A stretch of DNA of 64,000 nucleotides from Squalus acanthias (Eukaryota), in NCBI GenBank assembly GCA_030390025.1, contig CM059432.1, positions 5,704,001-5,768,000 on the forward strand, in the 5' to 3' direction. A program made the position numbers and the translations under genes. The notes under the pieces are model-generated. The model saw only the letters and a program-made list of their open reading frames with translations, searched no databases and had not been told where the DNA came from. Of the stretch, positions 1 through 64,000 are shown in pieces. Numbering within the stretch: the stretch's first letter is position 1; every line of letters begins with the position of its first letter.

Positions 1-177
1 TCAACAAATATTGCTGACTCTTGCTCCCATTAGTCAGCTCCTACTTGCTGTTTAGGTCCCTTGGTCCTGTCGCTAGAATGTGAAATGAAAGGTACTATTT
101 AAAAAAGAATTTTGACTAGTTTTGTGCATGCAGCGTAGAATTTTAAAAAAGTGTGTTGCAGCCTTGTAAATATAACA

Positions 178-423
178 CGATAGCGAAATACTGCGGATGC
201 TGGAAATCTGAAATAAAAACAGAAAACGCTGGACACGCGCAACAGGTCAGGCAGCATTAAGGTTTCGGGTCAATGACCTTGCGTCAGAACTGGTAAAAGT
301 TAGAGAGATCCCTATCGTTTTTCCAGTTCTGACGAAAGGTCATCAACCTGAAACGTTAACTCTGTTTCTCTCTCCACAGATGCTGCCTGACCTGCTGAGC
401 GTTTCCAGCGTTTTCTCTTTTTA
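178..423. mobile_element. Palindromic Penelope-like pLTR mini-element (family 1)
   Basis: Two inverted pLTR arms, flanked by the 14-bp direct repeat TTGTAAATATAACA (164-177 and 424-437). Confidence 0.85.
325..361 (+). ncRNA. Minimal hammerhead ribozyme motif (PLE family 1)
   Basis: AGTT-CTGACGA-A-AGGT catca ACCT-GAAAC-GTT-AACT: helix I AGUU/AACU, core CUGANGA...GAAA, palindromic helix III AACGUU. Confidence 0.78.
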
Positions 424-813
424 TTGTAAATATAACAGATTATTTCCTGGTAATCAGTTGGAAAATATTTAATGGTAATACTGAAGCGCTGAGATCCGCA
501 AGGTGCTGGTTCCTTTCGAAGACCACTTTCTGCATCAAGCATTACTAGTAGCACAGGCATCTGTGCTGTGCCTTTAAAGAGGAAAGAAACTGATCCACAA
601 AGGAAATCGTATTTGTGATTTAAAGTATAACCAGTGCTAGACCGTAAACTAAGTGGTGTAACACTATTGAGTTTATTATGTTCTTAAATAATAATTCTAA
701 AATTTCAGCTTTGCTCTTCTGACTCCTGAAGCCCTGTAATACTGGACTCTGTGATGCTGTCTATCTTCGATTCCTATGTCTCACATCCTTTTGTTGCCCA
801 TCTCTAGTAGACC

Positions 814-1014
814 CAGGCAGCATCTGTGGAGAGAGAAACAGAGTTAACGTTTCAGGTCATTGACCTTTCGTCAGAACTGGAAAAATGATAGGGATATCTC
901 TAACTTTTACCAGTTCTTACGAAAGGTCATCGACCTGAAACCTTAATCCTGCTGAGCGTTTCCAGCATTTTCTGTTTTTATTTCAGATTTCCAGCATACG
1001 CAGTATTTTGCTAT
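814..1014. mobile_element. Second palindromic PLE mini-element, inverted relative to 180-389
   Basis: Reverse complement of 180-389, including the near-identical spacer aaaatgatagggatatctctaactttta. Confidence 0.85.
842..878 (-). ncRNA. Minimal hammerhead ribozyme motif (PLE family 1)
   Basis: Minus strand AGTT-CTGACGA-A-AGGTC aat GACCT-GAAAC-GTT-AACT, core intact. Confidence 0.78.
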
Positions 1015-1022
1015 TATATTTA

Positions 1023-1744
1023 GGCCCTTAATTTGCAGTCAACGGCGATCACCGCTGACCTCGAAGAAAGCCGCCCACAAAGATCTAGCGATCTCCGTGG
1101 TGAAAACTTTAGCTTTCTCAACCTTAATTTGATTGTAGCGCCGCCAAAAGGGGATCTCCAGGGTACATTAGCAGTGATGTCATCAAACTGTCTAAGCAGC
1201 CAATCACATTGAAGAATTCTCATAGATAGCAAACCCAGAAATAAAAAGCATTGATTATCACTCACCTTTTTAAACATTTTACAGAGAGCGAAATAAAGAT
1301 TTGGACATACACATGGGGGTTAAGGTAGAAGCTGAAATATCACAAACAAACTTTAAAAAAATTAAAATATTTTTAAAAATCTAGTCATTTTTATCATAAT
1401 GGAGAAATTTGACATTCCAAAAATACAAAATTAGTTTTTCAGGGCCCGAACGGTGGTTCAGCAGTCAATAGGCCGTTAAAACCCCAGTGACACCTATTTA
1501 TTAAGGCTTAACTGTTTGTGGGGTATTTAACAGTGTAATTAGAGTGGGAAAGGGGAAGTTTTTGTCAGTTCAAGTGGTTTCACTGATTGCCGGCTACGGG
1601 GAGTTCCACATGCAGCCTGTGACGGCGCAGGGAATGACTGACTGGAACTTCAGGATTTCCGCATTTATCTGCGCATGCACTAAATCCTGAAGTGACGGCG
1701 AACGCTGACAGTTTCACCATCATTACCATCGCAAACTCCGGGCC
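1023..1744. mobile_element. Non-autonomous DNA transposon (PIF/Harbinger-like TIRs)
   Basis: Imperfect TIR GGCCCTTAATTTGC / GCAAACTCCGGGCC, resembling the TIR of 56930-57681. No clean TSD. Confidence 0.5.
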
Positions 1745-2285
1745 AATAATTCCACAGTGAGTTAACTGCTTGAGCAATGTATTTTAATCCGAGAATACTG
1801 TCATTTTGCCCATGTTCCACTCATTTGAGTATTGGTATAAATAGTGTGGCCGCTGTGCTCCTGCTCTCTGGAATTCTTGCCCATGTTCCCTCTACCTTGT
1901 TATGACCTTTGCTCTTTTCGAAACCCTCCTCTTCGAAAGTACCTTTTTGGTTCCCCATTCCCAACCTTTCCATTTCTCTCGCCTTTTCGAAGCTCGTGTC
2001 AACTTCCGTGTTGTAAAGCGCTCTGATGTCTTCCACGTGTGAGGCGTGCTATATAAATGGAAATTGTGTGGTTGAAGTATGTTGGTCTGTGGCTGGAAAG
2101 AGGGGTGGAGGTGGCTGAACACCATCTAATTTGTTACTACAAGTGTTGCCAAATTACATCCATTCTGGGGGCAATGTCTAACTTCTCCCTGTGGAATTCC
2201 ATTTAAGGGGGAATTCCGATGGGGTTTACGATATGTGTATTGCTTTTCCTTTTCTGACATGTCCTTGTTTTAAAACTGGCCTTAG

Positions 2286-2400
2286 AATTCTGAAGGGACG
2301 GAAGAGATGGGATTGCACTGCTGGTGGTCAGAGCATTGCAGGAGATCTGAAAACGTGGCCCTTCATAATCGTCAGGGAGACTTCCTTCTATTACTTCCTG
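2286..2400 (+). CDS. POP1: POP1 internal coding exon (first one visible in the window)
   Basis: tag|AAT...CCTG|gtgggt, 115 bp. Translates NSEGTEEMGLHCWWSEHCRRSENVALHNRQGDFLLLLP(G), similar to human POP1 [35 protein letters not shown]. Phase 1 end fits the next exon. Confidence 0.88.
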
Positions 2401-3450
2401 GTGGGTTGTACAGAGCTCGGAAACAAGTGATTGTTTGATTCAGAACCAGTAACAAAAGTGTGCATTGAGCATTGGTAATTGTAGATTTGAGTTGGGTTGT
2501 GTCTTCGAGTGTACATCTTCTTGCTTTCCTGTGTTTATTCATGGTGAATTGACACCAAAATTAGGTACCTGATTCTCAGCTTTGCACATGCATAATATTT
2601 AAGTTGTTAGGCCACAGTTTAATGCAATAAGAAGCATCATCAAATCACTGCATAAAACAAATATATTTACTGGATTACGTAGTGTAGAAGTCGGTGTCTT
2701 AAATTGCATGGGACTAGTGTTGATGAATGCAATGTGACTATGAATAGTTTTAGGATGTGTTTTTATGATGTAAATGTCCAATTCTTCAAATGACCGTTTT
2801 TGAAAAGAAAATTTCCCCCTTGCCAATTTTCTCCATTTCCCCATCTCTCCTGAAGGCATTGACTCCTTTCTGAAGTAGGAGTTCAGGAGCACAGGCCTTG
2901 CTCAAGTGGACATAATTCCTATGTCAGGCTTGATGGCGAGTGTTGGCAGGGTATTCGACTGCAGAGGGCTGTCACCGCCAGGCCCAATCATGCCTTCACC
3001 CCAAACCGCCCCCCCCCCCCCCCACTCTCGACACTCCCAGCATTGGTCACCGGGTCAGCTATTGTAGTACGAACCAATCCAACCCGAGCCATTCCTGGTT
3101 TATATGGATCATCTACTCGTTGGATAAACCCGCTGACCCTTCCAGAAGTGGCATTTTTTGTATCGAGTCCTGTGAGATTTTGCTCGTGAGGAACACCGTA
3201 ATCAATAGGTATCCATGTAGTACTGTTGCTTGAAAGGTTTCATGGGAGACTAGCAATAACAGCCAGGCAGTAAAGAAACGAGGGTTCTGTTATTCAATAA
3301 GTATATATTATGATCTTTTTTAGATGTATTCAGATTTTTAGTATATTGGCTTTTTCATCATCTTAGGTCATTTTCATGCCATTAAATCTTCTGTAAAGTA
3401 CTTCTAGCCTGTAATCAGTGTTTTCACAATTTTGTGCTTTATTTTTTAAG

Positions 3451-3570
3451 GTGTTGCTTCACCAGCAGAAATTTCAGCAGGCACTGTTCTTGGACTTACT
3501 GTGGGGGATCCTCGTCTAAACATGCCTAAAAACAGGACCATGGCTATGCCCGACCCATCACAGCCTAAAG
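3451..3570 (+). CDS. POP1: POP1 coding exon
   Basis: ttttaag|GT...AAAG|gtagca, 120 bp. (G)[39 protein letters not shown] matches human [26 protein letters not shown]. Confidence 0.95.
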
Positions 3571-6500
3571 GTAGCATCCCCCAGTGACACTGTTGAGTAT
3601 AACTTGAGAGATTCTGAATTGTTTTCTGTTTTCTGTTTTCAGTCATTATATGGTTAGAATGTGGAACTTGCTTCCACAAGGAGTAGTTGAGGCGATGCAT
3701 TTAAGGGGAAGCTAGTTAAACACGAGGGAGAAAGGAATAGAAGGTTATGCTGATGGGGTTAGATGAAGAGGGGTGGGAGGAGGCTCTTGTTGGAGCATAA
3801 ACACCGGCACGGACCAGTTGGGCCGAATGGTCTGTTTCTATGCTGTGCATTTTATGTAATTATACATTGGATACATCTTAAAAAAAGGATCTTGCATACT
3901 GAAAACTCTAAATATGATGCAGTGGTGATGAGACTCATTTTCTGTATGCATTTTTTTCCATATATTAGATATAAATTGAAAAGCAAATCTGTTGTATGTA
4001 GTTTATTTATTCACCCTGTTTCAGTGGAATGAGGAATGGTTTTGAGAACATAAGAAATAGGAGCAGGCGTAGGCCGTTCAGCCCTTCGAGCCTGCTCTGT
4101 CATTCAATAAGATCATGGCTGATCTTCTACCTCAACTCGACCTTCCCGCCCGATCCCCATATCCCTTGATTCCCTTAATAACCAAAAATCTATCGACCTC
4201 CCTCTTGAATATACTCCACGACTGAGCATCCGCAGCTCTCTGGGGCAGAGAATTCCAAAGATTCACAACCCTTTGAGTGAAGAAATTTCTCCTCATCTCA
4301 GTCCTAAATGACTGACCCCTGGTTCTAGACTCCCCAGCCAGGGGAAACAGCCTCCCAGCATTAACCCTCTCAAGCCCTGTAAAAAAAAAATGTATACGTT
4401 TCAATGAGATCATCTCTCATTCTGAAATGTCTATCCATCAGTCAATACTGACCTGTGCTTTCAACGCATTTTGAAACTCAAATCTTCCTTTTCCCCACCT
4501 CCTCCCAACCAAATAAAATGTGATGGTCTGGTTTGAAAAGTCAACTGTTCATTAGTACAAAATCATGGCTGCATATAGCGGCACCACTATTCCCGGCCAG
4601 AATGGAGGTGATTGGGTAATTCCCCCCGTCAATCACGCCTGCTGTCAGTGACTGGGATTGATTTTACGCACGTCATTTGATAAGTCATGTTTGAACACCA
4701 TTGCCAAAGATCTGGGTTCAGATTGCCTCCTCCTTTGGGTAGCAAAAAGTGTGTGGATTTGAGACCTAATGAGAGGAGGGAAATAACCCAGGCTACCCTC
4801 GTAACCATGAAATGTGGAGAAACTGCTCAACACATCACGTTAATTTTACAACCCTTTTATCCATTGTCTTTGTATTAAAAGAAACTAGTGATCTTTGGGT
4901 GGGGGGGGGGGGGGGGTAAGCAAGAAAGAGAATTTGAGGCTTTAGATGGGGTGCAGAGGAGGGCCACATGATTAATTTCCAGTTTAAAAAGCCTTAGTTA
5001 CCCAGATAGGTTCAACGAGCTGGGTCTCTATACTTTACAAAAGTGTAGACTTGGGGGTGATTTGATTGAGACTTATAAAATAATGAAGGGACTAGATTGC
5101 ATTCATGTGGACCAATTATTTCAACTGAATAGGTTAGGGAAGTCGAGGGGTCACTCTTCTAAGTTATGCAAATGCAGAACTAGGTTGGATGTTAGGTGGG
5201 TCTTTTCCCAGAGAACAGTCGACCTGCAGTACAGGTGCCGGCTCAGGCGATGAATACAGCGAAGCAGCGTTCCTTCAGGCGAGAGCTGGACCTGTTTCTG
5301 GCCAGGGTGGAGATCACCTTGTACGCGAGGTAGGTATCCTGTAATGTAAATCGGGCCAGTTTGATCGCCTGAGGGTGCCGAAGAGGACTTTTGCGTGTAT
5401 GTGTTGTGATGCATAAGGCATCGCAACTGTGTGGGACAGGCTGAATGGACCAGTAGGTCTTTTCCTGTCTGTCATTTTCATATGTTTGTATGTAAATAGC
5501 ATGCTTTTGGTTTAGAGAACAGTTTAGAATTTTAGATTATTGCTGTGGTATTTGATTTCAATAACAGCAAATATTTAGGCACATTTTGCTGGTCTTGTGC
5601 TCAGTGAGAGCCTCTGTCTTTTCGTGCAGATGTTCCAGGTTTGAATCCTGGCAAGGCCAACTAGGTGCTGAACGGTATTTGCGACAAGAATTTACGTAGA
5701 TCTAAACTGACAGTAAGAATAACCGTATGTCCTGGGAAGATATTACAGTGCTTTACATGGCTCATTGCTTGCAGCATATGTTCTGTTTAACATTTAAGAA
5801 TATGAATCCTTTATCACATTAACCGTGAAACTTTGTGAGCTTTTTTTCCCCTCATCACCGTGGTGTTCCTTTTTTATTAACTCACCGAGGTTTCGCATTT
5901 TTTAGTTCGACCCATCAAATTCTCCCCCAACCCTCCTGTTTCCAAAGATTAAGCTGTTTTCTTAGGGATATTTAAAGTAAATCCCTAAGTGATTTATGGC
6001 TCTGCCCTTGCAACGCTGGATGGTTTCACCAAAACACACATGCAAATTACATAGGATATACGGCACAGAAACAGGCCATTCGGCCCAACCAGTCCATGCC
6101 GGCGTTTATGCTCCACACGAGCCTCCTCCCGTATTTCCTCATCTAACCCTATCAGCATAACCCTCTATTCCCTTTTCCCTCATATGTTTGTCCAGCCTCC
6201 CCTTAAATGCATCTATGCTATTCGCTTCAACCACTCCCTGTGGTAGCGAGTTCCACATTCTCACCACTCTTTGGGGACAGAATTTTCTTCTGAATTCCCT
6301 ATTGTATTTCTTGGTGACTATCTTATATTGATGGCCTCTAGTTATGCTCTTCCCCACAAGTGGAAACATTCTCTCTCTATCCACTTTATCAAAATTTTTC
6401 ATAATTTTAAAGACCTCTATTGGGTCACCCCTCAGACTTTTTTCAAGAGAAAAGAGATCAAGCCTGTTCATCCTTTCCTGATGCGAATACCCTTGCATTT

Positions 6501-7676
6501 CTGGTATCGCCCTCTCCAGTGCTTCTATATCCTTTTTATAATATGGCGACCAGAATTGTACGCAGTACTCTTAAGTGTGGCCTACCCAAGGTTCGATACA
6601 GGTTTAGCATAACTTCCCTACTTTTCAATTCTATCCCTCTAGAAATAAACCCTAGTGCTTGGTTTGCTTTTTTTATGGCCTTGCTAACCTGTGTCGCAAC
6701 TTTGTGATTTGTGTATTTGTACTCCGAGATCCCTTTGTTCCTCTACCCCACCTAGACTCGCACCCTCCAAGTGATGTGACCTCCCTATTCTTCCCACCAA
6801 AATGTAATCCCTCACATTTATCTGTGTTGAACTTCATTTGCCAATTATATGCCCATTCTGCAAGTTTATTAATGTCCTCCTGTAATTTGTTCCAGTCCTC
6901 CTCAGTATTAACTATCCCCCCCCCCATTTGGTGTCATCTGCAAATATAGAAATTGTGTTTTTGATTCCTAAGTCTAAATCGTTAATGTAAATTGTGAACA
7001 GCAGTGGTCGCAGCACTGATCCTTGTGGAACACCACTACCCACCTTCTGCCACTGTGAATAGCTACCCTTTACTCCTACTCTCTGCTTTCTGTCCTGAAG
7101 CCAGCCTGTGACTTGTCCCCTGACTCCACATTCTCTGACCTTGTTCATCAGTCTATTATGGGGTACCTTATCGAAGGCCATTTGAAAATCCAGATAAATT
7201 ACATCTACTGCATTGCCATTGTCTACTCTCTCTTGTTACCTCTTCAAAAAATTCAATGAGGTTGGTCAAGCAAGACTTTCCCTTTTGAAACCCATGTTGA
7301 CTATTCATTATTATATTTTTGGTTTCTAGATGTTCTATTTTCTCCTTTTAGTAGGGATTCCATTATTTTTCCTCCCACCGATGTTAAGCTGACTGGTCTA
7401 TAATTCCCTGGACATGTTCTATCCCCCTTCTTAAATATCGGTATTACATTAGCTGGCACTATACCTTTTTCTAACGAATTGTTAAATATGTAGTAATGCC
7501 TCTGCTATCTCTTCCCTATATTCTTTTAAAATGTGTGGATGCAATCCAGGGGTTTTATCCTCTTTGAGTTTGATTATTTTACCCCTTTTTTTATTTTAAA
7601 TGCGCTTATCTCATTACTAATCTCATCATCCCATGTCATGATTTAATATTTCTGCCATCTCTCTCTCATTACCTGT

Positions 7677-8678
7677 GGGATCAGTGTTGGGGCCTCAGCT
7701 ATTTACAATCTATATTAATGGTCTAGATGAAGGGACCGAGTGTAATGTAGCCAAGTTTGCTGATGATACACAGCTAGGTGGGACAGTAAACTGTGAGGAG
7801 AACACAGTCTGCAAAGGGATATAGATAGACTAAGTGAGTGGGCAGTAAGGTGGCAGATGGAATATAATGTAGGGAAATGTGAGGTTATTCACTTTGGTAG
7901 GAAGAATAGAAAAACAGAATATTTTTTAAATGGTGAGAAACTTTCAAATGTTGATGTTCAGAGAGATTTGGGTGTCCTCGTGCAAGAAACACCGAAAGCT
8001 AGCATGCAGGTACAGCAAGCAGTAAGGAAGGCAAATGGCATGTTGGCCTTTATTGCAAGGGGGTTTAGTATAAGAGTAAGGAAGTCTTGTTACAATTGTA
8101 CAGGGCCTTGGTGAGACCACACCTGGAGTACTGTGCACAGTTTTGGTCTCCTTATCGAAGGAAGGATATACTTGCCTTGGAGGCAGTGCAACGAAGGTTC
8201 ACTAGATTGATTCCTGGGATGAGAGGGCTGTCCTATGATGAGAGATTGTGTAGAATGGGCCTATACTCTGGAGTTTAGAAGAATGAGAGGTGATCTCATT
8301 GAAACATACAACATTCTGAAGGGGATTGACAGGGTTAGATGCTGAGAGGTTGTTTCTCCTGGCTGGAGTGTCTAGAACTAGGGGGCAGTCTCAGGATAAG
8401 GGGTCAGCCATTTAAGACCAAAATGAGGAGGAATTTCTTCACTCAGAGGGTTGTGAATCTTTGGAATTCTCTGCCCCAGAGGGCTGTGAATGTTGAGTCT
8501 TTGAGTATATTCAAGGCTGAGATAGATAGATTTTTGGACTCTGTGGGAATCAAGGTACTGTATATGGAGATCGGACGGGAAAGTGTAGTTGAGGTCGATG
8601 ATCAGCCATGATTTTATTGAATGGCGGAACAGGCTCGAGGGGCCGAATGGCCTACTCCTGCTCCTAATTCTTATGTTA
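7677..8678 (+). mobile_element. CR1 LINE 3' fragment nested in the older CR1
   Basis: [31 protein letters not shown] motifs; tail gggccgaatggcctactcctgctcctaattcttatg. Confidence 0.9.
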
Positions 8679-9322
8679 TTATCCTGACTATCCCTTAATG
8701 GCCCTATTCCCATCCCAACCTTCCTTTTTTTTAATTGATGTGCCTATAAAATATTTGACTATTTTGTTTTATGTTCCTTGATAATTTAATTTCATAGTTC
8801 CTCTTTGCCTCTCTAATTATTTTTTTGACTTCTCTCCTAATCTTTTCGTATTCTCTTTTATCATGCACTCCCGTGCTGTCTGTGTACTTGATGTATGCCT
8901 CTTTCCTTACCCTCAATTGTCCCCTTATGGCTTTATTCATCCATGGAGTCTCATTAGTGTTTAGTTTGTTTCCTTTTAGTGGAATATATTTTTCCTGCAC
9001 TCTGTTGAACACCATTTTAAATGTTTCCCATTGCTGTTCTACATTGTTGTTTGCCAATATTGTTGCCCTTTGTTTTTCCAAGTTCTTTTCTCAGCCCCTC
9101 AAAATCAGCTTTTCTCCAATCTATTAACCTGGTTTTCGTCATACTTCTGTCCTTCTCAACTATCATCTTAAAGCGTATTATATTATGGTCACTACTGCCT
9201 ATATGTTCCCCCACCTTTACTTCTCTTATCTGCTCTGGTTCATTCCCCATTACTAGATCCAATAGCGAATCCTCCCTTGTTGGGCTTTTTATATATTGGG
9301 TTCGAAAGGAGTCCTGTCCACA

Positions 9323-11208
9323 TAGAAGAAGATAGGAGCAGGAGTAGGTCATTCAGCCCCTCGAGCCTGCTCCGCCATTCAATTAAATCATGGCTGATCA
9401 TCCAAATTCAGTACCCTGTCCCTGCCTTCTCCCCATATCCCTTGATCCCTTTAGCTTTAAGAAATATATCTAACTCCTTCTTGAATATATTTAATGAATT
9501 GGCCTCTACTGCCTTCTGTGGTAGAAAATTCCACAGGTTCACCACTCTCTGGGTGAAGAAATTCCTCCTCATCTCAGTCCTAAATGGCTTACCTGTTATC
9601 CTTAAACTGTGACCCCTGGTTCTGGACTCCCCGGCCATCGGGAACATCCTTCCTGCATCTAGTCTGTCTAGTCCTGTTAGAATTTTATAAGTTTCAATGA
9701 GATCCCCTCTCATTCTTCTAAACTCCAGCGAGTATAAGCCCAATCGACCCAATCTCTCCTCATACGTCATTCCTGCCATCCCAGGTATCAGCCTGGTGAA
9801 TCTTTGCTGCACTCCCTCCATGGCGAGAACATCCTTCCTCAGATAAGGCGACCAAAACTGCACACAATACTCAAGGTGCGGTCTCACCAAGGCCCTGTAC
9901 AACTGCAGCAAGACATCCTTGTTCCTGTACTCGAACCCTTTCGCTACGAAGGCCAACATACCATTTGCCGCCTTAACTGCCTGCTGCACCTGCATGCTTA
10001 CCTTCAGCGACTGGTGCACATGGACACCCAGGTCTCGTTGCACTTCCCCTTCTCCCAATCTATTGCTATTCAGATAATAATCTGCCTTCCTGTTTTTGAC
10101 ACCAAAGTGGATAACCTCGCATTTATCCACATTATATTGCATCTGCCATGCTTCTGCCCAATCACCCAACCTGTCCAAATCATACTGGAGTTTCTCGGCT
10201 TCCTCCTCACGGCACACACTCCCACCCAGCTTTGTGTCGTCTGCAAACTTGGAGATATTACATCCAATTCCCTCGTCTAGATCATTAATATATATTGTGA
10301 ATAGCTGGGGTCCTTGGACCGATCCCTGCGGTACCCCACTAGTCACTGCCTGCCACTTGGAAAAAGACCCGTTTATTCCAACTCTTTGCTTTCTGTCTGC
10401 CAACCAATTCTCTATCCAAGTCAATACCTTGCCCCCAATCCCATGTGCCTTAACTTTACACGCTAATCTCTTATGCGGGACCTTATCGAAAGCCTTCTGA
10501 AAGTCCAAATACACCACATCCACTGGTTCTCCCTTATCTATTTTACCAGTTACATCCTCAAAAAATTCCAGTAAATTAGTCAAGCACAATTTACCTTTTG
10601 TAAATCCATGTTGACTTTGTCCGATCCTGTCACTGTTTTCCAAGTGCTCTGCTATTACATCTTTTATAATGGACTCTAGCATTTTCCCCACTACCGATGT
10701 CAGACTTATAATACCCCGTTTTCTCTCTACCACCTTTTTTGAATAGTGGGGTAACATTAGCTACCCTCCAATCCATGGGTACTGTTCCAGAGTCTATAGA
10801 ATTTTGGAAGATGACCAGCAATGCATCTACTATTTCTAGGGCCACTTCCTTAAGTACCCTAGGATGTAGATTATCAGGCCCTGGGGATTTATCGGCCTTC
10901 AATCCCGTCAATTTCCCTAACACCATTTCCCTACAAATACTGATTTCATTCAATTCCTCCCTCTCATTAGACCCTATGTTCCCCGACATCTCTGGGAGGT
11001 TATTTGTGTCCTCCTTTGTGAAGACAGAACCAAAGTATGTATTTAATTGGTCTGCCATTTCTTTGTTCCCCATTATGAATTCCCCTGATTCTGACTGCAA
11101 GGGACCTACGCTTGACTTCACCAATCTTTTTCTCTTCACATATCTATAGAAGCTTTTACAGTCAGTTTTTATGTTCCCTGCAAGCTTACTCTCAATCTAT
11201 TTTCCCCC
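9323..11208 (-). mobile_element. Young 5'-truncated CR1 LINE with an open RT region (ORF 9408-10757)
   Basis: QHGF, YLDFQKAFDKVPH, GVPQGS, FADDTK, RPHLEYC motifs; upstream frame has KSPGPDNLHP. Candidate TSD TCCACA at 9317-9322 and 11209-11214. Confidence 0.92.
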
Positions 11209-12639
11209 TCCACACATTGTAGGAATTCCATTCCCTTATCCCCTTTACCTACCTCTTCTGTCCAATTAATATCGGGGTGGTTGAAATCCCCCATGATTAT
11301 TATTCTATGTTTTTTACTCATTTCCCTAATGTGTCTGCATATTTCTTCCTCCACCTCCCTTCCACTATTAGGTGGTCTGTAGACTACCCCTAATTAGTGT
11401 GATTGATCCTTTATTATCTTTTCTCTCTATCCATATGGATTCTATTTCTGTCTTGTTGATATCTACATCACTTTTTTCTACTGCCATTATGTTATCCCTA
11501 ATAAGTACAACTACTCCACCTCCCCTTTTTCCCTCTCTAGCTTTTCTTAATATGTTGTACCCTGCAATGTTTGATTCCCAGTCCTGATTTTTTCTTTGGA
11601 GCATTCTATTAAAAGCAGCTTTTCTGGCCACCACAAAGACTGAAGATTTTTCCTTCAGTAAATAGTGAAGGTTTTTCTCTTCTCCCCCTCTATCACGCAA
11701 GAAAAAACTGGTTGTGTTCAACTGTATTTATAGAAAGTGCAGTAGAAACATCTGAATGGGAATGTATGTGTGATAAGCAAAGGGCTTAATTGTTGCATGG
11801 GGACTGGGTTGGGCAGTGGGTTAGTTTGAATTTGAGCAGTTTCAACCCAATTTCTAGAATGTACAGGCTTATAAATTTCTGAGGAAATTTAACTGATGTT
11901 TGAGCAAATGTTTCCTTTTGAAGCGGTGATACCCAAGAATGGCCCCCGGCTTCTTTGATCCAGTCCACAAAGCTCCTGCTGGTTCTATTCTTTGCACTTG
12001 CGTGTTTTTTTTCCCCGCTCCCTTTTTAACTGCTGTAGGAGTTTCCACTGCCTCCTGTTAGTGGTCTGCACTTGGGTTTGTTCCCCTCTGAACAACCATT
12101 TTCTCAGTTTTTCAGGAAGAAAATGAATTGCAAGTTTAAGTACAGTTTTTGAAACTTAATACATATTTTTAATATAGTGACTTTTTTTTTATTCATTCAA
12201 GGGATGTGGGTGTCGCTGGCAAGGCCAGCATTTATTGCCCATCCTTAATTGCCCTCGAAGGTGGTGGTGAGCCGCCTTCTTGAACCGCTGCAGTCCGTAT
12301 GGTGAAGGTACTCCCACAGTGCTGTTAGGGAGGGAGTTCCAGGATTTTGACCCAGCGACGGTGAAGGAATGACTATATACTTCCAACATTCTCCCTCTCT
12401 CCTGCTTTAACCACTTTGTTTTGGAGATGCCACACCATTTGGCAGCAATTTGTAAATCAAGTTTATTACTGTGTGATTTTTCCCCTTTCTGCTCTCCCGC
12501 CCCACAGCTTTTCTGCTCATGTCCAGAAAATTACATACTTGTAAATGTGCAACACAGGTGCGAACCGTATTTGCATTCTGTATATATTTATGTGACTGGC
12601 ACATGTGTTTTCTGTAATTATTTTCCCCTTGCATTGTAG

Positions 12640-12755
12640 ATCTGGAAAAAATAAGGGAGTTGTGTCTGAAAGGCGTTGGTGCAGAGTGCGCTCAAAGTCA
12701 GATCTGGGACCGGCATGTCCGCAATACTGTCACAGAAACCAAAATCTCTGAACAG
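12640..12755 (+). CDS. POP1: POP1 coding exon
   Basis: ttgtag|AT...CAG|gtaatt, 116 bp. (D)LEKIRELCLKGVGAECAQSQIWDRHVRNTVTETKISEQ matches human [39 protein letters not shown]. Confidence 0.93.
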
Positions 12756-12909
12756 GTAATTTGACTGCAATGAAAGAGCAAAATAATTGCAGTAGGAAAA
12801 TATTCTTCACGGCTACATTTTTTCGCCAAATCTCTTCCCACTCCCTTGGAAGACTTGAGTGGTGATGCTGTGTGGTTTCATTGCAGCTTTCAGCCCATCT
12901 TCTTCATGT

Positions 12910-13345
12910 ATGGTAGCACTCTTGCCTCTTGAGTCAGAAGGTCATGGGTTCAAGTCCTGCTCCAGACACTTGAGCACAAAATCTAGGCTGACACTCCAGT
13001 GCAGTGCTGAGGGAGCACTGCACTGTCGGAGGTGCCGTCTTTCAGAAGTGGCGTTAAACAGAGGCCCCTTCAGGTGGACGTAACAGATCCCATGGCACTA
13101 TTTCAAAGAAGAGCAGGGGAGTTCTCCCCGGTGTCCTGGGGCCAATATTTATCCCTCAATCAACATAACAAAAAACATTATCTGGTCATTATCACATTGC
13201 TGTTTGTGAGAGCTTGCTGTGCGCAAATTAGCTGCCGCATTTCTACATTAAAACTGTGACTACACTTCAAAAAGTACTTCATTGGCTTTAAGGTGCTTTG
13301 GGACGTCCTGAGGTTTTGAAAGGCGCTGTATAAATGCAGGTTCTT
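12910..13345 (+). mobile_element. tRNA-derived Deu-domain SINE (SacSINE1-like)
   Basis: B-box-like GGTTCAAGTCC, central GGTGCCGTCTTTC...GATCCCATGGCACT...GGTGTCCTGG, L2-like tail gaaaggcgctgtataaatgca. Confidence 0.8.
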
Positions 13346-13654
13346 TCAATTCTTCATGTGTGACCATAGATGGTGAGTATCGGCTCTGCCCTTGACTGTG
13401 GCTTCATCACAGCTGAGCCTGATCCTGTCTGCACCTAGCATCCACACATGGCTGCTTCCAGCATATGCTGCTGCCTGTTGATCAGGAGTGGAGGCCCTGC
13501 CTTTTTTCCTTTGCTAGAGATGCTGAGGCCAAATATAGTCCTGTCTGAGATCAGCTAATTCACTGCATACTGGAGATGAAACTTGGGGCCTTCCTGTCCC
13601 TGCATGGCTCAGCTGCTATCTGAATAATCTTGCTCTGCCATCAGAGAATCTGCA

Positions 13655-14080
13655 TAAGAACATAAGAAAGAGGAGCAGGAGTAGGCCATACAGCCCCTCG
13701 AGCCTGCTCCGCCATTCAATAAGATCATGGCTGATCTTCAGCCTCAAGTCCACTTTCCCAACCAATCCCCATATCCCTTGATTCCCCATGAGTCTAAAAA
13801 TCTATTGATCTCAGCCTTGAATATACTCAGCGACTGAGCCTCCACCGCCCTCTGGGGTAGAGAATTCCAAAGATTCACAACCCTCTGAGTGAAGAAATTC
13901 CTCCTCATCTCAGTCTTAAATGGCCGACCCCTTATCCTGAGACTATGCCCCCTAGTTCTAGACTCTCCAGCCAGGGGAAACAACCTCTCAGCATCTACCC
14001 TGTCAATCCCCCTCAAATCTTATATGTTTCAATAAGATCACCTCTCATTCTTCTAAACTCCAGAGAGTATAGGCTCAATC
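13655..14080 (-). mobile_element. CR1 3' fragment
   Basis: RGHSLRIRG...RRNFFTQRVVNLWNSLP plus the CR1 tail. Confidence 0.9.
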
Positions 14081-14156
14081 TCCTTTAATTTAACCTTTTT
14101 TCCCCCCCCCACCCAGTCAGATTAAATATTTTGTAAATCCAACACCGTCCAGATAT

Positions 14157-15644
14157 AAAAACAGAAAATGCTGGAAATACTCAGCAGGTTAGGCAGCATC
14201 TGTGGAGAGAGAAACAGAGTTAATGTTTCAGGTTGATGACCCTTCATCAGAACTGGAAAAAGCTGAAGGTGGAACAGGTTTTTAAGCAAGTGGTAGGGGC
14301 AGGGAAAGGGGGGAGGGGAGGAAAGAACAAAAGGGAAGGTCTGTGATAGGATGGAAGGCAGGAGAGATTAAGAGACAAAAGGGATGATGGTGCAAGGCAA
14401 AAGGAGATGGTAATGGGACAAGTTAAGAAACAAAAGATGGCTCTAGATGAAGTGTAAATGGCACTGGCAGAATGATCGACAGCTGCCATGTGAGAGAGAG
14501 AGAAAAAAAATGGGAAAAAAAGATAGGGGCAGAGGTTATGGTCTGAAATTGTTGAACTTGATGTTGAGTCCAGAAGGCTGTAAAGTGCCTAATCGAAAGA
14601 TGAGGTACTGTTCCTCGAACTTACGTTGAGTTTCATTGGAACAGTGTAAGAGACCGAGGATGGAGAGGTCTGAGTGGGAGTGGAGCGGAGAATTAAAGTG
14701 ACAGGCGACCGGAAGCTCGGGGTCACCCTTACGGACTGAACGGAGGTGTTCCGCAAAGCGGTCACCCAATCTTCGTTTGTTCTCCCCAATGTAGAGGAGA
14801 CCGCATCGTGAGCAGCGAATACAGTATACTAAATTGCAAGAAGTACAAGTAAATTGCTGTTTCACCTGGAAGGAGTGTTTGGGGCCCTGGACAGTGGGAA
14901 GGGAGGACGGTAAAAGGGCAGGTGTTGCATCTCCTGCACTTACACGTGAAGGTGCCGGGGGAAGGGGTGTTGGTGATGGAGAAGTGGACCAGGGTGTCGC
15001 GGAGGGAGCGGTCCCTTCGGAATGCTGAAAGGGGAGGGGAAGATGTGTTTGGTGGTGGGATCACACTGGAGGTGGCGGAATTGGCTGAGGATGATCCGTT
15101 GAATGTGGAGGCTGGTGGGGTGAAAGGTGAGGACAAGGCGAACCCTATCGTGGTTCGGGAGGGAGGGGAAGGGGTGAGAGCAGAAGTGTGGGAAATAGAA
15201 CGGACACGGTCAAGGGCCATGTCAACCACAGTAGAGGGAAAACCTCGGTTGAGAAAAAAGGAAGACATGTTGGAAGCACTAGTATGGAAGGTGGCTTCGT
15301 CAGAGCAGATACGGCGGAGGCGGAGAAACTGGGAGAATGGAATAGTGTCCTTACAGGAAGTGTAGCCCAGGTAGCTGTGGGAGTCAGTGGGCTTGTAGTG
15401 AATGTTTGTCAAGAGCCTATCCCCAGAGATGGAGACAGAGAAGTCGAGGAAGGGAAGAGTCGGAGATGGACCATGTGAAGGTGAGGAAAGGGTGGAAATT
15501 GGGAGCAAAGTGAATGAAATTTTCTAGTTCAGGGCGAGAGCAGGAAACGGCACCGATACAGTCATCAATCTACCGGAAAAAGAGGTGAGGGAGGGGACCT
15601 GAGTAGGATTTCCAGCATCTGCAGTATTTTGCTTTTGTATTACT
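14157..15644 (-). mobile_element. Penelope-like retroelement, 5'-truncated (RT C-terminus + GIY-YIG endonuclease + pLTR)
   Basis: FLDFSVSI...YKPTDSHSYL...IPFSQFLRLRRICSD; VYCIRCSRCGLLYIGENKRRLGDRFAEH...PVACHFN...TLQPSGLN. Inverted pLTR tip at 15607-15640. TSD GTCCAGATAT at 14147-14156 and 15645-15654. Confidence 0.92.
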
Positions 15645-17403
15645 GTCCAGATATGTTTGTATTGCCAATTAATAATCACTGCACCAGTTTGTATTCTTTA
15701 CCTCCCCATGACTCTTTGAACTGCGCAGTTTTGTTCCTTTTAACTCTTTGTGAGCAAGACTGTCAGAAAAGTTTCTGAATTCGTAAACAGACCTATACAT
15801 GCACCTCCCATCTTAACCTTTACAGCTACACTTTATAAGGATTCATTTGCTTGTTTTTTTACAATGGTAACTAAGTGGAGGATGAGGTTTTCCGGTACAG
15901 TATCTGCTTTCATTGTGACATCACTTACTGCAGCACACATTCTCCCTATACAGCTACCATAAGTAAATTCCACGCAGTTGCTGGTATCTTTTATAGTGAA
16001 TTAATTAAAGTAATGGCGGTGACCATGGCGTGCACGACCCTAGAATAGTACAGCACAGAAGGAGGCCATTCGGCCCATTGAGTCTACGCAAGCTCTATCG
16101 AAGAGTAATCCAGTTAATCCCACTCCCCCCCGCTCTTTCCCCATATCCCTCTAATTTTTCTCCTTCAAGTATTTATCCAATTCTCTTTTGAAGGCTACTA
16201 TTGACTCTGTATCCACCGCCCTATCAGGCAATGCTTTCCAAATACTAACCTCTCTTTGCGTAAAAAAGTTTCTCCTCATCTCCCCCTCTGGTTCTTTTGC
16301 CAATCGCCTTAAATCTGTGACCTCTGGTTATCGACCCTTCAGCCACTGGAAACCGTTTCTCTTTATTTGCTCTATCTAAACCCTTCATGACTGTAGTCAT
16401 TTTTAATTATTACTTTTTTTATAATACAAGTTGGAACCATGTGCAATGTTGACTTTATTAATCCTTAATGGATGCATACTGTGCAATTCTTTTGACTAGA
16501 TCTGATTGAGTCCGAAGTTGTGGTTTGTAAAGATAGTGGGTTTTAAAAACGTATACTGCCCCAGGAAATCTGTGGTCATTTAGTTACTAGCTTTTTGGCT
16601 CCAATCACTGCTGTTTCGTATATTTTTGGTATCTTTGATTTGAAATTGTGTGGGTTTTTTCTGGGCCCTCCACAGGTTGTACGTGAAGTTTTAAACTATA
16701 TTAATAATCTCTTTGCGACATGTTTTCATAGCTGGATTATGTTGGCCTCTGTATACATATCTAGTCTATTCTCAATCAGCAACATTTTATAATATCACGC
16801 TCCCTTTATCAACAGCAATTTTCTTTTTATACCTCACTACAAATGACATTTTCTTAGAATGCTGCATTGAATTCATTATTCTCCGTCCTGTATAGTATCA
16901 TTCATGCAAATGTGATAGATTCAGCAACAAGCCAGCCCCAAAGGGACAGAACTGATGCAGGGTACACAACTGAAATGTCTTAACCTGTCTTTTTCTCTTC
17001 ACAGGTATTGACTGACCAGCTGTGCATTTCCAGCAATTTCTGTTTTTATTTCAGTATTGCGAAACCGTTTCCTATTCATGATCACTGAACTGTTTGCTGC
17101 TAATTAACTGTTTAAAATGCATGTTTTTAATGCCAGGCTTGCTAAGGGCACATACCCGAAATATGGGTATATGGAGAGTGCTTGATAGGTATTGGCCCGG
17201 GTTTTGCAGTCAGGTTCCTACTTGCGCCATAAACTTCTGTGGCTCTACAAACCAAATCTGCAATGAAGCTTTAAGTGTCTCATTGGTCATCTGCATTGAA
17301 GTAAACAAAATTAGATTTTTTTTTAATTAAAAGGAAAGAGAATGTGGCGTTGACATATATCTACTATCAAGTTAAAGATGCTGTTATTTGTATTATGTTC
17401 CAG

Positions 17404-17595
17404 GAGCTGAACCGGATGAGAAGCAAACTCTTAGTCCCTGGGACTCATCTGGATCTAGGGCCACAAGAATCCAAGATTCCCATCCTGTTAGTGCAGCAGC
17501 CTGGGAAGATGGCTGGAGAAGAGCACACTGGTTGGGGGAGTGGCTGGGATATCCTAATTCCAAAAGGATGGGGAATGGCGTTCTGGATCCCTTTG
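17404..17595 (+). CDS. POP1: POP1 coding exon (start of POPLD region)
   Basis: ttccag|GAG...TTG|gtacta, 192 bp. [13 protein letters not shown]...[22 protein letters not shown] contains the hallmark POP1 [19 protein letters not shown] motif. Confidence 0.97.
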
Positions 17596-18705
17596 GTACT
17601 AATACATGCAGTAATACTCAATTTAAAGCCTGATATTGTATCTCTTTATATCCAAGTCCAGATTATTTAGTTGTATATTGAGAAGCCACTGTTTACATCC
17701 TTCCAGTATGAAAATATCAATTAACCACTGCTGCTTTTTGTCAATCAACCAACATCCTATACATACTGTTGCACACTTTTAATACTGTATACCATAATTT
17801 TATCTATAAGCCTCCTATGCAGCACCTTATTGAATGCCTTTTGAAAATTCACTGCATTTCCTTTATCAATACACTCTCATACTTCCTCTTAATAAATATG
17901 ATACACAACTTGACTTTTATAAATCCGTGCTGGCTTGTCCTTAATTTACCCAAGTATTTTTAAGTGACTGACTATTAATTTTATCTCCTAGTGCAATCTG
18001 TAGGAGCTTACCCACCACTGATGTTAGGCTGACTCGTTCTAGTTACCCGGTTTATCCCTTTCACCCTTTGAACGGAGGTGCTACATTAGCAACTGTTCAA
18101 TACTCTTGCACAATTTCCATACCCAAAAATGTTTGAATGTGATCCGACTGCCACGTTTCCTACATTACAACAGTGACTACACTTCAAAAAGTACTTCATT
18201 GGCTGTAAAGGGCTTTGGGACGTCTTGAGGTCGTGAAAGGCGCTATAGAAATGCAAATCTTTCTTTCCTTTTCCTTCTTTCCTCCCTTTCTGAATTATAC
18301 ATAGAATCATAGAATGATACAGCGTAGAAGGAGGCCATTTGGGCCATTGTGCCTGTGCTATGTAGGCATTAACAAAGAGAAATTCCTTTAAAAGGGGTAT
18401 GGGGCGAGAGGGGGAATATGGTATTGAGATAAAGGATCAGCCATGATCATATTGAATGGCGGAGCAGGCTCGAAGGGCCGAGTGGCCTACTCCTGCTCCT
18501 ATTTTTCTATGTTTCTAAAAAAAAAAAATAATAATTGGTGTCATTTTTTTGATATGTAGAAATAATTTCTGATGAGCATCCTCACTGTAATTCCTAATTT
18601 TAAAGGACTATTAAATAATTGTAAATGCTAGAACAGAGTATTGTCCATTTCCTCTCATGGTTTTGAATCAATGACTTGTGCATAATTTCGTGACCATTTT
18701 GTCAG

Positions 18706-18860
18706 ATCTACAGGGGTGCTCGAGCAGGAGGTTTGCAAGAAGGAGCCAAACACACTCAGTATAAGGGAATTCCACACTTCCCAGATGATTTTCCGGACTG
18801 TCCAGCAGGCGTCCAGCACAGTGAGGAGACCGAGAAGGAGCTAATAGACAAATACAAGAG
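18706..18860 (+). CDS. POP1: POP1 coding exon
   Basis: gtcag|ATC...AAGAG|gttagc, 155 bp. [51 protein letters not shown](R), with the conserved DFPDCPAG motif. Confidence 0.96.
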
Positions 18861-18973
18861 GTTAGCAACAAGTCCAATTGTAGATAGCAATGTAACAATT
18901 TAACTTGCTGTGAAATAAAAGCTGAAACTGCACAGCAACTCCATCAACATATCAATAGCGAGGTTAACACTTT

Positions 18974-19198
18974 GGGGCAGATTTTTCTGCCAGGCTATTG
19001 GATGGCCTAGGCACAGCAAATTCAGGCACATCAGGTGTGGAAGAGTGCGTACCCATAATGGAGCCCATCCATTAACTTAACTGGGCAGAAATCTGGATGG
19101 TCTCCCTTGTGTGCGTGTCCCTGCTCGTTTTTTTTCCTGTATTTGCTACACCCGGTCTCTCTAATACCTTCAGGCATAGAAACAGGAAAATCTGCCCC
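18974..19198. mobile_element. MITE, PIF/Harbinger-like
   Basis: 16-bp TIR GGGGCAGATTTT(T/C)CTG with one mismatch; TTT on both flanks. Confidence 0.65.
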
Positions 19199-20884
19199 TT
19201 TTGCCTTCCAGTATTTGCAGTTCTTTTCTAACTGAAGTCCTATTTGTTATAAATTTTGCAAGCTTTGCGTGGGGTGAATCGTGGGCTTCTGTACAGCTGC
19301 GTTCAGTGTGATTCTCTGCTCAGCTGGAGCACGATTTGGTTCTGCCGGTTTTCTGTATTTCAAAGTGAAATACTCTGCTGCCAAATGTTGCCTCACCCAC
19401 CTACCTGGCTTTCCTTCCTGAATGAAGACATCTAGATAAACCCTGCACCGTGCTTATGTCATCATTCAGGCCTGCAGCACACTGCAGCGTTTGCAGCTTC
19501 ATCATCTGCCTAGAATAGTAGGGCACAGAAGGAGGCCATTCGGCCCATCGAGTCTGCGCCGGCTCTTTCGAGGAGCAAACCAGTCAGTCCCACTCCCCAC
19601 GCTCTTTCCCCATATCCCGGCAATTTTTTCTCCAAGTATTTATCCAATTCCCTTTTGAAGGCTACTATTGAATCTGTACCCACCACCCTATCGGGCATGC
19701 GCGTTCCAAATCCTAAGCACTTGTTGCTTTAAAAGGTTTTTCCTCATCTCGCCTCTGGTTCTTTTGCCAATCACCTTAAATCTGAGCCCCTCCGGTTATC
19801 GACCCTTCAGCCATTAGAAACAGTCTGCTTTTCCTGAAGTTCCATCCGTGCTCTGCCTTTCTGGTGGCATCACGCGAAGCACACATTGGAATGCAGCAGG
19901 CATGACGAGGAAGTGCATGTTTACGTGGCTTCATTTTATCTTTTAATAGCCAAAGTCAAGAGCATGCCATTTTTATATAAAAAAAAGTATTTTTTCAAAT
20001 ACTGATCCCTAAATCCCTTTTAAGAGATATTATTGACTATGCTTCCACCGCAGTTTCCTACGTGACAAAGAATATTGTTCTAACAGCTCGCATGGTTGTT
20101 GGTAACAGAAAAATAGGAGCAGGAGTAGGCCATTCGGCCCTTCAAGCCTGCTCCGCCATTCAATATGATCATGGCTGATCCTCTATCTCAATACCATATT
20201 CCCGCTCTCTCCCCATACCCCTTGATGCCGTTTGTGTCTAGAAATCTATCTATCTCCTTCTTAATATATTCAGTGACTTGGCCTCCACCGCCTTCTGTGG
20301 TAGAGAATTCCACAGGTTCACCACCCTCTGAGTGAAGAAATTTCTCCTCATCTCAGTCCTAAATGTCCTACCCAGTATCCTGAGACTGTGACCCCCCTCG
20401 TTCTAGACCGCCCCCCCCCCCCCCCCCCCCGCCACCCAGCCAGAATTTCCTGCGCCTTTATGCACAGTTGGGCAGTGCTCTGTAAATGCGAATGACTTAT
20501 TTCTGCCGGTTGGTAGCGAGTTTGACCTTTCGAACCACCACGGAGACAAATGCACTGGTTCATTTGTTTTAGTGTTCACGTCCCAGATTTGCACTTCCTG
20601 TAAAGGTTTAACTTTAATGAGGCTAATGAATGAATTTAACAAATGTCTCGCCATCCCCAATACAAGACGGGTGTGTGCCATTTAAAAGTCCAACTGAACT
20701 AACAATTCATTACAAACTGGCAGATCCAAAACAAGACCATGGAGTCCTGGTTTATATCGTGGCTGACTGTAGTTGTATTAGAGGTTTTTTTTTAAATCTG
20801 GTAAATTTGGGAATGTTGAAAGATCGCGTTGAAGTTTTATATATTTCTTTTTTCTGTAGATTAAGTAATTGAATTTCTCTACAG

Positions 20885-21253
20885 GTACCCACCAGCCAAG
20901 AGGCCTAACTATATCCATCATGGCACCATGACTCCATTCCGTTGTCCTTGGCAACGACTTGTAGAGGAATGGGAAACCCAGAACCAAGATGGCGGTATCA
21001 AACCTGCCGTCAGTGGCAAAGAACAAGAGCTGAGGTCTGAAGTGCAGGACTCAAACAAGGAACATGTTGGGGTACATGAAAAGAAAGCTTCTGAGGACAT
21101 GTCAAATGAAGAAAAACCTCCAGAGCTGGAGGAGGAAATGGAAGAGGATGCTGAACATAGTACTGCTCTTGAGCCAAAGACAGGATGTGAACCTATCCAA
21201 ATTCCAAGTACTAAAGACATTCCAGCAGAAAGTGGTCCCGTTTCCATATTGAG
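20885..21253 (+). CDS. POP1: POP1 coding exon
   Basis: ctacag|GTAC...TTGAG|gtctgt, 369 bp. (R)[30 protein letters not shown], then an acidic linker to SGPVSIL(R). Matches human [25 protein letters not shown]. Confidence 0.95.
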
Positions 21254-22229
21254 GTCTGTATATGACTTGTTTTCTTTCTAAATTCATCAAAAGTCACTGG
21301 ATGGTTTTGCTAATTAAGATATTCTTCTGAAAAGAGTTCTGTGGCTTTATTGAGAAGTAGAATGGATATGATTCTATCAAGTAGCACAATTTAACTGCAG
21401 GTAAAATAGCACTCTGCAAGCACCACAGTCTCGCAGGCGAGTGCATTGAGCCAAACTGTAGCTCATATATGTTCCTATCCACCTCCAGGATTGTTGTTTC
21501 CATTACTTCAACTAAGCAGGAGACTGGAAGCTGAGAGCAGGTGCATTAGGATGCTATTCCTTAAATATCAATTTAAAAAAATCCTCATCAGGAACTTGGT
21601 GCCTACAATTTATCTTTAGTAACAAAAAAATGCTGTCTTCCCTTCTCTTCCACCTTTAGTTAAATCCAGAGATACGGATGCTAAATTGTCACCTCAGTCC
21701 TGTAGTTGGTGCGTTTGGAGCCTCAATGTACTTGGAAGAATACGCCGTGGGCTTGTGCTTCTAATGGTGCTCAGCCGTAAGACTGTGGGAAGCTCGGCGC
21801 AGATGTATTGCCACAGAGCTGGAGGAAATACCAGCTGGGGGAAAGATGTGTGGTCAAAAAGACAATCGAGGAAAGGGGAGAAAGTACAATCGCACGATAA
21901 TTGTGGATCAGGAAGGCTGTTCCACCTATCTCATCCGTCCATAAAGCGCCCCTATTGCAGCATGCAATTATTTTAAAAATTATTCTAGGGTTTTCACTTT
22001 ACCTGGGAGTCCATTTCACCTGTTGATCGCTCTTTCTTTGAAGGAGAACTCCCTGATATCGGTCCTAAATTTGCCTTGTACTATTTTGGGCCTGCATCTT
22101 CCTTGTCCTGCTCTCTCAATTTAGGTTAAAGTCATTGTTCTTTTCCCACACTTTTAATTTAAAATAGTATTCCTGATGACCCTTTTCAATACCATTGATG
22201 GGTGAGTGGAACTTGGTACAGGACTTGAA

Positions 22230-24320
22230 ACAGGCTAAGGTATGGGCAGCAGAGTTTTTGGTGAGCTGAAGTTTGGAGGATGTGAGGCTGGCTAGGAGAG
22301 CATTAGAATAGTCAGGACTGAAGCTAACAAAGACATGGATGAGTTTTTCAGCAGCAGGTGGGCTGAGGTGGGCGATGTTACGGAGGTGGAAGTAGGCAGT
22401 CTTTTTGATGGAGAGGATATGGGGTCAAAAGCTTAGCTTGGTGTCGAATAGGATTTGCGAGCAGTCTGGTTCAACCTGAGACAGTGGTGGAGAGGGGTAT
22501 GGAATCGTTGGAATGTGGTGGGGACTGAAAGATGATAGCTTTGGACATCCCAGTTGTTTAAATGGAGAAGAATGTGGCTCATACAAAGCTGGGTGTCAAA
22601 CAAGGCACATAGATAGTGTAGGGGTCGAGAGAGGTGGTGGAGGGGTAACGCTGGATCTTTGTTGGTGAGCATGTGGAAGCTGGCCCCAGGTCTTCGGGTG
22701 ATGTTGCTAAGGGTCAGAATGTTGATGAAACCGATGAGGGAGTCAAGGATAGATCCTTGGGGTCTCCAGAGGTAACAGTGTGGGGGTGGGACGAGAAGCC
22801 ATTGCTGAGAATCCTCTGGATAGGTTAGGTAAAAATGGAACCTTGTGAGGGTAGTCTCACTTAGCTGGACGTTGGAGCGTCGGCGTTGGAGGAGGATTGT
22901 GTGGTCGACTGTCTATCAAAGTCTGCAGAGAGGATTAAGAGGAGAAAAGCACCACAGTCATAGAGCATGTCATTTGTGACTTTGATTGATTCGGGCCATT
23001 TCAGTGCTGTGGCAGGGGTGGAAACGTGATTGGAGAGATTCAAACATGGAGTTGCAGGAAAGATGGGCACAGATTTGGGAAGCAACAAAATGATCCAGGA
23101 CAAAAGCAAAATACTGCAGAGCTGGAAATCTGAAATAAAAACAGAAAATGATGGAAACACTCAGCAGGTCAGGCAGCCTCTGTGGAGGGGGAAACCGAGT
23201 TAACATTTCAGGTCGAGAACCTTTCATCAGAACTGGAAGATGTTAGCGATGAATAGCACTTAAGCAAATACAGAACCAGAGAAAAGGGTGGGGGGGGGTG
23301 GATGCAAGGAACGAACAAAAGGGAAAGGCCTGTGATGGGGTGGAGTGATTAAATGACAAAAGGACTCGGTCACTTAATGGCGGTGGAGAAAATGACAAAG
23401 GACTTGAGAGGTGTGGCAGTTTGCAAGAACAGCGGGTTCGTGGATGTGTTTTTTGAAGTGGGGTTGATGATGGTTTTGAAAAGGATGGGGACAGTACCTG
23501 AGGAGAGGGAACCATTTCCAATGTCCGCTAGCATGGGAGCCTGGAAGGAAAGTTGGGTGGTCAGCAGTTTAGTGGGAATGGGTTCAAGAGAGCAGGAGGT
23601 GGGTCTCGTGGACAAAATTAGCTTGGGAGAGGGCATGAGAGAGGAGAAAGAAAGAAAGACTTGCATTTCTATAGCGCCTTTCACGACCACCGGACGTCTC
23701 AAAGCGCTTTACAGCCAATGAATTACTTTTGGAGTGTAGTCACTGTTGTAATGTGGGAAATGCGGCAGCCAATTTGCGCACAGCAAGCTCCCACAAACAG
23801 CAATGTGATAATGACCAGATAATCTGTTTTTGTTATGTTGGTTGATAAATATTGGCCAGGATACCGGGGATAACTCCCCTGCTCTTCTTCGAAATAGTGC
23901 CATGGGATCTTTTACGTCCACCTGAGAGAGCAGATGGGGCCTCGGTTTAACGTCTCATCCGAAAGACGGCACCTCTTGACAGTGCAGCATTCCCTCAGCA
24001 CTGCACTGGAGTGGGACTTGAACCCACAACCTTCTGACTCAGAGGCGAGTGTGCTACCAACTGAACCACAGCTGGAGGAGAGAAACTAGAGAAGGAAATG
24101 GGATCGGGGCTGGAGGAGATTTGTTTTGGGCAGGGGGATGGGGAAGAAACAGCAGAGGCAGCTGAACAGATGGTCTCAATCTTCGTGACAAAGAATTCCA
24201 TGAGCTCTTCGCACTTGTTGGAGGAGAGTGTGGAGGGGGCAGGGAAGAGGGGTTTGAGTAGATGGTTGGCAGTGGAGAAAAGTAGCTGGGGATTATCTTT
24301 GCTTTCCAACTTAATTGCAT
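22230..24320 (-). mobile_element. Degenerate L2 LINE ORF2 with a nested PLE pLTR (~23100-23370) and Deu-SINE (~23648-24072)
   Basis: L2-type peptides DNPQLLFSTANHLL, TSCSLEPIPTKLL, SLSSGTVP; nested repeats recognised by identity to other copies in the window. Confidence 0.7.
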
Positions 24321-24420
24321 TGTGTGCTCGTATAAATTCTATTTAAAATAGCAGTTTTGTCCTATTGATTCTAGGAATAGGCAAGATATTATAGACATTA
24401 ACTTTTCCGTTGTGTTACAG

Positions 24421-25072
24421 GAGTAGAAAGTTGCTGAAGCAGATATCTGCATGGTGTCGACCTACATCCAGCAGAGGTCAGAAGACCCAGCGGTGCAGAC
24501 GGTCTGCGCAGCTGCAGATGACACCAGATGATGTGAAGTCAATCATCTGCTCCTATCCCCGGTTCCTTGTCTGGGTCAGGCTGTCATTGCTGAAAAAAGG
24601 CAGTCCCGTTGCTAATGCGACCATTTGTATTCCTTCCAAAGAGGACCTCCAGCTTTCGGTGTCAGACCCTAATTGTTGTGGCCCTCAAGAACCAAAACAC
24701 CGAGACCCCTTCAAACGCAAGTGCAAAACCTTGAAGGGCAAGAAGAAACTGGCTTTGCCGGAGCATCTAGAAACTGGTTCTGGAGATTTGGGAATCAAGT
24801 CAGTTTCCAGTTGTAGAATGGATTTAATTCGAGGGTTATGGCCCGACCAGCTGCAAGGTGTGACGTCCCACTGCTCCAGACTTACAATTGGATACGTGAG
24901 CCAAGGGGATTTTTCATTGACTGTGGGCTGCGGAGAAGCACTGGGGTTTGTCAGTTTATTGGGACTTTTGCATATGGCGTCCAACCAGCCCGCAGACAAA
25001 CGTGGTCTTGTACTTGTCAGGAACCCCGCTTCTCTGCAGTACCGGTTAGCTAAAATAAATATTGAGGTATAA
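24421..25072 (+). CDS. POP1: POP1 terminal coding exon
   Basis: ttacag|G AGT AGA AAG. Translates (R)SRKLLKQISAWC...GYVSQGDFSLTVGCGEALGFVSL...RGLVLVRNPASLQYRLAKINIEV, then TAA. Matches the human POP1 C-terminus ...SLQYRFARIAIEV. Confidence 0.97.
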
Positions 25073-25553
25073 ACAGACGCTAGGTTCTGATACAAATTTC
25101 AGGTAGTCCGTTTTAAAAACAATATCTCGAAGCACGTACAAAGTTAAATGTTTACATTTTCATTCGAAAGATTAGATTTTTTTTTTAATAAGTGGTACAA
25201 CCCAGTTGAGTTGGGCTTGAATTCTGAAGATGAAGAGCAGGGGAATCTAGAATTAGTTCTCTATCAATCAAAGATGTCTCTCTTGACCAGATTTTTTTCT
25301 TTATTTGCTTCTTCCACCCATGCAATACTTACCAGACCACCTTTCTGGAAAAGGCAATTTCCAGTGATGGTCATTGTAAATAGATGAATTTGCAATGTAA
25401 CTGCAGTATATTTTAGCGACGTTAAAATGAACCCTTGTTTGCATAATTGTAATCAGTGTCTTTGAATATTGAGGATTTGTGATGGACTAAGTCCATGTCT
25501 TATGAACTGAACAGGAAATCAATCAGCGTTGTCCTCAGATTGACTTTGTCACG

Positions 25554-25612
25554 ATTAAAAATAAAATGGCTGAGAATGATGTTTGTTTTATCGCTGTGTT
25601 CAGTTTTTCTTT
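25554..25612 (+). promoter_or_regulatory. Probable POP1 polyadenylation signal
   Basis: Adjacent ATTAAA (25554) and AATAAA (25560) ~490 nt after the stop, followed by a GT/T-rich tract (gatgtttgttttatcgctgtgttcagtttttc). Confidence 0.55.
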
Positions 25613-25944
25613 TAAGATTGCAGTTTATAATTGGGCTTTCAGTTTTTAATCTAGTCTTAACAACGGGGAAAATTGTAGCCTGAATAACTGGCATGTCATC
25701 TAAAGTCCTTCGAGGTGACCCCAGTTACCTGCCTTTCAGATTTGTAGCCACTTTAACTATGCACTCCAAATAGTGATCAGCTTGATTGCAGTTTTAAAAT
25801 AGTGTAAAACTGAATGAGGAAAGTCTTTCTAGCTTTAAAAAAAAACCCATCCTCGTATCCTCTTCACTACTCCAAAAGAGAGATTTATTAAACTGTAGAG
25901 ATAAAAAGCAGAAAACACTCGAAGCTTGAAATCTGTAATAAAAG

Positions 25945-28625
25945 AATGCTATTCGTTCATGGAATGTGGGCGTCGCTGGCAAGGCCGGCATTTATTGCTC
26001 ATCCCTAATTGCCCTTGAGGTGGTGGTGAGCCGCCGCCTTGAACCGCTGCAGTCCGTGTGGTGAAGGTACCCCCCACAGTGCTGTTAGGGAGGGAGTTCC
26101 AGGATTTTGACCCAGCGACGATGAAGGAACGATGATATACTTCTAAGTCAGGATGGTGTGTGACTTGGAGGGGAACTTGGAGGTGGTGGTGTTCCTATGT
26201 GCCTGCTGTCCTTCTCCTTCTAGGTGGAAGAGGTCGCGGGTTTGGGAGGTGCTGCCGAAGAAGCTTTGGCGAGTTGCTGCAGAGAATCTTGTAGATGGTA
26301 CACACTGCAGCCACGGTGCGCTGGTGGTGGAGTGAGTGAATGTTTAAGGTGGTGGATGGGGTGCCAATCAAGCGGACTGCTTTGTCCTGGATGATGTCGA
26401 GCTTCTTGAGTGTTGCTGGAGCTGCACTTATCCAGGCAAGTGGAGAGTATTCCATCGCACTCCTTACTTGTGCCTGCAGCGATGTCCTGGGGCTGTGATG
26501 ATTGACCTCCAACCACCACAACCAGCTTCCTTTGTGCTAGGTATGACTCCAGCCAGTGGAGAGTTTTCCCCCCGATTCCCATTGACTTCAGTTTTACTGG
26601 GGCTCCTTGATGCCACACTTGGTCAAATGCTGCCTTGATGTCAAGGGCAGTCACTCTCACCTCACCTCTGGAATTCAGTTGCTTTGTCCATGTTTGGACC
26701 AAGGCTGTAATGAGGTCTGGAGCCGAGTGGTCTTGGCGGAACCCAAACTGGGCATCAGTGAGCAGGTTATTGGTGAGTAAGTGCCACTTGATAGCACTGT
26801 CGATGACGCCTTCCATCACTTTGCTAATGATTGAGAGTAGACTGATGGGGCGATGATTGGATTTGTCCTGCTTTATGTGGACAGGACATACCTGGGCAGT
26901 TTTCCACATTGTCGGATAGATGCCAGTGTTGTAGCTGTACTGGAATTGCTTGGCTAAAGGTGCGGCTAGTTCTGGAGCACAAGTCTTCAACACGACAGCC
27001 GGGATGTTGTCGGGGCCCATAGCCTTTGCAGTATTCTGTGCAATCAGCCGTTTCTTGATATCACATGGAGTGACTCGAATTGCCTGAAGACTGGCTTCTA
27101 TGATGGTGGGGACCTCGGGAGGAGGCCGATATGGATCATCTACTTGGCACTTTGGGCTGAAGATGGTTGCAAATGCTTCAGCCTTGTCTTTTGCACTCAT
27201 GTGCTGGGCTCCACCATCATTGAGGATGGGGATATTCATGGAGCCTTCTCCTCCCGTTAGTTGTTTAATGGTCCACCACTATTCACGACTGGATGTGGCA
27301 GGACTGCAGAGCTTTGATCTGACCCGTTGATTGTGGGATCGCTTAGCCCTGTCTATAGCATGCTGCTTCCGCTTTTTAGCATGCATGTAGTCCTGTGTTG
27401 CAGTTTCCCCAGGTTGGCACCTCATTTTTAGGTACGCCTGGTGCTGCTCCTGGCATGCTCTTCTACACTCATTAAACCAGGGTTGGTCCCCTGGCTTGAT
27501 GGTAATGGTGGAGTGAGGGATATACTGGGCCATGAGGTTACAGATTGTGGTGGAATACAATTCTGCTGCTGATGATGGCCCATAGTGCCTCATGAATGCC
27601 CAGTTTTGAGCTGCTAGATCTGTTCTGAATCTATCCCATTTAGCACGGTGGTAGTGCCACACAACACGATGGAGGGTGTCCTCAGTGTGAAGATGGGACT
27701 TCGTCTCCACACTAACAGTGTGGTTGTCACTGCTACCAATGCTGTCATGGACAGATGCATCTGCGACAGGTAGATTGGTGAGGATGAAGTCAAGTAGGTT
27801 TTTCCCTCGTGTTGGTTCTCTCACCACCTGTCACAGGCCCAGACTGGCAGCTATGTCCTTCAGGAGTGTTGCTACCGAGCCACTCTTGGTGATAGACATT
27901 GACGTCCCCCACGAAGAATATATTCTATGCCCTTGCTACTCTCAGTGCTTCTTCCAAGTGGTGTTCAACATGAGTACTGATTCATCAGCTGAGGGAGGGG
28001 TGGTATGTGGTAATCAGCAGGAGGTTTCCTTGCCCATGCTTGGCCTGATGCCATGAAACTTCATGGGGTTCGTTGTCATTGTTGAGGACTCCCAGGGCCA
28101 CTCCTTCCCGACTGTATACCACTGTGCCGCCACCCCTGGTGGGTCTGTCCTGCCGGTGGGCCCGGACATACCCAGGGATGGTGATGGAGGAGTTTGGGAC
28201 ATTGGCTGAAAGGTATGATTCTGTGAGTATGACTATGTCAGGTTGTTGCTTGACTAGTCTGTGGGACAGCTCTCCCAATTTTGGCGCAAGTCCCCAGATG
28301 TTGGTGAGGAGGACATTGCAGGGTCGACCGGGCTGGGTGTGCCGTTGTGTCCGTGGCCGGTGCCGAGGTCGATGCTGGGTGGTCCGTCCGGTTTTATTAT
28401 TCTTATTGTTTATCATCGTGGTTTGTTACAACTGAGTGGCTTTCGAGGCCATTTCAGAGGGCAGTTTAGAGTCGACCACATTGCTGTGGGTCTGGGGTCA
28501 CATATCGGCCAGACCAGGTAAGGACGGCAGATTTCCTTCCCTAAAGGACATTAGTGAACCAGATGGGTTTTTACGACAATCCGATAGTTTCATGGTCACC
28601 ATTACTGATACTAGCTTTTTATTCC
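25945..28625 (-). mobile_element. APE-RT non-LTR retrotransposon (CR1/L2-group family distinct from the dominant CR1), near full length, frameshifted and internally deleted
   Basis: Endonuclease NIWGL, PDIVILTESYL, RQDRPTRGGG, PTRGKNLLD; RT KAMGPDNIP, RPISLLS, QFGFR, LDIKAAFD; tail ...cccacattccatgaacgaat. Shorter copies at ~12183-12386, 31647-32238, 36712-37245, 38277-39000, 40830-41220(+), 48020-48435, 50795-51340, 54855-55665(+). Confidence 0.85.
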
Positions 28626-30080
28626 AGGTAGCTTTCAAAAGGGAATTGGATAAGTACCTGAAGGAAAAAAATTTGCAGGGCTACGGGGAAAGGGCAGGGG
28701 AGTGGGACTAGCTGAAGTGCTCTTGCAGAGAGCTGGCACGGGCTCGGCGGACCGAATGGCCTCCTTCTGTGCTGTAGCCATTCTATGATTCTATGGGGCA
28801 GAGAAGGCTAAGGGGAGACCTAATAGAGGTATTCAAAATTATGAGCGGTTTTGATAGATCAAGTTGGGAGAAACTGTTCCCTCTCGCAAGTGGGTCGATA
28901 ACCAGAGGCCAGGGATTTAAAATAATTGACAAAAGAACTAGAGGGAAGTTAGGAGAAATTTTTTTACACAGAGGGTTGTTGAGATCTGGAATGCACTACC
29001 TGAAAGGGTGGTGGAATCAGATTCCATAGGAATTTCAAAAGGCAATTGGAAATATACTTGAAGAGGACTAATTTGCAGGGCTATGGGGAAGAAGCTGGCT
29101 TGAGTGGCAAATTTGGACAGCTCTTTGAAAGAGCCGGCACAGGCATGACTGACCGATGGCCTCCTTCTGTGCTGTAAGATTCTATGATTCTAGAACATTC
29201 TGTAATGGGGTGCCCAAGCTACACACAGTTACCAATATCTTGTACAGATTCATCATCACCTCCTTGTCTCTGCATTCAATGTCCCTATACATAAAACCCA
29301 GAACCCCATTTGCCCTGTTAATGGCTTTTTTGCTTGCAATCCTGTTTTTAAAGATGTGTGTAATTGCACCCTCAGATCTTTTTCTTCCTTCAGGCCACTA
29401 AATTTTTTTTACCACTTGGGCTTTATTTCCAGTCTCTGATCTATTTCCTGAAAATGCATCGCTTCACATTTATCTTTGTTGAACTGCATTTGCCATATAC
29501 CTGCCCCCCTCCCTGACCCATTTGTGCCCTCCTACAATCTGTATTCTTTCTCACTTCACCATGCCCTGAACTTGATTTCCTCAGGAAGGATATATTGGCC
29601 TTGGAGGGAGTGCAGCGTAGGTTTACCAGAATGATACCCGGACTCCAAGGGTTAAATTACGAGGAGAGATTACACAAACTGGGGTGGTATTCCCTAGAAT
29701 TTAGAAGGTTAAGGGGTGATCTGATGGAAGTTTTCAAGATATTAAAGGGGAACAGATAGGGTGGATAGAGAGAAACTATTTCCACTGGTTGGGGAGTCTA
29801 GGACTAGGGGGCATAGTCTAAAAATTAGAGCCAGACCTTTCAGGAGTGAAATTAGGAAACACTTCGACACACAAAGGGTGGTAGAAGTTTGGAACTCTCT
29901 TCCACAAAGGGCAACTGATGCTAGAGCAATTGTTAATTTTAAATCTGAGATTGATAGATTTTTGTTAACCAAAGGTATGAAGGGATATGGACCAAAGGTG
30001 GGTATATGGAGTTAGGTCGCAGATCAGCCATTGAATGGCGGAACAGGCTCGAGGGGCTGAATGGCCTCCTCCTGTTCCTA
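28625..30080. mobile_element. Cluster of CR1 3' fragments
   Basis: RGDLIEVFKI, RVVEVWNSLP and repeated CR1 tails (attctatg)n. Confidence 0.8.
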
Positions 30081-30965
30081 AGTTCAGCAAATGTCTATCG
30101 TCCCATGCAATGTTCCCTTTAAATTTTTTTGTTTGCGCGATCGCTGCGCGTGCACGGTACCTTCCAGTGGCAGCAACTTGTGAGTGGCCGGCGCGCGACT
30201 TTCAGATGGATGATCGCACCTTGCGGGGGCGGGGGATCATTGGTCCCATGTCCGAATCTATATGGAATGCCAGAGGTGCTGTCACAGTTTGGAGAGCGTG
30301 CCATGAGCAATATCTTGCCAATCTGAAGGAAATGTCACTTGCCCCTCTGCTTTCTCTTTTTCAGCCTTGCCCCTAGCTATGGTGCCACTTTGCATCGGGC
30401 TTGAATATCCCCCTTGTGTCTCGGTGACCAGAACTGGATTCCGTACTCCAGGTGTGTGACCTGACCCAAGCAACGGTGTGGTTTGATCGTGATTTCCTCC
30501 GAGTTTCGCTGACGCAGGTCAACTTTCTAAATGCTTTATAGATAGCTGCGCTGCATTGCTTGGACATTTTTCGTGAGTTCGGTCTAAGGTTCCTTGATTC
30601 ACGTAGTTTGTTTCAGCCTTAGTGCACCCTGCACTGTGGTCCTTAGATCTTCACCGAGGTCTCTCGGTGAAAATGCATTTTCTGAGCTGTGTCCAGCCAC
30701 TCTTACCGAAAGCATTGTTTAAAAATATAAACTTCCAAGTATTTATGAGCTGATTTGTAGATGTGGCCCATTAGAGGGCACTAAAGCTTCAGTAAATGCG
30801 TTCTGTATTCCTCTACATTCTTGCCTTCAACAGTGTGCGCATGTGACTTTCATTTCCAGACATGAAAAGGCAAGGCTTGCATTTATATAGCGCCTTTCAC
30901 GACCTCGCGACGTCCCACAGCGCTTTACAGCCAATTAGGTCTTTTTTGAAGTGTAGTCACTGTAG

Positions 30966-31536
30966 ACTAATGACTCTCTGAGTGAAGATACAAACTAGCC
31001 ATTAAAGCGCAGCTTGAAATGGATTTGATACTCAAGCCAAGCATTAACGGAACCTTAACACCTCATCAAATTAGATATTCTGGGCCTGGTTTCCAACTGG
31101 GGCGAGAATCCCTCATTTGACAATATTGTGTCTCTGCTCTGCCCTGTTGAGCCAATTGTGGTTGACTCAGACAACTTAAATGTTTACACTGGAAAATAAC
31201 ACCCTTCTTGACTGTTGCCAGCTTTTTTTTTAAATGTATAAAAAGGTCACTCTAATTGGCCTTGTTTGATACTGGGCAACTCACTTTGGACTCAAAAGGT
31301 TCCACTACTTAGGTTTTTAAAACCACTCTTGACGAACAGATGCATATTTATTCCAAGGTTTAAGCAAAGAAACAAGACGAAAATTCTTTCCATTTTTTAT
31401 TTTATCTGTTCTGAAAATGCATTTAAGGAGAATTCCAGCTTGGCTGCTTCACTCAATGGAAGTGTAGAGGAAAATCGCTGAAAAAAGTGGCATCTATTCT
31501 AGGGTAATGGTGTAGATTATCTTAAACAAAGAACTT
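30966..31536 (+). pseudogene. Inverted duplicate of the last NIPAL2 codons, stop and proximal 3'UTR
   Basis: Reverse complement of ~45191-45764. Starts with ACT AAT GAC TCT CTG AGT GAA GAT ACA AAC TAG (TNDSLSEDTN*). Confidence 0.93.
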
Positions 31537-34188
31537 ATATTGAACGGCGCCATTTACCACCCCCGGGCGTCCCAAAGCGCTTTACAGCCAATGAAGTAAT
31601 TTTGAAGTGTAGTCACTGTTGTAATGTAGGAATAACGGCAGCCAACTTTTTTTTATTCATTCATGGGATCTGGGCGTCGCTGGCAAGGCCGGCATTTATT
31701 GCCCATCCCTAATTGCCCTTGAGAAGGTGGTGGTGAGCCGCCGCCTTGAACCGCTGCAGTCCATGTGGTGAAGGTGCTCCTACAGTGCTGTTAGGGAGGG
31801 AGTTCCAGGATTTTGATCCAGCGACGATGAAGGATCGGCGATATACTTCTAAGTCAGGATGGTGTGTGAGTTGGAGGGGAACTTGGAGGTGGTGGTGTTC
31901 CCATGCACCTGCTGCCCTTGTCCTTCTGGATGGTAAAGGACGCGGGTTTGGGAGGTGCTGCCGAAGAAGCCTTGGCGAGTTGCTGCAGTGCATCTTGTAG
32001 ATGGTACACACTGCAGCCACGGTGCGCCGGTGGAGGAGGGAGTGAATGTTTAAGGTGGTGGATGGGGTGCCAATCAAGCGGGCTGCTTTGTCCTGGATGG
32101 TGTCGAGTTTCTTGAGTGTTGTTGCAGCTGCAACTCATCCAGGCAAGTGGAGAGTATTCCATCACACTCCTCAGTTGTGCCTTGTAGATGGTGGAAAGAC
32201 TTTGGGGAGTCAGGAGGTGAGACACTCGCCGCAGAATACTTGCACACAGCAAGCTCCCACAAACAGCAATGTGATAATGACCAGATAATCTGTTTTTAGG
32301 TATTGGTTCAGGGATAAATATTGGTCAGGACACCGGGGATAACTCCCCTGCTCTTCTTCGAAATAGTGCCATGGGATCTTTTCTGTCCACCTGAGAGAGC
32401 AGACGGGTCCTCAGTTTAACGTTTCATTTGAAAAACAGCACACCACCCCCTCAGTACTGGCATTGGAGTGTCAGCCTAGATTTTGTGCTCAAGTCCCTGG
32501 AGTCCACATCCTTCTGACTCGAGGTGAGAGAGCTACCAACTGAGCCAAGGCTGACACCTTGGGGAGAATGTTGAGTGGGAAGAAAAAATATTACTACCAA
32601 ATATATGATGTGATGGCTGCTTGTGCAGTACTGTTTTAAACTGTTAATGATAGCGAGATTCTAATTTATTTTTAGTTTTTAAATAATGAATTATTCAGGT
32701 AGGGACTAAATCAAATCGCAGTGGTGTAGTTAGGACAGGTAGTTACTGGGTAGGTTGTTTAGTTAACACCCAGTACTGTGCTTACAGCCCAATTATAAGC
32801 ACCATCTGCCAACCTGTTTTTCAACATGAATGGGGCGGCAGCGAGACGCAAGTTATGCCCGCGGGTCGATTTAGGCGGCCAATGCTCCCAATTGGAAGCA
32901 GGCAAGATCCTGGTGCACGTAATTAAATTTGGGGGTTATAAGATTAATCAGGACCTCCCCCCCCCCCCCCCCCCCCCCCTCCAACCTTCGCCCAACGGAA
33001 CTGAACGTAGAGCGGGCAAATCAGTGATCCTTAAAGGAACTACTGGAGACCACTTAGAAATCATGATGGCAAGCTTTTGTTCACCAATTTGTTTTGGCTG
33101 GGCGAGGAGGAGCAATCCTCACGAAAATTGATCCGCCCATCGCTGGTCCCTCCACTGCCTTATTCCACCCTCTCTCCCCCCACCCCAAGGTCTCCCTGGC
33201 TGCACACAGGAGCCACTGGATTTCCTAGGCCCCATGATCAGTGAGGTGCCTTTATCAGCACTTATTTTAGTGCTGGCAGCCCACCCATTATCATTTAAAT
33301 GAGACCCAAATCGCCAAAATCGATCAGGCCTCTTGCCCGTAACACCGGGCGGGTGCTGCAATCTGGGGAAAAGTTCCACAGGTGCCAGTTGCCCTCTGGT
33401 ATCTTGCCCGAGTGTCTATATAAATGTGTGGCTAAACCAGCGAGTGGCAGCAGGCTACGTGAAGTGGCCAAGAACCCCACCCAGTTCTGTCCTCGATGAA
33501 AGTCCACACACGGGGCTCCATCCGGTAAGGGTTACTGAGCTGCACGCAGGAGCAGGAACCCTGGGTGAGTTAACTCTGACATGTTGAGGCCAACTGCAGC
33601 ACCCGGACTGAAGCCGGCTAAATCTGCACAAACTGGGAACGGGACCCCGGGTCATATGGCCTGCGTGACTCACCCCCACGTGATCTTTTATCAGTTGAGT
33701 AATTAGGGGAGCGTAAAAGTCCAGTGTTTTTAAATAGTCCAAGTTTTTCCATTTATTTCTGTGCCTTGTGATGTCGAAGCACTGGTTAAAGAATGTCATC
33801 AGCAGCAAGGAAAACATCAGAGCTCAAACAATGATCCTACCCATCTTGGCTACATTTAGTTTTTTGGCTTGGCTAAAGATGACAACTATAGGAGATAGTG
33901 ATCTGAATGTAATGAAATAATTGAGAACACATTTGAGAACATGTTTACACAGAATGTAAGATTTTGTTTTATACAGTTCACAGATGTTCTCAACTTTCAT
34001 GGCACTTGTATTTGTTTTGCCTTTTTTTAGGTCTCTGTCACGGCTCCCACGTCTTCAGCTGTGCGGGTGCAGAGTTCTGGAGTACGATGGGTTGCTCTGT
34101 CTCTCCCATCAATGCTGTTTTGTGAAGTGTGCCTCTTGTGGCCAAAGTTAGAACTGATTATCTCCCATTTGGTTCAGTAGATACAATC

Positions 34189-34650
34189 TCAGCCGTGGCT
34201 CAGTGGGTAGCACTCTCGCCTCTGAAGATTGTGGGTTCAAGTCCCACTCCAGAGACTCGAGCACAAAGATCTAGGCTGACACTCCAGTGCAGTGCTGAGG
34301 GAGTGCTGCACTGTCGGAGGTGCCGTCTTTCGGATGAGATGTTAAACCCAGGCCCCGTCTGCCCTCTCAGGTGGACGTCAAAGATCCCACAGTCACTATT
34401 TCGAAGAAGTGCAGGGGAGTTAGCCCCGGTGTTCTGGCCAATATTTATCCCTAACCAACATAACAAAAACTGATTATCTGGTCATTATCACATTGCTGTT
34501 TGTGGGAGCTTGCTGTGCGCAAATTGGCTGTAAAGCGTTTGCTACATTACAACAATGACCGCGCTTCAAAAAGTACTTCATTTGCTGTAAAGCGCTTTGG
34601 GACGTCCTGAGGTCGTGAAAGGCGCTATAGAAATGCAGGTGGTTCTTTCT
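34189..34650 (+). mobile_element. Full-length Deu-domain SINE
   Basis: A-box-like TGGCTCAGTGG, B-box GGTTCAAGTCC, Deu core and L2-like tail. Confidence 0.85.
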
Positions 34651-34656
34651 ATAGTC

Positions 34657-35130
34657 AAAAAAGAAAAACTTGCATTTCTATAGCGCCTTTCACGACCATC
34701 AGACGTCCCAAAGCTCTTTACAGTCAATGAAGTACTTTTTGAAGTGTAGTCACTGTTGTAATGTAGGAAACACAGCAGCCAATTTGTGCGCAGCAAGCTC
34801 CCACAAGCAGCCTTGTGATGATGACCAGATTATCTGTTTTAGTGATTTTGGTTGAGGGATAAATACTGGCCCAGGACACCGGGGATAACTCCCCTGCTCT
34901 TCTTCGAAATAGTGCCATGGGATCGTTTTACGTCCCCCTGAGAGAGCAGACAGGGGCCTCGGTTTAACGTCTCATCCGAAAGACGGCACCTCCGACAGTG
35001 CAGCACTCCCTCAGCACTGCACTGGGAGTGTCAGCCTAGATTTTTGTGCTCAAGTCCCTGGAGTGGGACTTGAACCCACAACCTTCTGATTCGGAGATGA
35101 GGGGGGCTACCAACTGAGCCACAGCTGACA
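34657..35130 (-). mobile_element. Full-length Deu-domain SINE, tail-to-tail with the previous copy
   Basis: Reverse complement of the same family. Further copies at 31530-31646 + 32239-32556(-), 44785-45200(+), 56455-56926(-), 62520-62955(-). Confidence 0.85.
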
Positions 35131-37247
35131 TGAAGCTACCAAATCAAGCTGATGCCCAGTGAATGGGAATTTTGCGTTCTACGGTCGAAGTCAAAGTTAT
35201 TCCTGGAGTCCTGACTGCTCTCTCTTTCAGTTCTTTAATGAGTTGAGGACAATATTTAGAATCCCAGTATATTAGCTGCTCAATTATAATTTCATTTTTC
35301 CCCTAGCACACACTTGAGATACTTATTTATAAATTATGCAAGGTTTCATTTTACATTGTTTAGATATTTCTCGTGAAATTCGCCTCCAGTGCAGTGCTGC
35401 ACTGGAGGATTTCATCGCGCTCACGTTTCTGGATAGCAAACTATTCAGTCGAGTGCAAAATAAACACACATCAGTGGCTTGAGTGAGGAGGATTTCCTGT
35501 CTGTTTCAGTAGCTACTCCAGTGTGTGGGACTAAATTCTTTACCCCTTGTCCCTTGATTTTTTTTTTGAACCCCTTCCTACAGGTCATTCTACACTGTGA
35601 ATATTTTTGAGGGCATGTCTGTTTGTCCTGTTTATCACTGACTCGCTCGGTCTCCATGCCACATCCTGCTTTCTAGGCCTCTTCAAAATGCTGTTTTTAA
35701 GCCAATCACTAGAAGCTGCACGAAAGTGCCAGGCTGATCCTTTTTCTGCTTCTCTAACATCTGCTCGGTTTCTCCTAATGGGACAATTCGAATCGTGCCG
35801 TGCAGGAGGCCGTTCGGCCCGTCGTGCCTGTGCCGGCTCTTTTGAAATAGCTGTCCAATCAGTCCCACTGCCCCCTCCTCATCTCCCATATTAACCCAAT
35901 TACACGAGCGACACCAGTCTGGACTTTGTCAATCCTGCTTTTCTGTTTTTGCCTTTGGCGAGATTGACTATTTTCAGTGGTCACTGATGAAATGTGGATT
36001 TTTAAAAAAAAAAATTCATTCCTGGGATGTGGGCGTCACTGGCAAGGCCCAGCATTTATTGCCCATCCCTGGTTGCCCTCGAGAAGGTGGTGGTTGTGAG
36101 CCGCCGCCTTGAACCGCTGCAGTCCGTGTGGTGAAGGTCGTAGCGGTTGTGTACAGCTGAGCGGCTTGCTAGGCCTTTGCTGTGAATTTTGAATGGTTCC
36201 ATTAGCAGGGGAGTCTGATTCAGGGAGCAGCAGCCCGATCAGATACCGTTGAAATGAAGGGCAGTTTTGTGCAGCTCCATTCTCTCGAAGAAACGTCCTC
36301 AACAGCGGTCAGTTTGCTGTTCGGTTAGTGACACATTACAATGAAAAGAAAGAAAGAGACTTGCATTTATATAGCGCCTTTCACGACCACCGGACATCTC
36401 AAAGCGCTTTGCAGCCAATGAAGTACTTTTGGAGTGTAGTCACTGTTGTAATGTGGGAAATGACTCCAATAGGGTGAGCCAGCCACTTGCTTTTGTGTGT
36501 GGCAAACCTCCAAGTAGCTCTGGCAAGAGCTTTAAAAACTCACCTGACTGAAGCTGGCAACCCTGGCACTTGAACCTGTGCCACTTTAAAATTTTTGCAA
36601 CATGGATTTTGCCTCGAGATTCTTCTTCAGCTCAATCAGTGTCTGTGTGCTCCTCTCTCCTGGATTGCTCCCGGCTCCTTTTTACTGTCAATTCCCTTGT
36701 ATCAATTTAAGTTTTTTTTAATGCATTCACAGGATGTGGGCGTCACTGGCAAGGCCAGCATTTATTGCCCATCCCTAATTGCCCTCGAGAAGGCGGTGGT
36801 GAGCCGCCTTCTTGAACCGCTGCAGTCCGTGTGGTGAAGGTGCTCCCACAGTGCTGTTAGGGAGGGAGTTCCAGGATTTTGACCCAGCGACGATGAAGGA
36901 TCAGCGATATACTTCCAAGTCAGGATGGTGTGTGACTTGGAGGGGATCTTGGAGGTGGTGGTGTTCCCATGCACCTGCTGCCCTTGTCCTTCTAGGTGGT
37001 AGAGGTCGCGGGTTTGGGAGGTGCTGCTGAAGAAGCCTTGGCGAGTTGCTGCAGTGCATCTTGTAGATGGTGCACACTGCAGCCACGGTGCGCCGGTGGT
37101 GGAGGGAGTGAATGTTTAAGGTGGTGGATGGGGTGCCAATCAAGCGGGCTGCTTTGTCCTGGATCGTGTTGAGCTTCGAGTGTTGTTGGAGCTGAACTCA
37201 TCCAGGCAAGTGGAGAGTTTTCCATCACACTCCTTACTTGTGCCACA

Positions 37248-38277
37248 GCCGGTCATTTTCCGGTTGGCAATCAGTAACTAGTTGGGTGCCACAGGGATCA
37301 GTGCTGGGGCCTCAACTATTTACAATCTATATTAATGACTTGGATGAAGGGACCGAGTGTACTGTAGCCAAATTTGCTGATGATACAAAGATAGGTGGGT
37401 TAGCAAGTTGTGAGGACGACACAGAGTCTGCAAAGGGATATAGATACGTTAAGTGAGTGGGCAAAAATTTGGCAGATGGAGTATAATGTGGGAAAATGTG
37501 AGGTTATCCACTTTGGTAGGAAGAATGAAAAAGCAAATTATTATTTAAATGGAGTGAGACTGCAAAATGCTGCGGTACAAAGGGATCTGGGGTCCTAGTA
37601 CATGAAACACAAAAAGTTAGCATGCAGGTACAGTAAGTAATTAGGAAGGCTAATGGAATGTTGGCCTTTATTGCAAGGGGTATGGAGTATAAAAGTAGGG
37701 AAGTTTTGATGCAACTTTACAGGGCGCTGGTGAGACCGCACTTGGAGTACTGTGTACAGTTTTGGTCTCCATATTTAAGGAAGGATATACTTGCATTGGA
37801 GGCAGTGCAGAGAAGATTCACTAGGTTGATTCCTGGGATGAAGGGGTTGACGTATGATGAAAGGTTAAGCAGGTTTGGCCTATGCTCATTGGAGTTTAGA
37901 AGAATGAGAAGTGATCTTATTGAAACATATAAGATTCTGAGGGGGATTGACAGGGTGCATGCTGAGAGGATGTCTCTCCTAGTGGGGGTATCTAGAACTA
38001 GGGGGCATAGTTTCAGAATAAGGGGTCGCCCATTTAAAACAGAGATGAGGAGGAATTTCTTCTCTGAGGGTCGTGAATCTTTGGAATTCTCCACCCCAGA
38101 GAGCTGTGGAGGCGGAGTCATTGCATATATTCAAGGCGGAGATTGACAGATATTTGAAAAACAGGGGAGGCGACGGGTACGGGGAGAGAGCGGGAAAGTG
38201 GTGTTGAGGCCAAGATTGGATCAGCCATGACCTTATTGAATGGCCTACTCCTGCTCCTGTTTCTTATGTTCTTATGT
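37248..38277 (+). mobile_element. CR1 RT/3' fragment
   Basis: [38 protein letters not shown] and the CR1 tail. Confidence 0.9.
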
Positions 38278-39569
38278 GGCTGGTCAAGTTAAGTTCCTGG
38301 TCAATGATGATCCCCAGGATGTTGATGGTGGGGGATTCAGTGATGATAATGCCATTGAATGTCAAGGGGCGGTGGTTAGACTCTCTCTTGTTGGAGATGG
38401 TCATTGCCTGGCAATTATGTGGCGCGAAGGTTACTTGCCGCTTATCAGCCCAAGCCTGAACGTCGTCCAGGTCTTGCTGCATGTGGCATGGCCTGCTTCA
38501 GTATCTGAGGAGTTGTGAATAGAACTGAACACTAATCCGCAGCCAACATCCCCACTTCTGACCTTATGATGGAGAAAAGGTCATGGATGAAGCAGCTGAA
38601 GATTATTGGCCCAGTAACCTTGAAGGAACAGCGATATATTTTCAAGTCAGGATGGTGTGTGAATTGGAGGGGAACCTGGAGGTGATGGTGTTCCCATACG
38701 CCTGTTGCCCTTGCCCTTCTAGGTGGTAGAGGTTGCAGGTTTGGGACGTGGTGTTGAAGAAACTTTGGCGAGTTGCTGCAGTGCATCTTGTAGATGGTAC
38801 ACACTGCAGCCACGGTGCGCCGGTGGTGGAGGTGAGTGGATGTTTCTGCAGCTATAGTTCCACTGGGCTTTACGGTGGTGTATCTGGCAGGATATATATG
38901 GGATCCTGGGAACTCTGGGGTGTTTCCATGCGCCTGCTGCCCTTGCCTTTCTAGGTGACGGAGGTCACGGGTTTGGGAGGTGCTGTCGAGGACATAACAC
39001 AAGCAGGCTGGGTTTTCCTTGACTTCCTCACTGAGAGATGGGGGCAGGAATCAACAGACACATGGAAGGCAGGTACTATCCTCCTCACTACTACTTCCCA
39101 TGTTTTGTATCATATGCAAATTTTGAAATTGCACTCCCTATACCCAAGTCCAGGTATATTACAAGTAAAGCAATGGTCCTAATACCGGCCCCTTGGGGAC
39201 CTGCACTGCATACATCTCTCCAGTCAGAATACTACTCCCTGCCTCCTATCCCTTAGCCAATTATGTACCCAAATTACCACCATCCCCTTAATCCCATGTG
39301 CTTCTATTTTCCGAATGAGTCTGCTATGTGGTACTTCATCAAACGACGTTTTAAAGTTCATATACATACATCTGCACAAGCCTCATCAACCCTGTCTGTT
39401 ACTTCATCAAAGAACTCAACCGGGTTCATTTAGGCATGATTTGCCTTTAGCAAATCCGTGCTGGCTGTTCCTTATTAACCCATGCTTCTCCAAGTGGGTA
39501 CAGAGGAGATTTACCAGGATGTTGCCTGGACTGGAGAACTTTAGCTAGGAGGAAAGATTGGATAGGTTG

Positions 39570-39781
39570 CAAAATACTGCGGATGCTGGAAATCCGAAAT
39601 AACAACAGAAAACGCTGGAAAAACTCAGCAGGCCAGGCAGCATCCGTGGAGAGAGAAACAGAGTTAACGTTTCAGGTCGAAGTTCTGACGAAAGGTCTTC
39701 GACCTGAAACGTTAACTCTGTTTCTCTCTCCACGGATGCTGCCTCGCCTGCTGAGTTTTTCCAGCGTTTTCTGTTGTTACT
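39570..39781. mobile_element. Palindromic PLE mini-element inserted in a CR1 fragment (39495-40205)
   Basis: Two inverted arms; 12-bp TSD TTGGATAGGTTG at 39558-39569 and 39782-39793. Confidence 0.9.
39681..39717 (+). ncRNA. Minimal hammerhead ribozyme motif (PLE family 1), perfect copy
   Basis: AGTT-CTGACGA-A-AGGTC ttc GACCT-GAAAC-GTT-AACT. Confidence 0.82.
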
Positions 39782-41479
39782 TTGGATAGGTTGGGTTTGT
39801 TTTCTTTGGAACAGAGGAGGCAGAGGGAGACCTTATTGAGGTGTATAAAATTATGAGGGGCCTAGATAGAGTGGATAGGAAGGACCTATTTCCCTTAGCA
39901 GAGAGGTCAATAACCAGGGGGGCATAGATTTTAAGTAATTGGTAGGAGGTTTAGAGGGGATTAGAGGGGAAACTTCTTCACCCAGAGGGTGGTGGAGGTC
40001 TGGAACTCACTGCCTGAAAGGGTGGTAGAGGCAGAAACCCTCATCGCATTTAAAAAGTACTTGGATACGCACTTGAAGTGCCGTAACCTACAGGGCTACG
40101 GACCAAGTGCTGGGAAGTGGGATTAGGCTGGATAGCTCTTTGTCGGCCGGTGTGGACACGATGGGCCGAATGGCCGCCTCCTGTGCAGTAAATTTCTATG
40201 ATTCTGTAAGTGAGAATTAATTTTGTCCTTGACAGTGGTCTCTAGTAGACTGACTGGCCTGCAATTGCCAGGTTTATCCGCCTCCTTTTTTCTTGAACAG
40301 GAGTGTAACATTTGCAGTCCTCCAAATATGCCTGTGTTCTTCAATAATTTTCTTCTTTCTTCAACAGATTTTTAAAAGTAAGTTGTTGCAATTTGAGGTC
40401 ACAAAAGCATTTTGTAAACACTTACATCATATTGATCATTCTTTTGCTGCACTCATAACTAAGCAGGTTTTGCATGTCTAGCCAAAGCTTCACCATATTT
40501 GCATCTACAGTCAAATTCAGCACCTATCACTTGCCTCTTGAAAAATACCTTATGTATTCACTTAGATAAAACCATTTTATCTTTTAAAATTAGTTACAGA
40601 ACTGCTCATGGCCTACTGGCCCAGCAAAGCGGTTTCCAAATCACCAACATTATTTTTTTACAGCTCCAGCTGTGTTAGTGATTGACGGGTACGACAATCG
40701 ACCTCTGTCTCCCAATCAAATCGTTAAAAGGAACTGTCAAACTGAACAGATCACACATCATGGTTCAGTTTTAAATCATTCTTCTCTCCAGCCCGTATCG
40801 GATGAAACTTGCGGTGCGGTCTGTTTTCGGGTGGGGTACGTGGCGTGCCGTGGTTGCAGTGTGTGCTATCTACAGGATCCATTGCAGCAAGTCGCAAAGG
40901 CTTCTTCGCCAGCGCGCCCCCCCCCACCCCCACCCCCAAACCTGCGGCTTCCGCCACTTAGAAGGACAAAGCTAGGACGTACATGGGCAAGCCATCACCT
41001 CCAAGTCGCACACCGTCCTGGCTTGGACATACGTTCCTTCATCGTCGCTGGGTCAAAATGCTGCAATTCCCTACTTATCAGCACTGTTGGGAGTACCTTC
41101 ACCACACGGACTGCAGCGGTTCAAGAAGGCAGCTCACCACCACCTTCTCAAGGCGACTAGGCATAGGCGATAAATACCGACCTTGCCAGCGAAGCCCACA
41201 GCCTGAAGAACGATTAAAAATAAAAGATGTTGGAGTGATGTTAGAATGCTCCCCTGTACTTAATTTTCTTGGGCCTCAGCCTGGTAAAAGGCATAAATGC
41301 TGCAAAGCCCGCTGAAAGTGAGACTTGGAGGTTGCGTCCGGTCTCATCGTATTAGAGGAAAAAGGGCTTCCTTTTCAGGGCCAGCAAGGAGGGGCAGTGC
41401 GTTTGGACAACAGCCAGCAGGCCCTGAAACCAAAAGCCACTACCAATGCTAGAAGAACTATGAGAAGTATTTTAATAGA

Positions 41480-43768
41480 AACACAAGATTCATACAGCAC
41501 AGAAGGAGGCCATTCGGCCCATCGTGCCTGTGCCAGCTCTTTGAAAGAACTCTCCAATTAGTCCCACTCCCCCTGCTCTTTCCACATAGCCCTGCAAAAA
41601 ACATTTTTTTTTACAGGGCTATGGATTGCCCTATAAGGACAGATTGAGTAGACTAGGCCTATATTCTCTCGAGTTTAGAAGAATGAGCGGTGATCTCATT
41701 GAAACATACAAAATTCTTACAGGGCTTGACAGGGTCGATGCAGGGAGGATGTTTCCCCTGACTGGGGAGTCTAGAACCAGGGGTCACAGTCTCAGGATAA
41801 GGGGTCGGCCATTTAGGACTGAGATGAGGAGAAATTTCTTCACTCAGAGGGTGGTGAATCTTTGGAATTCTCAACCCCAGAGGGCTGTGGAGGCTCAGTC
41901 GTTGAGTATATGCAAGACAAGAGATTGATAGATTTTTGAATATTAAGGGAATCAAGGGATATGGGGATAGTGCAGGAAAGTGGAGATGAGGTAGAAGATC
42001 AGCCATGACCTTATTGAATGGCCTATTTCTTATGTTCACATATATAGAACCTTGGACCGCGTTTAAAGTACCATGCACAGGTGCGGTCTCCATATTACAA
42101 AAAGGATATGGAAGCACTGGAGAGAGTGCAAAAAAAGAGTTACAAGGATGATACCAGCACTGAGGGGGTACAACTAACAAGAAAGACTAAACAGGCTGGG
42201 GCTCTTTTCTCTAGAAAAGACAAGACTGATAGAGGTCTTTAAAATTATGACAGGTTCGATAGAGATGTTTTCACTTGTGAGGAGTCCAAAACTAGGGGCC
42301 ATCAATATAAGATAGTCACCTAATAAATCCAATGAGGAATTCAGGAGAAACTTCTTTACCCAGAGAATGTGGAACTCGCTACCACAGGGAGTGGTTGAGA
42401 CGAATATCATAGAAGGGATTTAAGGGAAAGCTAGATAAGTACATGAGGGAGAACGGAATAGAAGTATTTGTTGCTAGGGTGAGATGAAGTAAAAAGAGTA
42501 GGAGGAGGCTCGTGTGGAGCATAAACACCGGCACAGACCAGTTGGGCCAAATGTCCTATTTCTGTGCTGTAAATAATATGTCATAGAATCACAGACTCTT
42601 ACAGATCTGAAGGAGGCCATTCGACCCGTTGTGACTGTGCCAGCTTTTTGAAAGAGCTATCCAATTAGTCCCACTCCCCTGCACTTGCCCCATAGCCCTG
42701 CCATGTTTTCCTTTATATCCAATTTCCTTTTGAAAGTTACTATTGAATCTGCTTCCACCGCCCTTTCAGGCAGCACACTCCAGATCACAACAATTCGCTG
42801 TGTAAAAAAAAAAAATGTCCGCATCTCCCCTCTGGTTCTTTTGCTAATTATCTTAAATCTGTGTAGAAATTATATCTATTATATGGTAAATTCAGTATGT
42901 AATGCACGTGCTTCATTGAGAACTCGTAAGTATCTGAAGTACCCATTACTCGTATAGATGCCACTGTAATAGATATTTTCAATTTAAAGGTGTCACGTGA
43001 CTCACCATAATTGCTATTTTACAGTTAGAGTGTGCTAGCCTGAGATTACACAATCTGGCGACTGGATTCCCACAAATCACTCAAAACGCTTTCTGATGGT
43101 TTTTTTTTAATCCACCATTCTTTTCTGAAGCAAATAAAGCTTATCCAAGGGAAACAGTTAGGAAGAGAGGGTAGGAAATTGGTTGAGGGCGAAGAGTCCC
43201 CTGACCTCTTGGCACCCACCCTTGGAGGATAGTGGATGTGGGGTTAAGGCTGAGGTGAATGACTGTGGAGCAAGGGGGAGGAGGAGAGGAGACAGGGATG
43301 TGTGGGTCCTTCAAAGGGGAAGAGTTAGGGATAAGAGTCATAGTCATAGAGTCAACGGCACAGAAGGAGGCCATTTGGCCCATCGAGTCCGTGCCGGCTC
43401 TCTCTAGAGTAATCCAGTTAGTCCAATTCCCCCGCTCTATCCCCGTAGCCCTGCAAGTTTGTTTCCCTCAAGTGCCTCTCCAATCTCCCCTTGAAAACAC
43501 TGAGTGTCTCCACTTCCGTCGGCAGTGAGTTCCAGGTCCTCACCACTCGCTGCGTATAAAAGTTTTTCCTCACATCCCCCCCTGTATCTCTTGCCCAAAA
43601 CCTTAAATCTGTGTCCCCCTAGTCCTTGTACCATCAACTAGTGGGAACAGTCTTTCCCCGTCTAGCCTATCCAAACCCGTCATAATCTTGTACACCTCTA
43701 TCAAATCACCCCTCAACCTCCTTTGCTCGAATGAAAACAAATCCAGCTTCTCCACCCTGTCCTTATAG
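41480..43768. mobile_element. Cluster of CR1 3' fragments in both orientations
   Basis: ORFs with GLYSLEFRR/RRNFFTQRVV and multiple CR1 tails; some unique sequence at ~42865-43340. Confidence 0.75.
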
Positions 43769-43769
43769 G

Positions 43770-44181
43770 GCATTGCTTCAACCAGCAGACATTTCAGCAG
43801 GCACTGTACTTAGGCTAACTGTGGGGGATTCTCGTCTAAACATGCCTTAAAAACAGGACCACAACTACGCCTGGACCCAGCACAGCCTAAAGGTAGCATC
43901 CCCCAGTGACACTGCTGAGTATAACTTGAATCTGAATTATTTTCTGTTTTCAGTCATTATATGGTTAGAATGTGGCACTCGCTTCCAGAAGGAGAGGTTG
44001 AGGCGAATAGCACAGATGCATTTAAGGGGAAGCTGGATAAACACATGAGAGAGAACGGAATAGAAGGTGATGCTGATGGGGTGAGATGAAGAGGGGTGGG
44101 AGGAGGCTCTCGTGGAGTGTAAACACCGGCACGGACCAGTTGGGCCGAATGGCCTGTTTCTGCGCTGTACGTTCTATGTAA
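43770..44181 (+). pseudogene. Decayed duplicate of POP1 exon 3451-3570 plus ~290 bp of its downstream intron
   Basis: Colinear with 3451-~3860. The exon-equivalent 43770-43892 has three 1-bp insertions and an early TAG; the donor context AAAG|gtagcatccccc is retained. Confidence 0.92.
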
Positions 44182-44646
44182 ATAAAAAAGGATAGGAGTG
44201 AGTGATCGTCGGAAGGGGAGGAGGATCGTGGGAAGGGTGAGGGGGCAGAGGATGTAACGGTAACGATAGGGTGGAGTGAAGCATTAGTGACCGCAGGGGG
44301 TGGGGGTTGGGAAGGGAATCGCTGAGGGCAACCTTTGACCTGCAACTCCCGCACCCCAAATGCAGCCTACAGTCATTGGTGTCTCCTTTCCCCATTGCAC
44401 AATGTCAAAACCGTCCCAACCACCTCCAACCCAAGACAGGCAGAGATGAAGAGGACAGCGAGAGAAACAAAAAAGAAGAGTTAAGGAGAAGCAGCAGAAG
44501 AGAGAAAGAGACAAACAGCAACACATCAGAGCCAAGTAAGAGAGCGACCATATTCTGACTTGCCATGTGCAATGCTACAGAAGATCAACTAGTTTTTTTA
44601 ATACATCTGTTGACCAGTTAGAAATAAGTTTTGAACAGGAAACCAT

Positions 44647-44652
44647 TTTATT
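44647..44652 (-). promoter_or_regulatory. Candidate NIPAL2 polyadenylation signal
   Basis: AATAAA on the minus strand ~1.1 kb after the stop, in AT-rich UTR-like sequence. Confidence 0.35.
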
Positions 44653-45730
44653 CGCAATGACAACGGAACTTTAACATTTGAAAGACTCAAATATTAAGTA
44701 AATACTTGAAAGTAACTAAAAAATAAATATTCTATCCTGTAGATTAAAATAATAAATGACTGAACTTTGTAATTACAGTACTTAAGGTTGTGGGTTCAAG
44801 TCCCACTCCAGAGACTTGAGCAAATCTAGGCTGACACTCCAGTGCCAGTACTGAGGGAGTGCTGCATTGTCAGAGGTGCCATTGTTCAAATGAGACATTA
44901 AACCGAGGCCCCGTCTGCTCTCTCAGGTGGGCATAAAAGATCCCACGGCACTATTTCGAAGAAGAGCAGGGGAGTTCTCCCCAGTGTCCTGGCCAATATT
45001 TATCCCTCAATCACCATCACTAAAGCAGATTATCTGGTCATTATCACATTGCTGTTTGTGGGATCTTGTTGTGCGCAAACTGACTGCCGCGTTTCCTACA
45101 TTACAACAGTGACTACACTTCAAAAAGTACTTCATTGGCTCTAAAGCACTTTGGGACGTCCTGAGGTCATGAAAGGCACTATGGAAATGCAAGTTCTTTG
45201 TTTAAGATAATCTACACCGTTACCCTAGAATAGATGCCACTTCTTTCAGCGATTTTCCTTTACACTTCCATTGAGTGAAGCAGCCAAGCTGGCCTTCTCC
45301 TCAAATGCAATTTCAGAACAGATAAAATAAATAATGGAAAGAATTTTCATCTTGTTTCTTTGCCTAAACCTTGAAATAAATATGCATCTGTTTGTCAAGA
45401 AGTAATTTTCACAACCTAAGTAGTGGAACCTTTTGAGTCCAAAGTGAGTCGCCCAATATCAAACAAGGCCATTTAGAGTGACCTTTTTATACATTTTTTT
45501 TAAAAAGCTGGCAACAGTCAAGAAGGGTGTTATTTTCCAGTGTAAACACTTAAGTTGTCTGATTGAACCACAATTGGCTCAACAGGGCAGAGCAGAGACA
45601 CAATATTGTCAAATGAGGAATTCTAGCCCCAGTTGGAAACCAGGCCCAGAATATCTAATTTGATGAGGTGTTAAGGTTCCGTTAATGCTTGGCTTGAGTA
45701 TCAAATCCATTTCAATCTGCGCTTTAATGC

Positions 45731-45840
45731 TTAGTTTGTATCTTCACTCGGAGAGTCATTCGTCCGTTCTTCACCGTGTACAGTCCCATAAGAATTGATG
45801 TTACTCAGCCCTGGCTGGACTTTGTCTGTGTTTCGTTGCT
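45731..45840 (-). CDS. NIPAL2: NIPAL2 terminal coding exon
   Basis: Strong acceptor ttttttcttttttcggcag|AG in phase 1. (K)QRNTDKVQPGLSNINSYGTVHGEERTNDSPSEDTN then TAA, similar to human KQMLDKIQPDSHSLSYGTL. Convergent synteny with POP1 supports NIPAL2 over paralogues. Confidence 0.88.
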
Positions 45841-46153
45841 CTGCCGAAAAAAGAAAAAATGTCGTTAAGTATATATTTTTTTTCAACGTTTAATTGCTTC
45901 TTTAAGATGGAATTAACATCAAACCTGTCATGACCACTGATAACGTTGCTGCTCTTATTATTTTCTCATATCAGGCTCGAGGGGCCAAGTGGCCTATTCC
46001 TGCTCCTATTTCTTATCTCATAGCTACTTATGAAGATGGTCAAGGTGGCTGTACCTCTGAATCCATTTCCTGCTATCTGGACTTTTTGCACTATTTCTGA
46101 GAGGCTGGAATTTAATTTGCTACAGTGGATTATAACCAGTTATGCATTGTGCT

Positions 46154-46360
46154 ACAACAACAGGAAATGCTGGAGACACTCAGCAGGTCGAGAAAAAACA
46201 GAGTCAACGTTTCAGGTCTGTGACCTTTCATCACAGGGTCACCGACCTGAAACGTTAACTCTGTTTCTCTCTCTCCAAGGACGCTGCCTGACCTGCTGAG
46301 CGTTTCCAGCATTTTCTGTTGTTGTATCAGATTTCCAGCCTCCGCAGTATTTTGCTATAT
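46154..46360. mobile_element. Palindromic PLE mini-element in the last NIPAL2 intron
   Basis: Inverted arms; TSD ATTGTGCT at 46146-46153 and 46361-46368. The CUGA core is lost at the central junction. Confidence 0.8.
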
Positions 46361-46388
46361 ATTGTGCTCTCTGCCTTCTGCACTGTAA

Positions 46389-46630
46389 TTTGTGCATCCG
46401 GGAAGGCGTCGAACACCTCGCGTCTCTTCGCCGGGAGCAAGCGGAAGCCAAGCGCAGGCAGCGGAAGGAGCGCACGTCAACCCAAGCACCCCACCCACCC
46501 GCCCCTTCAACCACCGTCTGCCCCACCTGTGACAGAGACTGTAGGTCCCACATTGGACTCATCAGTCACCTGAGAACTCATTTTTAATGTGGAAGCAAGT
46601 CATCCTCGGTTCCGAGGGACTGCCTAAGAA
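46389..46630 (+). mobile_element. RTE-clade LINE 3' end
   Basis: Basic stretch KRRQRKER then C-terminal C2H2-type motif CPTCDRDCRSHIGLISHLRTH, typical of RTE ORF ends; short 3'UTR. Confidence 0.7.
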
Positions 46631-47219
46631 CTTGTGCAAAATACAGCATTAGAAGTAAACACAAAAACAGGTTCATCAGAAATGAAGGAGTTACTTTGCG
46701 AGATGATCTACTGAAACAGAGTTACTTGAACATATATTTCCATTGGTTCTCAAGCCATGGAATGTGTGAGGCAAGGAGTGTTGTCAGGGAACATTGGGAG
46801 AGAGTGGGACTGTTTCCAATGACAACACACCAAGCAAACCATTCCAGTGCAGTAAGAGATGGGTTAGGAATGACAGTACATCTGCAAACCTAATGGAAAA
46901 AATTTTTGTCGGACAAAACTTTGAAAGATTTAGTAAGTTAAATGAGGGGACAGTTCTAAAATTCCAAGTTTCGGCGGCAGATGGGTTGAGGTGGAGTGGA
47001 CGCGTGTGATTTTACGGAGGTGTATTAGGCAGTCTTTGTGTGGAGAGGATATGGGTTTGGAAGCTCAGCTTGAAAGGGTTGTGTATTTAAATTATGGGCG
47101 TATGCTAGTTATTACGGATGTTGTATAGGTATAATAGGATCCGACGTTACTGAAAGTCTCTCTGATGAGTTTGTCTTGCAGCTGACTCACAGGTGAGTCA
47201 CCCTGCTTTGTTCTCCTCA

Positions 47220-47584
47220 ATGTGACTTGACATCGTTGCCTGTCTTTCCAGTTTTTAAAAAAAACAAACACAAAAAACAAACCCAAATGGAGAGGATATG
47301 CAGACAGCAGGTGTTTTGACACGTTGGACCCCCTGGGACACATCTCATTGTCTTGGCTGTGCTCTTAGTGTGTCTTTAATGTAGGGAAAGATTGTATCTC
47401 TGCATTTTCTCTGTGTTTATATTCTGTGAATTCTCATAGATTCTCTCTCAGTAACTTTACCTGAAGAAGGGGCAGGATAGCTCCGAAAGCTTGTAATTTT
47501 AAATAAATCTGTTGGACTATAACCTGGTGTTGTGCGACTTCTCATTTTTGTCCACCCCAGTCCAACGCCGGCATCTCCGCATCA
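47220..47584 (+). mobile_element. PLE family-2 3' terminal fragment
   Basis: Possible ORF-end remnant (FDTLDPLG), hammerhead motif, and terminal gttggactataacctggtgttgtgcgact...ccagtccaacgccggcatctcc. TSD TGTTCTCCTCA at 47209-47219 and 47585-47595. Confidence 0.75.
47457..47496 (+). ncRNA. Minimal hammerhead ribozyme motif (PLE family 2)
   Basis: TTAC-CTGAAGA-A-GGGGC aggata GCTCC-GAAAG-CTT-GTAA. Confidence 0.8.
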
Positions 47585-48952
47585 TGTTCTCCTCATGTTT
47601 GCCTTGAGGGTTTCAGCTTCTGACTCAGTTTCCTCCTCGGGATTCTCAATTTCCAGGCCTCGTTGAAGAGTAGAAATTGTGAAGGGCCCACAATTCATGA
47701 AATAACATTGGGAGCATACTGGAGATAGTCCCAGGTCTGGCATAGGCATCTAAATCTTCCTTCAGCATGTGAATTGCCTGTTCAATTTGACTTCAAGTGC
47801 AGATGTGAGCCTCGTTTGTAGCATTCCACCGCTTCACTGCTGGTCCTTCTCAATAGTGTTAGAAGCCACAGTCGTCTTCCATACCCTTATCTCCAAAAAT
47901 CCCGCCCTTGTTTCTGAAAGATTGCAAGTAGACTGCACTGCCAAAAGATGAATGAATCATAGCAACTCCCTGCATACTGCCATAAATATGCAGAAACCTG
48001 TCCCTGTATTCTCTCTCAATTTTTTTTCTTTATTCATTCACGGGATGTGGGCGTCGCTGGCAAGGCCAGCATTTATTGCCCATCCCTAATTGCCCTCGAG
48101 AAGGTGGCGGTGAGCCGCCTTCTTGAACCGCTGCAGTCCGTGTGGTGAAGGTGCTCCCACAGTGCTGTTAGGGAGGGAGTTCCAGGATTTTGACTCAGCG
48201 ATGACGAAGGAACGGCAATATATTTCCAAGTCAGGATGCTGTGTGAGTTGGAGGGGACCTTGGAGGTGGTGATGTTCCCATGCACCTGCTGCCCTTGTCC
48301 CTCTAGGCGGAAGAGGTCGCGGGTTTGGGAGGTGCTGCCGAAGAAGCCTTGGCGAGTTGCTGCAGTGCGTCTTGTAGATGGTACACACTGCAGCCACGGT
48401 ACGCTGGTGGTGGAGGGAGTGAATGTTTAAGGTGGACATTAAGGGGGTGAAATTCCTTTCAGTTCATATAATAGGCTGACAACAGGAACTTGTATGGGCG
48501 CATGACAGCAATCTATAGCTCCAAGTACTCATGGAAACCCATCAATCTGCTTAAAATGAGTTGGCCTCTCAACCATTTGTCTTGATCCTGCCCTGGACAA
48601 CAAGACATCAATTATTTGCTTTATGCAAGAATGGACAGCAAATTAACGCATTAGTAATGACGTTCTTGAGCCACAGTAAACGCTATCCTGCTTCTTGAGG
48701 AGGTTTGCCTGCTTCGCTGTGGGATGGTGCAATGTTCTTCCAAAGCTTCTGGGCTTGAACTGCAGCCTCATGCATAACTCCAAAGATATATTCAAATAAG
48801 ATCTTCTACCACCTGGTGACTGGGTATCTGTGGGAGGGTCTACATCTGCTGTGCTGTCATATGAGCCCGGCCTCCCAGTTTCTCTGCTGCTCCTCCTCCA
48901 ATTTATGATGTATATCGTAAGCGGGGAACCCCCATTGGAAATACTATACTAT

Positions 48953-49828
48953 GGGGGAGAAATTCAGTATCGCCCCATTTGGGGCGCAATTATCGGCCGG
49001 GCGCAAAGATTAGCGCCTGGCACTAATTATCGCCACCGACTGCAAACTTGACTTTTATCGCCCCTGGAGGTGATTGGAGCGCTAAATCAGGCGCTTCACA
49101 CCTGTCTTAAGGCGCAAAGGCCGAGGAGCGAGGCGCTACCTCAGAGCGCTGGCGAAGCTCATGTAATGTCAGTCAGCAATGGAACACACACACAATGGCA
49201 CAGGCCAGGTCTTAAAGGGGATGGTTAATCTCACTTTCCATCCACATCCTGCTAATTGCAGCCTTGAATCTCGGCCTGGAGAGACCTGCACATCAAATCT
49301 GCTGGAAAGAACAATGGAGAGTACCAGACAAAGAGCTCAGAGTGCAGCCCCCACAGTCTCTTCTAAATCGATACAAGGAATGGCAAATCAAAATGAAGCT
49401 GCAAAGTGCTGCTCAGTACCCAAAACTCCTTCACACAACGTTGAAACTCTCCAGAAGTCTCTCTCTCTCAGAATGCGTAGTTCAAAAATGGCACCAACAA
49501 TAAAAGGCAGGAAGTGGTCACCTTTAAATAGCGCTCCCCCTTTCCCTTCATGACTGCAGAACGCTCCACTCAAACTGTCGTTGCTAGCGTCAGGCGATAA
49601 GGCAGGGGGCGCCACTCAATATCCGCTCCGGGGCGTTGCGCACTCGACTGACGTCACGATCTGCCGGCGCAGGAGATCGTGGCGGTAGTGTTTAGCGCCG
49701 CCGCAAAATGTCTAGTTAATTTCGCGAGCAGCGCAAACTTCGCTGCGCCTGGGCGCTAGATGCTTTGCGCTCCATTAGCGCCCTCTTAAGGCGCTAACGG
49801 AAGGCGCAACCAACTGAATTTTTCCCCC
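48953..49828. mobile_element. CpG-rich non-autonomous DNA transposon, PIF/Harbinger-like
   Basis: TIR GGGGGAGAAATTCAGT / ACTGAATTTTTCCCCC; TAT on both flanks. Confidence 0.7.
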
Positions 49829-52069
49829 TATATCTTTTAGGCAAATTCCCCAAACAAAAAAAACTGGTCTTAAGGGAGACTTCCAGACGAAGCTAGAAAC
49901 GTCAACAATAATGTCCGAAAAAAGCACTTCCAAGTAATGAGTGTCCATAAATTACCACAATGAAACACTGCAATTCACCGTTAAGAACCCAGCATTAGAA
50001 TTAAGCTACTGATCTAAGTTACCCCTGTTTTAAAGTGACGGTTCCGAGAACAGAACTGACAGAACCTAAGATGGACAACATCATCCATTCTGAACCCTTC
50101 ATGTGCATGGCTGCGCTCTTGCTAGGGCTGGTGCATCTTCCTCCAGCCCTCAACTCCGACAGGATTTATAACGCCACTTAAATGGGGATAAACACGGCAA
50201 ATCCAGGCTACGTCCCAAATTCCACCCCGCACCCATCCACCCCCAACTCCAACACCCAAATAGGTCTGTTGGGTTTCTGCCCTACAAAACCATCAGCATT
50301 TTGGGTACACAGCAACAATCACTCTGTTGGTGAAATGGAAGGTGCGATTCTAGGGATTGTCAATGAATGGTGATTTGTTTTATTATTCATTCTCGGGATG
50401 TCGGCATTGCTGGCAAGGCTGGCGTTTAGTGCCCATCCCTGGATGCTCTAGAGAAGGTGGTGGAGGTGGGCCTTCTTTTGGAATGGTTATAATTTTCACA
50501 ATATTATAAATGATATTTAATTTGTGATGTGAAAATTAACTCGACTCAATTTTAAAAATATCAGAAATTAAAATGCAACTTCAATTCAATTTGGCACCAA
50601 TTACTGCCAGTAGTTTCATCCATCATCTCAGCCATGTAAGCGCCTATATCTGATGAAGCAGTAACTGAGTCCATGTTCTTTGCATGTGCCTATACTGTGC
50701 CAAGTTGAATCTGTACACTTCTCCAATTAACCTTTGAAATAGAAATGGAATGGTTCCTTTCTTTTTGCAAGTATAGAACTCTATTCAAAAAAAATTTTTT
50801 TATTCGTTTTATGGGATGTGGGCGTCACTGGCAAGGGCAGCATTTATTGCCCATCCCTAATTGCCCTCGAGAAGGTGGTGGTGAGCCGCCTTCTTGAACC
50901 GCTGCAGTCCGTGTGGTGATGGTACTCCCACAGTGCTGTTAGGGAGGGAGTTCCAGGATTTTGACCCAGCGACGATGAAGGAACGGCCGATATACTTCCA
51001 AGTCAGAATGGTGTGTGACTCGGAAGGGAACTTGGAGGTGGTGGGTGTTCCCATGCGGCTGCTACCCTTGTCTTTCTAGGTGGAAGACGTCGCGAGTTTG
51101 GGAGGTGCTGCCGAAGAAGCCTTGGCGAGTTGCTGCAGTGCATCTTGTAGATGGTACACACTGCAGCCACGGTACGCCGGTGGTGGAGGGAGTGAATGTT
51201 TAAGGTGGTGGATGGGGTGCCAATCAAGCAGGCTGCCACAGTGCTGTTAGGGAGGGAGTTCCAGGATTTTGACCCAGTGACGATGAAGGAACGGCCGATA
51301 TATTTCCAAGTAGGATGGTGTGTGACTTGGAGGGGAACTGGCAAAGCATCTGGACAGCCCTACTCCCTGTAGATCCTTGTCAGATCATTTCTGATGTATC
51401 TTTGCAGCCTTTGTGTTTGGAAAGGCCAATGTTGACACATTGTATGTTCAATTAGAATTATGAACATACCTACACAATTAGAGCAATGTATTAAAAGTGT
51501 TCGAAGTATTATTGCATGATAGTAAACACCATAAAACATTCAAAATCAGAAATATATTTGATACTGTGATTGTGCCCACAATGGACTGCAAAGCCCTGAA
51601 ATGTGGTTATAAAGTAGATCTGTCTCTTGAGCAATGATGGCCATTGTAAGTTTATTCGCAGTGTACCAAACACATCAGTGAACTGAGCTGGTTTGATATC
51701 TTTTGCATTAGCGTTTTTAACACAAACCATTGGGTTTTTTTTCCCTGAGGTTACCTCTGTGCCAATTGGTAATGTTTAAAAGGTGATGTGGTTTACAGAC
51801 TGGACAATGCACGTCCACACAAAGGGTCAATCTGCATAAATCTCTTTCCGCTGCTGCCTTTAGCTGTCGGGATTGAGGGCTCGCACTACAGCAGCCGCTG
51901 CAAGTATCAGGTGGAAATACAATCCGAAGGATCTTCCTCATGCTTACTAATGGATCCCCGCTTATGACTAAAAATAGATATGGTTTCAATGGTCTCCGGG
52001 CACACCATCACAAACCTTCACCCAGCTGAAGATGTTATTGATTATCTGCTGCTCGTCAGTTCGAAATCC

Positions 52070-53265
52070 TGGAATCACAGAATAGCACAGCACAGAAGGA
52101 GGCCACTCGGCCCATCGAGTCTGTGCTGGCTCTTTCGAAGAGTCTCCAGTTAGTCCCACTCCCCCGGCTCTTTCCCCATATCCCTGCAAATTTATTCTCC
52201 TTCAAGTATTTATCCAATTCCCTTTTGAAGGCTGCTATTGAATCTGTATCCACCTCCCTATCAGGCAGCGCGTTCCAAATCCTAACCACTCGTTGCTTAA
52301 AAAAGTTTCCCCTCATGTTGCCTCTGGTTCTTTTGCCAATCACCTTAAATCTGTGCCTCTCGTTAGCAACCCTTCAGCCATTGGAAACAGTTTCTCTTTA
52401 TTTACTCTGTCTAAACCCTTCATGATTTTGAACACCTCTATCAAATCTCCACTTAGCCTTCTCTGCTCCAAGGAGAACAAACCCCAGCTTCTCCAGTCTA
52501 TCCACGTAACTGTAATCCCTCATCCCTGGAACCATTCTAGTAAATCTTTTCTGTACCCTCTCCAAAGCCTTCACGTTCTTCCTCAAGCATGGTGCTCAGA
52601 ACTGGACACAACACTCCAGCTGGGGCCATCTAAACAGTACTGAGGGGAGAATATTACAACTTCAAAGTTTTCTAACTTTTAACTACAGTTTTCTACTACA
52701 GTTGTACAGGGCCTTGGTGAGACCACACCTAGAGTACTGTGTGCAGTTTTGGTCTCCTTACCTAAGAAAGGATATACTTGCCATAGAGGGAGTGCAGCGA
52801 AGGTTCACCAGACTGATTCCTGGGATGGCAGGTCTGTCGTATGAGGAGAGATTGGGTCGACTAGGCCTGTATTCACTAGAGTTTAGAAGAATGAGAGGGG
52901 ATCTCATTGAAACGTATAAAATTCTGACAGGGCTAGACAGACTGGATGCAGGGAGGATGTTTCCCCTGGCTGAGGGGTCACAGTCTCAGGATACGGGGTA
53001 GGACATTTAGGACTGAGATGAGGAGAAATTTCTTCACTCAGAGGGTGGTGAACCTGTGGAATTCTCTACCACAGAAGGCTGTGGCAGCCAAGTCACTGAA
53101 TATATTTAAGAAGGAGATAGATAGATTTCTAGGCGCAAAAGGCGTCAAGGGGTATGGGGAGAGAGCGGGAATATGGTATTGAGATAGAGGATCAGCCATG
53201 ATCATATTGAATGATGGAGCAGGCTCGAAGGGCCTACTCCTGCTCCTATTTTTCTATGTTTCTAA
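52070..53265. mobile_element. Two back-to-back CR1 3' fragments (52070-52630 minus, 52700-53265 plus)
   Basis: RPHLEYCVQFWSP, RGDLIE, RVVNLWNSLP and CR1 tails. Confidence 0.85.
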
Positions 53266-54128
53266 CTAAGATCTGACTTGGACGATAACTTAACAATACC
53301 CAAGAAACCTCTTTCTTTATAACTCAGTTACACTGAGGCATCACCACAATAGGTGCATGTGTTATGAATGATTTGAACCATATTGCCTTAGGTCCAGATT
53401 TGCTTCACATTGGTCCTATATTTAACTAATAAATCATAGAATCATAGAATGGTTACAGCACAGAAGGAGGCCATGCAGCCCGTCAAGCCCGTGCCGGCTC
53501 TCTGCAAGAGCACTTCAATGGATCTTCCAATGATTTTACAAGTGATACATTGTCAAAGATACTGAGCACAGAATCAGATCAATTTTAATTGAGATTGATA
53601 AGAGACAATTTGGCAATAGGATTGTATCCTTGAAATATGATATGCTATATAAAGGTGAAACTAGAAATTGTGCTCAACTTTTGGTACTTTATCGACCTGA
53701 TCCTTTGATATAGTCAATCAGAAAAAAAAACCCTGGCTTATCGCTAAAATCTGGCCCTCAGATGGCCTCTGAATGTGTTAGATCATGAGGCTACAGTAAA
53801 AGATCCTGTAGGCATCACCAACCACAGGCTCATAGTGTTTGCACACCTGACAATGGTGTTTCCCAGACCCTGTTGTGGGATTGGCAATGCTGTTGTCTTG
53901 TCATAGCCAGGAACTGCCTGCACTTGTGGTCAACCTAATCATTGTGAATTTCACTGACGCTCCAAACTAAACAAAAACCACCAAAATGTAGTTTTGTTTG
54001 ACTTTTTGCCATATTTCTGTGTCCTATGTTGTACTTAATTGCTGCCAGTTTTTTTTTTGTTTTATCGACTATGTTTTGTAAAATGACCAGGACTGACAAA
54101 TATAATAACCAAATTAAAAAGTTCATAC

Positions 54129-54223
54129 TTGGAATGGTGCCCAAGTCAATATACGGGACTTCAGATGTCTGTTTTTCTCTGTTTTTGGCTATCAGAAAAA
54201 CTCCAAGGAATGACAGCATACAC
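54129..54223 (-). CDS. NIPAL2: NIPAL2 coding exon
   Basis: cctag|G TGT...CCA A|gtatga, 95 bp. CMLSFLGVFLIAKNREKQTSEVPYIDLGTIP matches human CFLSFLGVFLVTRNREKEHLQQSYIDFGNIP. Confidence 0.93.
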
Positions 54224-54511
54224 CTAGGAATAGTGAAACAAGACATTACAGAACGACTGAAGACAAAACATGCCCTCCACACAGTACGACATCTTAATAC
54301 AGTCTTTTTTACACTATTCAATGTGTAACAAAACAGTTTTAACTTTGCAAAAATTGTTCATGCATGAAATCACTCCTTGGGATGTACTGCGTGAAGCAGC
54401 AACTGCGCCAAATGCTGTCAGACCGAGACACAAAGCCTGAACAAGGAAAATGAGAAGCAGAATGAGAGGAGCGAGGGTTGTTGCTGACTACGGGCTGGTT
54501 TCATCACTTAC

Positions 54512-54575
54512 CCAAACAGGAACATAAACACATTAAGTAAGGCAGCACCATGGAACTCCTGGTAAAATATCACTC
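54512..54575 (-). CDS. NIPAL2: NIPAL2 coding exon
   Basis: ctgcag|GA...TTTGG|gtaagt, 64 bp. (G)VIFYQEFHGAALLNVFMFLF(G) matches human GIIFYQEFLGAPFLTVFIYLFG. Confidence 0.92.
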
Positions 54576-55068
54576 CTGCAGTTAAACAAAGAAAAGACTG
54601 AAACACAGAGCCATGGTTAGAATAACACATTCAATCTTCTAAGTGTTTAAATACCAATGGAGCAGTGACTCGTTGCACATTCTCAGATTTGGTCTCCAAA
54701 CTTTTTATAGAAACTTGTACTTAGGCTGTAATATATATCATTCCACGTGTCTGAGTCAAGGGCAATGTTCCCTTTAAATTTTTTTTGGGTGCGCGGCCCG
54801 TTCAAATTTCCGCCCGTGCACGGTTTTTCCCACTGTAAAGCCGGCAAGCCAGACACTTAACTGGACCAGCCACATAAATACTGTGGCAACAAGAGCAGGT
54901 CAGAGGCTGGGTATTCTGCGGCGAGTGTCTCACCTCCTGACTCCCCAAAGCCTTTCCACCATCTACAAGGCACAAGTCAGGAATGTAATGCAATATTCTC
55001 CACTTGCCTGGATGAGTGCAGCTCCGACAACACTCAAGAAGCTCGACACCATCCAGGACAAAGCAGCC

Positions 55069-55472
55069 TGGTGCCTCACAGCGCCAGAGACCCGGGTTCG
55101 AATCTGACCTCGGGTGACTGTCTGTGTGGAGTTTGCACATTCTCCCCGTGTCTGCATGGGTTTCCTCCGGGTGCTCCGGTTTCCTCCCACAGTCCAAAAA
55201 TGTGCGGGTTAGGTTGATTTGGCTATGATAAATTGACCCTTAGTGTTAGGGGGGATTAAATATGTGGGGTTATGGGGATAGGATGGGATATGTTAGGGGG
55301 AATTAAATACGTGGGGTTACGGGGGTAGGGTGGGATATGTGTACTGTGGGGATTAAAGCAGGGACAGGGTACTGGATTTGGATGATCAGCCATGATCGTA
55401 TTGAATGGCGGAGCAGGCTCGACGGGCCGAATGGCCTACTCCTGCTCCTAGATTCTATGTTTCTATGTTTCT
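55069..55472 (+). mobile_element. V-SINE (HE1-like) inserted in a LINE fragment
   Basis: B-box GGTTCGAATC, V-domain GGAGTTTGCACATTCTCCCCGTGTCTGC...GGTTTCCTCCGGGTGCTCCGGTTTCCTCCCACAGTCCAAA, short tandem-duplicated region, CR1-type tail; AGCC duplicated at the ends. Confidence 0.85.
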
Positions 55473-56929
55473 AGCCCGCTTGATTGGCACCCCATCCACC
55501 ACCTTAAACATTCACTCCCTCCACCACCGGCGTACCGTGGCTGCAGTGTGTACCATCTACAAGATGCACTGCAGCAACTCGCCGAGGCTTCTTCGGCAGC
55601 ACCTCCCAAAGCCGCAACCTCTACCACCTAGAAGGACAAGGGCAGCAGGCGCATGGGAACACCACAACCTGATTTACTGAATCATTACATATGTTCCAGT
55701 TATCCTTCAAATTTTCTTCGAAGTTCAAAACTCTAGCTGGCATTGCGTGCTGTGGGCCACCGAGTAATAATTCATCACAAAGAACGCCTATTTCCATCTC
55801 CGTAACATCGCCCGACTCCGCCCCACCTCAACTGATCCGCTGCTGAAACCCTCATCCATGCCTCTGTTGTCTCTAGACTTGACAATTCCAACGCACTCCT
55901 GGCCGGCCTCCCATGTTCTACCCTCCGTAAACGGGAGCATCGGTCATCACCCATGGCAACCCCCATCCGGTGGTGCAGGGACATAGGGATTTCAGACCCC
56001 TTTGTTTCTGGTTTTTATGGAGAGAGTCTCGTACCCTGACAGGAACTAGAAAGTCAACCTAATCACGTTCAATTTTCCTTCCTGGTAGTTTTTTTTTGTG
56101 CTTTACTGGTTATTAAAACTTGATGCACAAAGACAACAAAATAAAACATCTCTGACTGCCAATGATACCAGCGAGGTTTGTAAGCCCCTTTTTAACACTT
56201 TAGCAGAAACTCAGTCTGGCTCCACTGGTATTAATTTATTATACACACTTGCTCAATCTTATTGGAATCACATCATTGCAAATTTACTGACATGACATGC
56301 TTCTGCCCAAAAATCAGAAACATAATAGCTTTTAATCCCCGGGCAAAACTTTATTTGATTAGTTCAGCCTGCTAGAAGCCGCACTGCTGACAGTTGTGTA
56401 CATGGAGAGATCAGAGCTGTTAGTTCACAGATTAGAGCTGTGACCTCACTGCTATAAAGAAAGACTTGCATTTCTATAGCGCCTTTCACGACCTCAGGAC
56501 ATCTCAAAGCGCTTTACAGCCAATGAAGTACTTTTGAAGAGTAGTCACTGTTGTAATGCGGGAATCGCGGCAGCCAATTTGCGCACAGCAAGCTCCCACA
56601 CACAGCAATGAGGTGCAATCACCAGATAATCTGTTTTAGTGATGTTGATTGAGGGATAAATATCGGCCAGGACACCAGGGATAACTCTCCTGCTCTTCTT
56701 CGAAATAGTGCCATGGGATCTTCTACGTCCACCTGAGAGAGCAGACGGGGCCTCAGTTTAACATCTCGTCCGAAAGACGGCACCTCCGACAGTGCAGCAC
56801 TCCCTCAGCACTGCAATGGAGTGTCGACCTAGATTTTTTTTGTGCTCAAGTCTCTGGAGTGGGACTTGAACCCACAACCTGCTGACTCAGAGGCGAGGGT
56901 GCTACCCACTGAGCCACAGTTGACACACT

Positions 56930-57681
56930 GACCCGTAATTTGCAGCCCCTACAGGCGCATACAAGGTGCGTACACGCCCGTAAGGGCCGTGCAAGTTCCG
57001 GATTTTTGCACGCGAAGCGCATGCGCGAAAACCTGGAACTTGCGATCTGTCAAGAATGTTCTTGACAGATGATCCGCAACCCCGGGAAAAGGGCCTCCGC
57101 GGGCGGAGAGTTGGTCTATTCTGCCCAGCAAATGCCCGCGAAATTCTTACGCCTGGTAAAAGCAGCTGTAAGGTTTGTTTTTAATCAGCGTAAGAACTTA
57201 AAAAACAGAAAAATTAATTTTTTTCAATAATTTATACATTTAAAAACCTGTGAAATAAGGTAAGGTTATTTTTAGTCCCTTTAATACATTTAAATTTATT
57301 TTTCAAAATATTAAATTTTTGTTTTAAATATTAAATGGCATTTTAATTAATTTTAAATATGTGATTTATTTATTTTTATTTGATGTCTATTTGTATTTTT
57401 GGGGGTATTCCCATTCATGGGGTTTCTGTAAATACAGAATCTCCATCAGCATGAATGGGGATTCACTTCTGTCATTGGTTGGGCCGGCCCACATGATCCC
57501 AGGGGTGCTCGTGAACTGCCTGCGCCCCCCCCGGGATACGTGGGCCTCTACCCCATGGGTACCCGGAGAGGCCCAGGACCGCAAGTCTCCGGACCTCCCG
57601 GACCACCAGGTACGTGAGCATTTTATTTGTGGATCGGAGGCATCCAGCCCGCGAGAAGTCTCTGCCCGCAAATTCAGGGCC
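56930..57681. mobile_element. Non-autonomous DNA transposon, PIF/Harbinger-like
   Basis: TIR GACCCGTAATTTGC / GCAAATTCAGGGCC; ACT on both flanks; GC-rich ends around an AT-rich core. Confidence 0.65.
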
Positions 57682-58127
57682 ACTGTGTATAAGTTGGTTC
57701 GTGTGTTTGCTCACTAATGGTCCATTTTTCACTGTGGTACTCTTTCAGGAATTTTTGCATTCCTTTGTACAACACACAAGTATGAACGTAAATAGGAACA
57801 GGAGGAGGCCATTCAGCCCCTCAACTCTGTTCCGCCATTCAATTAGATCACGGCTGATCGATATGTTAAATCTGTGCAAACTATAAAAAAAAGCTCGTAG
57901 TAAATAAAATTATGTGTAAAATGGCAATTTGGAAATCGTGGAAATTATTACCTGTGCGCTTTAAAGAACTTTATCGTGGGAGCGTGTAGTAAATTGCCTG
58001 TCTGGTGAAATTCTCAAGCTGCTGTTAAATTACAGCACTGTCACTGAACAAAGCACTGTCATATAAATGTGGTCAAAATTGAGAGGTCGCACAACACCAG
58101 GTTATAGTCCAACAGTTTTATTTGAAA

Positions 58128-58169
58128 TCACAAGCTTTCGGAGCTATCGATTGCCCCTTCCTCAGGTGA
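58128..58169 (-). ncRNA. Minimal hammerhead ribozyme motif (PLE family 2), sense to NIPAL2 pre-mRNA
   Basis: Minus strand TCAC-CTGAGGA-A-GGGGC aatcgata GCTCC-GAAAG-CTT-GTGA. Confidence 0.8.
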
Positions 58170-58351
58170 AGTAAATAGATACAGAATCGCCAAAGCATAT
58201 ATAGATAGAGAACAAAGCATGTGTACCTTACAATTGCAGACCACTAAATTAAATCATCCTGACTATCTGCCGAGGTGTGATAAAGTTAATCAGGTCAGCC
58301 AGGAAGGTACCACATCAAAGACATAGCAAGATACAAAATATAAATGTGGTG

Positions 58352-58930
58352 ACAGGGCTTTGGTGAGACCACACCTGGAGTACTGTGCACAGCTTTGGTC
58401 TCCTTATCTAAGGAAGGATATACTTGCCTTGGAGGCGGTGCAACGAAGGTTCACTAGATTGATTCCTGGGATGAGAGGGTTGTCCTAATGAGGAGAGATT
58501 GTGTAGAATGGGCCTATACTCTCTGGAGTTTAGAAGAATGAGAGGTGATCTCATTGAAACATACAAGATTCTGAGGGGGATTGACAGGGTAGATGCTGAG
58601 AGGTTGTTTCCTTGGCTGGAGAGCCTAGAACCAGGGGGCATAGTCTCAGGATAAGGGGTTGGCCATTTAAGACCGAGATGAGGAGAAATTTCTTCACTCG
58701 GAGGGTTGTGAATCTTTGGAATTTTCTACCCCAAAGCACTGTGGATGCTAAGTCGTTGAGTATATTCAAGGCTGAGATGGATAGATTTTTGGACTCTATG
58801 GGAATCGAGGGATATGGGGATCGGGCGGGAAAGTGGAGTTGAGGTCGAAGATCAGCCATGATCTTATTGAATGGCGGAGCAGGCTCGAGGGGCCGAATGG
58901 CCGACTCCTGCTCCTATTTCAATGTTCTTA
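58352..58930 (+). mobile_element. CR1 3' fragment
   Basis: RPHLEYC...RRNFFTRRVVNLWN plus tail. Confidence 0.88.
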
Positions 58931-59434
58931 TGTGACACTAGTGCCTCTGGCGACACAAAATTCCAGCTCAAGAGGCGGTTTTTTCCAATGTCACTGGAGA
59001 CAAGACACTGCCAGTGGGAAACATAAACAGGTGTTAATTTACCCTGGTCATGGGCAGGCTCAGCAGGACAACATTGTGCCCAACTTCCTGTGACATCTGG
59101 GAAGGTTCGATGTCCAGAAACAAAAGTGACAATTCCTGCTGGACCATGATCCAGGCCCCAATATTGCTGTAATCTCTGCCCCATATTGTAAACACACTGA
59201 AAATCAGAGCCCGAGCAGAGCCAAGTCAAGCAGGTTTGCAATATCAATATGATTAACCCATCAGAATAAATCAAAAAGCAAAATCTGCATTTGCTGTAAA
59301 TCTGAAGCAAAAGCAGAAAATGCGCGAGACCCTTTGCAGGTCAGGCAGCGTCTGTGGAGAGAACTCAAGTCAGTCGCTATTTAGGTGTGGAACCTTTCCT
59401 CAGAACCAGAAGATGTTACAGATGAACAGCCTTG

Positions 59435-60070
59435 GGATGTTTCCACCTCCGTAACATCGCCCGACTCCGCCCCTGCCTCAGCTCATCCGCTGCTGAAATC
59501 CTCATCCGTGCCTCTGTTACCTCTAGACTTGACTATTCCAACGCACTCCTGGCCGGCCTCCCATCTTCCACCCTACATAAACTTAAGCTGATCCAAAACT
59601 CGGCTGCCCGTGTCCTAACTCGCACCAAGTCCCGTTCACCCATCACCCCTGTGCTTGCTGACCTACATTGGCCCCCGGTTAAGCAACGCCTCGATTTTAA
59701 AATTCTCATCCTTGTTTTCAAATCCCTCCATGGCCTCGCCCCTTCCTAGCTCTGTAATCTTCTTCAGCCCCACAAGCCCCCTGAGATCTCTGTGCTCCTC
59801 TAATTCTGGCCTCGCGAGCACCCCCTATTTTAATTGCTCCACCATTGGCGGCCGTGCCTTCAGCTGCCTGTGTCCTAAGCTCTGGAATTCCCTCCCTAAA
59901 CCTTTCCGCCCCTCTTTCCTCCTTTAAGACGCCCCTTAAAACCTACCTCCATCTGCCCTAATATCTCCTTATGTGTCTCGGTGTCAAATTTTGTTTGATA
60001 ATTGCGCCTGTGAAGCGCCTAGGGACGTTTACTATGTTAAAGGCGCTATATAAATACACGTTGTTGTTGT
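59435..60070 (+). mobile_element. L2 LINE 3' end
   Basis: [11 protein letters not shown]...[14 protein letters not shown]...QNSAARVL...[13 protein letters not shown]; tail aaaggcgctatataaatacacg(ttg)n. Confidence 0.88.
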
Positions 60071-61604
60071 TCGTATTGTATTGGTTTGGATTGGATTGGA
60101 ATTTATGTTGGCACTAGAATTTTATGGTCATTAACCGCCAAACAATTTCTTGATAAACCATCATTTGATAAATGATGCTAGAATCATTAATCATTTATCG
60201 TGCGCGAGTGACATACTGGCTGACAGAATCCCTACTGACACTTGATGCTGACACACAGTTCAGTCTAGTTCTGAATAACAGAACACGTAAAGGCCACAGC
60301 GTGTTTTACAAATAATTTACAGACACCCTGGAGTGATTTTAAGGCTGTAATTTAATCTCAGGGCTTGGCGTACAGCTAGAAATATGTTCTCATGATAAAT
60401 ACAATGTGTGAATCTTTTACCTAGCTAGCTAGGCCACAGCTAGAGCACTGCGCACAGTTGTGGTCACCACATTACAGGAAGGATGTGATTGCACTAGAGA
60501 GGGTACAGAGGAGATTTACCAGGATGTTGCCGGGACTGGAGAATTTTAACTCTGAGAAAAGATTGGATAGGCTGGGGTTGTTTTCTCTAGAACAGAGGAG
60601 GTGGAGGGGAGACTTTTAGGGGGTGATTTTGCCAATGGGGAGCATTTGGAGGCGGGACTTCCACTTGTCGGGTTTCAGTCCCGCCTCCATCAACTTCTGG
60701 CCAACCCACGCTATTTTCCCTTGATTGACCTTGTTAAGCCTGCCCAGCGGGCTTAGCAGGCCAATTAAGGGGAAGCCAGTTGCAGGGAACGTCAACGTAT
60801 GACGTTTCATCTGTCAAAGTTGTCATCGTTTGACAGCTCTGTGAAGCTGTCAAACAGTGACATTATCTAGAGTTTGATGAGGTCTTGAATTCAAGAGCTG
60901 GGAAGTGGGATTAGGCTGGATAGCTCTTCTTTCCAGCCGGCACAGACATGATGGGTCGAATGGCCTCCTTCTGTGCTGTGAATTTCTGTGATTCTATCAC
61001 TATTGAGCAGTTGTTTCCCAAATCAATAATCGCTATTGATTATTGTGTCACCTAACCAGCAGCGCCCCATCAGGAACTCTTCCCAATGACATTGTGAACG
61101 GAAATATTATTCACTCAAAACTTGGAATTAAATTATAGAAATTTCCAGAATGAAGTAACAATTCCCTTCTTTGGAAACATTAAGCAAAATACAATAACAG
61201 CTTACAGATCGAGGAATATTCACTACAGTGGCAATCACTGTGAAATCACAGGCTGTGTTTATGACTATTTCCTCTGGTGGGGGGAGTCCAGAACAAGGGG
61301 GCTTAACCTTAAAATTAGAGTTAGGCCATTCAGGGGTGATGTCAGGAAGCACTTCTTCACACAAAGGGTGGTGGAAATCTGGAACTCTCTCCCCCCAAAA
61401 AGCTACTGAGGCTGGGGGTCAATTGAAAATTTTAAAACTGAGATTGATAGATTTTTGTTAGGCAAGGGGTACTAAGGGTTAGGGAACCACATAGGGTAAG
61501 TGGAGTTAAGATACAGATCAGCCGTGATCTAACTGAATGGCGGAACAGGCTCGAGGGGCTGAATGGTCCACTCCTGGTCCTGTGAGACTGCAGTACCTCA
61601 GGAC

Positions 61605-62022
61605 CAATGTTCCCGCTAAGCTGCACGGCTGCGCAGCGGTCTGGAGGTCCCACGCATGCACGGAAATCTGAACGGGCCGCGCTGCCAGTTAAAGGGACCC
61701 CGCACGGAAAAAAATAAACTCGAGGGAACATCGCTCAGGGTCAACGCTCCCTCTAAGCTGCCGCGCAGTAATCTGCGAGGTCCCGCGCGGGCCGATCGCA
61801 ATCTTTTCCACTGTAAATGCCACGCAGGCGCAGAAATTTAAAGTGACTTCACCTGATGAAGGGGCAGCAGCTCCGAAAGCTTGTGATTTCAAATAAAACT
61901 GTTGGACTATAACCTGGTGTTGTGCGACTTCTCACTTTTGTCCACCCCAGTCCAACATCGGCATCTCCGCATCTTGAAGTAAACAGGCCGCACACAACGA
62001 AGACAATTTAGAGGGAACATTG
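61605..62022. mobile_element. Tandem pair of hAT-like MITEs (61605-61733 and 61742-62022)
   Basis: TIR CAATGTTCCC(T)CTAA; 8-bp CTCAGGAC / CTCAGGGT / CTCAGGAT before, between and after. Related TIR starts near 30108 and 54763. Confidence 0.72.
61849..61886 (+). ncRNA. Minimal hammerhead ribozyme motif (PLE family 2)
   Basis: TCAC-CTGATGA-A-GGGGC agca GCTCC-GAAAG-CTT-GTGA, within a PLE terminal fragment at ~61845-61975. Confidence 0.82.
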
Positions 62023-62308
62023 CTCAGGATGCGGCTATAAAGGACTGCGGTATCGCAAAATACGCCTGTAAAGGACTGTGATACAGCAGGGCTGAAATCT
62101 ACACGATGCGTACCACAGCGAATAGCCCAATACAAGTAGGTGCACATTTTCTGTTCTTGGCAAGTGTGGGGACAGAATTTGAGCAAAGTGCCAAAATTCC
62201 TTTCCGAGTAAAGTGAAAAGAAAGCTGCTGGAAATATCGCTACAATAATCACTCTTATTCACCAACCCGGATGGTGTTTGATTCTCCAGCAGAGATACCG
62301 AATCATAC

Positions 62309-62397
62309 CTGCTATGATGGCACTAGTTGTAAAGAAAACAAAGTTGATTGGCACCACTTCTGTTGCATTATAGAGTTGCATGGCTTGGTTCAAGAAT
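62309..62397 (-). CDS. NIPAL2: NIPA-like domain-containing protein 2, coding exon
   Basis: Minus strand ttgcag|A TTC...GCA G|gtatga, 89 bp. FLNQAMQLYNATEVVPINFVFFTTSAIIA(G) matches human FLNQATKLYNTTTVVPVNHIFFTISAIIAG. Confidence 0.92.
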
Positions 62398-63125
62398 CTG
62401 CAAGAAAGCATCATTGTTTAGTATAAGTAGCAAGTTCCAAATTCAGCTCACACAATCCAAGCATCTTTTCATTTCGTGACCTACAAAGTTTCATTCAAGA
62501 GCTCCACAACACTCCGGTGAAGAGACTTGCATTTATATATCGACCTTGGGCTGTCCCAAAGCACTTTACAGCCAATGAAGTACTTTTTGAAATGCAATCA
62601 TGTATTTGTAATGTAGGAAACGCGGCAGCCAACTGTGCACACAGCAAAGTCCCACAAACAGCAATGTGATAAAGAGAGGTTGGTTGAGAGATAAATATTT
62701 TCCAGGACACTGGGAATAACTCCCTGCTCTTCTTCGAACTAGTGCCGTGGGATCTTTTACGTCCACCTGAGAGAGCAGACGGGGCCTCGGTTTAACATCT
62801 CATCCGAAAGACGGCACCTCCGACAGTGCAGCGTTCCCTCAGCACAGCATTGGAGTGTCAGCCTAGATTTTTGGGCTCAAGTCCCTGGAGTGAAACTTGA
62901 ACCCACAACCTTCTGACTCTGAGGCGAGAGTGCTACCCACTGAGCCACGGCTGATACTACAGCAGTGCAGTACTGAGGGAGTGCTACACTGTCAGATGCA
63001 TTGGGCGCATCAGCCCTCAAGAGCATACACTCAGGGATTGGAGCAACAATACAACCAGGAACAGGGTTCTCGTGGGAAGGGGAGAAATGCTAAGGAAGGT
63101 GAAGGAAAAGTGGAAGGAGATGAAT

Positions 63126-64000
63126 GAGAAGAATGAGAGGTGATCTTATTGAAACATATAAGATTCTGAGGGGGCTCGACAAGGTAGATGCAGAGAGGGT
63201 GTTTCCCCTCGTGGGGGAATCTAGAACAAGGGGGCATAGTTTCAGAATAAGGGGTCGCCCATTTAAAACGGAGATGAGGAGGAATTTCTTCTCTCAGAGG
63301 GTCGTGAATCTTTGGAATTCTCTACCCCAGAGAGCTGTGGAGGCGGAGTCATTGAATACATTCAAGGCGGAGATAGACAGATTTTTGAAAAACAGGGAAT
63401 TCAAGGGTTATGGGGAACTGGCAGGAAAGTGGAGTTGAGGCCAAGATCAGATCAGCCATGATCTCATTGAATGGCGGAGCAGGCTCGAGGGGCTGAATGG
63501 CCGACTCCTGTTCCTATTTCTTATGTTCTTATGTGGGACAGTATGGCTGGATTTTGGCGGGTAAAAGAAGCAAGAAAGGTCGAAAACCCTGCGTAACTAC
63601 CCAAGAGATATTAGCAAAACAATACTGCAGAAGGTAATAAGGTCCTGGAAGAAAAAGATGAGAGGAGATCTCATTGAAACTTATAAAATGCTAACAGGGC
63701 TAGACAGACTAGATGCAGGAAGGATGTTCCCGATGGCGGGTGAGTCCAGAACAAGAGGTCACAGTCTAAAGATAAGGGGTAAGCCATTTAGGACAGAGAA
63801 GAGGAGGAATTTCTTCACCCAGAGAGTGGTGAACCTGTGGAATTCTCTACCACACAAGGCAGTTGAGGCCAAGTCAGTAAATATATTCAAGAATGAGTTA
63901 GATATATTTCTTAAGGCTAAAGGTATCAAGGGATATGGGGAGAAGGCAGGTACAGGGTATTGAGTTTGGATGATCAGCCATGATCTCATCGAATGGCGGA
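63126..64000 (+). mobile_element. Two CR1 3' fragments (63126-63533 and 63657-64000)
   Basis: RGDLIETYK...RGHS...RRNFF...RVVNLWNSLP in both. Confidence 0.9.

Follow-up and report, generated by a model that had tools for sequence, protein, structure and literature searches.

Head-to-head Penelope-like element ends carrying a hammerhead motif in Squalus acanthias, most likely an ordinary insertion leftover

The window considered here is a stretch of 64,000 nucleotides of the genome of Squalus acanthias (GCA_030390025.1, contig CM059432.1, positions 5,704,001 to 5,768,000 of the forward strand), and all coordinates given below are counted from its first letter. The subject of this work is a unit of 212 bp, called A, inserted in a CR1-type LINE and formed by two 3' ends of a Penelope-like element (PLE) placed head to head. 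Exons of the POP1 gene (an RNase P/MRP subunit) are indicated by Pfam on the plus strand at 20865-21281, with a weak match below the cut-off, and at 24395-25072; these frames place A about 14.5 kb beyond the last POP1 coding exon. The parts of A and of its host site are the following.

39493-39893, plus strand: 3' coding region of the host CR1-type LINE, split by unit A and colinear with other CR1 copies after removal of the unit
39558-39569, plus strand: left TSD copy of unit A, TTGGATAGGTTG, 12 bp
39570-39781: unit A, 212 bp, head-to-head pair of PLE 3' ends
39570-39682, minus strand: tail-bearing PLE 3' arm, 5'-truncated inside the loop of stem II of the hammerhead and without the CUGANGA core
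39570-39597, minus strand: tail of 28 nt, on the tail-bearing arm only, predicted to form a small hairpin (-5.7 kcal/mol) with adjacent bases
39681-39682, no strand: central junction, a 2-nt microhomology (AG) common to both arms
39681-39781, plus strand: tail-less PLE 3' arm, beginning exactly at hammerhead stem I
39782-39793, plus strand: right TSD copy of unit A, TTGGATAGGTTG, whose first 8 nt agree with the element's own continuation at 5 of 8 positions

The two arms align over 83 bp (39600-39682 with 39697-39779) with a single mismatch, and the TSD is exact and scores above all 148 random position pairs submitted to the identical search, the best of which reached 9. Both results confirm the original prediction of a palindromic, ORF-less unit of 212 bp bounded by its own 12-bp TSD; no ORF is left in it because both arms are cut to about 100 bp. 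When the unit and one TSD copy are taken out, the flanks align across the empty site to other CR1 copies of the window (for example 60498-60616, 87% over 119 nt with one gap). The 12-bp repeat is therefore a true TSD, and the proposal that the unit splits a CR1 cleanly holds. The arm terminus had been read as ...TTTTGC, but its last C belongs to the TSD. Compared with each other the arms of A differ at 1 of 82 sites, whereas they differ at 8-13 of 82 from the other full-length young arms, and they have six non-majority letters in common. This near identity and the common letters point to one young type of template and to a unit that was assembled once.

The PLE arm sequence is present at eight loci in the 64 kb, five of them beyond the three units described originally and one of these bearing an ORF. 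Besides A, they are the following.

14157-15641, minus strand: long copy of 1.49 kb, with the 5'-truncated C-terminal half of the RT, a Cys linker and GIY-YIG (14536-15614), and a tail-less 3' end at 14157
15606-15641, plus strand: inverted piece of the long copy, 36 nt of tail sequence only, at its 5' end and absent from its body
14144-14156 and 15642-15654: TSD of the long copy, 13 bp with one mismatch
178-423, no strand: inverted unit B, with a 14-bp TSD (164-177 and 424-437), an intact core at 329-357 (plus strand) and a 21-nt deletion in the tail arm
46154-46360, no strand: inverted unit C, with an 8-bp TSD (46146-46153 and 46361-46368), a junction of its own with about 3 extra nt and no intact core
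815-1020, no strand: inverted unit D, opposite in orientation to B, with B's junction and arm-specific changes and an intact core at 846-874 (minus strand)
23107-23354, minus strand: copy E, non-inverted, 5'-truncated, with tail and an 8-bp TSD (23099-23106 and 23355-23362)
16952-17054, plus strand: copy F, an old decayed single arm with 24-30 mismatches in 82 sites to the young arms
59277-59420, minus strand: copy G, an old decayed single arm with tail

The long copy reveals what the parent of A is. It is a frameshifted minus-strand fragment that matches residues 524-886 of an 889-residue protein with PLE-type RT and GIY-YIG (tblastn E 4e-70); the best named matches of its own protein are shark proteins with 46-47% identity, and its GIY-YIG is found by Pfam with an E of 0.0037, below the curated cut-off. 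Its end has 9 mismatches to A in 82 sites. Since the end sequence of A, an inverted tail and a 13-bp TSD also frame this 1.49-kb RT/GIY-YIG fragment, A is the short end of a truncation series; a full-length PLE copy was not found within the 64-kb window. The linker of the long copy contains a CX4CxxC motif (in the translations of 14762-15523 and 14536-15060), which the accessible text of PMC8557442 ascribes to Neptune and Nematis PLEs. The parent accordingly has a linker of Neptune/Nematis type, a likeness read from this motif, the RT core being truncated. In several arms (39686-39781 in A) the hammerhead core and the tail are spanned by one stop-free frame, like the start of the ORF of PAc, the Poseidon PLE of Anolis carolinensis; among 67 protein hits, none has an N-terminus resembling this frame.

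The TSDs measure 12, 14, 8, 13 and 8 bp at A, B, C, the long copy and E, respectively. The score of the 8-bp TSD of C is matched by 5 of the 148 random pairs, and with the same control no TSD above chance was found at D, F or G. A candidate of 7 bp with one mismatch at D was discarded as being at chance level, as 93 of 148 random pairs score equally. An inverted 5'-truncated copy is adjacent at the 5' end at five of the eight loci, and the remaining three are single arms. The tail measures 28, 36 and 35 nt in A, B and C, and the inverted piece of the long copy 36 nt. One arm had been described as some 30-35 nt shorter than the other; the one-sided tail behind that description is real, but its length has to be counted from the end defined by the TSD, which gives the values just listed. 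Similarly, the recurrence of the architecture at 178-423 and 46154-46360 with different TSDs stands (14 and 8 bp), except that the copy at 46154 lacks an intact core.

A short, ORF-less unit with inverted repeats and a TSD might also be taken for a MITE-like DNA transposon with long terminal inverted repeats. We give this reading practically no credit, as the TSD length varies (8, 12, 13 and 14 bp), the ends of the unit differ from each other, and it is made of 3'-end sequence of an RT-coding element. Copy E lies between the two POP1 exon matches, and introns of the same gene may contain B, D, the long copy and F, in which case read-through would form hairpin RNA.

The feature that gave the unit its interest is a minimal type I hammerhead motif, with the following parts.

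39681-39717, plus strand: hammerhead motif of A, with a loopless palindromic helix III at 39708-39713 and a predicted cut after 39713
39681-39684 and 39714-39717: stem I
39685-39691: core
39693-39697 and 39701-39705: stem II
39706-39709: GAAA

The core pattern occurs three times in the window, where 0.02 occurrences are expected, and thus the hammerhead motif is present in the terminal repeat of the PLE. The motif of A has the CUGANGA and GAAA-NUH core, a short helix I, a bulge before helix II and a palindromic helix III, as minimal hammerheads are described. Its helix I of 4 bp, its bulged base and its loopless helix III are shared with the published examples. The differences lie in helix II, which has 5 bp, in an antisense arm that is predicted to sequester the motif, and in the pair 10.1-11.1, which is A-U in A (39693/39705), B and D, whereas G-C at this position is highly conserved in minimal hammerheads (Cervera 2014). 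The Rfam hammerhead models give no match on unit A even at E<=10; the 12 matches obtained are all under the gathering score and mostly to generic hairpins (miRNA). The hammerhead had been called perfect; its parts and positions are as first described, but that adjective does not suit a motif with A-U at 10.1-11.1, a 4-bp stem I and a loopless helix III that Rfam does not match. In published work on minimal hammerheads, pairs of them on opposite strands, 100-700 bp apart, are ascribed to truncated PLEs; the accessible text of that work does not name sharks.

Each unit has a single core, with none on the minus strand of A. Broken cores are found in C, in E, in the long copy and in the two deleted arms. 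The CpG of helix III is altered in about 7-8% of the depth in the contigs of one public run (X1). This change and the broken cores of the other copies are as expected for neutral decay.

The plus-strand transcript of A is predicted to fold into one long hairpin (-168.8 kcal/mol, z -25.6), in which all nine pairs of the hammerhead stems have a probability of 0.0, and forcing stems I and II with an open core would cost 37.6 kcal/mol, both in the whole unit and in a transcript ending at 39725. In the isolated 44-nt motif, the predicted pair probabilities are above 0.98 for stem II and 0.31-0.73 for stem I. According to these models, the hammerhead of A would be buried in an 85-bp hairpin of its own transcript and silent there. 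As for the activity of such motifs, single minimal hammerheads have been reported not to cleave, and dimers to cleave at a low level (Cervera and De la Pena, PMC4209133), while the hammerhead of PAc, according to the accessible part of the report, is assisted by protein and can be dispensed with for insertion in vitro (Frangieh et al. 2024, PMC11167929). The hammerhead motif is real and inherited from the terminal repeat of the parent, and we take it to be a passenger in A.

These observations bear on the possibility that A is a retrozyme, that is, a self-cleaving and circularising RNA that spreads by means of its hammerhead. The intact core and palindromic helix III of A would suit it, as would the descent of animal retrozymes from PLE terminal repeats and their presence in the only cartilaginous fish that was sampled, both stated in the available portion of bioRxiv 10.64898/2026.07.22.740005. 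The non-LTR retrozymes described there are also short and non-coding and have a type I hammerhead; they are, however, head-to-tail arrays with a hammerhead in each unit, whereas A is a head-to-head monomer with one core. Retrozymes being defined as head-to-tail arrays, A is not one of them. No copy in the window shows a tandem array, all six tandem repeats of the window lying elsewhere. The single core, absent from the minus strand of A, the predicted penalty on the hammerhead fold, the poor cleavage reported for single and dimeric minimal hammerheads and the broken cores of the other copies also count against a retrozyme, and we regard this reading as very improbable. The family lists in the supplements of that preprint may nevertheless include the present PLE repeat.

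A better account of A is obtained from the geometry of the inverted copies. Five of them (A, B, C, D and the long copy) have four centres, with arms from 36 nt to 1.45 kb: the arms of A overlap by 2 nt, C has about 3 extra bases, and B and D, with their junctions at 308-309 and 893-894 respectively, have no spacer. The test suggested originally, namely whether central junctions are shared or unique, thus gives a mixed answer when applied to the copies of the window, as four junctions are found in five copies and those of B and D are identical. The tail-less arm extends further upstream than its partner in A, C and the long copy, and only the partner has the tail, which means that neither arm is a sub-copy of the other. 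Moreover, the target resembles the template where the tail-less arms end. Four tail-less ends have a TSD; when the initial 8 bases of the target at each are set against the continuation of the template, 20 of 32 positions agree, compared with 9.6 for shuffled TSDs (P 9e-5). Leaving out A, where the likeness was first noticed, 15 of 24 agree (P 4e-4), and 10 of 18 when, in addition, only positions 3-8 are counted (P 0.011); at the tail end of A the agreement is 1 of 8. An endonuclease preference for tail-like DNA could equally produce the same signal, which comes from a small sample of four loci.

Both lines of evidence, the lack of nesting and the target/template likeness at the tail-less ends, favour two separate primings over fold-back. 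A consists of two 5'-truncated PLE 3' ends placed head to head in a 12-bp TSD; we consider it likely, with good confidence, that it was made by one insertion with two separate primings and that it was dead on arrival. In this mechanism, the PLE protein would nick both target strands 8-14 nt apart. One of the 3' ends would then prime reverse transcription at the far end of the tail and the other about 30 nt further in, aided by partial likeness between target and template. Both cDNAs would stop early, often near the hammerhead, and would be joined by a short microhomology. Arms that share sequence, as those of A, B and C do, would require either two copies of the RNA or two repeats within a tandem transcript; for non-overlapping arms, as in the long copy, one RNA would be enough, as in L1 twin priming. 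In the tail hairpin of A (39570-39600), C-G-G-A-T pairs with A-T-C-C-G, where most copies have C-A-G-A-T and A-T-C-T-G; a compensatory change in this stem, next to the two priming sites, is possible.

The main competitor for the origin of the inverted arm is self-priming, in which a single cDNA, or an antisense template, folds back and the tail is added when the intermediate is resolved, as proposed for rotifer PLEs in the accessible text of PMC3846280. The near identity of the arms of A (1 mismatch in 83) and the centres of B and D without spacer would be natural outcomes of this process. It is, however, difficult to reconcile with A, C and the long copy, in which neither arm contains the other, and with the inverted arm of the long copy, which is tail sequence not present in the body, so that a simple fold-back would need an extra template switch. 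We think that self-priming is unlikely, while still deserving consideration.

Contigs from four public runs (150,859 in total) extend the junction comparison beyond the window. They were placed on the unit with the longest arms, B, where any shorter unit appears as a joint; the reference is thus B and not A, a junction of B type appears as continuous cover and not as a joint, hairpin contigs are short, and the contigs carry no strand or RNA ends. The depth in X1 is 12.2 over the flank and up to 1.3e7 over the arms, which means that the PLE end repeat is extremely abundant, although depth is not copy number. There are 392 joints, of which the 15 with the best support reach no more than 10 contigs in any one run and a depth of no more than 470, compared with the arm depth of up to 1.3e7. 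No dominant joint is found among these best 15 of 392, nor is the junction of A (about 341-343 to 325 in B coordinates). A point against the reading that we prefer is a recurrent joint between opposite strands, 346/378 in B coordinates, with 9 contigs in X1 and 6 in X6; its neighbour 344/378 has 5, 1 and 2 in X1, X5 and X6. A 4-nt microhomology adjoins the 346/378 joint, but 42 position pairs have at least 4 nt, so that the joint may be either a hot spot or a small family. The displayed joints from 215-233 to 399-416 were not counted as junctions, as we infer that they are probably ordinary ends split over the two arms of the palindromic reference. In X1, 880 and 525 contigs have loose ends past the tail, at 182 and 186 respectively (agreement 0.45-0.46); these continue into mixed A/T-rich sequence, which is what the ends of many independent insertions should look like. 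Run X19, whose RNA status is a guess, covers both arms of B and not its centre, and its contigs, having no strand or ends, are neutral as evidence. A 22-nt pattern of the arm had 0 matches in metagenome contigs.

The two origins that had been put forward for A fare differently with these data. A self-propagating, retrozyme-like family is unsupported for A, which has no head-to-tail array, whose hammerhead is predicted to be buried in the 85-bp hairpin, and for which no joint dominates among the best 15 of 392. An extreme truncation and inversion product of PLE integration, in turn, is borne out by the ORF-bearing copy with the same ends, by the four junctions in five inverted copies and by the published architecture of PLE insertions. 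The likeliest view of unit A is therefore that of a common remnant left by an element of a known type, and not that of a new RNA that spreads by itself.

The pair formed by B and D requires something more. Over most of their length their flanks differ, but the two units agree in their junction, in one deletion breakpoint and in about five substitutions that are arm-specific. Independent assembly cannot account for this agreement, and it follows that whole copying of a palindrome has occurred at least once. The manner of copying can be read in two ways. D retains the full tail end and has its other arm cut short, a shape that fits a tail-primed, 5'-truncated retrocopy. D also lies about 390 bp from B and inverted to it, has no TSD above chance, and its local alignment runs 9 nt into the TSD of B after a 5-nt gap; this closeness and reach fit a local copy or conversion at the DNA level.

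A related proposal is that palindromes are made by dual priming and that the PLE protein then makes whole copies of some of them out of read-through transcripts, giving small non-autonomous lineages with fixed junctions, for which a cutting hammerhead is unnecessary. The common junction and arm-specific changes of B and D in mostly different flanks, and the retrocopy-like shape of D, speak for it; in a rotifer, moreover, pLTRs alone sufficed for mobilisation in trans, according to the accessible text of PMC3846280. The depth over the left-centre bins of B, about 200 times that of the flank in X1 (2390 compared with 12.2), is a further point in its favour, but it may come from ordinary ends that fit that arm, and the centre of B is crossed by none of the 32 listed pieces of 154,240 in the public contigs. 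The signs of local copying at D and the absence of the junction of A from the best 15 of 392 joints also weigh against it, and we judge this proposal rather improbable. The same doubt applies to its broader form, in which PLE stumps from dual priming, re-mobilised whole, would make hairpin-shaped non-autonomous lineages with fixed junctions (B/D and 346/378 being the candidates), and read-through of these very abundant palindromes would yield long dsRNA against the parent; this is an improbable extension. For A itself, insertion by two primings remains the reading that we prefer.

Other palindromic or inverted arrangements are found in the window. At 34189-35130, two tRNA-headed SINE-like repeats of about 470 bp each stand tail to tail some 11 bp apart, forming a palindrome of 940 bp with 86% identity, at which no TSD above chance was found; this repeat is abundant, with at least six further near-full copies in the window. 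At 8200-9800, two inverted CR1 3' ends about 650 bp apart and about 76% alike look like independent insertions. The sole Rfam match of the window at the gathering score is tRNA-like (5591-5659, 42.3 bits) and is probably a SINE head.

Unit A is not new as a system: it is the smallest form of an insertion structure already described for PLEs. An inverted 5'-truncated copy and a one-sided tail of 30-40 bp are given as typical of PLE insertions in the accessible text of PMC8557442 and PMC3846280. The EN+ PLE insertions of these papers (Arkhipova et al. 2013, PMC3846280; Craig et al. 2021, PMC8557442) have, in the portions available, the same inverted terminal piece, one-sided tail, strong 5' truncation and RT with C-terminal GIY-YIG. 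Their TSDs, given there as 8-10 bp compared with 8-14 bp here, are variable in both cases. Those portions favour self-priming or leave it open, whereas the arm geometry found here argues for two primings; the origin of the inverted arms and tails of PLEs is still called undefined in what is accessible of PMC8557442.

The closest biochemical parallel is PAc, for which the accessible part of PMC11167929 describes two RT start sites that bracket the tail, cutting and extension of both strands, and a hammerhead upstream of the tail. The primings that we propose at the tail end and about 30 nt internally match these two start sites and the two-strand activity. The parent of A differs in its CX4CxxC linker, absent from Poseidon, and the priming of PAc is reported there as non-homologous to the cut DNA, whereas the tail-less ends described here show partial target/template likeness. 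L1 twin priming and the proposed dual priming (Meyer et al. 2010, PMC2837659, in its available text) also place two inverted cDNAs in one TSD with microhomology at the target junctions; in the present case, by comparison, the site of the second priming is nearly constant, about 30 nt away from the first, and the sequences of the two arms can overlap. No account of these shark units or of PLE dual priming was found in the literature searched, which excludes most subscription papers, Repbase and Dfam.

The abundance of TSD-bounded PLE stumps provides material for genome-wide tests of dual priming against fold-back, and of the pairing of target and template at the second site. If it were true that junctions of the B/D type represent families, they would constitute a class of hairpin-shaped PLE passengers, distinct from the tandem retrozymes.
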